Part shown: one piece after another, positions 1 to 64,000 of the stretch
Numbering within the stretch: the stretch's first letter is position 1
Layout: each line of letters begins with the position of its first letter
Assembly (NCBI GenBank): GCA_020536535.1
Contig: JAHLWZ010000053.1
Span: forward strand, 1-64,000
From: Pelomyxa schiedti
Lineage: Eukaryota; Protista; Evosea
Reading direction: 5' to 3'
Length of the DNA: 64,000 nt
Notes under the pieces: generated by a model
Database searches by the model: none
What the model was told of the DNA's origin: nothing
What the model saw: only the letters and a program-made list of their open reading frames with translations
Made by a program: the position numbers and the translations under genes

Positions 1-148
1 TGTGACTGATGCCGTTGAGGGCCAGCACCAATGCCCTCAGTTGGTCACAGGCACGTATTGTGGATGTAACAACGTAAACCTCTTGGTTCTGCGTCTTACA
101 AACCGAAGTGTGAGAAAAAAAATAATCAACAGACCGGAACGCTGTCAT
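1..148 (-). CDS. 5' end of a paralog of the 26090-27463 family gene (runs off the left window edge)
   Basis: Reverse strand from ATG at 148 reads MTAFRSVDYFFSHTSVCKTQNQEVYVVTSTIRACDQLRALVLALNGISH, identical from FFSHTS onward to ORF 26090..27463. Confidence 0.65.
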   Translation of the reverse strand, partial: MTAFRSVDYFFSHTSVCKTQNQEVYVVTSTIRACDQLRALVLALNGISH

Positions 149-746
149 TTTCGTTCTCATCGCAATGTTTCCGTTTGTGGTCTTGTGCCTTTGAACTCAC
201 TGTTGGGTTTGAACCGTTATGATCAGCAAAGGCAACATTGGCATTGCAGCTGCCAAATAAGGTGTTGGGGCATTTCTTTCCACACTATTAACACTGCCCC
301 ACCATAACTCTCTGCCCTCCCCAAAACGGTTAGTTACTCGACGTCGCTCACCACAGGCTTTTTTTTTTTTTGAGAAATGAATTTTTTCTATTCGCTACTA
401 TGTCGGCATCCCTTCTAACAACTATAGCCATATGCAGGTGACGCCTTTACGTTTGCGACCGATGTAGCTTTCCTGCTTTTACCGTCACTTTAAAAGACTT
501 TCTGTTTCGTGGTTTTTTTTTTGGCTTGCACCTACAATTGGAGGCATGGGGCCAATACAACTGACACATTTTACAAAGTTTTACAATTTACAGATATTTG
601 ACCTGTGTTGGTGGTCATTTCCAGGGAATGCAATGCAATGGTACTTCTTCCTATGCTTCCAGCCACGTTCTGAATGAGTGCTGTTAGTTGCGCTTACATA
701 CAGAAGTTCTCGTACACTTGAGGTTTTAGTCTCGGTCTTGACGGAG
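1..746. repeat. Segmental duplicate, copy 1 (of 27292-28047)
   Basis: Position 1 tgtgactgatgccgttgagggcc matches 27292; collinear with small indels up to gacggag (740-746 vs 28041-28047), where the N gap starts. Confidence 0.95.
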
Positions 747-846
747 NNNNNNNNNNNNNNNNNNNNNNNNNNNNNNNNNNNNNNNNNNNNNNNNNNNNNN
801 NNNNNNNNNNNNNNNNNNNNNNNNNNNNNNNNNNNNNNNNNNNNNN
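747..846. other. Assembly gap (100 N)
   Basis: Run of exactly 100 N, typical of a scaffold join of unknown size. Confidence 0.99.
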
Positions 847-1430
847 AAATGATCTCATCATCACCATCTTCCGCATAACAAACCGGACCGCCAACGCAAC
901 CTGTATACCCGTATATATCCACCCGAGTCTTTCCGCAACCAAACACTGCATAATCACCAGTTACATGAAAGGCAGACTTCCTCCCCCTGGTGTCTTGGCC
1001 TTCTCACCCAACCCAGCCAAAACTCTTGCAGCAATGCGGCATGGGATATCCAAAGCCTACACAATGACGTTGCAGGCACCAATGGCACTCTCAACTCTGC
1101 ACTTCTTCACTGATGCCACAACCGGCTTCGCCCTAGCCACGAATGTGGACCCCGGTCTCAGTCACAGAGCCTTATGACCAGCCCCCGTTTGCCCTGACGA
1201 AGACTATGATGGGATTCAAGTGATTCCAGCGTCTTCTGGGATGAATCACAAAACCTGGACGAGGACCCTCCCTTCACATACACTTTCATCACTCTTCTCA
1301 AACTCAGGATGACGAATGAGAGAGCACCCAGCACCACTTCCAGATACCAGATTTCATTTAACCTTCCCCAAAAGAACGAGTCAAAGAAAAAAAACCACAG
1401 AAAACATTCAAAAAAAAAAAAGCAAACGAG

Positions 1431-2709
1431 ATGACTTCGGCAGCTACAACGGACGAGAGACGACAATTTGTCGATGAACCAGAGGAAGAGGAGCGAGATC
1501 TGGCCAACGAGTACGCTGAGTGGTCCGGCGGTGTCGACGTTTCAAAGTACATTACGGCCGGATGGACCACGTCGATTTTCGCGAACCCCAGGAGATCTCT
1601 CAGACGCAGTCTGAATCGCAACAGCCGAGGGCTTGAGGCTGAGGAAGTTGGGCCGCCGTTATCGCCTGGAACTGGATCTCCCAGATCGGCGAGGGGATCC
1701 GACTCGCCCAAATCTTCTCCTCAGGCTTCGCCGCAGTCGCCGAAGTCTTCGCCCTCTGTGGCACAGCCTCCTCCCCAGTCAATGTTGTCCTCCCCTCTAT
1801 CTGTTCAGGACCAAGTGGATAATGCCGTATCACCAGGGGAGATTGTGGCCGTGGCGGTAGCTAAACCGTCACCTGGGGGATCCGCGGCCACATTGGCAAG
1901 GCCATCTATGCCTAGTTTGGAGTGGTTTGCAACGGCCCACAACCAGAAGATGATTGTTATAAATATGACCAATTTTTGGGAGAAGCTGCTTGCTGGTATG
2001 CTCACATTTTCGATACCTCCCATTACAACTTATTGTTTTCTTTTTTTTTTTTTTTTTCTTGTCCTTCCCTTTTAGATTTGAATACCTTCAGGGAAAACCC
2101 ACCAAGCAAAGTTTCATTGACTTTGAACGCTATTTCTTCTTTAATATACTTTAGGACAGTCACCATCAAACAAAGAAGATAATACGCAAATTCACTTCTC
2201 TTATGGAGTTTAAGCATAAAGGTGATGTTGAGTACAGTGTGGCTTGTTCTGCTGCCTCTGTTGCTGGTGTGTTCCTTTATTATAGGGCAATTTTGTAACC
2301 CTTGTTTTAGACGGGTTACTATTAATGGGATCAAGTGGCGGCTTTTTCAGTTCTATTGCTCATTACAGCGAACGCGTAGGAGAGCTGTTCCCTGGCCAAT
2401 TCGTTGGGCACAGCTCCTGTGATCTATGCCACGTACACTTTACTCTTACCATTCCCCCTTTCTAGCACATAGAACTATATATCCCGTTTTGTAACTTACA
2501 AGTACATACAGACCAAATTTGGGCCAATAACAAGGCGGCATTCATGCCGAATGTGTGGGGCCTCAGTCTGTTCTGACTGCCGACAGGTGGGCTTGACACT
2601 TTTCTACCGAGACTGCTTCTTTTTCGGTACCACGGTATGTAACGCCTGCAACGTGAAAGAGTTCAAGGAAGTTACTGATGTGCCTTCGACATCATTGTCA
2701 TCCCACTAG
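1431..2709 (+). CDS. Ser/Pro-rich protein with a C-terminal FYVE-type zinc finger (spliced)
   Basis: Spliced C-terminus reads CDLCH|YIQTKFGPITRRHSCRMCGASVCSDCRQVGLTLFYRDCFFFGTTVCNAC...SH*. This gives 8 Cys in FYVE spacing; stop TAG at 2707-2709. Confidence 0.7.
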
Positions 2710-2935
2710 TACCCACCCTTTTGTACAATCCTATATTGGAACAAATACAAACTTGTATTTCTTTATCGTTATACACTACTGTACTGCTGCATCCTCAACA
2801 GCCAGATCCGTCGTTCCATTCTTAGAGAGAAATTCTCAATATCTGGGACTCACGGAAACAAAACGATGAACGAAAAAAGAAAAGAAAAAGAAAAAAAAAC
2901 AAAGTTTCGTAAGATCTCATCTCTAGCACTAATAA

Positions 2936-5900
2936 ATGAGTGGACGGGGGAGACGAGGAGGATCTCACGTGGGAGATGAGGCCAAGAGTAACCTGTGTGC
3001 GGTTGTGGCTCTGTTACCTGAGTCTATGTATCACAGAGTACAACACCTAAGGGCGGTACATGACAAGTCCTTTGAGAGATGGTGCTTTACATCATCCTTT
3101 TTTTTTTTTTTTCACGTTCATTTTTTTGGAAAAAACCATATTTGCTAACTTACTGCTCTTACTCTTTTCACATCACAGGCCACCACACATTAATTTGTGA
3201 GTTTTCATTGTTATGGTGTTCATTTATTCCAATACCAATGTGACACAGATTGTATCCTTTTGTAAATGTAGAGGACATACCAACTGCTGTACCAAAACTT
3301 GCAGCGGCAGTGGCCACTACGAGTCCATTTGAAGTGTGCTTGGAGAACTTTTCGTACTTTCCACATAAAAACTCATTTACAATGTGGCTGGATCCTAAGG
3401 TGAGCCTTAATGATGTTACCACCGTTCAATGTGATCCTCATTTCGGGCTCAGCCTCACAAAGAAGTAATTTCCCTCCAAGCACGCTTGGAAAATGCTATT
3501 CCTATTTGCAATGATCTCTCCACAATTTCTGATGACGGATTTCATCCTCATGTATCAGTTGGGCAATGGGTATCTAAGGTAACCACTACCGTATAAACGA
3601 ATATTGAATCCTTTTAATTAAACTACACCTTTCAGGAAGCTCTCCTTCAGCAACTGGCTGACTTCAACTCACAGTGGACACCATTTTCTTTCACCATCTC
3701 TGCAATTTCTGTTATTACAAGACACACAAATGACTCATTCTCTGTCATATATAATATTCCATTTGGAGGAACACCCCAACGTGTAGCACAGGTTTTAAGA
3801 AACGCAAGGGGTTCTTTACCTGAAGCTGACACTAACTAGGCTCCATATTGTCCTTCTATACCACTGAGCCCTACTTATAAGTTTCATCCAATAACTAAAA
3901 AGTGGGAACCACTTGAAAATGGGGCATCTGTATCTCCTACTATTTTACCTTCAAACACAACAGCCTGTACATCCTCTTCCGAGACCAGGCCTAGTTCTAC
4001 TGTGACGACCACAGCCACCTCTACTACTACAAGTTCCACTACAGCACAGGACACAACAGCACCTAACAGACTTCGACTTGTCACATATAATGTTCTCTTT
4101 GACTTGTACGATGCAGAGTTAATCTACACAACTGATAGAATTCCTGCTGAGTTGTTACTGCTAAAGTAGAACAAATGCCTTGTTTTTTCTTGATAATTAC
4201 TGAGCCTCAGGAATACAAATGCCGATATTATTGGATTACAAGAAGTGACTCCGAATTTTTTACGCAGTATCCAAGCTTCCTTATATATATAAGATAAATG
4301 AATCAATCGATGAAAGCTAATCCATTCAAAGACTTGTTGGAACAAGATTGGGTTCGGCAAAATTACTACGTTTCAGATTCCCCAGCAAGTGCCACAATCC
4401 CATCCTACAGTCAAGTCCTACTCTCCAAATTCCCGTTCTCGACATCAATTCAAAGGTATGTCAAAAAATAATGGGGGAGACCAACAACTATCAGGCACTC
4501 CCTCTTTAAGAGAACACTTGTTGGAGACTTCAACATTTTTGGGCGAATATTACGAGTTAGTGTTGTGCATCTCACCAGTGACTACCAGCTCAAGAAAGAG
4601 AGTGGAGTAAACGTTAAACAACGCCGGAATGAACAATTAAATATTGTTTTCAACAATACACCTGGGAATTATAATGACATGGTTGCACTTTTTTCTTTCC
4701 TGCTGATCTAACAAAGTCAACTCAGATTGTCATGGGTGACTTTAATTTTGGGGAACGTGAAGGACTTGATGCAATAGATACCAAATTCTTTGATGTGTGG
4801 CAGGTTTTATTCCCCTCAAATTTCTATCTAGGATCTGTCATAACTGGAAACCTAGGCTGTGTGTCCTCAAGATCCCGGTTTTACTTTCGATCCCAGCCTC
4901 AATCCAACAGCTTGTCTTACCTCTGTGAAACCCCTCCCTGCTCGCTTTGATCGGATTCTGGTTCATTCTTTGCCCTCTTCTGGGAACTCTGCTTCTACAA
5001 ATAACTACCACTGGATTGCCAAGTCATGCTCTATGTTTGGAAAAGAAGCCTGCTTGACACTAGTAATTCTAAACTTTGTCCATTTTTGTTCCAACCTGTG
5101 CACAGTTTAACGGAAATGAAATCTTTCCCTCGGACCACTTTGGTGTGATTGGAGACTTGGAACTTGTTAAGGCTTCTGGAGATAATTTGACATTGTCAAA
5201 TCATCTCTCCCTAGAGCAGTATGGTACCCTCCTCGTAAACCGAATTATAACTCTGTGCAGATATCTCCAATTAGCTAAAGTATCTGAAACCGCAGAAGGA
5301 GCATCGAAGTACGAAAAATAACTTTAATTTGCATTTCAAATGATTTCCTCGTAGGCGGGAAAGTGCCATGGCGATTTTACAGCAATGCAGTCAGAAGTCT
5401 GATCCACCCGTGCAGCTTCTTGTAATTGGATCGTGTCTACTTGGTTGGGTTCCTTTGAATTTAGACAAACCACTCATATTCTTTGTAGGAGTGCAAGGAC
5501 AAGATACTGATATCGACTGTGTATGTGTTGGTGAGGTTCCAAAAGAACTATTCCTCACGAGGTTCGTTGAAACTCTGGTTGTCAACCCAAATATTCAGAA
5601 TGTAAAGGTATGCCTTCCACTACAAGCCTTTCTGAACTAAATTCAAACACTTAGTTAATTGCTGATGCACTGATTCCTGTTATAAGAATGAGGGTTCTAG
5701 GTTTTCAAGTTGAAATGCAATATGCCCATGTGCCAGGAGCTGCTGGTATTAACTTCAATACAGTAAATCCAGCCTCTATTTCTTGCGATTCCACAAGCCA
5801 GCTTTGTCTAAATGGTTCCTCTATGACAACTCCCAAGTGTTTCTTACATGAATTAGCATATTTCGACACCCTGTTCCTTCTCAAATCCATTAGTGATAAA

Positions 5901-7662
5901 GGATTATTTTCCTCTGTTCTCCGTGCAGTGAGACTGTGGGCCAAGGGTATGCCTGAAATAACGTTCTCTTTCCTCATCAATCAAGTTCGTGGATTATATT
6001 CAAACCGGTTGGGTTTCTTGGGAGGCTTTGCTTGGTCTTTACTTACTGCCAGAATATGCCAGGTTCCACTTCTCATGTGATATAAGCATCTCTGAGCCTC
6101 ATAGGTATCTCCAAACGATGATGCAGAAAAAGTTTTTGCAAAGTTCTTTACACTGTACTCCTCATGGAATTTTGCAGCCACACCTGTCACAATGATCGGG
6201 ACCTCTATTTCTCCCAAAAATGTATGGTGTATTTAGGGTTTTTCCCCACTAATATTTACCGAATAAGACCCCTGGCGAATTTATCCATGTGATGACGCCC
6301 ACCAAACCCTCCGTCAATGTTTGCAGAAACTCCACTAAATCAAACACAACTATACTGGTGGAAGAGTTTCAACGTGCCAAGTTTGATTGCAATCCTTCAA
6401 TCGTTTATTTAAATCACAAAAGAGACACTGTGAGACTTGTTCCATGGCATGAATTCTTCCAACCGTGGAATCCAGATCACGAGTTCTATGTACAAATCAC
6501 GTTAGCTGCCGGAAGTAGGGCTGAACTTATATCATGGTCCAACCACCTCGCTTATTTGAGTAATATGAACATCTTTCAGGGTGGGGCGTGTGGAGTCCCG
6601 CATTGTTTCTCTTGTAAAGCAATTGGAACAAGCAGCACCTGATCTTATTGTTCATCCCCTCACAACTCGTTACCATTCACAAATAGACCCTGATGCCTGT
6701 TTGTACTTGATAGGGTTAAGACGAACAAAGAAGGTAAAGGAAAGTTCTCGTACATTCCTAATTGACTAAGTTCAAAAAAGGGCGCTTCTATCGAGTCATT
6801 GGACCTTCTTCCTGCTATCCAGAAATTCGAGTATGAAATGGCCAGGGACGGAGGTGGTTGGGCAGAAAAAAGTATTACAATGTCCATACTTGCAAAGCTG
6901 CTCCCTAAGTTTCTATTCCTCAACCGTTTTTTCCATTTTGAAAACTTTCCAAACGTAGGGCAGAAAGTGCAATAGTGAGATTTCCTCGATTATTCCTAGA
7001 TAGTGAACTTCATGACTATGATGCGGAAAATGATTCATCTTGTATGCAGTGTACCCTCTGTAAGAAAATACCTTATCCATAACTCTGGCACAGATTGCGA
7101 CCGGCAGCGGGGCCTAAAAGCGGACTCTCATGAGGCACATGAAAGAAGGCAGCCAAGGGGAAAGACCCCACCGTCACGTAAAGGCAAAGCCGCTGCCACC
7201 TCCGCTGTCCCTGTAGCGACTGCCGCCGTACCATCACCCAAAAATTCAGCAGCAACGGCGACCACAGCAGCAACTGCCACAAAGGCAACAAAAGTAAGTG
7301 GCACAAAATCCAAGGGTGCAGCACCACCACCAGAAAAGAAAAAATTGAGGACTTCAGAAGATGTTTTCAACAGGATCAAGTGGGATCCAACCTTCAACTT
7401 GAATGAGTTCACCATGTGCTATGAAGATAGATTCCTTGGTAACCCTACTCACATCCATTTCATTTTAAATGGTTAACGACAATTAATAGGCCTCATGGAA
7501 GTCCCCGTGAATGAGTTCGACATGGAGAACATACCTTTTCATCGTGTGTGGCTGTTCAAGAGAAACGGGGAGATCGTGTGGGACCGCGAGAAACGGATAG
7601 ACGTTCTGTTCAGGTTCCTTTCTCCTTCCAAAAAGTCTTCACTCACTTCCCCCACAGTTAAA
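2936..7662 (+). CDS. Multidomain RNA-end processing protein: 2H phosphoesterase + EEP phosphatase/nuclease + poly(A)-polymerase-like nucleotidyltransferase + MJ1316/DUF504 domain
   Basis: 2H motifs WPPHINL and FHPHVSVG. EEP motifs LVTYNVLFD, IIGLQEV, VMGDFN, RFDRILV, FPSDHFGV. PAP motifs GSCLLG...DTDIDC, LRAVRLWAK..RGLYSNRLGFLGGFAW, WSGRVESRI. C-terminal LRTSEDVFNRIKWD...YEDRFLG..IPFHRVWLF..NGEIVWDREKRID. Confidence 0.85.
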
Positions 7663-8152
7663 CGTACACACTTCCGCATCCGTCGTATGAACGACCATTT
7701 TTGTGATTCTATCTATTTTTAAAAAAAATCATGCTTTTTCTGAAATGCCATTTCTGTGCAATAGTTGTTAGTTTTAATCAGAACGAGACCGGGTAACTGT
7801 CGCGGTCTGGAGGTTTGCGTGGTGGGGGAATGTGAGCGAGTTACTGCCTGTGTGATGTTCAGGAATCAGTGATTACGCTCGCTCAAGCCCCGTTTGCAAT
7901 TCACGAAGAACGAGGCATGTCGCGGGTGTCTTGATTGTAGCAGTCGTTCAGCCGATGTAGTGCCGTCAGAACGTAATGGCAAGGCGTCGACGCGGTGCCT
8001 CAACTACTTACGACATTGAAAATGGCTGCACAAAACGGGTTAAGATGTCGTTGCAACGCACGAACGCATTTAATGGACGTTCTTTCTTTTCTCTTTTTTT
8101 TACCCAAAAACCAACAAGTACTCGGCAACACCTCACCAAAAACAGTTCGCAA

Positions 8153-8851
8153 ATGGCAGATCAGGGAGAAAAACCATCGCCACCGCCTTATGCTGCGGCT
8201 TCCTCTCCGTTTTATTTGTCTTACGACGGAATAGCACCGTCTGGCTCCTCGTTTTATCAAGACTCCTCTAATATGCTAGGGCTACAAGAATCCAACGTGT
8301 TTCCACAACCAAATGGTCTGAACCTTACGGCGGAGACTACGTTTCCTTACACTGGCACATACGGGCAAGGGCAAATTCTATGTTCCACGTCATCCGGTTT
8401 GGCGAATACACAGCAAGGTGTTGGCACATCTTCTTTTCAACTCCCGCCATCGCAGCTTCCCTTAGTTCCGCCAATCAACGCCCCATCTACAAGTGGTAGG
8501 AAACATAAGAAGCAAAGTTCCGTGGAGAATGACGCTCAAAATCCTCTCGTCATGGGTCTGTTGAATCTCCTCCAGAAACAAATGGACCAACACAATACGC
8601 ATATCGAGAGATCACTGCAACTAGTCTCAACAGTGGTCAATTGCAACCACCGCCAGTCCCGTATCATTGACAATCTTACACGTAGGAAGAGGCTGCCAGA
8701 CCCCAGTCCCTCTCCCCTCACCAACCCTGAAGACAGTTACGAAAATTCTGACTCTGAGTCTGAACAGTTCAATGATGTTGGGGAGATTGCCCGTCGACCT
8801 GCGATGAAGAAGCCTCGACATCTGGCACCACCATCCAACAAAAGTTCTTAA
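8153..8851 (+). CDS. Intronless hypothetical protein with basic motif and helical/coiled-coil segment (ORF open from 7976)
   Basis: Uninterrupted ORF; ATG at 8153 follows an A-rich leader; contains GRKHKKQ and GLLNLLQKQMDQH...QSRIIDNL. Confidence 0.55.
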   Translation: MADQGEKPSPPPYAAASSPFYLSYDGIAPSGSSFYQDSSNMLGLQESNVFPQPNGLNLTAETTFPYTGTYGQGQILCSTSSGLANTQQGVGTSSFQLPPSQLPLVPPINAPSTSGRKHKKQSSVENDAQNPLVMGLLNLLQKQMDQHNTHIERSLQLVSTVVNCNHRQSRIIDNLTRRKRLPDPSPSPLTNPEDSYENSDSESEQFNDVGEIARRPAMKKPRHLAPPSNKSS

Positions 8852-9121
8852 AACAATCAAATAGAACCCATTACCTCGCATAACCGAGATTTTGTGGGAG
8901 ATTGTGTGGAACCATGTATTTTTGAATTCTTCGAAACACAAATACCTCCTTTTTTGAAAAAAAAAACCTGGTGATAATGAAGATAATGAGAAAAAAATTA
9001 AAAAAATTAAAAAAATTGTTCCTCGTACAAAAACAAAAGAAAAACCTTGATTTTTTTTTCTTCCTTTCTTCTGCTTATAAACAACCCAAGAAAAACAATA
9101 AAATGCCATAACAACATTCCC

Positions 9122-9559
9122 ATGCCCGTGTCTACTTCTGAGCCGGCCGCAGTAGCGCCCAATACCCACGTGCACGTTCGCCTTCACTTTGGCCCTCGCA
9201 GCCAGGCTCCACCACCGTCGCCCTCGGCCGACGTCACCCAGGCTGCAGACCCACCCGTTGCCTCTCGCAAACGTAAGCGCCTTCACTGCCGCGCGCTACG
9301 TCGCTCCACGGCGCCCTACACGATGGCTACGACGCCGCCCGCCTCGGGTGACCACGACGGGGGCACTGCTAACACGGGCGCGGAGAAGGGAGCCTACGAC
9401 ACCGAGTGTATAGCACGGCTGCAAGGCTTGCAACGTACGATGCTGGTCAACCATGAGCGCACGACGGCGAGCTTCAAGGCAATTCTTGACACCCTTACCG
9501 GGATACATGAGGAGCAATCTCGTGTCATTGCCAGGCTGTTGGCAGAAACACCGCCTTGA
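9122..9559 (+). CDS. Intronless GC-rich hypothetical protein, distant relative of 8153-8851
   Basis: Uninterrupted ORF after an A-rich leader; contains RKRKR and RLQGLQRTMLVNH...QSRVIARL. Confidence 0.55.
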   Translation: MPVSTSEPAAVAPNTHVHVRLHFGPRSQAPPPSPSADVTQAADPPVASRKRKRLHCRALRRSTAPYTMATTPPASGDHDGGTANTGAEKGAYDTECIARLQGLQRTMLVNHERTTASFKAILDTLTGIHEEQSRVIARLLAETPP

Positions 9560-10049
9560 GAACCTATGCTCGACTCCGCTGTATTGTCAATAGATGTAAC
9601 TCTGCACCGGCAGAAAGAATATATAAAATTAGCGTCCAACACTTTTTTTTGTTTCAAGAGGGATGCATGGTTATGTTGTGCACGGTGTTTTTGTCGGAAT
9701 ACTGGTTTAATAGTTGGTTTTCCGTAGTAATCTTGGAGTCCCGTGCTGGAACTCTGCGTTGTTGTGAGATAGACCAGACACGGAGGCTTCCGATCACTTC
9801 TGAGTAACTGATAGGTAGCATCAGATTAGTCACTGGCATTGCTTGCGGCGTTAACATCGCTCTAGTGGCACAGAACACAATAGTTCGGTGTGTTCTGCAG
9901 TTGTTTTCCTCAGTCGAGGTTTCCCCTGAGGTTCTAAATTCATCGAGAAGAGAACGGAAAAGCTTCGAAAATAAAAAAAAGGAGATCACAAAAATTTTGT
10001 TCAACACATAAGCACGCGCAGCACCACACACCCGGCATACTTGGTATCA

Positions 10050-11381
10050 ATGAAGTGCGGACTATTGGTCGCTTTGGCGTTGGTCGTGGTCGCTGTTGCC
10101 GAGCACCCCGCTTTCTTATGGTCATCAACTGAGTGAGTTTTTTTTTTCTTTTTTTCTTTTTTGTTGTTGGTGGTGGGCGGTTCCGTTTTAATTGTATCCG
10201 CAATATTCACTTTTGTAGACAATTTAATACACATCAAGACATGCACCTCAAGGCCTTCGCCCCAGAAGATGTTGTTTCTGCTGTTATGGAACACAGTGGT
10301 GATGCCGTCAACGTTTTCTTTACGGCTCCGGTACAACTGAGAGAATATAATAGTCTCTGTAACGCATTTTAGTTAACAACAGAGAAACTCGTGGCGGCAT
10401 ATCGCTGTGGTTTACTAAGCTCTTTCAAGGTAACCCTAGTCTTCATTTAAACATTTCTCAGTGGTCACAAGGACTCACTTTCGGGAGCTACCTCTCACGT
10501 CGAAATTATCGATGTTTTGGGTGATGTACAACTTGCTTCTCCATTTGATGTAGTTGCCTTGCCGGGCTCTTCACCAAGTACGTGTGGTCACCGATTTTTT
10601 TTCACGAGTTTTCTAACCGTCACACAGAATGCTCTGAGGGTGGAAAGACTTTGGAGTCTGTTGTAAGTGACGGTGCCTTACCACCAAAACCAACCCTTTT
10701 TTCCCCAAGGACTTTACGACTGTAAACACCCTCAAAGTATGCCTCCCAGTTTCTGAAAGTGTGTGGGATTCCAACACATGCCCTGAGGATGTGTCACCAA
10801 TGGGTACAACTTTGGCACTTTCAAAATTTGTTTAACATTCTTAAGTTGAAGGAATCTTCACAATAATTTCTGCCATTAAGGCAAACAACCGCGATTTTGT
10901 TGCAGCACTTGTTCCCCTCGATGTTGTACTACCCGTACATTGTTTAATATCTAAATTCGTTTTTTTAGGAGCCCAAAGACAAAGTGGAAGAGCTGATTGA
11001 GAAGGTTGACCAAGTTGAGGCCGTGAAAGAAGAGGTGGAGAAAGTTGAAGAGGTTGTTGAAAAAGTTGCTGAAGTTGAGGAGAGGGTTGAGCGGGTGGAA
11101 AAAGTTGCCCAACCTCAATTTGTGAGACCAAGAAGGAACCTCCGTTCGACCTATAGCAGTTCAGATGACAATTCAACAACTGCCACTGTAAGAACACCTT
11201 CCAATCACTTTTCCATTGTCTAACACGATTGCCCCAGATATGGAGCACTGGGTTTGTTGCTGGTGGCATGATTACCATTGTCTTGTTGATTGTACTTGGG
11301 TTCGGATGGTCATTCCTGTTCTCCATGCAGACACAAGCAGAGCAGAGCAAGCTTGAACTCCCCAAAGCCAAGACATCCTAA
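10050..11381 (+). CDS. Type I membrane protein, V-ATPase accessory subunit S1 (Ac45/Voa1)-like (spliced)
   Basis: Signal peptide MKCGLLVALALVVVAVAEHPAFLWSS; C-terminal IWSTGFVAGGMITIVLLIVLGFGWSFLFSMQTQ...* resembles the Ac45/Voa1 TM-tail pattern. Similarity is from memory, not a search. Confidence 0.5.
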
Positions 11382-11566
11382 ACACAATTTTTTTAAATAA
11401 AATCACCATTCTATACACCTTCCTTCTTTTTTACAACGTTGTTTAGCACAAATTTCCCTTTTGCAGTTGCACTAACAGATTAAATTGCCATTTCTTTTTA
11501 ATCTGATCATCACGGTGCTGCGAGTGCTACCGGGCCATCCCCCACTCAACACCCACAATTCGTAAA

Positions 11567-14500
11567 ATGAGAGGCAACACTGTGTTCTTCAAGAAAACGC
11601 GGCAGGGCAAAGTGGTGCAGGTGTCCCGCGAGAAGTACCTCCGAAACGACCTCCCTTGTGGCTACGTGGGTTGCCCAGCGTGTTCCTCGATGTACCCAAA
11701 TTCGTCGTCGGGACTGGGGATGGTTATGGGACAGTCGTCGTTTGATTCGCCAATTGCAACTGCTACTTCCCTCATTGATAAGGCACCCACCCTGGCTACG
11801 GCTTTTCCTCCCGGTGTGCTTGCCAATCTAACCATATGTGCAATCAATGACCTCTGCTTGTGTTGCATGTGTAATTACACTCTAACTTAGTGACATTGTA
11901 TAAAGCTGTTCGTTGTTTGGCTAACTAGGAATTGAAAGGTACAAAACCGTGCATTGAGGGGAAAAAGGTTTTTGTTGTAGACACCAATGTTGTTCTACTG
12001 CAGATGGACCTCCTTGAAAATCATGCTATAACAAACTTTGTGGTGTGTTGCACTCGACAAACAAAACATTGCTTACAGCGAAAAGATTGTGTCAACAGTA
12101 ATAAACGAGGTTTCACACCAAAATAGGGGTGTGTACCGCAGATTATCTTCACTCATCAACGAGCAACCTCCAAGGTTTTTCTTATTCTCGAATGAAAACC
12201 ATAGGTCTGCACATGTTCATGCCATTCCAAATTAATTTTCCTCTCAAGAGAAACTTCCGTTAACCGTCTACCTGGTGAATCTGCAAATGACAGAAATGAT
12301 AGAGGTTTAATTTTTTTTTTCCAATTCAGCCAACCAAATGACAAAATCAATCAAAACAAGCTATACGTGTTGTTTGCAAGTGGTATCAGCAACACTTGGG
12401 CCCGAGTGTGGAAGTTGTTCTTGTATCAAATGACAGGTAAGCGAGTTCAGGGATGTGTTACAACTTTCTAAAATTCATCAGGGGAAACGTTAACAAGGCT
12501 CTTGCCGAAGGGCTCAAAGCCACTACAAGTACTTCTCCTTACTTGTTAAAATGCCAAGTGTGACGTGTATTGTAGTTCATTCCTTTGTTCACCAATATCA
12601 CCCTGATCGGCCTGATTTGGTTGATATCCTTGTTTCACCTTCATCTGAGCAACCAATGGATGACGATGCTGACAACGCGAATGCTGAATCGGCCTCTGCT
12701 TCAGCTAAGAAAAAGTTGCCTTCATATACAGAAGTACGCGACATCGTTCATTGGCATTCTTCTTAACCTTCTGCCTGTAGTACCTGGCAATGCCAGAACT
12801 GAAACGTGGAATACAGGTGAGTGATTAAACTTTCAATTTCCGTAATGAACGCTAGGAACGTCGTTTCTTTCAAGGGCCTTTGCGAGTCTCCCAAAATAAT
12901 TTCCTGGAAGCTTTCTTGCCAATGCAAGGCAGTAGTGAAGATATTCAAATCAATGGATGGGAGAGCATCAATCGCGCTGTAAGTGGTGACATAGTGGTGG
13001 TGAAACTACTTCCAAAGGACAAGTGGCTCAAAATACCCTGCAGCAGTTTAGGTACGATGCATATTACCTCCCATCCAAATGGCATTTAATTTCCTCAGAT
13101 AACCCCAAAGCTAAAGGAGCAAAAAAACCAGGCACGGAAACTCACAGAATTCAACCAACTGGCTGTGTTGTTGGTGTAGTGAAACGCAGTTGGAAACCCT
13201 ACACAGGATCTCTGGAGATCCCAAAAAAGGCCACAAGCAGCAACGATGGAAAGATTGCCAATTTACTGTTCATTGCTACTGATACAAGAATTCCCCCAAT
13301 TTCTATTCAAACAAGAAATGCAGCCTCCTTAATGGGAAAGCGAATTGTGGTGGCAATAGACCGCTGGGGTATACGTAGCAAGTAAGTCTGCTCACTAACA
13401 ATAAGCTAACAAACTTAGGTACCCTTGTGGTCATTTTGTGAGAGATCTAGGTGTTATCGGCGATAAAGAAACTGAAAGCAATGCCCTTCTTATTCAGCAT
13501 GATATCCCTTTCCACCCGTTCTCAGATAGTGTTCTGGCAGTATGGTTTCTTCACCTTTCAAACACTAAGATTTACTTGTCTACTTAGTGCCTTCCTGCAC
13601 TCCCATGGGAGTTTAAAGAGGAAATGCTTACTCCAGGAAGAATGGACCTCAGAGATAGATTAATATGTTCCGTGGATCCCCCCGGTTCGTTACTAATCCC
13701 CTGTCCTCTGCTTACTTTTCTAGGTTGCAAGGACATAGATGACGCTTTGCATGCAAAACCTTTGCCAGATGGGACATATGAAGTTGGAGTTCGTATGCTA
13801 CCAGCTTCATTTGATTTTTTTCTCAAGGGGAAATCAAAAAAGATATCGCGGATGTCTCCCACTATGTGTTAGAAGGCACAGCACTCGACATGGAGGCCCG
13901 TGATAGGGGCACCACCGTGTACCTTGCAGATAGGAGGATTGATATGCTTCCAAAACCGCTCACTGAAGATATATGTTCTCTTAGGGAGAATCAAACACGA
14001 ATGGCTTTTTCTGTAATCTGGGTACCTCAACGCCTTCCAGGCTTTCTTCACCCACATCCCAAAGAAAATGACAAAGAATGCTGAAATACAAAGCATTCAT
14101 ATTACTAAGAGTATTATAAAATCAAGGCATGCTTTTAGTTATGGAGAAGCTCAGATGTGGATCGATGATGAGTATGTCTTGTGCTTCCTTAGGCACGGCC
14201 ATTACAACACCTTATTGCGTTGCAGGCAAAGGCAGGATGACCTTACGAAAAGTCTCCGTGTCCTGCTTGAACTGGGAAAACACTTGAAACAGAAGCGAAT
14301 TGAAGCAGGAGCTTTATTATTGGCCTCATCAGAGATACATTTCACGAAAGATGCAAATTACCAGCCTGTTGATATTGGTATGCCACCTGGCAAATCAAAC
14401 ATGACTCTTTAACGTCTTTCAAAAGAGTTGTATCAGCTTAAGGATACCAACTCCATGGTTGAAGAATTTATGTTGCTTGCCAACGTTGAAGTTGCCAAAT

Positions 14501-16243
14501 ACACATATAAACACTTTCCCCACTATGCTTTATTGAGGTTTTCCCCCTTAGCTCTCGCATTTCTGAATTTCTGATCCCTGAAGGCGGCATCCCACACCAA
14601 ACCCAAAAAACTTTACGTGGCTACAAGATTTGTTGAGGAAAAGAGATTTTGATATTAACCCTGAGACCGCGAAGACTCTCGGACAGTCTCTTGAGGCTGC
14701 TGTGGTACCATTGTAGTTGCCTTTATTGCTGTTCTACCTGCATCTAGGACCCTGAGGACCCAAATATTAACCACATTATAAGAATGTTAACTACACGGTG
14801 CATGACTCAAGCAGTATACTTTAGTAGTGGAACACAAAACGAAAGTGAGTTTCATCACTTTGGCCTTGCAGCGGAAATGTATACCTTCTATTGAAATCTT
14901 GCTCTGCTCATTTTTTATTTTTTTAGTTACACACACTTCACATCTCCTATTCGTCGTTATGCCGGTAAGATCTTCATCAAAAACAAGTAAATTAATTTCA
15001 TGAAATAGATTTGCTTGTTCACAGGCTTTTAGCAAGCAGTATTGGACATATAACTGTCTCTACTAACTACAGCAAGTCGATAGTCCAATCAATTTGTGTC
15101 AGTGCGTAATTCAATTTGGTCTGTTACTTGTCTTCTTACTTCACGGGAAGAATTAAATCACAGGCATATGATGGCACAATATGCAGCTCGTGTTTCAAAT
15201 GAACTTCACAGCATAATCTTTTTCAAAGGTTTATTATTCCCTTGAAAAGTGACATAACATTCTTTAGGTAAATCAATTATTGAGATGGCATACGTGTCCC
15301 GACTCAAGGCTGGGGGGTTCATTTGTTTTGTTCCCAGGTAATATAATTTTCACAACAATTCATGTAAATTACTTTTTCCTCCAGGTTCGGCATAGAGTCT
15401 TTAGTTTACGTCACAGCAGCAACTCAAATTGGCAGTGATGGCGAAACCAAAAAGATCAAGAAAAATAAAGCAGAAATCGAGACTCCCACAGAACCTTTCG
15501 AATACAGTGAAACTGACCAGCACCTCAGAAGTTTATCTGGCAAAACTTGTATCGCTGTTCTGGACAAAGTGGTTGTGCACATTGACGTGGATTCATCGAG
15601 CCCCCATGGAGACAAACTTCGGATGTTGTGCATCATCCCGCCCGTGCATCAAGCGCCATCACAGGCCGCAGCACAACGAGCCAACGCTTTGGCGCCACAA
15701 ACCACTTGCAAAACAACAATTCCGCTTGAACCAAGCGCCGCAGCAACACCAGCCTCAGCCGCCACCTCCGCAAGCGCAAGTACAAGCACCCCGGCGCAAG
15801 CAGACTCAGAAGGCAAACCATTGGCATATACCCTGGTGGATGACGGCTGCAGAACCTCTGGTGCCGCCACCTCACACGAGTCTACGATAAGCTCGGAAGT
15901 TAAAGGTGCCATCTCCACATTAACCACATCCGAAGAAGCGGAATCCGATGTTGATTCCGAGGAGCTCCTAGGCATTCCAACAAATGAATCCTCCACATCA
16001 ACCTCAACAACACCAACTCCAACCACTGCTGCTACTGACCCTGAGGATGAGGATAGTGGTGCTGCTGACCACAACAAGCCCGTAGCACCCCATAAGCGCC
16101 CTCCTCCTCCACCTCAACAAATAGTCACATCCACCACACCTGCACCCACACCCGCAACAGCACCCACAACAACAACAACAACAATAACATTCAAAGCACC
16201 CAAAGGCTCCAAAAGAAGGAGACAAGCAAAAGAGGACGATTGA
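11567..16243 (+). CDS. DIS3: Exosome catalytic subunit DIS3/RRP44 (PIN + CSD + RNB + S1), many introns
   Basis: [28 protein letters not shown]; PIN VVDTNV, INEV, DRNDR, VSNDR; [48 protein letters not shown]. Confidence 0.97.
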
Positions 16244-16289
16244 TCAATCGTCATTTACATCCCTTCCCCTAAATCATTTTTGAGAAGGA

Positions 16290-17855
16290 ATGTTTTTCGG
16301 GTTGGACGATGATGCCTCGACGTCACCCGGTGCGCATTCGCCCAAACGAAACGACCACATCAAGTACGTACCAAAAGCACAAAAACCATGGACAATAACA
16401 ACAAAAAAAAGAGTACTAGAGTACCAGTTAACAAGCGGCATTGCTGCTCACAAGATCAAACTAGAAGGTCGTGTGTTGTCAAACCCGCGCACTTCCTCCA
16501 CTCCCACATCAACAAGTGCACATTCACCTTGTACTTCCTCGACCACCTCCCCGTCTACGTCCTCAGCCTCAGCCTCGTCCTCTACCACTACGACGAGCAG
16601 ATCGGTCAGTTGCACGACCTCGGCGTCGGTGTCGACGCCTGAGAGTGAGACTGAGGGAGTGAGGGCGTGTGTCATGAAAGCGCTGACGTCACCTCAGGCG
16701 GTGACGTCATTGACAACTGTGGAACTCACTTCTTGCTTCCTGGTGGAAATTCCACCAGAACTGGCGGGTCTCAGGGCTCTCACTTGTATGTTAGAAACTA
16801 ACATTCAACCAACACTCCATTTGGAATTTCTCGCTTCATTAACCTATCTGCTTTGAACAGCTTTATTTTTACCCAAGAATAAGATAAGTGTTATTCCAGA
16901 CTGGATTGTGCAGCTTCCATCTCTCAAAAATCTAGGTTTTTCTTTCCTAAAAATAACTTACTCTTACATACCCTACTTCAGAGGTAAACTATAACTGTAT
17001 TAGACACGTAACAAGTTCCCTGGGCGAAGTGGCATCCCTAGAAAAGCTTTCACTTGTTCACAACAAGTTGAGAGAATTCCCATTTGAACAACTCGGTTGG
17101 CTTCCCAACATACAGTCTGCGTTCCTAGGATTGAATTACTTAGACTTGACAAAGTGCGTGAGTTGTATTACGAACACTCGTCCGTCATTCTCAGAGCACA
17201 CAGATTATCAGAGCAAGAACGCCAGCTCTCTGATGCACTTTGCCCTAACATCTCAATGCAGCGTTGCCCACAGTTAATTATTCCTGGGTTGTATCTTGGT
17301 GGCGTTATAACCACCGAAGATGCTGAAGAGCTGCAAGCCCTTGGAATAACTCACATTCTGTCTATTGGTATGTCGCCATTATGTGGGAACCTACCGGCAT
17401 TTGCATTCAAAAAAGTTGCTGTCAACGATTTACCTCATGTAATTTCGCCTTCACTTTCCTTTGGCTCAATGATGCCTACTGAAATTAGTCACACAGGAAG
17501 ACATAAAAAGTCACTTCCCAGCAGCAAATGGGTTTATTAGCCAAGGCATAGCTACCGGCGGCGTTCTTGTTCATTGTGCAGCCGGTGTGGAATGAGAGAC
17601 CGCTATATAGATAGAATTTTCCGAACTTAATTGAGGCACACAGGGCAATCCCGGTCACCATCCTTTGTGGTAGCCTACCTCATGGCATCTAAAAGGATGC
17701 CCTATTCGATGGCACTATCATTAGTAAGGCAGAAAAGGTACCTTTCTCAAACCTTGCCAAATCACTCTCATAATTTTTATCGCAGGCCTTGCTGTTCCCC
17801 GAATTTTGGCTTCTGTAAACAGCTCCAACAGTACGCAAAAAGTTTGGCATTGTAA
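16290..17855 (+). CDS. LRR-containing dual-specificity protein phosphatase
   Basis: LRRs (LTTVELTSCFLVEIPPEL; LEKLSLVHNKLREFP), IIPGLYLGG, spliced P-loop HCAAG|QSRSPSFVVAYLM, SPNFGFCKQL. Confidence 0.9.
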
Positions 17856-17893
17856 TTTTGAATGAAAAAAAACTTATTTTAGTTTCTTTTTAT

Positions 17894-20653
17894 TCAAATC
17901 CAATCCAGAACTTGAATGGTGTAGGGTTTGGTGATTTCTCCAATGAAATCGGCCTTTTTGCGGTATCCAGAGCTTCCTTGTGCTTGGTGGGTTGTTGTTG
18001 GCTTCTCACAAATGAACTTGACCAGTGAGCTTACTTCCATTGCCTCGTGTATGAAGTTGCACAAGCCGGTTACTGTGTACGACAGCCCTTTCATCATTCC
18101 CACAAACTCCTTTGACAGTACGATGCTGGGTAGGTGCGCGTCCACAATGGCACACCCCCACGTGGCCACTTTCTTGAGGTCGGGCAGTGACACGAACTTC
18201 CGGCACAGCCGGAGGCTTTTGCTCAGTTTCTTTGTGTTCTTTCCCCAACTGTGTTCTGTGGCTAGCTGTCCTAGGTGTTTGATAGCCCACTGGCGCAAAT
18301 GAGTATAGTACAGGGGGGAGAAAAAAGCCTACCTTCAGGTGTCCAACTGGCAATTTTCTTAGGTAATGGGGCAATGTAAGTTTGTCTACGTCAGCATTTA
18401 GAACTAAATCACACATGACTCCCCGTGCTAGGGAATCTGATATGGTGTCTGACTTCGTTCTGCAAACGTGAGGAAAGAAAGAGGAGGAAAGGGAAAACCT
18501 TTGTCTAACATATGAAGTGATAGACGGGGAGTTCTTAGTGTCAAGAAGGAGCAGAAGAAAGTCAATAATTGAGCCAGTACTAATGTCCCGTACGTAACGC
18601 AAAACGTCTTCCACTCCTTCCTGAATACGAAGGTTAAACCGCCAAAGGAACACAACAAATTGACCAAGAATTTCTGTTCCAAAATCCTGGAGATCAACTC
18701 TGGGCTACTACTGTCGTGTATGTAGCCGTGGCACATAAGAGTATGAATGGGGGCCCATTGTTGTGTTTGTATTACCTTAGTGTCTCCACATACACAATTA
18801 TAAATGGTATTGTTTACAAATTGGGGTGGTAGAGAAAGTGAATCCTAGGCTTTGATTAAGTGCAAAGTGGAGGTTAGAAGCTGTGTAACCTGTCTTATAA
18901 TAGCCAGTAAGTGGTCTGAAAGTTCAAGTTTCCGTTTTTCGATGTTTCGAAGAGAAATCTTTGCAGCTGGGTTCTCTGATGAACGTAAATAGTCGAAGAA
19001 TGTTCTATCAGCCGAATTGCTGAAGGGGCTGATTTGGGGTGCTCCAACAGGATAGATGGATGGGATATCATCGAAATTGAGTGAGGAGTGGACGTCATGA
19101 AATTGATGACGTAAGTTGCATTCTTCCTCCTGAAAGTAGTCACGTGAAACCAAAACAAAAAAGACATACCTGTAGAACAAATGAGTTGGGCCTAAAGTTA
19201 GACAGAGGGATACCCTCTGACTGGGGTTCTATAAGCAAGTTAACAAAGAAAATCGTTCCACGGTGAGAACCTTCTAAAAGCTCTTCAAAGTTCACATCCA
19301 ATGGAAGAATTGCTTTTTTAGGTGAAGCAGACGGTCGGGTCGTCGCAATTCTCTACAACATATTTCATTGTAAGAAAGAACCTGGAAAGGATACCTTTAG
19401 ATCATAAGTTACTGACACATCCTTTCTGGGTTGTCTTTTTTTTTTCCTTCTAAGCTCAAGAAGAGTGGACAAGGTGACTTTCTCTTGAAAGTGGGTAGTA
19501 ACAACTGTCACCAAGCTGTCTGCCACAACGCAAGTTTTATTGTGCGCAATGGGAACGAGCTGCATTAGCTGCGACTTGGGTTGTATTGTGCCAAGTTGCG
19601 AGTCGCAAAGTTCCAATCCAAAACGAAGATCATAAGTCACCAAAGCCTTTACTTGTTAGGGGTGAGGGGGAAAAAAAGAGTCACTGTACATATTTGCGAT
19701 TTTTAGGATTTATCTTCTTCTCCCCTACAACAACCAGAACTGGGGCATTCCACTGACAAAGTGAAGGAGTGAAATCTGGCTACAACAGATGAGGAACGAA
19801 GGGAAATGAAGGATGAAAAACCGAAGTTGAAGTCAGATTGATGACAAGGCTTGGTTCTACTGTTATGGGAGCGTCAGTAGAACTACTTATCTCACATATC
19901 GTGAAAATACAGACATCATGCGGATCTGGAACCGTGAATTGGTTATGTTCATGAGTTATGGGCATGTTTTACAAAGAATAGCTAGTTTCGTAGCAGAGTC
20001 AATGATGGAGCATGAAATGGGAGCTGCCTTCATGAAGCAGAATCGATACTTACAGTAAGGAATGGGGAAATAAAATTTGGAATAATACAGAGATGTTGTT
20101 TTCAAGGTTCATGGTCACTTCAGTAAATTGAGTGGATAATGAATCCACAAACGTGAGCTTCAAGCAGTGCAAGGCAGTATCCTTCACCGTGACTGCAAAA
20201 AGGTGTAACGCCTGTGCGTCCTTGAAGCTCCCGATCAGTATTATATCTCTACAATGATTACTTCGTGTGGGAAGTATCAGTGAAATCACCCCAACTGTTC
20301 CTCAACGGTTCTGATATCCGTTTTACTTAATTCCAATAGGTTGACGTAAAAGATTGCTCTCTTTGTGGCAACAAAAGCAGCGTTGTTGAAAAATTTTGTC
20401 ACTTCCACCCCAACTACAGGGTCCACAAACTTCAAAGCACAATATGAGAAAAACATAGTAGTCATAAACGGAGTTGTACATGCATCACTGCAGCACTGCT
20501 CAAGGCGTTACCCCCTTTCCATAGATACAACTCGGGTTTCTTCACTCCCTGACCTGCACTCACAAAATGTGGCTCTGTTTCTTCCGGGGTAAATCTCACA
20601 GCATAAGCGGGGTGAGCCAGGTGATGCACCCCAGTCACACTCCAAGTGTTCAT
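17894..20653 (-). CDS. NOL11: NOL11/Utp8-like nucleolar protein (5' end approximate)
   Basis: C-terminal PDLKKVATWGCAIVDAHLPSIVL...KPYTIQVLDWI* matches the Nol11/Utp8 C-terminal pattern (W...LDA(H/N)F/L...Y(S/T)IE.L); beta-rich N-terminal exons. Confidence 0.55.
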
Positions 20654-21224
20654 AGGCTCCAGAGTATCTTTCTATAAGAATTAGAATCAGAAGTAGTAGG
20701 TGTGCATTGGGCACTTTTTGTTGGTGTGTTGGTTGATCTCCAGTGGGGGTTTTTTTCTTTTTTTTTTTGACGGTGAGTGCAGGGCCCCTCATACCGAGCA
20801 AACTTGCACGGTCCCATTTTCGTGAGCAAAATAAACGACGGGCAGCACAGGATCTACGGAAACGAACACCTTCCCATCATCGCTTTCGCCAAAGGGTCTC
20901 ACCGTCACCGTGAGTGGCTCCATTTCCCAATCAAAAAAATATCGGGCTTAATTAACTGGTGCAACTGCGCACAGAAGGAACACAATCTGGTAAAAAATGC
21001 CCAACCCACAATGACAACCGGGGGCCATAACCAATGCAGCTGAAAACAAATCCTGGTTTTAAATTGAGCTTTAGGATGAGACTACAGACTAGAGTCTATG
21101 AAGTAAGTGATTTCATTGGTCCGTCTGATTTTTTTCCCTCACAAAAAAGTTGTGCCTCCTTCATTCGCTAGAGTAGATCGATTTTCGTGATCTTTTTCGA
21201 GAAAATCTCTTCAAATACAAAAGG

Positions 21225-24045
21225 ATGGAGGGCAGGCGTCAAGTGACACGGGAAGTAACGGGTGTGTTCGCCGAGGGACTGAGGTGGACTTTCTGTCACA
21301 TGATTGGCACAACCACAAGATCCCTTGTCGACTGGGAGAGGTTTAAAGAGAAAAAAAACCCACCGTTCACGCTGGCACCACTTTTAAGACAAAATAACCA
21401 AACCAAAACACACAAAAAAAACGAAAACTGATGACAAGTGAAAAGGGAGTCCACAGACGAATTCCCAGAGCTGAAGGCCTTTTTGAAGTCACCAAAGGGA
21501 CTATCAACCTTGACAGTTGAACAAATACGAGGGATGCCAGCTACTAGGGAGATGTTCCCTGATCTTTTTCCTACAACACTCTCGTTTGACAGCCAATCAC
21601 TGTCATTTTCTGCCCCGGTTCCGCCTAGAACCCGAGCCGCCGAGCAGAGTTCCTCTCAAATGGACGTGAAAGTGGCTGTAAAAACTCCCTCCACTGGGAT
21701 TCCGTCTGAAATGAAAGGCAGTGATCCTATTCCGTGTAAGGAAGAAAGTTCTCTCCCGAAAGCATCTGTAAAGGAACCCACTTGCGCGGCAACACCCAAT
21801 GCTCTTGAGAATACTGTAAGCACTTCACCGACCAATAGTCTTCGTTCTACCAGTTTGAGAAGTGAACCTCAAAATACGGGAATTGGATTATCTGTCTCAC
21901 TACCAAGTGGCCCTTGGAGAAAAGCGAGTCCTCCCCCATGCCCCCTACCAGAGGTTCCAAAAGATAGTAGTGATCAGCTCTCAACAAAAAGCAACCAGAC
22001 ACCACCACTCCCTGCACCAGACCCCATTATTCCAATGGTTTCCATTTCTCCAAGTTCACCCACTGTAACGCGCTGCCCTCCAGCAATACCCTCCCTGAAT
22101 ATACAGGCTGAAAGTAACGACCAACTGCACCCTAACCTCATTAGGCACTCCTGTCCACCACCATCATCCCCGAAAGTGGCACCACTGTCAATTCTGTCCC
22201 TGAACCCCACAGCCACTGCTTCTACCACAAATCCCTCACCCAGAGCCTCCCCTCGCATATCCCGTCCCTTATCAGCCACTCCAGTGGAATACTCGGGTGA
22301 GAATTCTTCAGTTGCCTATGCAGTATCTACAGAGCCTGCTGTAACATACGATATGGAAACTAACTTCACTCATGTAACTTAAAAATGTCATTGGAATAAA
22401 GTAACCTAGAACAAGGTTTTCCACACAGGAGAAGTTTGCCAGAAGAATGCCAAAGCCTTATTATCAAGCACAGCTCCAGGTAATTTGCATTCAATCTGCC
22501 ACATACCTTAAGGATATAGAAAAAACACCTGCGCAAGTGGAAGAGGAAGCACGAATCCAGCACGCACACACTGTAAAATCAGTGCTTGAGGAGCATTTTA
22601 ATTGTAGCGATGCTGCCTCGGAGGGGTACAAACATTTTAGCCATACAACTCGCTCTAAAGAATGTCATTCGAAAGATTTGGGAATGATCAAGCACTTCGC
22701 GATTTTGTCCTTCATATTCCCAAGCTTGTGAGCGACGCCAAGCAAATTGTTCAACGAGAAAATACACTGCTCACCCTCCATGCTCCAGTGTTTGTCATTG
22801 GTGACCTCCACGGTAACTTTGAGGTGACTACTTTTACTACTCCAACAAGATTGCTAATAGTACTTTAAGGACCTTTCCTTTTTTTGCAAGGCTCTGGGGC
22901 TATGGGGTCCCCATAAAATTGTGATACCGAAATTCCTTTTCCTTGGAGACTATGTTGACAGGTTGACCCATGTATTTCAGTAGCTTTGCTTACTTTTCAG
23001 AGGAAAGCATTCCGTGCAAGTGGTTGCATACCTCTTAACTCTGAAAATTTTATACCCAAGGAAGGAATGCACACTTCTGTACGCTTCCTCAGCCAACCTT
23101 TTCTTAGGTTTTCCTTCTTCGAGGGAACCATGAATTCCCAGATATCAATGGCGATTTTTGTAATTTCCCTTTCTTTTTTTTTTTTCGCAAATTCCTTACT
23201 CTTCTCTAGTGCAGTATGACTTCTAATCCACTACCATTAATTGAATTTTTATCTCAACAGCTACCTCACTTCTTCCTTCAAGTATTGGTGCCAAAGGTCA
23301 GGGCGAGATTGGGGAGGCCCTGGTGATTGGCTATGGAAACTGTGCAACGAATTCTTTGATGACCTACCCTTGGCAGCTACCATTGACGGGAAAGTCTTTT
23401 GTGTGCATGGAGGCATACCCAATATAACTGAAACTTGTCCCTCTCCTCTCGCTCTAATATCCAAGGTACATTGTCCCACTTTACGAAATAAAAAACCAAA
23501 CAAACAAAACAGATAGCCAGGCCAATCAAGAGGGAAGATGAAGAAGTTGTTAGAGACTTAATGTGGTCGGATCCTATGGAAGAGGAAGATGACACCGGTA
23601 GGCTGATCACTTTAGTTGTAATGGTTCTATTACGTTTACACCTGAACTAGGTGAAGAACTATTCATAGTAAATAACGATAGAGGTAGAGGCCACTTTTTC
23701 AGCAAGAAAGCACTTGATATCTTTTGCTCCAAATGTAAAGTTTCGCACATTATACGGGCGCATCAAGTCGTACAGGTGAGAATTATGGCTTCGGTTTTTC
23801 TTTTCCTAAAATCTCTTCCTTTCTTCTTCACCCTTTTTTCCCCTCACAATGCACAGCATGGGGTCGAGATACGACAAGAAGGCAGAATCGTCACAGTCTT
23901 TTCATCATCTGGTTACGCGAACCGGAACGAGGCAGCAGCCATCCTAATAGATGACGGCGCATTGAGATTCATAACCAAAGTCGTTGAGCAGGTTGAAGAC
24001 CATGATTCTGTACCCAGCACCACAACAAAGAAGAGCGACCCATAA
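21225..24045 (+). CDS. PPP-family Ser/Thr protein phosphatase with long Pro/Ser-rich N-terminus (start inferred via first intron)
   Basis: GDLHG, GDYVDR, RGNHE, HGG, WSDP, RAHQ, TVFSS motifs across exons. Confidence 0.92.
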
Positions 24046-24238
24046 TTCCACGACGCCCTGGCCTTATCATCCCAACAACTTCCAACTGGGCCACCGAGAG
24101 ACAACCACCCAACGTCACAGATTCACCAGCTGAGAGTGTAAGAGATAGTAACCACCAAACGCCTGAGACTCATAACGTAGAATTCTTCTTCGTAATCTTC
24201 TCCATATTTTCCTCCGCACGAACTTTCAAAAATTACGA

Positions 24239-25948
24239 ATGGCGGGTGTTGGTACTATGCCCGGATCTGCGACACAGCCCAGTATGGGAGTAGCAATAAA
24301 AGTAGAAGCACAAGGTGGTGTTGTCAACATGGAGGGTGTAACTACAACCGGTGGATCTCGTACTGACAGAATCGAGCGCGATCGCCCCGCCAATCGTTCT
24401 AGATCTATGAGTAGAGGCTCTGGGAGCAGGAGCCCTAGTCGAGGGAGAAAGGGAAGGAGTAGCAAGTCTCGTAGCAGGAGTCCGGCAGTAAAGTAAACAA
24501 ACCCGAAATTCGGTCCTTTTTGTGCCCCCTCTTTTGTTCAGTGAGCTCAAACTGTGCAGGGACGACAGCGAAGGCAATACTACAATTTATGTAGGCAATT
24601 TGGATTACGACTCTACTGCAAAAGAAATATAGTATGATTATGCTTGCACTACCACGGCTCATATGTACACAACAGCAAGGAATTCTCTGAATTTGGGCCT
24701 ATTCTTTATACTGCTATTCCTTTGTTTCCCACTGAGACATCGAAAGGTTATGGTTTCGTTCAATATGCCAGGTAGTATCAGCACTTTCTTTTGAATCATT
24801 TACCCTCTGAAGCCCCGCTTCAGCTGAAAAAGCAGTGAAGCAAATGCGTGAGTTATAGTTACAATTTCAATATTATTTATACTGTTGGTCCTACGCATGA
24901 AACACTCCAAAAACTATTTATTTTCTCCCTTCTTCCCGAGTGTCATACAAACGGCTACCAGTATACATTATGTTGCCATATCATATCTTATACAATTACT
25001 TTACTCCTATATACATACTACTCTATTTTCCTTGTAGCATTGCCCCCGTAAACCTTTCCCCTTTCTCCAACTGACTAAAAAGTTTTCCTCAATTAACATG
25101 TGAGACAGATCAGTCAAGGTTACATGGGCGATGCATTACAGTGCGTTGGGCTACACGTGGTGCACACCGTGGTCGAGTTGATGAATACAAGCCAGGCGTT
25201 GATGGGTTAACCTTCCCCTCCTTCTATCTCTATGGTCACCTACTCCTAGGGAACTGAAACATGAACGTGACAGGTTTTGCCTCAGAATTGACTCTTCAAA
25301 ACTAAGTACCTTAGGATTGTTCGAGTAAGTGGGGACCTGTCACCAGAGCCTAGAAGGTACGGTGGGTACCCAGCTCGACCACAGTTTCGCTCTTCTTATC
25401 ACCGGTCACGCACTTTTTCCCGATCTCGATCCCGTTCGTGGTCTCGGTCTCGTTCACGCTCCCACTCGCGTTCGTGGTCGCGCCACCACCGCCATTCTTC
25501 ATCTCGGTCAAGGTCTTCCCGTTCTAGATCAACATCGCGTTCTCGTTCAAGGTAACCATACCGTACCCTATCAACCCTATTCACTAATTAACTTTGCAAT
25601 CAGGTCCCCACAATTACCTAAGCAAATTCAACAGCTCCCTGTGATTGGGGTTCAAGTGACAGTGACTGGAGCAAACACAGCCACAACTACAACAACCACA
25701 GCCCCGCCAATGCCTCAACAGCCAATTGCCCAAGTCCCACCCTCTGTACCAGCGCCGATTTCCACGACCACTGCCGCCCCTGTACCCATGCCTAGCAACC
25801 CTCCTCAGCCCTCCGGCACATCAGGAAGCTCTCGGCACTCCTCTCACCACAGACACCACCATTCTTCTCGAGACAGGCCACACCGCCACTCACCAAGGTA
25901 TTCACTTTCCTGTGGTCTTGTCCTAACATCTTTTCCAGACGAGGTTGA
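24239..25948 (+). CDS. RRM and RS-domain protein (SR-like splicing factor)
   Basis: RNP2 IYVGNL, RNP1 KGYGFVQY, RS dipeptide tracts at about 24400-24480 and 25400-25550, Pro/His-rich tail. Confidence 0.7.
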
Positions 25949-26089
25949 GAACTGTGGACCCGCACCTTTGCAAAAAGAAAAAAATTGTCCCCTTGAAAAA
26001 GGAAAAGAAAGAAAATTTACAAGTGTTGTTGCGGGGTGTGCATTGAAACACGAGATGATTTCCCTTTCATTCATTGCCAACACGCGTGT

Positions 26090-27463
26090 TCAATCATAGA
26101 AGACAAGTGACAAAGTGAGGAAAGTCCATAAGGGAAACGAAATCACAAGAAAGCCAGGGACCTCCTGTGGGGTTGTTGCCTCAATAACAGTGATGCGTGA
26201 CCCAACAGGGTCTGTGTGGAACAGGAACCCCAATGCACCAACCACTGTTGGTACCCAATCTCCCGGCTCACCTTTCCTTGTTGCCGGCATCTTGATTAAT
26301 CTAGCTGGCTCGTTTGCTGTGTCACCCTCGTTGTTGCAATCCCACACGGGCACATTCCCATCATCCCGCGGAAATGAAGGGACGTACTCAGAGTCACTGA
26401 GAGGGCAATAAGAACCGCAAGCAATGTTCCTTACCACGCCTGTTGATCGTTCAACTTCAAAGCAGTGATCCTCCATCTGTGTGACGAAACAGAGACTGCC
26501 GTCATGCCTCTTCATTGTAAACACAGAAAATAAAGTGAGGTCTTCAATGAGGGTAATAAGGCACCGTGTGACACTGAGAACCTTGAGGGTGCCACCCACG
26601 TGTGTGCCTGGGACATCAACAATCAGTAACCTTGGTGATGTTTCCCTTCCCACGCACACCACCAGAAGCAGCTCATCAGGCCTCGACGGCACAAACTCCA
26701 TCTGCATGAGAAACTGTGGCAGTTCCACACATGTGGCGCCTCCTTCGCAACAGAACCGGCACAGTCCAGCCTCTACAGGGCCTTGCAAATTCAGCCGCAC
26801 TGTGAGCATCACAGATGGCGGTGGGTCGCCGTAGTAGCGAACAACAGCGGCGGGGGTTCTCCCAGCCCTCACCAGCCACTTTCCGTTGGCCACGTGCAAC
26901 TCCTCGCTGAACGTAGCGGGGTCCTCGTCGACTATCCCGAGAATCTCCCCGGCGACGCTGTCCCACATGTACCAGCGCCCGCTGGGGTCGGTGGACCCCC
27001 CGTCGAATTCCCACTGGAGCGCCACGAAGAGCCTGTCACTCACCCAGTAGGGCCCAGGGACCCCCGCGGCCCCCCTCTCTTCGATGTCACCAACCACACT
27101 CCCTAGCAGGCGCGACACCCTCACACACAGGAACACATGCTCTTCTTTTTCTTCTTGTTCCTGGTCCTCATTCTCTGTTGGCTCTTCGCCGCGGCCAATG
27201 GCATCGCACTTGGCCCTCCTCCTCCCTTGCACATCCAGCACGAATGTTGTGGCAGTGTCCCGAACCAGGTCCCAAACCATCCGACCAATGATGTGACTGA
27301 TGCCGTTGAGGGCCAGCACCAATGCCCTCAGTTGGTCACAGGCACGTATTGTGGATGTAACAACGTAAACCTCTTGGTTCTGCGTCTTACAAACCGAAGT
27401 GTGAGAAAAAAATAAATGGCGAAATAAAAAAAACACCAGACCGCCGATCCTGAGAGACAACAA
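26090..27463 (-). CDS. Intronless, GC-rich member of a lineage-expanded gene family (no in-frame ATG at the position used by its paralog)
   Basis: 457-codon ORF starting at TTG; a second copy lies at the window start. Beta-strand-rich body with NGKWLV-type segments. Confidence 0.65.
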   Translation of the reverse strand: MLSLRIGGLVFFLFRHLFFSHTSVCKTQNQEVYVVTSTIRACDQLRALVLALNGISHIIGRMVWDLVRDTATTFVLDVQGRRRAKCDAIGRGEEPTENEDQEQEEKEEHVFLCVRVSRLLGSVVGDIEERGAAGVPGPYWVSDRLFVALQWEFDGGSTDPSGRWYMWDSVAGEILGIVDEDPATFSEELHVANGKWLVRAGRTPAAVVRYYGDPPPSVMLTVRLNLQGPVEAGLCRFCCEGGATCVELPQFLMQMEFVPSRPDELLLVVCVGRETSPRLLIVDVPGTHVGGTLKVLSVTRCLITLIEDLTLFSVFTMKRHDGSLCFVTQMEDHCFEVERSTGVVRNIACGSYCPLSDSEYVPSFPRDDGNVPVWDCNNEGDTANEPARLIKMPATRKGEPGDWVPTVVGALGFLFHTDPVGSRITVIEATTPQEVPGFLVISFPLWTFLTLSLVFYD

Positions 27464-28047
27464 GGAAAATGACAGCGTTCCGGTCTGTTGATTATTTTAT
27501 TCAGCCAAACCGTTTGTGGTCCTTGTGCCTTTGAACTCACTGTTGGGTTTGAACCGTTATGATCAGCAAAGGCAACATTGGCATTGCAGCTGCCAAATAA
27601 GGTGGGGCATTTCTTTCCACGCTGCCCCACCATAACTCTCTGCCCTCCCCCAAGAAGGTTAGTTACTCGACGTCGCTCACCACAGGCTTTTTTTTTTTTT
27701 TTGAGAAATGAATCTTTTGTATTCGCTACTATGTCGATCCCTTCTAACAACTATAGCCATATGCAGGTGACGCCTTTACGTTTGCGACCGATGTCGCTTT
27801 CTGTTTCGTGGTTTTTTTTTTTTGGCTTGCACCTACAATTGGAGGCATGGGGCCGATACAACTGACACATTTTACAAAGTTTTACAATTTACAGATATTT
27901 GACCTGTGTTGGTGGTCATGTCCAGTGAATGCAATGCAATGGTACTTCTTCCTATGCTTCCAGCCACGTTCTGAATGAGTGCTGTTAGTTGCGCTTACAT
28001 ACAGAAGTTCTCGTACACTTGAGGTTTTAGTCTCGGTCTTGACGGAG
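27292..28047. repeat. Segmental duplicate, copy 2 (of 1-746)
   Basis: Direct sequence collinearity with 1-746. Confidence 0.95.
27423..27501. repeat. 21-bp imperfect inverted repeat (18/21) with 37-nt spacer
   Basis: 27423-27443 AATAAAAAAAACACCAGACCG vs reverse complement of 27481-27501 AATAAAATAATCAACAGACCG. Confidence 0.85.
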
Positions 28048-29348
28048 TCTCCCTGAAGAAAAATTTGACCAGTACTTGACAATGTTCTCCCAATAAAATA
28101 CCCTTGAAAGCTGAATCGAGGAGAATAAGCGGATGTAAAAACCAATGGGGCCGTACTGGTTTAATTCAGCTATATCGATACGTCCATTGCAGGCCTTGCA
28201 GGATACAACTGAATTGGAATTTATTGGCATTGCTACAAATGCATATTAGCGTCAAATTTATGATTCTCTTACAAACTCAAATGTGACAACGATATAAGCC
28301 CGGAAACTGTGCCGAGGGTGAGGAAAGATTCTTCCGAGAGTACTACATCTTTGAATAAATTAATCACTGAGAAACTTGGGAAAAAATATTGTAAACTTGA
28401 TGCAAAGAAGAATCCCCCGTCAACTACTACAGTCAGATTTCCTGCTACTTGTATACTAGATTTCTGCCCTATCGCACAACTTCCAGAAACTGACCGAAAT
28501 GAAAGAGACCCAATAGCGAAATTCCCAACAATATCCGATGTTGCTGCAACTAGGAGAAACTTTTTAGCACTAGTGAGATGACTATCAACTACCTGTAACA
28601 ACTTCTATGGCTCCAGGCCAGTGGGGAGGGATACTTATAGTGACTTCGCCTTCAACGCAATTACTTTCAACTGCCATTGCGCAAGGAATAAGTACTAGTA
28701 AGCTTAACAGAAATCTACAATTCATGAACCACATAAAAGGAAAGAATTCACTTACGAGGCACCAGCAAACAGTACAGCAAAGGAAATGGAATTGTAGGCA
28801 ATAAGAAAAGCGGCCATAGAAATTATGACCTATAACAGTGAGCCGGGGAAAGTTTTTCACTGATGCGAACGCACTAGAACACAAGGCGAAAGTGACGAAC
28901 CAGAAGCTAGTATCTCCCCGTCTTCACAGGTCATATCCAACAGGTTGCATGTTCCTTTTCCTTGACCGTGGCACTTAACCCTTTTGTAAGAAAGGGTAAT
29001 TCTAAAGGAACTAACCACACCATAAGCCAGGTTATTTCTGATGTATCGACAGTGAGAGCTGTTTGGGCCATACTATCTACCACGGCCTTTGCATTCCCCC
29101 AAATTCTCCCTTGTACTTTCACATTACCATCAGAACTCTCCTGCAGAACAATTCGCCCCTTAATCTCATTAGACCAGTATTCCATTCCCACCACAACGCA
29201 CTACCTCATGCATGAAAACTGATACTCTGGAAACAGAAGCCGCTGCCTGTGACACAACCGGAGTGGCCTTGTACTCCCCCACACAAGTGCCCTCACATAA
29301 CATATGGGCTGTAACCAAGCAAATCACCGCACATCTAAGCACCGACAT
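28027..29348 (-). CDS. Hypothetical secreted/membrane protein (spliced; 3' end uncertain, 27882 or 28027)
   Basis: Signal-like MSVLRCAVICLVTAHMLCEG, open exons at 28931-29194 and 28269-28601, hydrophobic VIISMAAFLIAYNSISFAVLFAG. Confidence 0.4.
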
Positions 29349-29484
29349 CTTACTGTTACTTTTTCTGTCATTGTTTTTTTCCACCTTTGTTGTGGGACTA
29401 CACCCAGTAAATGCGCAAAGGAAAACCGAGAAAACAAAAAAATCGTAGAGTCACTTGCAACTGAGGTTCAAAAAAAATGCAGTT

Positions 29485-32400
29485 TTATGTACATAGGCGA
29501 GACAACTCTGTGATGGTATCGTCGATGAGAGAGGAGAATACGGAGTCGGCTATGTGCTTGGTGACTTGTTGGTGTGTGTTGGACTTCTCTCGCTGGTCCC
29601 AGAGGGACAGTGCTCTCTTGCATATCATTTTTGGGAGAGGATGGTGTGTGGTGGTTTGAGGGGATACCCACTGCGATATGGTGTGTGATATATTGTTGTG
29701 AATGTCGTTTTGGTGCATAAGATGCAGCTGCGAAGTGGGTGACAGGTAGCGGCAAGTATTTTGCCAGGTGTCCGGAGACTTCCTTCCAGCTGGTAAGACC
29801 TCCAAGGCCTCACATATCAGGTCAAATTTCTGCAGGTGTGGTCAAATGGGGTTACCTCTTTATTATAAAATGGAGCAGTGGTGATTTATACCAGGCGCCT
29901 AAGTGCTTTATCATATTTAGGAGGACCAGTAGTTTCCAGATTTCCCGCCTCCAATTGTTCAAATATGTGCTCCCCTACTGGAAGGAGCCGAGACACATCA
30001 ACTATATCACCAGTGATTCCGCAGTGGCGTGTTGATTCTGAAACAACGTCTCGGGAATACGAAGACATTGAATCAACTGAGAGGATGAGTGGTGGAGGTT
30101 GTGCTGTGTTTGAAGGTGGACTGTCGGAAATAGGAAGGGTTTGTGCCGAATCTGACACTGATATTGAATATTCCATTGCTGGTGTGGGGGGAGAAGTGTT
30201 GGTTAAGACTGCGCTCGTTGAGACTTCATCCCCAAATACGAGTGCATCAATAGTGTCATTCAAGATCACTTTGAACATTGCTTCAGAAATATCCCAAGTG
30301 AACACAAATTCCTTTTTAGCGATTTGTGATTTAGCAAGGGCCTGTAATTGGTATCAGTAAGGATTATCAGCCTGTGGGCAACCTGCATGCGACATAGGCA
30401 ATGCTTGAAATTTTCCCATGACAGCACAGCTTCACGTCTAAACATACACTTACGCACACGATCTCGGAAGGTGGTTCTATTACAAAGCGGCTGAAGAGTA
30501 CTTTCATCCGAGGTAATTTGATCCCCGCTACTTAATGTGAGTTGATGGCTATCTGTAGCTGTCTCTATTTCTGAATGAGAACTCTCCGAATCTGTGTCTT
30601 CAGAACACAGGTTAGCAATTTCAGTGCAGTCAGATACATCACTCGGGAATGAATTTCTTACGACAGGTGCATTTACGGGAGGGGTAGGGACACCAACGTC
30701 GCACTTGGAGTCAGTTGAGGGGTCTTTCGTATTGGGAAGTTCTTTTATACTTTTGATAATGTGAATGCTATTTCGGATTGGTACAACACCAAGATCGAGT
30801 CCTTGGCTGGGGCTGGTATAAGGATCTTGTGGGATGGGCATATGATGTTGTCCGTGTCCTCTGGCGCGCGGATTGCATGGTGTACCAGCATTATATTGCT
30901 CATTAGTAGGTCTTGAATTGGCACTGGGGTCAATATTGCTCCCGGAAACTTGATGGCTTGCAATGTTGGTATCGGCCTTCTTTGCTCGTGGCGCATTTGT
31001 CCTCCGAGCTACCTGCCTCTTATGTGTATTATGAGGTACGTCCACTGATCGAGGTGGTAAAGTGGTCTCTTCACAGACTATTTGTATTGTATCATAAGGG
31101 CGCGGTCTGTTACTACAGCTTTGCGTAGCTGAAGCGGACTGAACGGATGACATGGTGCTACTGTAACTTTCCCTTCCAGGGGAGGTAGAGACATCAGAGC
31201 AGTCACTTGTGGACCATTTTGCCCTACTGTTGGAGCCATGTTGAGATAAGCTACAGAGACAGCAACATGGCTCGGAGGATGATATTTCCGTGGACTGCGC
31301 GGCTGAGCCCTTATTGTACTTAAGCAACAAGAAAGGGAAGGGTGAGAAATTACCACAGATAAGGTAGCACCACATAAGCTGCAACAGGAAAAGGAATTAT
31401 GTTCCGAAAAGTCCGAAAGCGGTTCTCTGAACTTTGAGGAGCTAGATACATCAAAAAAGTTTCCTTGTTGTAGCGCATTGGATGCCTTACTGTGCTTCAC
31501 TGTGAGCGAATGCTCAGGTTGGATGGAGAGCGGTGTTGAACTTTCTTGTGGAGTCATAAGTCTTGTGAGCAGGGACACAACACTGAACTGAACCGAAGAG
31601 CCGTTTTGATTAAAAGGAGCAGGATATTCGGAGGATATTGATGTAAATGAAGTCCGCTGCCAGGTGTGAGTACTTGTGCACGCTTTATTTGCTCTGTATC
31701 GGCGCCAGGCTCTCTGAATGATAATTGCGGCATTACTTTCGCGTTTCAAGTTTTCCCACAGTAGTGCAGGTGAGTTCAGTGTTCGGAAAGCCTTGGAAAA
31801 TTTAAGTACGATGCATGACATAGAATTTAAATAATAAACCTGAAAGTCTCTCTTGGATGTAGGACCAGCTATAAAGTCTTGTTGGAAGTTTTCTGCTGTT
31901 TTCTGGCAGGAATTTCTATTGCGATAGAGCTGTGCTATTTGTAGCTCAAATAATTTGCTGTTTGCTTCAAGATCTACAGATAGATCAGAACAAGGGGAAA
32001 AGCAGGAAGGCAAGTACCTGCAAGTTCCTGCTGAAATCTATTAGTTGACAGCGGATCAGAACTGGAATGTGGTGATATGAGGGGTACTTTGGGGTCAGTT
32101 GGTGAGCCAAAATTTTTGAACTCTGAAAGGGGACTAGTTGGGTTTATGGTGTGTGGTGAGGTGGGGTCCAGTGCAGATTTGGGAGCCACAGCTCTAAGTG
32201 GGGTGGAGGAGACAGGATGTGGGACTCGTGAGGTCCAATCCCTGGAGTCAGAAAAGGATGATGAAGTGGTGGTACTCCCCGGGCACACCCCACGCTCTGT
32301 ACGGGGGGGCCCTTCACATCGTGTGGAAGGTAAAGGTGAGCTATGACGCACTATGCTTTCCTCTTGCCCATCTATAACAGGAGGTACTGGGGTTGGTCTG

Positions 32401-33527
32401 TTGGGGGAGTGCAGTGGTTTCCCTTTTTGACTCACTGTAGGTAATTGCTTGTGGTGCTGAAGAATTCTATTAACTTCGGTAAGAGCTATATTGGAATGCC
32501 ATGTTCTTGACCTGGCACCTTTGTCCATACGCAAACATTTTAGGTCTGTTGTCAACTGGTTTGGCTAAGTGCTTTGAAATGCTGATTCTTTTTGCGGTTT
32601 CCTGTCTCTTTTTTTCAATGTATTCCTTTTTTCCAAATTAACATGTATTAACTCAAAAGGGAGCACACTTTGAGTTGTTTTTTTTCCTCCTCTGTCAAAA
32701 TTTTGGGCTTCCGAGAATTTTGTTCCATTGAGTCGGAATCCAAGTTTAACTGGGAAGAGTGTTTCTGTTTAAGAAGTGTAGGAGCCCATACATTTGGTTC
32801 TTTTTTTGCAACAGGGGGGTTGATTTGTCCAGGTAAGTGGGTCTTGGCATGCCTTACTGTTGCAGGGGTTACATCCGTACATTTTGGTGTAGCCTCTTTT
32901 GGCTTGGAAGGCACTTTGTTTTGGTGCAAAAGTGAACTCTGTTTGGATGCCACATGGGACCCTAGGTGATGTTGAGGATTCCTACGAGTGACACTTGGTG
33001 GCTTTTCAGGCAATTCCACAGATGTTGTCTGTACCACAATGGGTTCCTTTTGCAAATGTCAGAAAGTTCGCGTCGGTGCTCTACATTTTGTTGAAGTAGC
33101 ACAAACGAGGAAACATTTCCACTCGCGCAGGGCGGTTCCAACCCTACAGGCAGTAAAACATTACAGTTTTCTCCCGATCTCCTTTTCTGCACGTATTACG
33201 ATGCGTAAGTGCATAACAGACTGTACCTTATCAATTGAAGACTGCAATTTTCGCACAGCCTCTGCGCACAAGTGAACGACACGTGAGAGGTGAAAAATAG
33301 TAACCTTTCCTCCGTTGGATCTCGGCTCTTTCCAGGTCCTCGCTTCTTTGCAAAGAGTAAGAACACAAAATACCAAACCATTTGTCTACGATCTACCGGT
33401 CTCTAAGATCCACACGTTGGGGCTCCACAAGGGTGACCTCTCTGCATACCACTCTAATTCCCGGTCCGTTGCTCATTGCTAATCGTCTTTCGAGAATGAG
33501 ATCTGGAATTTTTGTCTGGCAATCCAT
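29485..33527 (-). CDS. Large low-complexity protein with IQ motif and DUF4378/CEP350-like C-terminus (start approximate)
   Basis: IIIQRAWRRYR (IQ); terminal HIADSVFSSLIDDTITELSRL* resembles the CEP350/DUF4378 end; long open exons (30266-32013). Confidence 0.5.
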
Positions 33528-33648
33528 TGCCTCAATTGAGCAGTTGGGGCAAGAAACTGTCAACAAAAGAAAAAAAAATAAAAGTCAAAACATAAAAAAA
33601 AAAAAAGTAGCTTTGTGTAGGTCTATCCGGCGTGCTGCCACAGTAAAG

Positions 33649-35244
33649 ATGAAGATCACAATCAAGACACTGCAAAAGAAGGAGTTTTCCTTTGATGTGG
33701 AGACCACGGCGAAGGTATTTACTGCCGCATTTTGTGTCGTAGACGTAAGCTTATTTTTTTCGACCCACACGGTGCACTATAGGTCATTGAAATTAAAGAG
33801 AGAATTGAACGCGAGCAATCGTTCCCGGTTTCATGGCAAAAGTTGATTTTTGCTGGTAAGATTCTCGAAAACAACGCAACCCTCGTGGAGCAAGGAGTAA
33901 CTGATAATTCTTTCCTCGTGCTTATGACAAGAAAGGTTACTCACTCGTGATTCGCTACGAAAGATTTCTTATCTTCTTTAGCCTGCAGATGCCCCTGCTA
34001 CTCAGGCAGCTACTCCTGCCCCCCCTGCTACACCCACGCCCACTCCAACTCCAACTCCAACCCCAACGCCGACTCCGACTCCAACTCCCGTAGCCACTCC
34101 AACCCCAACGCCCACACCCACGCCAACCCCCACCCCAACTCCCACGCCCACAACTGCAGTTAACGTTCCGTATGCTACTTCATGACTCTTCCCACTTCAC
34201 CAACCCTTTCTTTAGACAAGGTAACCAGCTTGTCATGGGAAGCGACTATGAGAACACGATCAAGAACATTTGTGATATGGGATTTGAACGTGACCTGGTA
34301 ATCAAGGCATTGAGAGCAGCCTACCACAATCCTGATAGAGCCGTCGAGTATTTGACTTCAGTGAGATTCCTTATGGGTTTTTTCCCTGTTGGCTAACATC
34401 TATTAAGGGAGAGGGCATTCCTGACGTGCCTGATATGCCAGCAGCCTTTGCCCCACGAACTCAGCCACGTACTACTCCAACCCCCACCCCAGCTACCCCT
34501 ACCCCTACTCCCACTCCTACAACCCCTGCCACGCCAGCAACTCCTACTCCAACTCCAACAACTCCCTCAGCGCCTGGCATGCAAGGTGTTCCATTTTCTA
34601 TGTTCGGTGGTGCTGGTATTTCCCTTTCTCCGGTTTCTGTTGCATTTATTTGCTCTCAGGGCGCGGCAGTGGTGGTGCAACACCCGCAACTGGTGGCCCC
34701 ACTGGCGGTGTGCATCTTTTTTCCCTTTGGAGGTTTTCACTTTTCTTAGGTGGTAGAGGAGGGCCTCTGGACTTCTTGCGAACTGATCCCCAATTCCTGG
34801 CCATGCGCGACATGATCCAACAAGACCCACGTCTTCTGCAACCAGCCATTGCTTCACTTGCAAGATCAAGACCCGAAATTTTACAGCTTATCCAGCAGAA
34901 TCAAGGAGATTTCCTGCGACTTATGGCGGAGTTAGCCCCTGGTCTTGGTGGTGGTCCTGCAACTGGTGGAGGTGGTGAGGGAGCGATGCCAAGGTATGCA
35001 CCTTGAAGTATTGCTTTACCTCTAAAACTACAATAGATCCATTCAAGTCACTCCTGAAGAGAAGGCGGCAATTGAGCGGGTAATTTTTCTCTTTTTCACT
35101 TCCACTGTACTAACTTGCACCAAGTTGGAGGCTCTTGGCTACGACCGTGCTACCGTCATGCAAGCGTATTTTGCTTGTGACAAGAATGAGGAGTTGACAG
35201 CCAATTGGTTGCTTGAACATGGCCATGACGATGACCAGGAGTGA
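33649..35244 (+). CDS. RAD23: UV excision repair / proteasome shuttle RAD23 (UBL-UBA-STI1-UBA)
   Basis: MKITIKTLQ...[10 protein letters not shown]; [26 protein letters not shown]; [10 protein letters not shown]; [14 protein letters not shown]...[15 protein letters not shown]. Confidence 0.97.
34030..34150 (+). repeat. (Thr-Pro)n hexanucleotide repeat in RAD23 linker (second tract at about 34470-34565)
   Basis: Tandem ccaact/ccaacc/ccgact units. Confidence 0.85.
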
Positions 35245-35422
35245 TTCGTCTTTTAATGTTCTTGGACTATTTTTCCCTTTGTCTGTCGCCCACCCCACAA
35301 ACACGGGAGACACCAAAGAAGTATTTTTGTGAACCCACAAGCGTTTTCAAATAAACTCAATTCTATCATCTTTTTTTTTTTTTTTTTTTTGTAAAGGCAC
35401 AGATAGATGTGTCGGCGTAAAC

Positions 35423-36068
35423 TCAGCAAATGGGTTCACAGAGGTCGAGGGTGCAACTGTTATTTTCGTGACCCACATAGGCCTCGTAACACGCCCTGGT
35501 TGTGTCGGACTTGAGCCCTTGTGCGGCCAGCATATCCATGAACATGGCCCAGGCGGGTCCAAACTGCTCACAGCCAATGGTGCAGTGTCCCACTGCGTAT
35601 TTGCCACCAGGCACGATCATCACATTCTTCCCAGCTGACTGGGCTCTTTCTGTGTGTTGGTGAGGATAGGTTTTGATAGTTGATAATCAAACATCGAAGG
35701 ATTATGTGAATCATCAAAGACAGGACAAAAAGAAAAAAGATTTGTGAGAGAATAACGACCTGCTTGGGGATCATCAGCACGAGGCAGGCACGAGAACGGA
35801 GCTGATCCACGGGGGTGGAGTAGGGGTCGTTGTAATATATTCCCAGTGTCCTCATTTCGGCCTCAGGCAAACCGAAAAGTGTTTCTCCTGCTCTGACCAC
35901 CTGCCGTTTCGTTGTTAAGGACAGCTACAAACAAACCAACAGTGACAGAGGGGAGCTCACCGCGTCGAATTTTAGTCCAATGAGGTTGTAGGCCCCGCAG
36001 TGCTCCTCGTAGAGAACTGTCACTGGTGCCCTCTCTTGCACGCTCATGCTGATTTGAATATCTGCCAT
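35423..36068 (-). CDS. GyrI-like (SbmC/AraC effector-binding) small-molecule-binding protein, spliced
   Basis: MADIQISMSVQERAPVTVLYEEHCGAYNLIG..., TLGIYYNDPYSTPVDQLRSRAC, IVPGGKYAV, ACYEAY...DLCEPIC*. These match the GyrI pattern H.G.Y / G.Y.DDP..TP..LR / .PGG.YA / E.Y. Confidence 0.8.
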
Positions 36069-36314
36069 GGTGGTTTTGGCTGTGTTTGTTTAATTAAAAG
36101 TGATCAGAGGGCGTGCCCTTATAAGGGGCAAAAGAAATCTTTATTTTTCTGTCTATTTGGGGGGCTTCTCGAAATCGGCTGGGGCTTTGGCAACATCAAC
36201 ATCAGTCTGAAGAATGCCAACCGGTTTTGTGGTCAATTTGTGTTTGATAAACCTTCTGAGGTTTTGGTCTTCAGGAGAGTTACCAACTCCAGGCTCTGTG
36301 GAATTGACTTTCGA

Positions 36315-39300
36315 TCAAAATTCATTACGGAAGAGGACGCTCTTCCGTTTGTGGCGAAGCGCTAGGCGGCACAGCAACAAAACGGATGTAGCCGTCAGCG
36401 TGTGTAGAACGACGGCGGCGAGGAGGATCCAAAACGCTGGCTCTGGTGTGGCTGTAATACTTGCGCACACGTCCTCGTGGTTGAGTGCGGCATCAAAGTA
36501 TTTCTCCAGCACTGCATTGACCGAAGCGCACTTTGTTGTGGTGAGAAGTTGAGAAAACTGCTTGAGCTGAAGGAAAAACCCAACAAGTACCGCTGTGAAA
36601 ACCTGATAAAGGTCAGCGTAAAATATGCGTAAATGGCATACGTCGACGGCAGACCAGGCGTATAAACTCTCGCTAAGGCACATTAAAATCTCTTGGTGAT
36701 AGAGTTTGACAGGTAGAACCCAGAGCAACAGAATGGAAAGTATGCTGCAAAGTGGAAGAGCAATGACAGTAAGAGTAAAAACCACGATTGTAATGAGTGT
36801 GCGGAAGCTGAGTGAACTTGACTTCAAAATGCATTGTGGTACTTGAATTAACGAGAAAGGTCTTGATGAAGGTGAGTTGAGTGCATTGAGGACCCATCCG
36901 GCAGCACCGCCTATCTGAAACCCAAATGCTAGTTCCTTCAAAGAAAACGCAAGGAGAAGTACAGATAAAATGAGACATATTGCCACCGTTGATGCTGCTA
37001 CTACCCTCAAAGAGTAGTGCCGTATCCTTGCCAGGGCCGAGAGGCACAAGGGAGTGCTAGGCGCGGGTCTAGTTATAGATTGAACTCTACACCTCATTTC
37101 TTGATAATTTGAGTAGTGATGCGCAGCAACAATGGAATGTGTAATAATCAAGCATAGTACTGTTCCAAGTAGAAAGCACGTCAAACCATACAGGGGCTCC
37201 ACGTGCAGAGTCCCATTTAAGGGTGCCTCCACTGAATTTTGTTGTGGCGGAATATCCAATGATGTATCAAATGCTATTGCCATGAGCATCAGCACAAAGA
37301 AGGCAGTAAGGGACCACTTCCCAAACATATCTAAGGGATATTAAAAACTAACCGGCTAAATGGAGACGATACTGATAAGAATAAGAATGACCTCCCGCTT
37401 CTTGATTGAAAGATATGTAAGCGGGACAGTCCACACAAGTAGTAGAGCTGCCAGTTTGAGGTATGGCCATACACCTGTTAGAAACACAAGAATGACTGCC
37501 AGAGCCCTTACACCTGCTTCCCAAATGATCTTTATGCATTAGTGAAGATTCACAGTATTGTACTTACATCGAGACATCCTGAAATATTGAAGATGAATAT
37601 AGGCGGTAGTTGAACAGTCCGCTTTGCGCCAGTGGTGACAGAGAGGTAAACCCCACTAGAGCCAGTTGTGTTGGAGGACACAAGTAGAACGAAATCTGCA
37701 AGTATCAACATGGGTACTGAGTAACGCACTGCAATATGTATGAATCTGTTCCACATCAAGCACTCAGAAACATGCTTTCTTTGTTTCTCCTCGACTGAAT
37801 TCGCTGATAACTTGCTCCTGTGAGCATGACAAAACCAGCTGATCAATACAACTACCCAAAACGAGCTTGCTGCTGCAATGAGGGCAGAGTATGTTGCTAT
37901 CTTATTTGCAGTTTCCAGTGGTTTCCTGAAATCCTTTACAGATGGGCATGTTGAATTGGACAGCAGCAACAGAAGGAAGGTGTTGAAATTGTTTTTAAGA
38001 GGAGTCATCACAACTTCATTGAGGACAGGAGTAAACGTTGCTGAGAATGCCTTGTTGAATAGTACCAAGACACTATTGAGGACGTCATTGAGATCAAGCT
38101 CTAGCATATCAGCCTCCGCCTTGGTGTCTATCCTAAGGCTTGTGTTGCCCAGTCTAAGTAAGAGATCCATCATTTTTGAAGTATTTCCTTCAAACAGGGA
38201 TAATAAACATTCCAGATTGTAGCACTGTGCTTTTGTATAATTGAAAGATCGTTGCGGAAAGAACGCCATCTGTAGTGTGGAATACAGACCGAAGTCTGTG
38301 AGTAGAACAGTGAAAGTTAGATCTTCATGTAGCTCATATAAATCATGCAACTGTGGCGAGACCAGCGATATATCAAACTGAAGAGTTATATTGGCACCGA
38401 AGTTGTCCAGAAGCGGTGTGGATAGAAGTGTAGCCGGATCGATTGGTATCAGGAATTCAAACTCCTCCCAAGACGTAAGTCCAAAAAGGCTGATTCTGGT
38501 AATATTAAAGGATAAACCGAGTACTTCCCCAAGTGAAATATTTTTACAAAAAGCAGTCTCTCTGGAAATACTTCCTAGATTATGGTAAATGGTGGATTCG
38601 GCTTCATTTCAAATCTTACCTGTGTTGTTTGTTACATCTTTCATAATCTTATTGACTCCAGCTATGCCTTCAATACCCACCAGATCATTTAACAGATAGG
38701 TCGCAGCCGATACTGCAGAACAGTTCTGTAAATTCTGTGCCCCTGGCCGGATCAGTGGCAAAATGGGTGGAAATTGCGGGCCAATAACCATGTGATATGT
38801 TCTTTGATACACATAGGAAATGGCCTGTGTGCCCCAAAAGTTGATTTGGGCTGAAAATTCTTTACAAATTGCAGAAGCGAGAAGAGATTCAATGTCATAG
38901 TTGGCAAGAAGTATACTGGGGCGGTCAATATCGACATGGGAATGATGATTCACGATGTTTGGGGAACTAGAAAATTGGAGGTGGATATCTGCATGACAAT
39001 AAGAAGTATTCAAAGCCGTAGGCAATCCGGAGATGGAATCGAATTCTATAAGAGATATGCCAACAGACATGGAAGAATTCTCTAACGTGCTCAGTACGCT
39101 TCCCCCTCGTTCCGTTTGGCGGCGGTTTTTAATATGGCGAGACCACCACTCTGCTGTGCAAGTAGCTCCAATTCCAATGGCATCAATGTTGATCCCATTT
39201 TCTACGTTCACCGGCACAACAGCATCCATAGAGAAACCAGTGCACACAATCGATGTGACATTGACAAATACTTCATGTTGCACTCCAGGCGTGCTGAAGT

Positions 39301-39442
39301 TGAAGTGAAGACTCAGATCCGAAGGTGCAATCTCCAAATTCTCCAGAAAGCATCTCAGATCGCATCCCTCTCCCTTTATTAGCCAACACAAGGAAAACAG
39401 CCACAACGTCAGTCTCACATAGTTTCCAACCAGCACACCCAT
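36315..39442 (-). CDS. Multi-pass membrane protein: signal peptide, BPI/TULIP-like luminal region, two PqiA-like TM repeats
   Basis: Repeat 1: IWEAGVRALAVILVFLTGVWPYLKL...W..P...GKWSLTAFFV. Repeat 2: ITIVVFTLTVIALP...LLLWVLP...YAWSAVDVF. N-terminal beta-rich glycosylated domains ending in helices (LLASAICKEF; LNEVVMTPLKNNFN). Confidence 0.7.
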
Positions 39443-39682
39443 CTTCTTTCTTAATTTATATCTCTCTGTCCTGGGCCACCCATTCCGCAAACCGCGGCAA
39501 GATACACCACTCCCCTGCCAAAGTGTCAAACAATCTTTTATCCTCAAACTTTTAAAGACACATAACACAAGAAATTCTTCTCTATTAGAAAACACAAAGG
39601 CCTTCGATCCACCCATTAATATAATAGGTGGATAAGTGTGAGTTCTGGGCTTGTTTGACGTGATGAGTGGCACGCCACGAGC

Positions 39683-41097
39683 TCAGAATGATAAGGAATC
39701 CAAGTCTAGGCCACTAGCCATGGCACTGAGGTCCAGACCCGTGGTTATGATTGGTTCCCCTTGATCGGGTGCATCACAGAGTTGTGACTGAAGAAGAGCT
39801 GCAAGCTGGGCATTTACCTCGGTTTTTTCTTGCTGAAGTGTGGCATTTGTGGTACGGAGCGTGGCCATCTCGGCTTGTAGGCCTATTATTCAATGTTACA
39901 TCATCACCCTTTAAACCACATAACACTGCACTGGGGGGGGAGTCATACTTTTAATTGTTTCACTATCATGCTTTCTCTGTTCCTTGTGCTGAGGGACAAC
40001 ATAAGTATAACTACCGACTTACTATCAGAAAAAACTACCTGACGTAATTCTTGTGCCAAAGCTTGACACTTTTGTTGCAATACAGCCATCCCTTGAGTGC
40101 TGTTGTTTCTCAATTCTGCCGCGGTAGTTTCAGCCTAGTGCAATGTTAGTGAATGTGAGTACCACTTTGACATAGTTACAACATGCGCTATTTGTTCTTT
40201 CAAAACCCTAATTTCCTCTTTGGCTTTCTCGACTTCCTCCAACTGAAAAGGAATTAAAAGGACTCAGGGTGCGCAGTTGGGTACCAATAGAGTTGGAGAA
40301 TTATGTCTATGGTGCTTATGCTGCATGGTAAGTGTAAGTACTCGGAGCGATTTTGTGTACATAAGGTCAAGGGAAAGGTACCCTATCTCCATTAATTTGA
40401 TCAGCTGAGGTTCTTTCCGCAGATGATTTTTCTGAGCGGTGATGGTGCTTGTGGTGTGATCTGTGACTCCCCCCTGGCTGTGGAGATGTCGATTGAAGAT
40501 ACTCATCAACAATCAACGCGAGTTCCTCATAACTGCCACACTGCAGGGCCACTATTGGCGGTGTCTGGTGTGCCAATGCAACATAAGGGTGCGAGAATGG
40601 AAAAGGAACAAGAAAACTCACGGTTGTAGGGAACGGTGGATGGTCCGCGCCAGCTTTCGCAACGGCGTCGGGTGGGGCTTGGTCCCCAATCCTTAGGAAG
40701 AGCCAGGTGTTTGTTGGTTAAGGTTTTTTTTTTTTTTTTTTGGGAGGAGGTTTAGACTAGGTCAGAGAGGGCAAACCAAGTCACAAAAAAGAACATGCGG
40801 TTCCCCTTCTTCGACGCATGGAAAAAGCACATCAGGACTTCATTAGGGGACAAATTGGGAATCATGGACTGCAGCCCGCCACGGCCACTGTCCAGCACAA
40901 CATATTTCCCAAGCGACTGAGCTCTCATTATAACCCTAACCAAATGCACAAATGTAAGCACCACGAATCAAAAGGGTAAGTAAAAAAAAAAAAAAAAGTA
41001 TTGTGGAGACGCGCAGGAGATCTCTCAGCCACGTCATCACGCAAACGTACCAGTCGTATTTTAGCGACACCACCGCTGCCATGGCAGTATCCGCCAT
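39683..41097 (-). CDS. ADF-H (coactosin/drebrin-like) domain plus coiled-coil protein
   Basis: Spliced YDWVIMRAQ...LDSGRGGLQSMIPNLSPNEVLMCFF...FFFVTWIGDQAP..AVAKA; C-terminal heptads EEVEKAKEEIRVLKEQ, LQQEKTEVNAQLAALL. Confidence 0.55.
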
Positions 41098-41325
41098 CAC
41101 CCCGTTATGGCCACCGGTGTTGTCCTTGCTTTTTGTTTTCGTTCTTTTCGGAAACCGAGAAGTTCGATGAAACCTGGAAAGGAACGGCCTCTGCTCGTGA
41201 CAATTTATCGCACACTGTTCTCCGGAGTGAGGAGCTTTTATTGTGCTCCGCAGCACGTTCTTTTTCATAAAATTTGTGGCAAGTTTTTACAACATAAGTA
41301 CAGGGTCATGTCCTTGTGGCTTGGG

Positions 41326-43412
41326 TCACAGAGTCCAGGGTATCAAGTCATTGACAGAGAAGGTGTGTATGTTTTGGGGTTTCCATATTTCTACGGTGAC
41401 GGCGTTTGGCTGTGTCTCCCACCTTGTATCTTTGATTGCAACAGCTTCCATGACATCTTTCCCGCAAACGGCGTGTGGCTGGTCATACACTGTGTGCTTC
41501 CGCTCGGTAAACTCACTTCTCAAGTCAATCATGTAGCCTTTCTCCCAGAACTCCGTCAAGAGTAGTAGCACCAGTGTGGATGGTGGCATCTTTTGGCTGC
41601 TGGTTAGGGAGTAATTGTCGTCTGTATTTGTATTGCTGTGCCGGTGATGCAAGGGAATCCTCAACATTGCATAAGAGTCTACTGGCACATAGGCAAAGTC
41701 ATTCAAGTCACTCAAAACAGCTGACTTGGCGGAATGCCAAGACGTGGGGTTACATAAATGAGCAAGTGGGACTCCAATTGCTGAAACAAGCTCTCCTAGT
41801 GATTTTGACTTGACCTATTCAAAAAAATTGTGAGAAAAAAAAGGACAAAAGGCTGAGTTAACCAGCTCCCGCGCTGAGAGAGTAACATGCAACTTATCCA
41901 GTGGTGAGAATAGGGTGATGTTGTCCATTGCTGTGGTGCCAAAAGATGTAAAAATTGAAACATTTTCACTGTGGTACCTTGAAAAGTAGGTTATCAAAGG
42001 AATTGGAAAAAGAAATTTACTCGTGATGGTTGTGTGTGAAACTATAGTGAAAGTTGGTGTGGAACTTGAACTGGGCACAATGGGTTCTCCAATTTGAGGA
42101 TGTATTGTACAGTGCCATTTGAAGTGGGTGCGACGAACCCATCTTTATGCCAAGCACGTAGGAACTTGAACTAATTCTTACCTGCATGCAAGGAAGAATT
42201 AATGGCAGTTGAAAGAAGCGGATGGTTACATAAAAACTCCTTGTGGAATCTTCAGCGGTAATCGACATGTTGGAAGTTACTCGTTGTTTGATGTTCCAGA
42301 AGTCGGGAATAACCCCTGCTGACAGACAAATTACAGGCGCCTCTGCACTGCTGGCCATGGGTCTCTTTAATTCAATCTTCATTTAGTGAGAACTTAAGCA
42401 AAAACAGTGGTAAGTAGTCGCCAATATTTACAGGGAATTCTTTCTTGTAAAACGGAAAATCCGGCGCAACATGAACTTTACCGATCATTTGAGGTTCGGA
42501 GCTAAGGTCTTCTTCTACCAGCTACAGGTTCGGAACCCAAAAGTACATTTAAAGATGGGTAGAATTGTAGGAATACAAACTCCAATTGTGAGAGGACCAA
42601 GGTTCCCCCGTACAACAAACCTATGGTTCCTGTTTTGCAAAAAAAAAAAAAAGAAGTGAGAATAAAAAACCAGACGGTGCAACGAACCAAGTGGGGTCAC
42701 CCATGCATTCACAAGATGGAGTTTTGTGTATCTCCACGACTCCGGGAAATTGAATAGTACATGTTACGTCCATTAATACAGAGGTCGGCCGAGAGGGAAG
42801 AGACCGCGCACTGTGAGCGTATACCTCGTACATCACGCGAACAGTGCTGTGCCCACCAATTCGCACGGACGTGGTCGGATGCAGCGACGTCGAGCTGCGC
42901 TGCGACGCTTTGTTGCGACCAATCGCACTAGCCTCGGTCTTGGCAACGGCCGTCGCCTTGGCCACACTTTGCGGAGGCAGCGACAGCGCCCGCACGAGCG
43001 CGCCGGGGCCAGTGTCGTCCGCCGCCGCCACCGCCGGCGAGGCCGGCCTCGTCACAACGTCCTCGCCTGCGCCGTTGTCCGGCGGCTCCGGGCCCTTGGC
43101 TCCCGTGGGCCTGGTGGCGTCGCCGCTGTTTGCAGCAGGGGCCCCGGGGCCGCCGCTCGACGTGGGTGCACTGGCGCAAGAGGGGGAAACAGCCTTGCAG
43201 CTCGTCTCGGCCCAGCGCCGTAGGTGGGGCGTCGAATACTCCCCTTTCACGGTCTTGTGCCGCGGCGGTCTGGTTTGCACCCCTGTGGTCTCCGCGTTGT
43301 GGTGGTGTTTGTTCGGCGCAGGACCGTCTCTGCCGGTGTGATGATGCCTGGTTATGGGCTTTGAAACAATGCTCGCATTCTTGACTACGACCACAGAAGA
43401 CCCGCACCCCAT
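41326..43412 (-). CDS. Putatively N-myristoylated/palmitoylated C2-domain protein
   Basis: MGCGSS start; spliced YEVYAHSARSLP...DVTCTIQF...KTPS...DPTWNHRFVV..LTIGLVEED..PQMIGKVHV follows the C2 pattern. Confidence 0.65.
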
Positions 43413-43574
43413 CCAAGACGTGAGTATTATTTGCTGGTTGTTGTTTGCTGTGGTTGATCGGTTTTTTAAAGGAAATCTCTTTCCATCGGTAACTAATCCC
43501 GGGCAAACGAATCGGTTTTCGCTAAGACAGAAGTGTGTTGTTGATCAACCACCAATTCCCAATGGAGTCAAACG

Positions 43575-46266
43575 TCAAGGTAGGGAATTAGTGGAAGTAC
43601 CAGGAGGAACAACAGGAGCAAGGGTCACCATAGTGGTATTGAACGTGGGTCCGCCACCCAGTGTCTGTGGTATTGGGCTGGTAAGTACGTTTTGCAGAGT
43701 GCCGCAGGTGCCGCGGGCCTCCTTTGGGCACCATACAACACCTGGGGGCATGGTGTCTGTTACGCGTGTGGTGAGTGTCACACTGCCCTGGTCATTCTGG
43801 AGTGTGCAGGAGCTGCCGTTGGCAATGTGGAGGCGCTCGGCGTCTCTTGGGTTGATGTCTGAATATTAGGCGAGCGGAGTGGGTGGTTTAGGGTGAATTT
43901 GGGAGGGAAGGGGACTTACAAACTGTGGGGGGAATTGGCCCGTATACGTGCTGGAATTGACTGTGAGTGTACTGTGGAACGGCACTGTTCAGCATAACGA
44001 ATGTGTTGGAGTTACGAGATGGAATAGGAAGTTGGACAGGCACTGGGCTTATCCCGGCAGCCGCAGCCCGTTGTGAGCTGAACTCGATTTTTCCAGTTGG
44101 AGTAGGGTAGTGATTTTTTGGTAGGCACTGTAGGGAAATGAATGCGCCATCAAAGAATGTAATAGGAAGGAAACTGTACCTTCAAAGAAACTGTCTCACC
44201 ATTAAAAAACCGTTCCATGTCTGCTGGAGATAGGGAATCTTTCATAGCAATTCTCATGGCCGCGCGAGGATCTTCAGTGATGCATTCATCAGTAATCCCT
44301 AGTCTAGATGCAATTTCTCGCATCAGCTGCACACAGGTTTTAAAAAAGATCAGATAGGAAAAAAAGGACTCACCCAGAGCTCATCACGAGATTCGGATAG
44401 TGGTCTGGCAATAGGCAGATTTAAACGAACGTAATTGTGAGTCCATGGAAGTACAACTTCTTCTTTCTCCAGAAATGAGGAAGCTGGCAAAACAACATTT
44501 GCGAATTGCGCCGATTCCGTCCAGCAAGTATCATGAACAACCACAAATACATCACTTCGTTTCAGCTTGTATTATTTCGGGTAAGCTAGCTGGTAATTGA
44601 CATTGAAGAGATACTCCTAAATGCACAGACTTCAAATCCGGAAGTGTTACTGCTGGATTCATATCTAAGTTAAATCAGTATCCCTTTTGGAAACCACTTA
44701 AACAGACTGAAGATAAAAATGAACTTAAATTCGCCTTTGCTCATAGCTTGACCAATACTTATCAAGCTGGTGACTTTAGAAGGCCCTTTCGTACCTCTCG
44801 TTGTTAAATAATCTCCGTCCACAGGGTAGGCAGATCCGTTCCTGTGCATCACTGTGAACACTTAGACTAACCATGTGATAGGAGGTGTACGAATAAAAGA
44901 ATCCACGGTGCAAGCCAAGAAGTGCTGGGATAAGAGACACAGCTCTTGAAGCCTCAGCTCCATAGAAAGATTTCTGAAATCCCAGACCAATCATGGAGGC
45001 ACTTGGTTTAAGTGACGCATATCTATGACAGTTAGGCACGGCAAACCGCTTGTAAGCACACAATTTTCCAAGACTTTCAATATCTGTCAATGGGATTCCT
45101 GTAAGTGAGCTTACGCGGTCTAGATCCCACTGCATAATCATTTCTTTGTACTCAGTAAAGCCAGTAGTGAACTCCGTTATAAATTCGTTATCTTTTGAGT
45201 TGCTTTTGAGTTTGAATAAGGTTGTCTGGAAGGCACACCAATCATATTGTTCTTGATAAGGAAATGCGCAATACCCAGAGCAAGCGCAGTATCAGTCCCC
45301 ACTGCAGGGTGAAGCCAAATGTCAGAGCCAGAAGCTGTCTCACTTTTTCTGCAATCAATGGTAACTATTATAGTACCATTTCGTTGTGCCTTGAAGAAAG
45401 GACCGAAGAAAGATATAAGATATTTAAGAACATCACACAACGAAATGGTTGCCTACCTGTTTGGCAAGTGCCCATGCGTGAATGAAACTCACAGCTGGAT
45501 TAAATCCCCAGAAAACGATTAATTTTTGATGAAGTAATTCTTCTGGCTTTGTTGGAATGGTAAATGCCCTGCAAACGAAGTTTGCACACCTGCACGCCGT
45601 ACTGGAGGCCATAGTGGTATTTTATCGCCGTAGCACCGGACATACTGCACAAGGTGTAGTCAGTCTAAAGGTTCATTGGTAAGAGATATGATGTCTGTAG
45701 AACGATACAGCTGCAGAGCCAATAGTATTCCACAATCTAAGAGCTATCATGGAAGTATATGCCCCTGCATTTCCAGCAAAGTCCTGATAACAGTTAAAAT
45801 AAACGGGTCTACTGTTCAACATGCAAGGGAAGGGAGGCGAACCAAATGCAAAACCGATTCAGGTCCATATGTCTCAATGGTCTTCTGCATGACAGAACAC
45901 ACTTTATCCAGGGCGTTCTGCCAGGAGCAGCGAGCGAGGGGTTCGTCCTTACTCTCCCGCATGTGAGGAAATCCAACCCTATTAGTAATGCGATTTTTGT
46001 GGTCCATTGACCCCCTAGCACACAAAAAGCCCTGCATCGTTGTTACACGGAAGGGAAAAAGAAGAAAAAAAAACCGTACTCTTGTTACGGGGTGATCTGG
46101 GTCGCCCTTCAAAGGGGCCAAAAGAACGTCGTCCGGTGCATCCTCAACAGGCAAAGTAGCAATTGACGTGCAAGTGTCGTAGCAATCTACGAGGGAAAAA
46201 CCGCAACTAAACGCCACATAATCAAAGATAAAGACAGTTACCCCGTGCACACGCAATGCGCCTCAT
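43575..46266 (-). CDS. Molybdopterin (bis-MGD, DMSO-reductase superfamily) oxidoreductase with N-terminal 4Fe-4S motif; about 14 introns
   Basis: MRRIACARDCYDTC...KGDPDHPVTRGFLCARG; TDYTLCSMSG; IVFWGFNP; IVTIDCRKSETA..DIWLHP..GTDTALALG; NMNPAVTLPD; FVVVHDTCWTESAQFANVVLPASSFLEK; PTPTGKIEF; INPRDAERLHIANG...VTDTMPPGVVW...TFNTTMV. Confidence 0.92.
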
Positions 46267-46562
46267 TATCGGGAAATAAACAAACACTCCGTACAGTGTT
46301 AGGTTTTGAGAATCTTGGAGTTCCAAGATCCTGCAAGTCAGAAATTATGGGGAAGATGTGGCATGTCAAGGTGCCAAGCGAAACTGTCAATGTGCTTGTG
46401 AGTCCGATTTCTGGGGGACTGAGGATGTGCCTGCCGCGAATTCCTTCATCAGGAGCACGGTGGCCAACAACCACCATTTGGGAAATCGCGGAATGACATC
46501 TTCTTTCGTAGTTTTTTTGAGAAACATCAACGCGAAGCAAAACACAAATTTTGTGTCCCTGG

Positions 46563-49500
46563 ATGGAGTTCACTGTGACACCGGTACAGCTGCAGGAGCT
46601 CGTCCGCCACAAGTACGTTACGTTGCGAGATCTCTTCCTTTCGAGTGGCAGATCCTTATTTTCCCTTTTTTTTTCTTTTTTGTTTGTGTGTCTCCTTATT
46701 TTGTTACGCACTCGTGGTGTTCTTGTTGCGACTGCTTTGTTAAGGGAATATTAACAATAAAAAAAAAAAAGGAAAGTGGAGGAGTTGGTAGCCTTGGGAG
46801 GATTGGAAGGATTGGCTGAGAAGTTGGGCACCCACTTAAAGACAGGTCTCAGCAAAGAAGAAGTCGACTCCAACTTTGCCCATCGACGCAGCGTGTGAGT
46901 ATCCCCTACTTTTGGCCGAGTCCTTTCTCATTTAAGTCTCTAAATCCACCTAGATTTGGTATAAATGTGCTCCCTGAGCCAAAGCACAAAAATTTTTTCC
47001 AACTGTGGTTCGAGGCCATCAAAGATTTGACCTTAATCATTCTTATCATTGCTGCAGTAGTTTCTTTGGTCCTCGGTCTTGCAATTCCTGAAGGTTAACT
47101 ATTTGTGGGCATAGCGGTATCTTAATATCACTCCAATGCAGACCTTGGCTACCAAGATGCCTGTCTAGTCAATGTAACGTACAGTGAGGATGAAGTCATC
47201 AGTGATCAACAATCAAGTAGGAGGAAAGCATCATGTAACTTTTATAATTTATGCTGCAATCCAAACTTCCAGGTTGGATTGAAGGAGCAGCCATTCTTGC
47301 TGCAGTTCTTGTGGCGAGCACTGTCACGGCCGGGAATAACTATTCAAAGGAGCGCCAGTTTCGTGCACTTTCTAATCAAGAAGAGCGTGACAGAACTGTC
47401 AAAGTCATACGAAAAGGGGAATTGGTAACCCTTTTTTTCTCTTTTCCCCTTCTTAATATGGCTTTGTTATTAAATGCTTCAACTTAAGGAAACTATTCCA
47501 TATGCCGAGGTAAATGTTGGTGATGTTATTGCGCTTGATACTGGTGACGAGGTTCCTGCAGATTCAGTTTATATATCTGGATTTGGTATAGACAAGCCCT
47601 ACTATCCATCTCTTATTCCCTCTAGGCATGAAGGTTGACTCGAGCAAGATGACTGGAGAAACAACTGATATGAAAATAAACGCATCCCGACCATTTGTCC
47701 ATCTTGGCTATAAGGTAAACTTTTTTGTGCATGGTTTTACCCTGACATTAAAACTAGCTTACTGATGGTAGTGGATACGTGTTAGCATGTGGTGTTGGAC
47801 AGCACACGGAATGGGGAAAGACAATGGAATCTTTACACGATGAGAAGCCTGACACTCCTCTTCAAGAAAACTTGGATGTGTTAGCTGGGAGTATGTTTAA
47901 TAACCTTCTTCAACAACTTATGGGAATCAGCAATTGGGAAATTTGGAATGAGTGTGGCACTGTTCGTTTTTATATTTCTTTCACTGTGGTGGCTTATTCC
48001 AGCCCTAACGTTCGTTGTGCAACTGTCCTATTACAATTGATGCTTTTTAGATACGAATGTGAATGGGTGTACGCTGACGATTACTGTGCTCCAGCTCCCA
48101 CCAATATCTCTTCATATGGTTCAGAGTACGTTTGCCCCAGCTACGACTGGTCTCAAGCTGTCGATCTTATTGATTATGTCATTATTGCCATTACTATTGT
48201 GGTGGGTACCTTCGGTTATTCGTTTATTCATAGACCTCACCACTTTGCAGGTTGTAGCTGTCCCCGAAGGTCTCCCGCTTGCTGTCACTATTTCTCTTGC
48301 CTATTCAATGAAACAAATGTACGCTGATAAGAATTTGGTGAGGCACTTAAAAGCTTGTGAAACCATGTCTAATTGCACAAGTATTTTCTTCTCTCAAGTT
48401 TTTATCCCTTAATACTCACATGATCAGACATTTGTTCTGATAAAACTGGAACACTCACGGAAAACTGTATGACGATTGTCCGGGTATGTTATTATTGACA
48501 AATAAAAAATTTTCATTTGTTTAATGCATTCCAGGGTTGGTTGAGTGGTAGAGACTTCCCTGAGGTACCTCCCAAGTTTGAGATACCCAAACATGTCCTG
48601 AGACTTACCACCGAAAATTGTGCTTTGAACTGTGCCTACAGTTCCAATCTTCTTCACAAGGAGGGCAAACCTGTTGTATGTTCTCTTTTTCTTTTTCCCC
48701 TCTCCAAACTCCAATTTAGGAAACTGTTGGAAATAAAACCGATTGTGCCTTCCTCATTTTTAGTGAAGCCCTTGGGGCCAATTATCATGAAATCCGTGAC
48801 CAAAATTCTGACAATATCTACCAGCGATTTACTTTCAGCTCCACAAGAAAGCGCAGTAATTGCTTAGTGTGGCTAGACCAGAGCAAAGGATTAATCAGAC
48901 ACTATGTGAAAGTAGGTCAAACTGAGATTAAATTACGCTCATTGAGCACAGGGAGCTGCTGAAATAGTCCTTAGGCGGTGTGCAAGTGTTCTTGATGCTG
49001 AGGGGAACCCTGCCGAACTTTCAGACGAACTACGCGCAAAAATCGAGGAAGAGATTCAAGGTTATGCTACAAAGGGTTTAAGACCATTATGCCTTGCCTT
49101 CCGTGACCATCTTGCTGCCGATCCATCCAAGGCTATAGAAGTTACCCCAAAGGAGGGGAGCTCTGTAAGTAGTAGACAACTTCAGTAAAGAATTTACTTG
49201 CTTCAGTCAGCAGATCAACATCAGGAAGGCGAGACTGAAACTATTGAGGACGCTTTCTCAACGGCAGAGCCCAACGTAGTTATGGATGACACTAAAGCAG
49301 TTTATGAAACTGCTCCCGATACAAACTTAACACTGTATGCAATTTTGGGCATTCACGACCCTCTGCGACCAGAGGTTCCTGCTGCTGTGAGGGCTTGCCA
49401 AGATGCAGGGATAACTGTGAGAATGGTAACTGGTGATAGTATCCTTGGGAAAAAACTTCCTTTTCCATCCATGATTGCCTCTGTTTTTCCTTGACTTACT

Positions 49501-51143
49501 AAGATCTCCTTACTGCCGAACATATTGCTAGGGATTGCTTCATTCTCAAGCCAGGAGGTTTAGCTATTGAGGGACCCGAATTTGCTAGCATGTCCAAAAA
49601 GCAACAAATTGAAATTTTGCCAAAACTTCAGGTTTTGGCTAGGTCATCCCCCACAGACAAGAAGAACCTAGTCAAACGGTACACTTTTTCCAATTCTTCT
49701 GTCTTTCTAAGCCCCGCAGCTTGATTAAACAAGGTGAAGTTGTTGCTGTGACAGGTGACGGTACAAATGACGTACAGGCATTGAAGAAGGCCGATGTTGG
49801 ACTGGCCATGGGTCTTAGAGGGACGGACATTGCCAAACAGGCTGCAGGTTTTTACTCCATTTCACCATTTTCCACTAAGTAGGACAGACATCGTTATCTT
49901 GGATGACAATTTCAAGTCAATTGTGAAGTCAGTGATGTGGGGAAGAAGTGTCTATGACAACATCAGAAAATTCATCCAATTCCAGCTTACAGTCAATGTC
50001 GTTGCTCTTGCTGTTGTAGCCATTGGAGCTGTAACCCAGAAAGGAGCTTGTTTGAAAGCAATCCAGCTTCTCTGGGTGAATATGATTATGGATACAATGG
50101 CCGCCCTGGCGTTAGGTACTGAGCAACCAACAGCAGCCCTTCTCAAACGCAAACCGTGAGTGGTAGTGAAAAAGGAAATTTTCCGCACTCATCTCCCTTT
50201 AGTTTTGGGCGCTACGACCGACTTATTTCCAATTATATGATACGAAATATCGCTGTTCATGCAACCTATCAGGTAGGGTCTATGTTAAATACTTCGATTT
50301 TTCTGATGTACTGTTTGAAAATAGTTAGCTGTGCTACTTACTCTTCTTTATGCCGGACGGTTCTTCCCTTGGCTGAGTGTGGATTGCGCCTACACTGATG
50401 TAAATGATCCTTTGAGCACGACTCTTACTTCAACCTGCTGTTTGGGTAATCTCACTATTGTCCTCATATCATACCGATCCAAAACCAAGAAAACTCTGAG
50501 GGAGTCGTCTACCCTTCGGATACATATTGCCCTGATGGGGAGCACCGTGCTTTTGACTCCGAGATTAACGAGCAAACTGTGGTACTGCAGACAGTGATAT
50601 TCAACACCTTCGTGTTTTGTCAAGTCTTCAATGAAGTAAACTCCCGTAAAGTCAACAATGGTGTGTTTTGCTTTGAGATGTGAGTTCTGTTAATGCCTCC
50701 CCCAGAGTGGAACGTATGGGAAAAAATTTGGACCAACTGGATGTTCCTACTCATTGTAGGTATTACAGTGGTAATCCAGACACTTATCATTGTATTTGCT
50801 GGAGACTGGATGAGTGTAGCACCTTATCCAGGACTGAATCTTGCACAATGGGTCACTTGTCTCGTGCTTGCAGTTATTACAGTACCTCTAGGTAGGTCGC
50901 CACCTTAGATACTTCATTGGACTTGAATCAACACTAATCCTACAAATAAAAAAAGGGCTGTTGTGCACACAAATACCGGTACCTGCCTATGAACCCAAAA
51001 AGTTCAAAGAAGATGACGGTCCCAGCATCTGGGAAAAATGCAAGGCAAAACTCGGTTTCACTACACCAGAGTCCCAAGTACTTCTGCCACACAAAGACAA
51101 TGACAAAGAGAAAGAGAAAGAGAAGTCGGCAGAGGAACCCTAA
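46563..51143 (+). CDS. PMCA: P-type IIB Ca2+-transporting ATPase (PMCA-like)
   Basis: [82 protein letters not shown]. Confidence 0.96.
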
Positions 51144-51288
51144 AAAAAAAACAAAGAATTGGCACCCTGGGCACAACTAGAATTTTGAAAGCAGTGGTTG
51201 GCGCCACTGTGCTTTCTAATACTTGTTTTTCTTTCTAAATTTCTTTCCTTTACTTTTCATAAAAAAAAACCCTCGAACGCAAAGTAAA

Positions 51289-52860
51289 ATGGACAGTGGG
51301 GCGGCGGCAGTTCCCGAAGAAGCGACAACAGTGGCGGAATCTACGACACAAAAGAACGTGGAATCTCCCTCACCCATGACTACGTCATCGACAGAGGAAG
51401 TACCGGCCAAGGCAGATCCAGAAACTCCAGAGACGGCAGCAACGGCGTCCACTATAACTTCAACGCCTGCTACAGTGGTGATCTCGGGACCTACGCCGGT
51501 CGTTGGAGGAGCGAAGAAGAAGAAGAGGGATTGGACGAGCGATGACTGGCCAGATGTGACGCCGTTGCCTATTTCGGATCCCAATGTACTGAGTCCTGTT
51601 TGTCCCATTGCTTACAATGCGAGATGTGAGTACCTCCCGCTGCACAAGTGCCTCCATGTGAACTAAGTTGTCCTTTCCCTTATGGTTGAATATTAGTTAA
51701 AGAGGTGATGGGCTATTTCCGGGCTGCACTTGCAGTGGACGAGAGAAGCCCTCGTGCTCTTACTCTTACCGCGGAAGTAATAGACTTGAATGCTGCCAAT
51801 TACACTGCGTGGTGAGTAAAATTGTACCCAAAGCAAGCCATTTTGATGTTTTAAATGTCGTGCCACGCAGGTACTATAGACGAAAATTGCTCGAGTCTCT
51901 GGGAACTGACTTACACACAGAACTGGCCTTCATATCCAAAATTGCCGATGGGAACCCTAAAAACTATCAACTGTGGTGAGGCATTAAACTACATTGAACT
52001 CCTGGTTCCTGACTTAACAAACTCAGGTACCATAGGCAAACAATTGTTGAAAAACTTAACGACCCTTCCGGGGAATTTAAGTTTGTTGAGAAATTACTTG
52101 TTGAAGATGGAAAGAACTATCATGCGTGGGCTCATAGGTTTCCCAGAGTGAGGAGGAAAATAAAACTAACAGGTGCACTTCTCTCACAGGCAATGGGTTT
52201 GTGAGAAGTACAACATGTGGAATGGTGAACTTGAGTATATTGATGTACTCCTCAAATTTGATCCCCGCAACAACTCGGCCTGGAACCATAGATACTTTGT
52301 GGTGACAAAAAATGGGCAACCCATAACACCCCAGGTCATTGAACGCGAAATTGATTTTGCCATTCGCCACATAAATCGGGCACCAAACAATCAAAGTCCG
52401 TGGAATTACTTGAAAGGGTGTGTTCCCATCCTTCCTTCCACCTCATGTTAATTCCCTCTAAGAGTTGTCCGACTCGGAGGTGGCTATCAGCATTTTCCCA
52501 AAATAAAAGAATATTGCCAATCTATGTCGCAAAAGTTTCCGGCATGTGCTCACTGCCTCTCTATTCTTGTGGACGTTTTGCAGGAGGAAGGAACTTCAAG
52601 TTTACCACTAGCCCACGAGGTTTGTTGTTCTCCTCCCTTGCCCTTCCCTCACCTCTTCAGACTCTTGTTAAACTTCGTGATTCCGTGGACACAGCACACA
52701 GTCGGTACTGGGAATACAGAATCCAACAACAGAAATTACAGCACCCTTCAGGTTACAATACACAAAAAAAAATTGTACAACTTACGTTGCCACAGAAGTC
52801 ACTACAGAATTACCACCTTCCACAGTCACTGAAACCACCACAACCAAAGGTGACTTGTAA
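51289..52860 (+). CDS. FNTA: Protein farnesyltransferase/geranylgeranyltransferase-I alpha subunit
   Basis: [68 protein letters not shown]. Confidence 0.95.
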
Positions 52861-52908
52861 TCAAAAAGCAAACACATTCAGCTCGAGGGGTTTTTTTTTT
52901 TTGTTTTG

Positions 52909-55900
52909 TTAAAGTAGTCTAACTTGCGTAACTGGAATTCTATCCAAGGGGCATACAAATTGATTGCCATGAGAGTTGTCAATCACTGTCTGTACACAAC
53001 CCTAGCAGAAGAGTTGAAGAAAAAAACCAAGAAAGAGACTTGATACCTTGCACAAACACACGTGGTGGCAGGCTGAGGTCAAATTAGAATTCAGTGAATT
53101 GAAAGAATAAGGAAGCATACGGAGAAGCATGGAGTCTGGTTTGTTTGTCCTACATAAGTGACACACCTAATTGTGGTTTAAAATGGATGATGTGGTGTAA
53201 GGTGTATGAAGAGGTTGTGGGTTGATACCTGCAGTGGAGGTGGTACCACAGGATACACCTGGTATACTTGATATTGTTGTGGTTGAGGCATATTAGGAAA
53301 CTGGAATGCATTGGCAGGGACTTGAAAGGCAGCAGGGACTGCCTGCCGCAGCGGGGTCTGTTGTGTTGTTGGGTGCACTTCTGTTGGCGGCAAAGGTGTC
53401 TGAAGTGGGGGAAGTTGTGGTAGTGCAAGGGGAATGCTGGGGAGAGGTGATACTTGTGGTTGGGGGTCCTGGTGCGGAGCGGGAGGAATCTGAACCTGAA
53501 TTGGTTGTTCGGGAGTTGGAATTGTAGTGTTTTGATCAGAAGGGGGTGGATTTGGAGGTGGGTTTATCGACTGGAAGAGTTTTTCTGCTGCTAACTCAGG
53601 TGGGATACTGATTTAATCGACATTGGGCAACTTAGAAGTAGCAGGGAATACATACATTGCTGTGGATCTTAAAGTGGTAAACGATCTATGCGCACCTTCG
53701 ACAAATTAGCGAAGTTGAAAGTTGAAAGTGTACGGAGCTCACTTCCTGGGGTAACGGGGGTAAGGGGTTTAGGGGGAGCATTTCTTGTCGGTGTTGAGGG
53801 GCATGGGGCGGGCGAGGTGAGTTTTGCATTTCTCACTAGTATTTGCTGTATGTCAAAAGCTGTTTCCATCAGTTCCTAATTCCCGAAGTATTAGAGCGAG
53901 AGTCCTAGACACTCTAAGTTGCCAACCTGAGAATTTTGTGGATTTGTCGCCAGTTCTTTGCTTACATCCATTGCCGGTACCGGAAGCACAGTGACCAGTC
54001 GATTTCTGGGGAAAAAAAAAAACCCGAAGTTGGAATAGTATTAAACGGCGAGCTCCAATTGTACACATACTGTCTCAGGGATGTACTTATCATCTTCATA
54101 CCAGCAATAGTTATATTATTGTCATCCAGAAAAAGTTCAGCAATTTTGGGATGCAACTGAAGGATCTTTCCTACGAGGGCAGCTGCAATGTCACCCGATT
54201 GATGACCACTGAATGAAAGTTTGGAATGTTAGTATTCATAACTTCTAAATAACCTGATATTAAGACTAGTCAAACGGGGGTTACTTAAGACAGCAAATAG
54301 TATGGTAACCAGATCTTGTCGGAAAGGTGCCCTGGTATTGGCAGCCATATGAAGACATTCAATGGGACACTCTGATCCAAGAAGGGTGACCAGACTTTCT
54401 ACAGGCTTCCTATACTTTGCCCTGGGATTGTTGAATGTCAAATTAACATGAGTGGAATAAGTAGTACTTTGGCCTTAAAAAGCTCCTGTTGATGTTGAAA
54501 TTCTTTAGAGTTCGACTTTTCGACAACTGCGAGCAGACAATGGAGAAAGACTCCCAGCTCATTATGGAATCACTTAGATCCAGGGATTCTAGAGACATAA
54601 GAGCATTTTGCTCGTTTATTGTCTGCAGTGGATAACAGAAATCGGTCAACGTGTAGGAGTTTGTGGAAATCACACTCGAAATAGGGGTGTAGGAAGTTTG
54701 GAATCAGATAAGTGTAAATTTCTCAAGCGTTTCATTTTCTTTTCTATAAGAACAATCAAATGGTTCCTTTCACCCTCGTTCAGGCTGGAAAATCCAAGGT
54801 CTAGTTCTCTTTGCCAAATAAGCAAAGGAAACCCAGTTGAGATTCACATAGCATACGTTATTGTGGGGGAATCAAGAAATGCTTCAAAAGCTGGAGAAGT
54901 GCCTTTCATTTTTAGAGTGTTAAGCTGAGATCCAGTTGCCGTCAAAATCGTGTTCAGTGATACAGACGCTACATTACACTCAGTGAGTGAATAAGTAATG
55001 CTATCAACCTTCTTTTGTGATCCTGTTTGGATGTAAGTGGTTGCAGATAAGAGAAAGTGGAGAAACTTATTTCCAGAGATGTCTAATTTCGTCAAGGTAT
55101 TGACGTGGTGTGCCAACTGGATGATAGTTGATAACGATTATTATTCAGTGTTCATACAGCTTCAAGCAATTGATGTGTGCCAGACTTTGTGGCCCCACAA
55201 TTGTGAACATTCAATTCCACTAGGCAATGAGGGTGCTTCTTTAGCAATGCTGCAAGTAATACAAAGCCTTTGTCCTGCTTTATTAGCTCCATTGTGGGAA
55301 AAAAATCTAACTTCAATAGGATTTTCACTAAAATCTAGGAAGTGCAGAGAGCTGGCATCATTTGCAGTAATTGCTTCTATCAGTGGTGCCAATGAAAAAT
55401 TATCTAGTCCACAATGGCTGAGTGTGAGTCTGGTAAGAGTTGAATTGTGCCTAGTTGACATTAGTTAGACAGGGGATAACAATCTAGACGCTTTCTAACT
55501 TGAGCACAAGGGAGAGGGGAATGACTAAATCTCGATGCAGAAGATAGCCAGTTAGGCTAAAGGATGTAAAGTGATTATTATAAACAAGACTGGTAAGAAC
55601 TGGCTGCCAGTACAGTCAGATGACTCAATGGTGGAGGAAAAAAGGAAAAAACCTTCAGTTCTAGTTTGACTGAACCAGTTGCTTTTTTGTTTTTGTCTTA
55701 GTTCATATCAAGAAAAAATGGAGAATACCAGCATTTAAAAAAGGAGTTAAGTTAAAATCACTGAGATCACTGCAGTACACAGAGCAGAGGAATTGGTTTG
55801 GGACTGATTTCATGTATTGGCACATTGTAGTATAGGTAGTGACAAAGCCGCCACACCCATCCACCTCAGGCAAGTCAACTGAACTTATTTACAAAGAGAA

Positions 55901-56611
55901 GCTAGTGGTGCAGTGTACCTGAAGCAAAGATGGTTTGTTTTCTGCAATACAAGTTAAAAAAAAAACAAATAAAAGGAGTTTAAGCTACCTTGACTCTGGT
56001 AGAACGTTAAACTTATAGTAGAAAACTGTTGAGTTTGGAAATTGTTGTTGGAACATGCTGTAGCTCACTGCAATAATATCTTCGACTTTAGTTGTATCCT
56101 GAATATTAAAGGCAATGGAAAAAGAAGCAAAGTCCAGTCCTATCTAAAAAAACAAAACATCAACCCAATAAATAAAAATAGTTACTGGTTACCTCATGTT
56201 CGTTGAGACTTGTAACAGTTCTTATATCCAAAAAATGAGAACAATTAATGATCTATCCAAGTAAACAAGACATTACTCCAAGAATAATTTTGTTGGTTAA
56301 AAACAGCCATGCCTTGAAATTATGGGAGAGCACAAAGAACTTGCACTCGGTTGCCACGAGATACCTGATCACAGACTTCGATTTTGGTTTGGTCGTCTCA
56401 ATTCTCAGTGCCAAGTTGATATTCACTTTGGTTCCCTCGTGTTTTTCAACAACAATTTCCATCGACCCTGGTACATTACGGAGGGAGAAAAAAAAGAGTC
56501 ACGTAACGATCCCAGTAACACTACAATACAACTGTCGCTCCCATAATGAAAGAGTGTCATACGGTAGTCCGGTGGGGAAGCATCAGAAACAACCGAAGGC
56601 TCTGCCATCAC
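52909..56611 (-). CDS. CARMIL-like PH + RNI-type LRR protein with Pro-rich linker and C-terminal RING finger
   Basis: N-terminal ETTKPKSKSVIRYLVATECKFFVL (CARMIL PH-like); LRRs LTRLTLSHCGL, LTKLDISGN, LESLDLSDS; last three exons give VCHLCRTNKPDSMLLPCHHVCLCKGCV...FVCPLDRIPV*. Confidence 0.7.
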
Positions 56612-56813
56612 AACGGTTTATCAATGATAACGCACAAAGAAGAATGGGAAGAATTCCTTCCCTTCGGTGAAGACAGAAACACACTGTTGAGTTGAGCTTT
56701 GGCTCAAAATTTTTTGGATTTTTGTGACTGGTCAAACTGCAGCATTTTTTTGTTTTTTGAAACCCCACACAAAGACAACACTGTGTTGGTGCACATAGGA
56801 GCCGAGGACTGGA

Positions 56814-58559
56814 TTAAAGTCCTCCCCTGGGCTGTGGTTGTTGTACGGGGAAGGCAGCAGCACGTGGAGGATAGGCCATGCGTGGCATGCCCCTGTTGGG
56901 ATTCACCATGGTGGCTCCCTGAGGGAATCCTCCCCTTCTGTTCTGGTTGTTGAGCCCAAGTGCTGCCGGTGTGGCCTTTTGAAGCTTGTCCTCCAACTTT
57001 TTGTTGTAGTTGGCAATAGCAATGGCAGCAGCTACGGCATCAGCGGCTGCTGTCCCTGGTGGGGGTGCGGTAGCTGCGCTGAGGTCGGCAACGACTTTAG
57101 CGTGAAGAGCGACGTTGGGGGATCCAGGGGTGCCTGTGGCGTCTTTGCGGATTGGTTTGCCATTCCTGTCGGTTGGTGCTTTTGGCTTCTCACTATGAGG
57201 AGTGGGTAAGCAACAATAGGAACCTTCTATTTGGTACAAACTTTTTCTTGATGGTCCTAGCAACTGGGGCTGGTCTGCTGCGTGCAACGAGTTCAGCAGC
57301 ACTCAATTTTTCTTGAGGAAGATAAGGGACAAATCATAGTGGGAAGGCACGTTACCTTTAGTGGCTGGGGCAGTCGTGGTTGTGACTGGTGTTGGTACCT
57401 GGGCTGGGGTCTGAACGGGGGTTGCAACTACTGGAACTGTAGGAGGAGCAACGACCGGGGTAATTGGAGTTGCAGGAACAACGGGTGCTGGGGCTGGGGT
57501 TGCTGGTGTAGTAACGACGGGAGTTGGAGCTGGTGCCTGAATTTGAGTTGGTGTTTGTGTGGGGGGGAGAGTGGGTTGCTTGACTTCAGGTGCAGGAGCG
57601 GGTTTCTCCTCGACGTGAGGCTTAGGTGCTGCCACAGCTGGAGCAGCCACCTGAGAGGCGGGAGTTTCCACTTTACCCTTTGAGAAGTGAGATTACTGCC
57701 CAGACAGGAAACAAAAAAAGAATTGCAAGGGTACCAGGAGTTCCTTAGACTGGAACAGAACGTTAACTGTGTGTGCAATGCGATCGTCTGTATTTCTGTG
57801 AGTAGAAGTAAAGAAGGAATGGGGAATTGACTTTTAGTGGTGCACATCTGGGTCAGGGCTTTCTGGGATTCGGCAAGTTTCTCCTCAGCAGTGCGGGGAA
57901 TGGCATTCTTTGACAGCAATCCAGCAACAAAGTGCCTAAGAGCCTCAACATCACTTTCCTTAAGGGTCCCAGGAAGAGTGGTGAGATTGCGGGACAGGGA
58001 CTCAACAAGAAGAAGCTTCAAGAGGAAAACTTCGTGGTGTTTTTTCTGGTCATTTTCCTGGAAAAGAGAATTTGAGAAAATTAGGTCCAAGAAAGATATT
58101 ACAAAGTGGTACCTTGTGGTAAGCCTTCAAAACCTGGTCCCTGACGCGCTCCAAGGTTGAAGCTGTCATCTCAAGAGAGTCCTTGGATGCCACAAGGGTG
58201 CGCTCCTCTGTGCTGAGAGCACTCAAAGCCTTCCCCTCCTTGCGCATCTTCTCCTCTAGACCAACAATGCGTCCCAAACTCCCACGAACGGAGCGAATCT
58301 CCTTGGAAACAAGCTGGACGTAGAGGTTGCCAAAAACATCTTCGTTTTCCAACTCGAAATCGGGCTCTTTGTGTGCTGCAGCTGTTGAAGCTGGTGCTGC
58401 CGCGGATTTTGCAACTGGGGCTGGTTGTGTTGCCGCGGTTTGGGCTGGGGCGACGGCGGGAGTCGAAGTTGCGGGAGTGGCGTTGCTCGCGGGAACATTT
58501 TTTTTTGTGATGTTGACGGAGGGCTTTTTGGCGGGCTGTTTGGTAGTTTGTTGCTGCAT
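56814..58559 (-). CDS. Coiled-coil, Pro/Ala-rich protein with Arg/Gly-rich tail, weakly Caprin-like
   Basis: VSKEIRSVRGSLGRIVGLEEKMRKEGKALS..EERTLVASKDSLE resembles the Caprin HR1-type helix; tail NNQNRRGGF...PRGGL*. Confidence 0.45.
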
Positions 58560-58952
58560 TTTTTAAGTGTCGCTTTTCCGGTGGGGTAAAATCGAAAGGA
58601 GAGATCCCTTTGACTTTTTGGTTTTTTTTTGTTGTTGTGGAGTTTCTTTTTTGAACTCTCTGCCAACGCGAACGCAGAGATGCACGGCCTGTGGTTGTTT
58701 TTACACAAACTGAAAAAAAAGGCGTCTGTAAAAGGAGGGAGGGAAAAAAAAATCCTACTGTGAGGTCAATCCACAATTGCATAGGTCAAAGCTAACCAAA
58801 ATGCCAAGCCAACCACAGAACCAGGTTGGTGCGCCCTTTCGCTGAGACTCGTGTCCCACGGGGGTCACCAATCCCCTGCCTGGAAATTAAGCTGTCAACT
58901 TCAGCCATCACAGACCATAAAAAAATAAAAAACCCCACGGCCACACCCACAC

Positions 58953-61753
58953 ATGAACAGCAGTACTACGCCCGGCGTCGGGCCTCAGCCAGGCCGGACG
59001 CAAATGACGCCTAATATGCCCCCTCAGTCGAGGCAGCAGCAGATGCAGCCCCAGCAGGGGTACCGACAGACACACCCGTATCACCAGCAGCCACAGCACC
59101 AGCTACAACAGCTACAACAGCAACCACAGCACGGCGTTAACACCAACAACGTTATGGCGTACCACAATCAGTACAACCAACACCATCCACAGCAGCAGAT
59201 GCAACAACTGCAGGCTCCCCATAGACAGCAACAGCAACAGCAACAACCGGTTATTGTTGCCCACCAAGGTGCCCCGCAGCAGGTTGTACAGTACCACCAA
59301 TTGCAGCACGGTGGTGCCCCGCACTATCACCATATGCCACAGGCCTCTGCCACAACACCCCCACTGCCCCAGCAAGCCGTTACGAGCACCCCGGCGCCAG
59401 CTCCTCCTTCTGCACCACTGCTGCCGCATCCGCGCAGTAACAAATGGTGCCATTTCCCTCGTGAAATACTGGAGGCAGTGTATCAGAAAAGTGGAAACGT
59501 GAAGGAGGAGATTGCGCTCAGACGATCCACTTGTGCGTTCTTGCAAGAAGCCGGCATGGCTCTCAAATTGTGCCTATCCAACCAAATCACTTGTTCCTTA
59601 TTGTGTTTTGTGCCTTTCTACTGTGACGCCTATGTACTGACTTCTGACATACTTTTTAGCCCCCAAAACACAATAGCGACTGCAATAGTTTACTTCCATA
59701 GATTTTTTGCTCGGGTGTCAATACTCTCATATGATCGCTATGTCAGTATAATAGTATATTTTTACATATTGAGCCATTGCAGAGTCTTGCGATAAGTGCT
59801 TTATTCCTTGCAGGAAAAGTGGAAGAGACAACAAGTAAACTTAAAGACGTGGTATGTTCCACATATAGGATGCTGCACAAGACAGATTTGAAAGTTAATA
59901 GCGCGGTATTTTGCCCCTTTTCCTTTTGGATACTAATTAATACTAAAAGGAATTTGTCGAGGAAAGAGACAAAATTCTCAGTACAGAACAGCTATTACTT
60001 CAACGGCTTGCCTTCGACCTCACTGTTGACCACCCTTATAAGACATTGATGAAGTACGTGAAAAAAATCAATGGTTTGACCCTGGCATATACCTTTTTAT
60101 TCCTAATTGAGCTAGGAAATCGTCAGCTTGCACAAGTTGCCTGGAACTTCATAAATGACAGTTTACGTACAACTTTGTGCTTGCAATTCCCCTCACAGCA
60201 CATTGCTACCGCTGCTCTATATTTAGCTTCACGAGTCCTTGGGATTGACCTATCTCATGGAAGAGAATTAACATCACTTTTTGATTGCCCCATTGAGCAG
60301 TTAGATGGTAAATAATATTCCCATTCGCCTGCTGATCCCTTTCAGATATATCCGAGCAAATCCTCGCCTTATACGATGAGTATCCAAATAAATCAAATGT
60401 AGACACATTCTACTTAATTAATTTCCTAAATACTGTTAGCAGGGAAGAATTAGTGGTTCACCACATACACCTCCCAAATCCCCAACACCACATGGGAAAC
60501 CTGAACTTTCCCCATCCACGAATGATACCTCACACCACTCCAGCACACATTCACTAGCAACACCAGATGCCGGTTCCCCTATACCAACCCCTGCCAAGGT
60601 TTCACCAAATTCTGGTGATGCCCATGTAAACAGATCTCCAACGCACCCATCGTCACTGCAGACCCAAACAATCAAGCAAGAACCAGCAACAATAATCAAG
60701 ACAGAAGTCAAAACTGAACCTGTGACCTTGACAACAGATAGCATCATAAAGAAAGAACCGCCTAACATCAAGCAGGAATATGAACCCATCAAACAAGAGA
60801 ATACCCTTATCAAACCAGAGCATACACATGCACCTTCGCTCACTAATACTAACACTCTTACACTTCCTCAAATGCCTCTTGCTGAGTCGAAAGTGAAAGT
60901 TGAGACTCTTCAGCAGGGGAACCAATCGACAACCATTGCACCACAAACAGACATGTATATGCAAAGTTCAGTACCTGCACACAGCCAGATACCAACACCA
61001 TACGGAATCCCGCAACCTCCCCAAGGTGCTGCTGCACCTAAACTCCCTCCTGTCCCCCCGTCAACCGCTCCACCCCCACCCCCGCCTCTACCCCCACTCC
61101 CTCTGGTCACAGCTCCTCGAGCCCCACCGACATCTCCTATGTCACCAGGTCCTTGTAACCTATCTGAGACTTCCTCCAGCAATCAAAATGACAAAATCAC
61201 TTCAGGGACTTCCAGGCCTACTGAAGATGCAAGTGGGGCTGCCTCAAGCAGCTCGGCTTCACTTCCAGTGTCTAGCACTGCTAGTACAGGAGAAACCCAG
61301 GCCAGTGATGGGAAGGAAAGGCACCACAGCCACAGTCACGAGCGGGAACGCACTTCAAGAGACCGAGACTGCAGAGACCACAGAGACCACAGGTCTGACA
61401 AACGAGACTATGCTCACCGGGAGTACAGGGACCACAGATCATATGGAGATTATAGGGATCACAGAGATCACAGAACTGACCGCTACCGAGAGAACCCAAG
61501 AGGCCGGGATGGATACAGAGACCGAGGGAGAGAGAAAGAGAACTACGACAGGGACAGAGGCCGGGATAGAGACAAGGAACACGAGCACCACGAGAACAGG
61601 GACAAAAGCAAGTCCAGCTCTGTGGAACCCAGTTCAATCCCTGCACCCCCCACACCCCCTCCTCCAACAGTAGCCCCTCCTCCGCCATCAGAAACATCCA
61701 CTACACCTGCAACCACCAAACAACCCGCAGACCACCGTTTCCACCCGTACTAA
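58953..61753 (+). CDS. Cyclin T/K-like transcriptional cyclin with polyQ N-terminus and Pro/RD-rich tail
   Basis: RRSTCAFLQEAGMALKL, TIATAIVYFHRFF, LFLAGKVEE, EQLLLQRLAFDLTVDHPY, AWNFINDSLRTTLCLQF..IATAALYLA. Confidence 0.9.
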
Positions 61754-62522
61754 GAAGGAAAAATACAAACAAACAAAACCAACATGCCAATAAACCAACT
61801 GGTGCACATCAATCACTTGCAGCAAAGCAAACACCGCAACAAGGCGCTGCGCGTCAATTAAGAGCAAGGTCGAGAATTCCGGTTATTCTCCTTGCTTCTC
61901 TTGCGCAACAGCCTTTCTGTACCGGAATGCAAAGTTCTTCTCCGTATGAGCTTGAGGGATTCCAAAATGGAAGGTTCAATCCAGTTTTCGCCACCCAGTA
62001 AAAAAGAAAAAAAATACAATATCAAAAACCCACCCGAGAGGTGTGCATTGTTCAATCCAGACGAAAGTTAAAAACTTAAGCAAAATAAAAAAAAAATCAA
62101 CACACCACAGCAACTCAGCTCAGGGTGTTGTGCCATTATTCAATCCGTTCCAACCGAACGAGGACCTTGTGCCATTCCCTCAGTCCTTTTTTTGGCCTCA
62201 GTCTTTGTGCATTGCAGCTAAGCTGTTTTGGTTGCTTCGTTTGAGGACAAGCCATCAACAACCCCCAGGCAAAAAAAATTAAAAGCCCTGACTAGCTCCT
62301 GGTGGCACGAAACTAAAAAAACCAAAAAACCCAACCTCCAAAAAAAAAAAAAACCGCTAGCAAAATTGCTTGACTGGATAGAAGTAGCCACTATAGTGGA
62401 AAAGCACCACAAAGAGCACACTACCAACCACCACCAGAAACAGCACTCTATCCTGTCGACAGCATTATACTACTGTTGTGCATTGGTATTGGTCTGGGAC
62501 ATAGCCAAGAAAAACAGGGCTG

Positions 62523-63827
62523 ATGAATATGAACTACTATGGACCAGACGACTGGGTAACTTGGTTCCCTCGTGTTGCTTCCACTCGCTTGCAGGCCAGA
62601 GTACAACCACGCTGCCGGCACAGGCACTCTTCTACATCTGCTTCTGCTTCCGGGTCTTCTGGTAGCACTGCTACGGCTACGGCTACTGTCACTGCCGTTG
62701 CTACTGTAACAACCTCTAGTGGTGGAGGTGAACCTGCCAGCATACCTACAAATTCCTCATCCGTTTGCGTTAGCAACACTGCAACAACTTCCACAACAAC
62801 TTCCACACCTCCTCAGTCATGTACATCTGATCCACCAATCCCCACCTCCACCTCCACTTCCACCTCCCCTTCACGGAATGCATCATCACACTCCTCTCAC
62901 CACTCAACATCTTCGCACACTTCATCACACTCATCAAGACACCACTCACACCACCGGTCCACTCACGGCCCCTCGCATGGCCCATCACGGCCTGCAGATT
63001 TTGCTCGCCGTATGTTCGGGGATGATAAAGGCACCCCCAATGTATCAGTAGAATGGTACTTGGGCCGCATTGTACAATACAGCGGTTGTACCTTCGCATC
63101 CATGGTTGCATCTGTGGTGCTGATAGAGCGCGCATTAGAATCCAACCCAGATTTCCGGCTTACAAACGGAAATATACACCGCGTTGTCTTAGCGAGGTAA
63201 CTCCCCTCATTTTTGTTTTCCGGACTTACTTTTTCTAGTGTATTGATCAGCTCAAAGTTCTTTGAAGACCAATTCTTCCCCAATTCCTACTATGCACGAG
63301 TTGGTGGCGTAAGCGAAATCGAAATGAACGAACTCGAACTGGCCTTTTTAGCTCTAGTCCGGTTCGACCTGTACATCACTGAAGCCCAATACGGCCTCTA
63401 TGAGCGAGAGCTCAACAATCCCATCGACTTAAGTGGCTGCACCCCAGCCACAAACAGCAACACGAGCCCACCATCATCCCCCTCGACTCCCCCTGCATCA
63501 TCAACCAACAACACAAGCACAAGCACCAACACCAACACAAACAGCAACAACACAAACAACAGTAACAATAACAATAACAACACCAACAACACCACCAACA
63601 ACAGCAATGACAATGATCATCACCAATCATCACATTCCACCAGCACAGACACCAACATGAGCGTAAGTGCTGTTGGTGTTACCAGAAATGCGGCCACGTG
63701 TGGTGACACATGTGTTCGCCTTGTGCGGATGGAACGCATATTCTCACCAACTCAGTCACCCGAGTCATCACACTCATCATTGGCCGTGGTGGAAGGGTCA
63801 CAGCCTGTATTAACTTATCTGTGTTAA
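62523..63827 (+). CDS. PHO80-like (cyclin P/U) cyclin
   Basis: PNVSVEWYLGRIVQYSGC, NIHRVVLASVLISSKFFEDQFFPNSYYARVGGVS..EMNELELAFL. Confidence 0.92.
63500..63615 (+). repeat. AAC-rich coding microsatellite (Asn/Thr tract)
   Basis: aacaac/accaac iterations encoding NTNTNSNNTNNSNNNNNNTNN. Confidence 0.85.
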
Positions 63828-64000
63828 ATAAAACCTTTTTTTTCGAAATAGCTCCCTTTTCACTTTTTAAAAAAGGAAACCCTTAGTTTCGGCCGAGGTC
63901 AATAGCTCTTGTCCCTTCAGTGAATGTTCTCTGCAAGAGATTGTTCCAGAATAAAGAATTCTCGTTGAAAAGTGCTTCTGCTACAAATACATCAAATGCC

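Follow-up and report, generated by a model that had tools for sequence, protein, structure and literature searches.

Amoebae have previously been noted to possess CETP/BPI proteins in which a C-terminal PqiA domain serves as the anchor (Wong & Levine, 2017; PMC5507252), and a September 2026 preprint (bioRxiv 10.64898/2026.09.11.750981) gives the class that combines TULIP and PqiA domains the name TUPAL. In the published BPI-like members, whose range includes Amoebozoa, two BPI-like domains precede the PqiA module, the TULIP domains are exoplasmic and zinc ribbons are lacking. The only class member with functional data is PfTUPA of Plasmodium falciparum (PF3D7_0214800). It resides in the membrane of the digestive vacuole, where its TULIP domain faces the lumen; it recycles digestive-vacuole lipids, and the clearance of internalised membranes depends on it (bioRxiv 10.64898/2026.09.11.750981). 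PfTUPA carries a single ApiTULIP domain on the C-terminal side of its PqiA double module, and such differing domain arrangements are argued to have arisen independently (bioRxiv 10.64898/2026.09.11.750981). LetA (YebS) and PqiA of Escherichia coli (PDB 9n8w/9n8x; PMC13017536) are built around two tetraspanin-like modules in tandem, each of four helices and with β-sheets on the extracytoplasmic side, bear zinc ribbons and have a separate MCE tunnel partner (LetB/PqiB), while human BPI, LBP and CETP (1bp1, 4m4d and 2obd) are soluble proteins with two tandem TULIP barrels (∼460 residues) behind a signal peptide.

The window analysed here is a stretch of 64 000 nucleotides from the anaerobic amoeba Pelomyxa schiedti (contig JAHLWZ010000053.1, positions 1–64 000). 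A gene on its minus strand (39442–36315) consists of five exons and four GT–AG introns and encodes ∼987 residues. It is very probably a single P. schiedti nuclear gene for a type-I-anchored protein of the TUPAL class. The protein consists of a signal peptide, two BPI/LBP/CETP-type TULIP domains that are probably exoplasmic, an anchor helix, a short cytosolic linker and two PqiA/LetA-like modules, each predicted to have four helices and together to form a pseudodimer with β-sheets likewise on the exoplasmic side. The domain order, the lack of zinc ribbons and, as predicted, the exoplasmic placement of the TULIP domains are shared with the published BPI-like members. As in PfTUPA, a double PqiA-like module and a TULIP-like part occur together in a single chain, but the Pelomyxa protein has two N-terminal BPI-like domains and an extra anchor helix. 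The fusion of BPI and PqiA domains is thus already published, and the Pelomyxa gene, which opens no new kind of system, is an unusually divergent and mis-annotated TUPAL member: unlike the published members, it is recorded as hypothetical, is mis-spliced, is silent in Pfam, is the most divergent copy sampled and lacks the Asp of repeat 1. Paralogues in the same genome already carry the label ‘Paraquat-inducible protein A’. New here are the correction of the mis-spliced GenBank model and the Asp-to-Ala change in this copy, which evolves fastest among the Pelomyxa paralogues, of which there are at least four.

The gene model was read from the open reading frames, with all features on the minus strand. 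Exon 1 (38620–39442; 274 full codons plus one base) begins with the ATG at 39442 and encodes a signal-like hydrophobic region (39412–39377), a CxxxC motif (39364–39350), the first TULIP/BPI-like domain and the start of the second. Exon 2 (37568–38574) is one uninterrupted reading frame of 335 full codons and contains the remainder of the second TULIP domain, the anchor transmembrane helix (37900–37832), the cytosolic linker, TM1 of PqiA repeat 1 (37744–37676) and a β-hairpin predicted to be exoplasmic (37654–37583). Exon 3 (37373–37529; 52 full codons plus one base) encodes TM2 of repeat 1 with the motif TGVWPYLK, in which W, P and K are invariant across the family. Exon 4a (36642–37330; 229 full codons) contains the GKWSLTA motif of repeat 1 (Ala codon GCC at 37304–37302) and TM4 (37193–37119), followed by TM1 (37010–36939), TM2 (36806–36711) and the YAWSAVD motif (36662–36642) of repeat 2. 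Exon 4b (36315–36602; 95 codons and the stop at 36317–36315) completes repeat 2 with VFTAVLVGFFLQLKQF, conserved Cys and the last transmembrane helix (36437–36369).

The introns are short (45, 38, 42 and 39 nt) and all have canonical GT–AG sites. Intron 1 (38575–38619; GTAAGA…TAG, phase 1) leads to a stop if read through, and its junction (…NNT-G-SIS…) is identical in the GenBank protein for this gene (P0001; see below) and fits the family consensus TNxTG. Removal of intron 2 (37530–37567; 38 nt, GTAAGT…AAAG, phase 0) yields IIWEAG, which fits the nearly invariant family motif DMWxAG. If intron 3 (37331–37372; GTATCG…TTAG, phase 1) is left unspliced the frame meets a stop; its junction (…ILI-N-MFGKWSL) is again identical in P0001 and abuts residues 692|694 of the closest paralogue, P0003. 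Intron 4 (36603–36641; GTATGC…ATCAG) is in frame, so that the reading frame runs through it. None of the relatives has an insertion at this position, exon 4a ends at P0003 residue 928 and exon 4b begins at 929, and P0001 likewise splices it to give AWSAVDVFTAV. The motif YAWSAVDVF, which an earlier note on this DNA had quoted, is present in that form only after these 39 nt are removed, and the homologues support the removal.

Against a profile of 59 relatives, from which the window gene was left out, every exon was significant, with E values between 1.5e-12 and 1e-49 (exon 1, 4.9e-24, covering residues 25–274; exon 2, 1.3e-47; exon 3, 1.5e-12; exon 4a, 1e-49; exon 4b, 6.2e-16). The exons are colinear and abutting on this profile, and they tile P0003 as residues 8–277, 272–640, 641–692, 694–928 and 929–1014, in order.

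The gene corresponds to GenBank KAH3767401.1 (‘hypothetical protein Pelo_716’ of P. schiedti; P0001), which is mis-spliced and conceals both domains. The GenBank model departs from ours in five places. It begins only at residue 72, so that the first 71 residues are absent, its 50-nt version of intron 2 removes the DMWxAG-type motif and it lacks the last 48 residues, including the final transmembrane helix. The 50-nt intron and three further GenBank splices were rejected, as each removes family-conserved segments. The present model thus corrects a public record that hides both halves of the protein.

The N-terminal half (37952–39370) contains two tandem BPI/TULIP-like domains, as indicated by AF2, Foldseek, VIA and profile A1, with domain 1 at ∼39370–38735 and domain 2 at ∼38725–37952, intron 1 falling inside the latter. 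The earlier note had read here a signal peptide and a Cys- and N-glycan-bearing ectodomain of β-rich domains with a long helix at the end of each, and these features are borne out. A hydrophobic signal-like segment occupies residues 11–22 of exon 1, and the ectodomain of ∼465 residues carries 13 N-x-S/T sequons and conserved Cys residues. The ectodomain was modelled by AF2 from residues 1–428 of P0001 (pLDDT 87.1, pTM 0.77), which has the correct junction of exons 1 and 2 and lacks the first 71 residues of our model. DSSP analysis of this model gives strands, a helix (104–149), further strands and a second helix (360–409), i.e. two β-rich domains each closed by a long helix.

The TULIP assignment proposed in the earlier note is upheld by both profile and fold. 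Profile A1, of which the window's ectodomain is the first row, matched BPI (1bp1; E = 1.1e-18), LBP (4m4d; 2.6e-16), CETP (2obd; 1.9e-6) and Takeout (0.009). In the match to the BPI N-domain (E 1e-18), two Cys residues (C149 and C193 of exon 1) align with the BPI 135–175 disulfide. Foldseek matched the AF2 model to LBP, BPI and CETP at E values of 3e-7 to 3e-6, and VIA matched it to BPI (Z = 8.4) and, over residues 169–411, to BBP, Takeout and Der p 7 (Z = 7.5 to 6.3). Only TULIP-superfamily folds (LBP, BPI, CETP, Der p 7, Takeout and JHBP) appear at the top of the two lists. The second domain is recognizable by fold only (Takeout, Der p 7 and JHBP; Z = 6–7.5), and global superposition on BPI is poor. 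The Z values of the TULIP matches are moderate (8.4 to 5). Against BPI, the Z of 8.4 goes with a large global r.m.s.d. and a TM of ∼0.25, and therefore either the two domains may be arranged unlike the BPI boomerang or the inter-domain geometry of the model may be off. Unlike soluble BPI, LBP and CETP, the Pelomyxa protein is anchored in the membrane and fused to a transporter module.

The membrane half (36369–37744) comprises two PqiA/LetA-like repeats (repeat 1, 37744–37119; repeat 2, 37010–36369). A large search with the exon 4 reading frame found 627 relatives at E ≤ 1e-3; the query matched relatives end to end (residues 2–327) with E values of 1e-32 to 1e-14, and relatives that are ∼30% identical over the full 325 residues have Pfam PqiA twice. 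All 30 matches in an ESM-feature search were PqiA clusters. A word-index search with the exon 4 frame gave no match, as expected from its length filter, which leaves out relatives of ∼1000 residues. Pfam PqiA (PF04403) was found in 51 of the 52 transmembrane regions of alignment A3, which includes the window's row; the sole failure is that row, which is partial. The A3 profile matched LetA (9n8w) over both repeats (E = 1.9e-5). The fold of this half was modelled on full-length P0003 and carried over to the window protein by the colinear alignment. The P0003 model (AF2, pLDDT 82.8) matches chain A of 9n8w (E = 2e-5, prob 1.00, 451 columns) as well as BPI. The PqiA-like nature suggested earlier for the membrane part is supported.

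The HMM check that had been proposed was applied to the exon translations and to the relatives. In the exon translations of the window gene, Pfam and NCBIfam recognized neither PqiA nor LBP_BPI_CETP, the ectodomain pieces gave no BPI/TULIP match in Pfam, and the only hits were noise at E > 0.03 (Integrin_A_Ig_3, Cornichon and narI); the mis-spliced P0001 scored 16.6 bits against Pfam PqiA, for which the cutoff is 23.8. The relatives carry both signatures, PqiA as above and LBP_BPI_CETP (PF01273) in ten of 49. Since the translated pieces of the gene are themselves silent in Pfam, the domain assignment relies on homologues, profiles and fold.

Like LetA and PqiA, the window protein probably has two four-helix modules in tandem and β-sheets on the extracytoplasmic side, and it carries motifs of the P..K and G(K/R)WSxxDxF types, the Asp of the latter being Ala in repeat 1; it differs in having a covalently fused TULIP tube in place of a separate tunnel partner. 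The cytosolic linker HAHRSKLSANSVEEKQRKHVSECLMWNRF contains no CxxC pairs, i.e. no LetA-type zinc ribbon. Eukaryotic LetA-like proteins are reported to lack zinc ribbons (PMC13017536), so the missing ribbon excludes the bacterial LetA subtype, not the superfamily. Two sequons lie in the hairpin of PqiA repeat 1, in addition to those of the ectodomain. Together with the signal peptide and the single anchor helix, the sequons in ectodomain and hairpin suggest that the TULIP domains and the PqiA β-sheets share the exoplasmic side.

The two repeats differ at one position. The motifs GVWPYLKL (exon 3) and GKWSLTAFFV (start of exon 4) are present as first noted, and the claim that repeat 1 lacks the Asp of the W-S-x-x-D motif while repeat 2 keeps it proves correct. 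Repeat 1 reads GKWSLTAFF, with Ala in place of the Asp of GKWSLxD, and repeat 2 retains Asp in AWSAVD|VF. This Asp is kept in all 120 relatives that carry the repeat 1 motif, this Pelomyxa copy alone having Ala. In the HMMER alignment the position falls on Asp367 of LetA. That residue belongs to a mutation-intolerant polar network, and its position stands out as critical in deep mutational scanning of LetA (PMC13017536). LetA Ser321, Lys328, Ser364 and Asp367 map to the S, K, S and D of family repeat 1 in HMMER stretches that are weak (15–18 bits); on this alignment, the eukaryotic family would have the signature of the LetA C module in its N-terminal repeat. With Ala at this position, the membrane step of this copy may be changed or weakened, or repeat 2, which keeps WSxxD, may carry it out.

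The Pelomyxa copy is divergent in other respects. The family Asp that precedes the motif (LDALGKW) is Asn here, and in a quick IQ-TREE analysis no terminal branch is longer than that of this copy (2.5, compared with a median of 0.78), a length inflated by the partial row and its 13 intron-encoded residues. Allelic differences comprise five nonsynonymous and five synonymous changes. The lost Asp, the long branch and the 5:5 ratio are compatible with relaxed constraint. The remaining invariant residues are kept: W, P and K of WPYxK, G, K, W and S of GKWS, the Thr and His of TM4 and the WSxxDVF of repeat 2.

It is possible, though we consider it unlikely, that the paralogue is a natural ‘polar-network-null’ TUPAL, in which the Asp aligned with LetA Asp367 has been lost and the remainder is intact. 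If so, a TULIP–PqiA protein could work passively or through the second repeat without that Asp; alternatively, Pelomyxa would have kept a non-transporting, BPI-like, membrane-tethered binder of lipid or LPS, for example for ingested bacteria or prokaryotic endosymbionts. Less probable still is a degenerating or neofunctionalized paralogue with TUPAL architecture whose PqiA module no longer moves lipid, whether as a pseudo-transporter, as a tethered BPI-like lipid/LPS binder or as a gene nearing loss. The Ala at the otherwise universal Asp, the preceding Asn, the branch length, the allelic ratio and the failure of this row, a partial sequence, alone among the 52 to reach Pfam PqiA all point in that direction. 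Against it, the ∼987 codons are intact across four tiny introns with canonical sites, the other invariant residues are retained, the 5:5 ratio is still under the neutral expectation with tiny counts, the branch length is inflated as noted, and the mapping of repeat 1 onto the LetA C module derives from weak HMMER stretches.

For the TUPAL-class protein, analogy with LetA–LetB and PfTUPA suggests a mechanism in which the TULIP tube would collect lipid from membranes in the lumen or outside the cell, such as those of ingested prey, internal vesicles and perhaps symbionts. Lipid would then be exchanged, in one direction or the other, with the PqiA module, and this module would insert it into, or extract it from, either the plasma membrane or the membrane that bounds a phagolysosome-type compartment. 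The digestive-vacuole placement of PfTUPA fits the guess of a phagosomal or lysosomal site made in the earlier note. With at least four copies in Pelomyxa and further copies in Mastigella and Mastigamoeba, TUPAL is seen to be an expanded gene family in Archamoebae. The natural Asp-to-Ala variant offers a ready comparison for the role of the polar network in eukaryotic PqiA fusions.

That the two halves belong to one gene, as had been proposed, follows from exon 2, a single unbroken reading frame that takes in part of TULIP domain 2, the anchor helix, and TM1 and the hairpin of PqiA repeat 1. The exons are also colinear with 59 full-length single-chain relatives, and the same single-chain arrangement occurs in relatives known from transcripts of Mastigella, Phalansterium, Pyxidicula, Endostelium and Pigoraptor. 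A misreading of two adjoining genes, one for a secreted BPI-like protein and one for a separate PqiA-like membrane protein, is extremely improbable: one RNA run gave only two contigs (39251–39582 and 39588–39700+), with no splice joints and the gene body uncovered, and the GenBank model departs from ours as described, but exon 2 spans both halves, the relatives (several of them transcript-assembled) are single chains and the GenBank model, despite its errors, also joins the TULIP and PqiA halves in one protein. The neighbouring genes, among them RAD23 (XPC-binding), are of ordinary eukaryotic kinds, which rules out a bacterial contaminant or an operon-like context.

On the minus strand, the reading frame runs from an ATG at 39442 to a stop ending at 36315 and is broken by four short interruptions. 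It is modeled as five exons, E1 (39442–38620), E2 (38574–37568), E3 (37529–37373), E4a (37330–36642) and E4b (36602–36315), and four canonical GT–AG introns (38619–38575, 45 nt; 37567–37530, 38 nt; 37372–37331, 42 nt; 36641–36603, 39 nt and in frame), all on this strand, with a predicted product of ~987 residues. Separate exon translations or database proteins, rather than one joined chain, served as queries. HMMER with the exon-4 ORF returned 627 relatives at E ≤ 1e-3 among 1.84 billion representatives, many of which are 1000–1250 residues long and were matched at their C-terminus. The family alignment comprised 59 full-length relatives and the five exon translations entered as separate fragments. 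The exons tile the closest paralogue, P0003, in order (8–277, 272–640, 641–692, 694–928 and 929–1014). Against a family profile made without the window gene, E1, E2, E3, E4a and E4b scored E values of 4.9e-24, 1.3e-47, 1.5e-12, 1e-49 and 6.2e-16, respectively, at ordered and abutting profile positions.

The top match is a public model of the same gene, P0001 (GenBank KAH3767401.1, 'hypothetical protein Pelo_716 [Pelomyxa schiedti]'), which differs from the five-exon model at five points: it starts 71 residues too late, uses another intron 2 that replaces the conserved IIWEAG, splices out TM4 of repeat 1 and part of TM1 of repeat 2, and lacks the final TM helix. Since every segment omitted there is conserved among relatives, we consider the five-exon model to be the better one; the errors of the public model also account for its lack of domain annotation. 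The mis-modeling itself is attributable to the introns (36603–38619), which are all tiny (38–45 nt), with the in-frame one not visible to ORF reading. Such introns can lurk in other long ORFs of the P. schiedti genome and mislead gene models there.

The earlier note had proposed a BPI/TULIP-like ectodomain joined to two PqiA-like repeats in one chain. E2, a single ORF of 335 codons, runs from the last part of TULIP domain 2 through the anchor helix (37900–37832) and a basic cytosolic linker to PqiA TM1 and its β-hairpin; because it spans both halves, the fusion is encoded by uninterrupted DNA. The same single chain is found in transcript-assembled relatives from Mastigella eilhardi, Phalansterium, Pyxidicula, Endostelium and Pigoraptor, and further full-length relatives occur in Balamuthia, the choanoflagellate Diaphanoeca and the parabasalid Histomonas. 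The two halves thus belong to a single gene. Contigs from the sole RNA run, X1 (single-cell RNA-seq), lie only at the 5′ edge of the gene. The one contig touching it (39251–39582, depth ~6, which is low) ends at 39582, where a non-genomic run of ~25 A follows on the plus strand, suggesting a polyadenylated transcript antisense to the 5′ end of the gene. A second contig starts at 39588 and extends past 39700.

Pfam recognized neither a TULIP nor a PqiA domain in the window's own exon pieces; both assignments rest on homologues, profiles and fold, which support them. The ectodomain profile, with the window sequence as its first row, matches BPI (1.1e-18), LBP (2.6e-16), CETP (1.9e-6) and Takeout (0.009). 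The AF2 model of the window ectodomain (P0001 residues 1–428, which carry the correct E1–E2 junction; pLDDT 87.1) shows two units rich in strands, with a helix of ~45–50 residues after each. Its top Foldseek matches are exclusively TULIP proteins (LBP, BPI, CETP, SPLUNC1, Der p 7, JHBP and Takeout), and VIA-align gives Z scores of 8.4 for BPI and of 7.5 to 6.3 for single-domain TULIPs over residues 169–411. Global TM-scores are low, and the inter-domain geometry is therefore either unlike that of BPI or mis-modeled.

The PqiA-like nature of the membrane half is likewise supported. Among nine scanned relatives including P0001, each of the eight others exceeds the threshold for Pfam PqiA in two stretches, and so do 51 of the 52 TM regions of alignment A3. 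The A3 profile, window row included, matches both repeats of E. coli LetA/YebS (PDB 9n8w; E 1.9e-5), and the AF2 model of P0003 (pLDDT 82.8) matches 9n8w chain A over 451 columns (E 2e-5, prob 1.00). This model also matches TARPs weakly, a resemblance described for LetA (PMC13017536). ESM-Atlas features of exon 4 of the window gene point to PqiA clusters (30 of 30). Two Mastigamoeba balamuthi models from EukProt, P0008 (1556 residues, labeled 'putative 7-dehydrocholesterol reductase') and P0005 (2660 residues), have a PqiA-like region at their C-termini and represent either merged neighboring genes or larger fusions with lipid enzymes.

Repeat 1 of the family has invariant W, P and K (WPYxK) and G, K, S and D (GKWSLxD), and by HMMER its S, K, S and D align with Ser321, Lys328, Ser364 and Asp367 of the LetA polar network (LetA residue number = chain index − 18). 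The aspartate is present in 120 of 120 relatives that have the motif. The window protein instead reads GKWSLTA, with an alanine codon (GCC) at 37304–37302, and its repeat 2 retains AWSAVD|VF, so the reported loss of this residue from repeat 1 only is real. A quick ML tree places it in a clade with Mastigella and three Pelomyxa paralogues (SH-aLRT 95), on the longest terminal branch (2.5; median 0.78), although its partial row accounts for some of this length. Run X4 yielded a second allele with 11 differences, of which five are synonymous, five nonsynonymous and one intronic. The window gene is an intact paralogue that evolves fast, and the membrane step of its product may be altered. By sequence comparison of A2 and A3 with 9n8w, the eukaryotic N-terminal repeat resembles the C-terminal, polar-network module of LetA and the eukaryotic C-terminal repeat resembles its N module; owing to this crosswise match, the conserved polar residues appear to lie in the opposite repeat relative to LetA.

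Our literature search found no paper connecting Pelomyxa with PqiA. The gene is a new, mis-annotated and divergent member of a class that is already known. Eukaryotic LetA-like proteins without zinc ribbons were described with LetA (PMC13017536), and a September 2026 preprint coined the name TUPAL, provided the first functional data and reported a '2xBPI N-terminal' arrangement in lineages that include Amoebozoa (bioRxiv 10.64898/2026.09.11.750981). The observation in the earlier note is confirmed and its interpretation supported.

The ectodomain has a signal peptide and 13 sequons and is followed by a single anchor helix; the repeat-1 hairpin contains two more sequons. From the signal peptide, sequons and single anchor helix, we infer that the TULIP tube and the PqiA β-sheets share one side of the membrane, exoplasmic or lumenal, as has been reported for TUPALs (bioRxiv 10.64898/2026.09.11.750981). 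Bacterial LetA loads the LetB tunnel with lipid from a periplasmic pocket (PMC13017536), and the Plasmodium falciparum member, PfTUPA, resides in the membrane of the digestive vacuole, its TULIP domain facing the lumen, and is needed to clear internalized membranes (bioRxiv 10.64898/2026.09.11.750981). By analogy, the amoebal protein would shuttle lipid between the limiting membrane and membranes in the lumen or outside the cell, most plausibly in a phagolysosomal compartment or at the cell surface.

The long minus-strand ORF at 31081–32013 shows a weak, below-cutoff match to an IQ calmodulin-binding motif (E 6e-5); Pfam gave no match in the long ORFs adjoining it on that strand (30269–33055). 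The plus-strand ORF at 34650–35003 encodes a RAD23-type XPC-binding domain (PF09280, E 5.5e-19) and is an ordinary eukaryotic neighbor with no tie to lipid transport.

Follow-up and report, generated by a model that had tools for sequence, protein, structure and literature searches.

In eukaryotes, the only MopB-fold protein that is widely known is the C-terminal domain of NDUFS1 / NuoG. NDUFS1 is a complex I subunit of mitochondrial (endosymbiotic) ancestry, in which the pterin site has been lost. Pelo_718, the gene of the anaerobic amoeba Pelomyxa schiedti considered here, resembles it in being a nuclear-encoded MopB fold, but has retained both ligand Cys and binding motifs. Among the formate dehydrogenases (FDHs), E. 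coli FdhF (FDH H; 1FDO/1AA6) and the Cys-type FdhA/FdhF enzymes 7BKB_D and 7QV7_S have the same four-domain fold as the Pelo_718 product (Z 35–38, rmsd 2.5–2.9, ~600–620 residues), possess one N-terminal [4Fe-4S] site, and are likewise cytoplasmic, of similar size and without a Tat signal. They differ from it in sharing only ~20% identity and in having Lys after the fourth Cys, where Pelo_718 has Arg. The periplasmic-type nitrate reductase NapA of D. desulfuricans (2NAP) is, like Pelo_718, a Cys-ligand monomer (~720 aa) with one [4Fe-4S] (Z 37.1, rmsd 2.4), whereas Pelo_718 has no Tat signal, reaches only 69–72 bits with NapA models (cutoffs >900) and shows other active-site motifs. A Cys ligand is also found in acetylene hydratase (Pelobacter acetylenicus 2E7Z) and in the polysulfide/thiosulfate reductase PsrA (2VPW); their sequence scores equal those of FDHs, but their Z scores (33–34) are below those of FDH and Nap. 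PsrA is exported by the Tat route and associates with partner subunits; acetylene hydratase is a stand-alone cytoplasmic monomer, as is Pelo_718, with its catalytic Asp at another position.

According to molybdoenzyme reviews up to October 2026, enzymes of the DMSO-reductase (DMSOR) family are exclusively prokaryotic, and the original prediction had said the same. Its description of the enzymatic capacity as unrecognised needs correction: the gene was already known, since its product is identical to GenBank KAH3767403.1, that is, Pelo_718, which was published by Zahonova et al. 2022 as an FdhF homologue, alongside a NifU-FdhD fusion suggested as its activator. Two papers call the gene "formate dehydrogenase FdhF", and the Mastigamoeba orthologue is annotated as a 'putative formate dehydrogenase / nitrate reductase'. 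Protistology papers since 2022 list Pelo_718, and molybdenum, tungsten and pterin are unmentioned there. New in the present work are the failed FdhF tests, the clade membership of the protein, the eukaryote clade with its shared introns, the residue conservation and a confident structure model. The best explanation, and in our view a likely one, is that Pelo_718 is a functional nuclear gene that was acquired from an anaerobic prokaryote by an ancestor of Archamoebae, was then colonised by introns, and encodes a stand-alone cytosolic MopB enzyme with a putative cofactor centre.

Gene structure and nuclear location

The window analysed is a stretch of 64,000 nucleotides of P. schiedti contig JAHLWZ010000053.1 (GCA_020536535.1). 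Pelo_718 occupies positions 46266..43575 on its minus strand, in agreement with the annotated gene range (43575-46266), and consists of 15 exons and 14 introns, with 662 codons and a stop codon (ATG, 46266-46264; stop, 43577-43575). About 14 spliceosomal introns had been predicted originally; the model contains exactly 14, all GT..AG and 39–67 nt long. The spliced translation is identical over 662/662 residues to KAH3767403.1, "formate dehydrogenase [Pelomyxa schiedti]", and the published Pelo_718 fragments that were compared, which come from about the first 400 residues, all match it. The splice model was fixed with the published protein, a Mastigamoeba-guided spliced alignment and the orthologue found on L001, an independent second eukaryotic contig of 201 kb. 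With the Mastigamoeba protein as the sole guide, the spliced aligner recovered 13 of the 14 introns exactly. An alternative model of 14 exons and 678 aa, in which a 39-nt in-frame intron was read as coding and a wrong 34-nt intron was introduced, was rejected against the published protein and L001. Chance is excluded, since prokaryotic homologues match the spliced product over its entire length at E = 0.

All of the features listed here are on the minus strand. Exon 1 (46242..46266; 25 nt) carries the start codon and the first cluster Cys, C6 (codon 46251-46249), and is followed by a 55-nt intron 1 of phase 1 (46241-46187), which is common to L001. The rest of C-A-R-D-C10-Y-D-T-C14 (codons 46184-46170), together with GDPDHPVTR, is found in exon 2 (46080..46186), while the fourth cluster Cys, C48 (46022-46020), is located in the GFLCARG motif of exon 3 (45843..46031), where the Molybdopterin domain begins. 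Exon 4 (45709..45783) is supported by spliced alignment. Exon 5 (45590..45664) encodes TDYTLC138SMSG, in which Ser139 comes directly after the Cys predicted to ligate Mo/W (codon 45649-45647), and intron 5 (45589-45547) is placed as in the published model. Exons 6 (45457..45546) and 8 (45062..45191) are both supported by the published protein and by spliced alignment; exon 7 (45239..45389), between them, encodes the pterin-dinucleotide binding strand-loop with IDCRK. Intron 8 (45023..45061) is 39 nt long, in frame and without stops, and is present at the same place and in the same phase in L001. Exon 9 (44891..45022) contains the clade-invariant H319-R320-G-F-F-Y (from 44910), and exon 10 (44708..44841) is followed by the sole intron missing in L001, intron 10 (44707-44665). 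Further downstream are exon 11 (44615..44664), exon 12 (44374..44565), with VVVHD...LPASSFLE and the end of the Molybdopterin domain, exon 13 (44180..44326), exon 14 (43920..44127), and exon 15 (43575..43858), which encodes domain IV (Molydop_binding) and ends in the stop codon.

The contig is 98.8 kb long, and annotated eukaryotic genes are found on both sides of Pelo_718, among them Ca-ATPase, prenyltransferase alpha subunit, LRR/RING and cofilin-like genes. The protein encoded by the L001 orthologue shares 56% identity with that of P. schiedti. When intron positions were compared between the two, 13 of the 14 introns were found at matching positions and phases, with exon lengths either equal or off by multiples of 3. 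P. schiedti carries abundant symbionts (Syntrophus, Methanoregula, Vesiculincola) that have molybdoenzymes of their own, so a contaminating or chimeric sequence derived from one of them was considered. With 14 spliceosomal introns, eukaryotic genes on both sides within one contig, a same-intron orthologue on an independent eukaryotic contig and at most 47% identity to any prokaryotic protein found, such an origin is extremely improbable. The original claim that the gene is nuclear and not a contaminant is thus borne out by its introns, its neighbours and the introns shared with L001.

Further eukaryotic copies were found as a transcript of Pelomyxa sp. JSP and as a gene model of Mastigamoeba balamuthi. 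In the phylogenetic tree, the sequences of Pelomyxa and Mastigamoeba and two environmental eukaryotic copies, five in all, are monophyletic (UFBoot 99 / SH-aLRT 98) and branch within a larger, mostly bacterial clade supported at 98/96. Together with the introns and the eukaryotic neighbours, this marks Pelo_718 as a gene that came in by lateral transfer and became established in a eukaryotic nucleus, in line with the transfer originally proposed, and the transfer is old, since 13 of the 14 introns are common to a second eukaryotic contig.

A related species and the authors' annotation supply the transcript evidence. P0048, the sister of Mastigamoeba in the tree, was dismissed as a candidate prokaryotic donor: its contig has eukaryote-like poly-Q/N/T tracts, and the introns forced in its alignment were spurious.

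Domains, fold and an uncharacterised clade

Domain composition, fold and the FS0 site place the Pelo_718 product in the DMSO-reductase (MopB) superfamily, to which the gene had been assigned at the outset. The protein contains the Molybdopterin oxidoreductase domain (PF00384; residues 62–457; 123.4 bits, cutoff 24) and domain IV, Molydop_binding (PF01568; residues 563–644; 55.8 bits, cutoff 26.8). Pfam PF04879 was undetected in the P. schiedti protein, though detected in its prokaryotic relatives. The two motifs that had drawn attention to the locus, CxxDCxxxC...C and TDYTLC, are both present. The former corresponds to the four-Cys N-terminal [4Fe-4S] (FS0) site, C6-A-R-D-C10-Y-D-T-C14 with C48, whose four Cys are invariant in the clade. 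The latter, T133-D-Y-T-L-C138, ends in a clade-invariant Cys that corresponds in alignments to the metal ligand of the Cys-type FDHs 7BKB_D and 7QV7_S. There is no N-terminal extension, as the cluster motif begins at residue 6, and published predictors report no organelle targeting for Pelo_718; both agree with the earlier observation that no targeting peptide is visible.

The AlphaFold model of Pelo_718 is confident (pLDDT 93.3, pTM 0.92), with low pLDDT at residues 21–30, where Pelomyxa has an 8-residue insert after the cluster motif. Superposition on solved members of the superfamily yielded TM values of 0.83–0.84, and the Z scores against structures of FDH, Nap, Aio, AH and Psr were 33–38 over ~615–635 residues. 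Subfamilies were not told apart by the fold searches. Single exon pieces gave only superfamily-level matches in PDB, Pfam and NCBIfam; in tblastn searches against plasmids, the longest exon piece had no match, and the C-terminal piece matched only distant DmsA and FdhF sequences.

Pelo_718 belongs to an uncharacterised clade of ~650-aa MopB proteins that is spread over at least 587 species of anaerobic bacteria and archaea, Bathyarchaeia and Asgard archaea among them. The P. schiedti protein aligns end to end with members of this clade (e.g., TET71309.1 of Bathyarchaeota and L005 of Anaerolineales) over more than 640 residues at 44–47% identity, and is alike in length and in the clade-invariant motifs CxRDCxDxC, LC(S) and HRGFFYSN. 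It differs in that the eukaryotic copies have introns, and in that Pelomyxa has the 8-residue insert and DCRK where the clade has DPR. A total of 76 columns are at least 95% conserved among 85 prokaryotic members. The P. schiedti protein keeps 68 of these, including C6, R8, D9, C10, D12, C14, C48, C138, H319, R320, G321, F322 and Y324, and the eukaryotic copies keep 89–93%, compared with 49% in E. coli FdhH. This conservation and the confident model suggest that the eukaryotic copies have retained function.

The surroundings of the prokaryotic genes give no operon clue to that function, since no partner is conserved: among 78 prokaryotic loci, no neighbour recurs in more than 12, and neither an Fe-S beta subunit nor a membrane anchor was found. 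The commonest neighbours in these loci are opposite-strand IMPDH and PurH genes in related Bathyarchaeia, and nitroreductase, SDR and CoA-transferase genes.

The formate dehydrogenase label and candidate activities

None of the NCBIfam models matched the P. schiedti protein at its own cutoff. With TIGR01591, the FdhF equivalog model (cutoff, 666.25 bits), the protein of P. schiedti scores 219.2 bits, that of Mastigamoeba 159 bits and those of the prokaryotic relatives 205–263 bits. The FS0 spacing is Cx3Cx3C (C-A-R-D-C-Y-D-T-C), not the Cx2Cx3C of FDHs. In profile alignments, Cys138 falls on the ligand Cys of 7BKB_D and 7QV7_S; in the alignment with 1AA6 it stands two residues ahead of Sec140. 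The His that follows the ligand in FDHs (His141 of FdhH) is replaced by Ser139 in P. schiedti, and by Ser, Leu, Val, Thr, Asp or Ala in the 13 clade members displayed. Relative to the clade profile, the FDH loop with Arg333 ('...NPxRGQNNVQG...') is an insertion of 24–29 residues in each of the three FDH alignments, and in the MAFFT alignment the clade has a gap there. A canonical FDH mechanism is unlikely in a protein that lacks the catalytic His as well as the loop with Arg, and formate would accordingly be an improbable substrate, judging from these diagnostic residues. The FdhF label is unsupported, given that Pelo_718 falls into a widespread clade of uncharacterised enzymes, and is probably a misnomer derived from the name of the best hit.

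A Cys-type formate dehydrogenase or CO2 reductase, acting on formate from pyruvate formate-lyase (PFL) or on CO2 and matured by the NifU-FdhD fusion of Pelomyxidae, is nevertheless the activity implied by the label. FDHs are the best NCBIfam and PDB sequence matches and also the top structural ones (Z 38.2–37.9), a Cys is found at or beside the ligand position, the amoeba has PFL and makes formate (published), and the clade-invariant His319-Arg320 might replace Arg333. FdhD, an FDH-specific sulfurtransferase in E. coli, is present in Pelomyxidae, which would fit a formate dehydrogenase. The TIGR01591 score is, however, one third of the equivalog cutoff, the ligand-following His is absent in every clade member examined, and the Arg333 loop is deleted. 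Moreover, the sequence scores of acetylene hydratase and polysulfide reductase differ from those of FDHs by at most 30 bits, and Nap lies within 1–2 Z units. The fusion is reported only in Pelomyxidae (P. schiedti and Mastigella eilhardi), not in M. balamuthi, which has the enzyme, and FdhD could instead serve a second P. schiedti 'FdhF' (Pelo_6878, KAH3761291.1, EC 1.17.98.4). This activity is considered unlikely.

Somewhat less doubtful, though still only a tentative possibility, is another Cys-ligand redox enzyme with ferredoxin as donor, e.g., a reductase of nitrate, polysulfide/thiosulfate, arsenate or another oxyanion or S-oxide. Structural matches to D. desulfuricans NapA (Z 37.1), arsenite oxidase (34.7), Arr (34.1) and Psr (33.2), the 275-bit match to PsrA, the 'SLC(S/T)' context, which is like SLCTAP of PsrA, and the hedged Mastigamoeba annotation all point in this direction. 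Yet each curated reductase family scores less than a quarter of its own cutoff, the protein has neither a Tat signal nor partner subunits, and no particular substrate is indicated.

In the same profile comparison, acetylene hydratase (278 bits) scored almost as high as FdhH (279 bits), with a structural Z of 33.8, which, together with the stand-alone monomer lacking electron-transfer partners, would suit a non-redox enzyme with W/Mo as a Lewis acid. Acetylene hydratase has its catalytic Asp13 next to the cluster. The invariant D9 and D12, which flank the cluster Cys in Pelo_718, recall this residue, but their positions are unlike those in acetylene hydratase. The related idea of a cofactor-less scaffold, comparable to the MopB-like domain of NuoG/NDUFS1, is at odds with the NuoG models, which reach only ~40–77 bits on relatives, and such a relic is disfavoured because all of the ligand and cluster Cys are strictly conserved. 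Either of these non-redox roles is very unlikely.

Proposed enzyme and cofactor supply

The preferred explanation, an acquired and intron-colonised gene for a cytosolic MopB enzyme, can be put as a sequence of steps. An ancestor of Archamoebae would have acquired the gene from an anaerobic prokaryote, and spliceosomal introns would then have colonised it. The product would be a stand-alone cytosolic MopB enzyme of the uncharacterised clade, in which the N-terminal [4Fe-4S] cluster (C6, C10, C14, C48) may pass electrons between a soluble carrier, e.g., ferredoxin, and the metal centre. This centre is predicted to be a Mo- or W-bis(pyranopterin guanine dinucleotide) ligated by Cys138. A protein that does hold this cofactor would make Archamoebae the first eukaryotes with a demonstrated bis-pterin-dinucleotide centre.

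The original prediction had implied a bis-MGD pathway of the amoeba's own. According to the published tables, the amoeba has genes for a molybdenum cofactor guanylyltransferase (Pelo_18822, KAH3722472.1, MobA-like), a Moco sulfurtransferase (Pelo_8692) and the NifU-FdhD fusion, while MoaA, MoaC, MPT synthase and MoeA are unlisted for it. A bolder and decidedly improbable reading is that Pelo_718 is an active Mo/W bis-pterin enzyme with an undescribed activity other than formate oxidation, for which the amoeba only finishes the cofactor with its MobA-like protein, FdhD fusion and sulfurtransferase. The pterin precursor or Mo-MPT would then have to be scavenged from obligate prokaryotic symbionts or prey, because the amoeba would lack MoaA, MoaC, MPT synthase and MoeA. 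If true, this would make Pelo_718 the first known case of a DMSOR-family holoenzyme in a eukaryote, with a cofactor that depends on endosymbionts. For the preferred explanation, the early pterin genes missing from the published tables are a point against, and the Moco guanylyltransferase, sulfurtransferase and NifU-FdhD genes make the cofactor plausible.

Gene structure and genomic setting of Pelo_718

Three-frame translation of the minus strand of the window revealed a chain of stop-free pieces resembling molybdopterin oxidoreductase, single pieces of which matched the Molybdopterin and Molydop_binding domains of the DMSO-reductase superfamily in Pfam and NCBIfam. The final model of this gene, Pelo_718, built by hand and then with the published protein and an orthologue, runs from an ATG at 46266 to a stop at 43575 on the minus strand. 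It comprises 15 exons (GC 0.47, versus 0.41 in the introns) and 14 GT..AG introns of 39–67 nt each, in agreement with the original prediction of about 14. All 662 residues of the spliced product are identical to KAH3767403.1 of NCBI, "formate dehydrogenase [Pelomyxa schiedti]", and the gene range annotated on contig JAHLWZ010000053.1 (98,841 bp; GCA_020536535.1) is exactly 43575–46266. Guided solely by the Mastigamoeba protein, our own splice-aware protein-to-genome aligner found 14 introns as well, 13 of them identical to those of the model and the remaining one with a 12-nt donor shift. The motifs named from the DNA alone, C6-x-x-D-C10-x-x-x-C14 ... C48, TDYTLC138 and domain IV, were all found. 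Intron 8 (45023–45061, minus strand, 39 nt) is in frame and lacks stop codons, and its retention would add 13 residues (CAYKRFAVPNCHR) to an unbroken protein; L001, a second eukaryotic contig with an orthologue, also has an intron at this site, but out of frame.

The annotated neighbours of Pelo_718 are eukaryotic (a P-type Ca-ATPase of 1119 aa, a prenyltransferase alpha subunit, LRR/RING and cofilin-like proteins), and, together with the introns common to the L001 orthologue, they support the claim that the gene is nuclear. The multi-exon PMCA-type Ca-ATPase gene (46563–51143, plus strand; length from the NCBI annotation) lies upstream and is divergently transcribed, the annotated ends of the two genes being ~300 nt apart. 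Directly downstream of the Pelo_718 stop is a GC-rich stretch (41326–43412, minus strand; GC 0.585 at 43–44 kb) in which both strands carry long ORFs that overlap. A protein of 591 aa is annotated here by NCBI; Pfam returned nothing for this protein or for the largest ORF of the stretch (263 aa).

The FdhF label and the clade of Pelo_718

Pelo_718 is listed as "formate dehydrogenase (FdhF)" in Table S2 of Zahonova et al. 2022 (BMC Biol, PMC8887013), where no targeting to an organelle is predicted for it, and because of this publication the claim that the enzyme was unrecognised does not hold. The same study ties Pelo_718 to Pelo_10620, a fusion of NifU and FdhD, and its authors conclude that certain NIF proteins may serve, "uniquely in eukaryotes", to activate formate dehydrogenase. 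A comparative paper of 2023 (PMC10711303) takes the same view and reports a NifU-FdhD fusion in Mastigella eilhardi too, while EukProt annotates the Mastigamoeba balamuthi orthologue as "putative formate dehydrogenase / nitrate reductase". The main texts of the papers on the amoeba gene, these two included, mention neither molybdenum, tungsten nor pterin, and reviews on molybdoenzymes from 2022 and October 2026 still assign to eukaryotes only sulfite-oxidase and xanthine-oxidase family enzymes, DMSO-reductase-family enzymes being "exclusively found in prokaryotes"; the significance of the published gene for the cofactor field has therefore not been drawn out. The present analysis adds that the protein is better classed outside FdhF, delimits a large uncharacterised clade, and draws attention to genes of MobA-like and FdhD type, set against early-pathway genes missing from the published gene table of the amoeba.

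With the FdhF equivalog model, Pelo_718 scores 219 bits against a cutoff of 666, and it reaches the cutoff of no other curated NCBIfam family; eight prokaryotic relatives likewise stay below the cutoffs of FdhF and all other families. Its true relatives are proteins of ~650 aa labelled "molybdopterin-dependent oxidoreductase" or, by COG label, "anaerobic selenocysteine-containing dehydrogenase", some being named "formate dehydrogenase" by best hit. Two family-specific peptide patterns, run against GTDB genomes (one per species), matched at least 600 stretches, 587 of which were confirmed by tblastn. The clade thus spans no fewer than 587 GTDB species, every one of them an anaerobe, with members among bacteria (Anaerolineales, Desulfobacterales, Syntrophobacterales, Bacteroidales) and archaea (Bathyarchaeia, Thermoproteota, Archaeoglobus, Methanomethylicia, several Asgard lineages). 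Its invariant signature consists of C-x-R-D-C-x-D-x-C (Cx3Cx3C spacing), the Cys in "(S/T)LC(S)", and "HRGFFYSN".

Compared with E. coli formate dehydrogenase H (FdhH) and two Cys-type FDH structures, the family Cys of Pelo_718 falls at the metal ligand or two residues off; it is followed by Ser, in contrast to His in FDH, and the FDH loop bearing Arg333 (24–29 residues) is absent from the family. Against solved structures, the profile scores differ little (FDHs, 279–305; acetylene hydratase, 278; polysulfide/thiosulfate reductase, 275 bits). The AlphaFold model, of high confidence (pLDDT 93.3, pTM 0.92), superposes about equally on FDHs (Z 38–35), NapA (37–35), arsenite oxidase (34.7), acetylene hydratase (33.8) and Psr (33.2). 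Pelo_718 is not demonstrably an FdhF. No conserved partner gene was found at the prokaryotic loci of the clade, and the enzyme therefore looks like a stand-alone cytoplasmic monomer. In one Bathyarchaeia group, the clade gene adjoins IMP dehydrogenase and PurH genes divergently.

Eukaryotic orthologues and probable lateral transfer

The closest database match to the last exon of Pelo_718 is L001, a 201-kb ENA contig with a GC content of 39% (ERZ21831265 ctg81487l; also in Logan ERR12015700/ERR12015701), whose short and fragmented gene calls indicate introns. Its orthologue (L001:5849–8369, plus strand) is complete and 56% identical to Pelo_718, and our aligner placed 13 introns of 36–49 nt in it. 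These correspond in position and phase to P. schiedti introns 1–9 and 11–14, with exon lengths equal or differing by multiples of three; intron 10, the sole one without a counterpart, reflects either a gain in P. schiedti or a loss in L001. In Pelomyxa sp. JSP, a Trinity transcript with 53% identity has a continuous ORF over the positions of introns 8–14.

Maximum-likelihood trees unite P. schiedti, L001, Pelomyxa sp. JSP, M. balamuthi and the metagenomic ORF P0048 in one clade, both in the quick tree (98 rows, LG+C20 PMSF; SH-aLRT 95) and in the careful one (63 rows, LG+G4; UFBoot 99/SH-aLRT 98). This clade is nested in a 98/96 clade of Chloroflexota, Desulfobacterota, Bacteroidota and a small Thor-like archaeal branch, which supports the proposed lateral transfer; the immediate sister of the eukaryotic clade has a support of just 37/11. 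The simplest reading of the sequences is that a single transfer, with an anaerobic and probably bacterial prokaryote as donor, predated the Pelomyxidae/Mastigamoebidae split and was followed by intron gain; this single and ancient origin, with shared introns, is added by the present analysis.

P0048 (L086:412–2277, plus strand; JGI metagenome 3300028241) is sister to the Mastigamoeba protein (50% identity). Its 2.4-kb contig (GC 62%, poly-Q/T/N coding upstream) looks eukaryotic, and the ORF is probably an environmental mastigamoebid copy. It lacks the Fe-S domain, keeps only 79% of the family-conserved residues, and is perhaps truncated or degenerating.

Residue conservation, cofactor genes and putative reaction

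Among 85 prokaryotic clade members, 76 columns are at least 95% conserved. The eukaryotic copies retain 89–93% of these, with every cluster cysteine, Cys138 and the HRGFFY motif among them, in contrast to 49% in E. coli FdhH; by this measure Pelo_718 looks functional.

In the supplement of Treitli et al. 2023 (PMC10579272), the gene table for P. schiedti includes a MobA-type "molybdenum cofactor guanylyltransferase, EC 2.7.7.77" (Pelo_18822, KAH3722472.1) and a "molybdenum cofactor sulfurtransferase" (Pelo_8692, KAH3759499.1), both encoded outside the window. The table has no amoeba rows for MoaA, MoaC, MPT synthase or MoeA; genes for these are present in the symbionts Syntrophus and Methanoregula. 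It also lists Pelo_6878 (KAH3761291.1, likewise outside the window) as "formate dehydrogenase FdhF, EC 1.17.98.4", which the main text names formate hydrogenlyase. Based on accession arithmetic, this gene differs from Pelo_718, and it was not among the relatives found for the clade; the gene ids given for "FdhF" in PMC8887013 and PMC10579272 differ and are not cross-referenced.

The Pelo_718 product would be a cytosolic enzyme whose single [4Fe-4S] cluster would lie near the surface and whose putative Mo- or W-bis-pyranopterin-guanine-dinucleotide centre would have Cys138 as ligand; it may exchange electrons with ferredoxin. A non-redox reaction is less likely, and formate is a possible but not favoured substrate; an oxyanion or a sulfur compound is possible.
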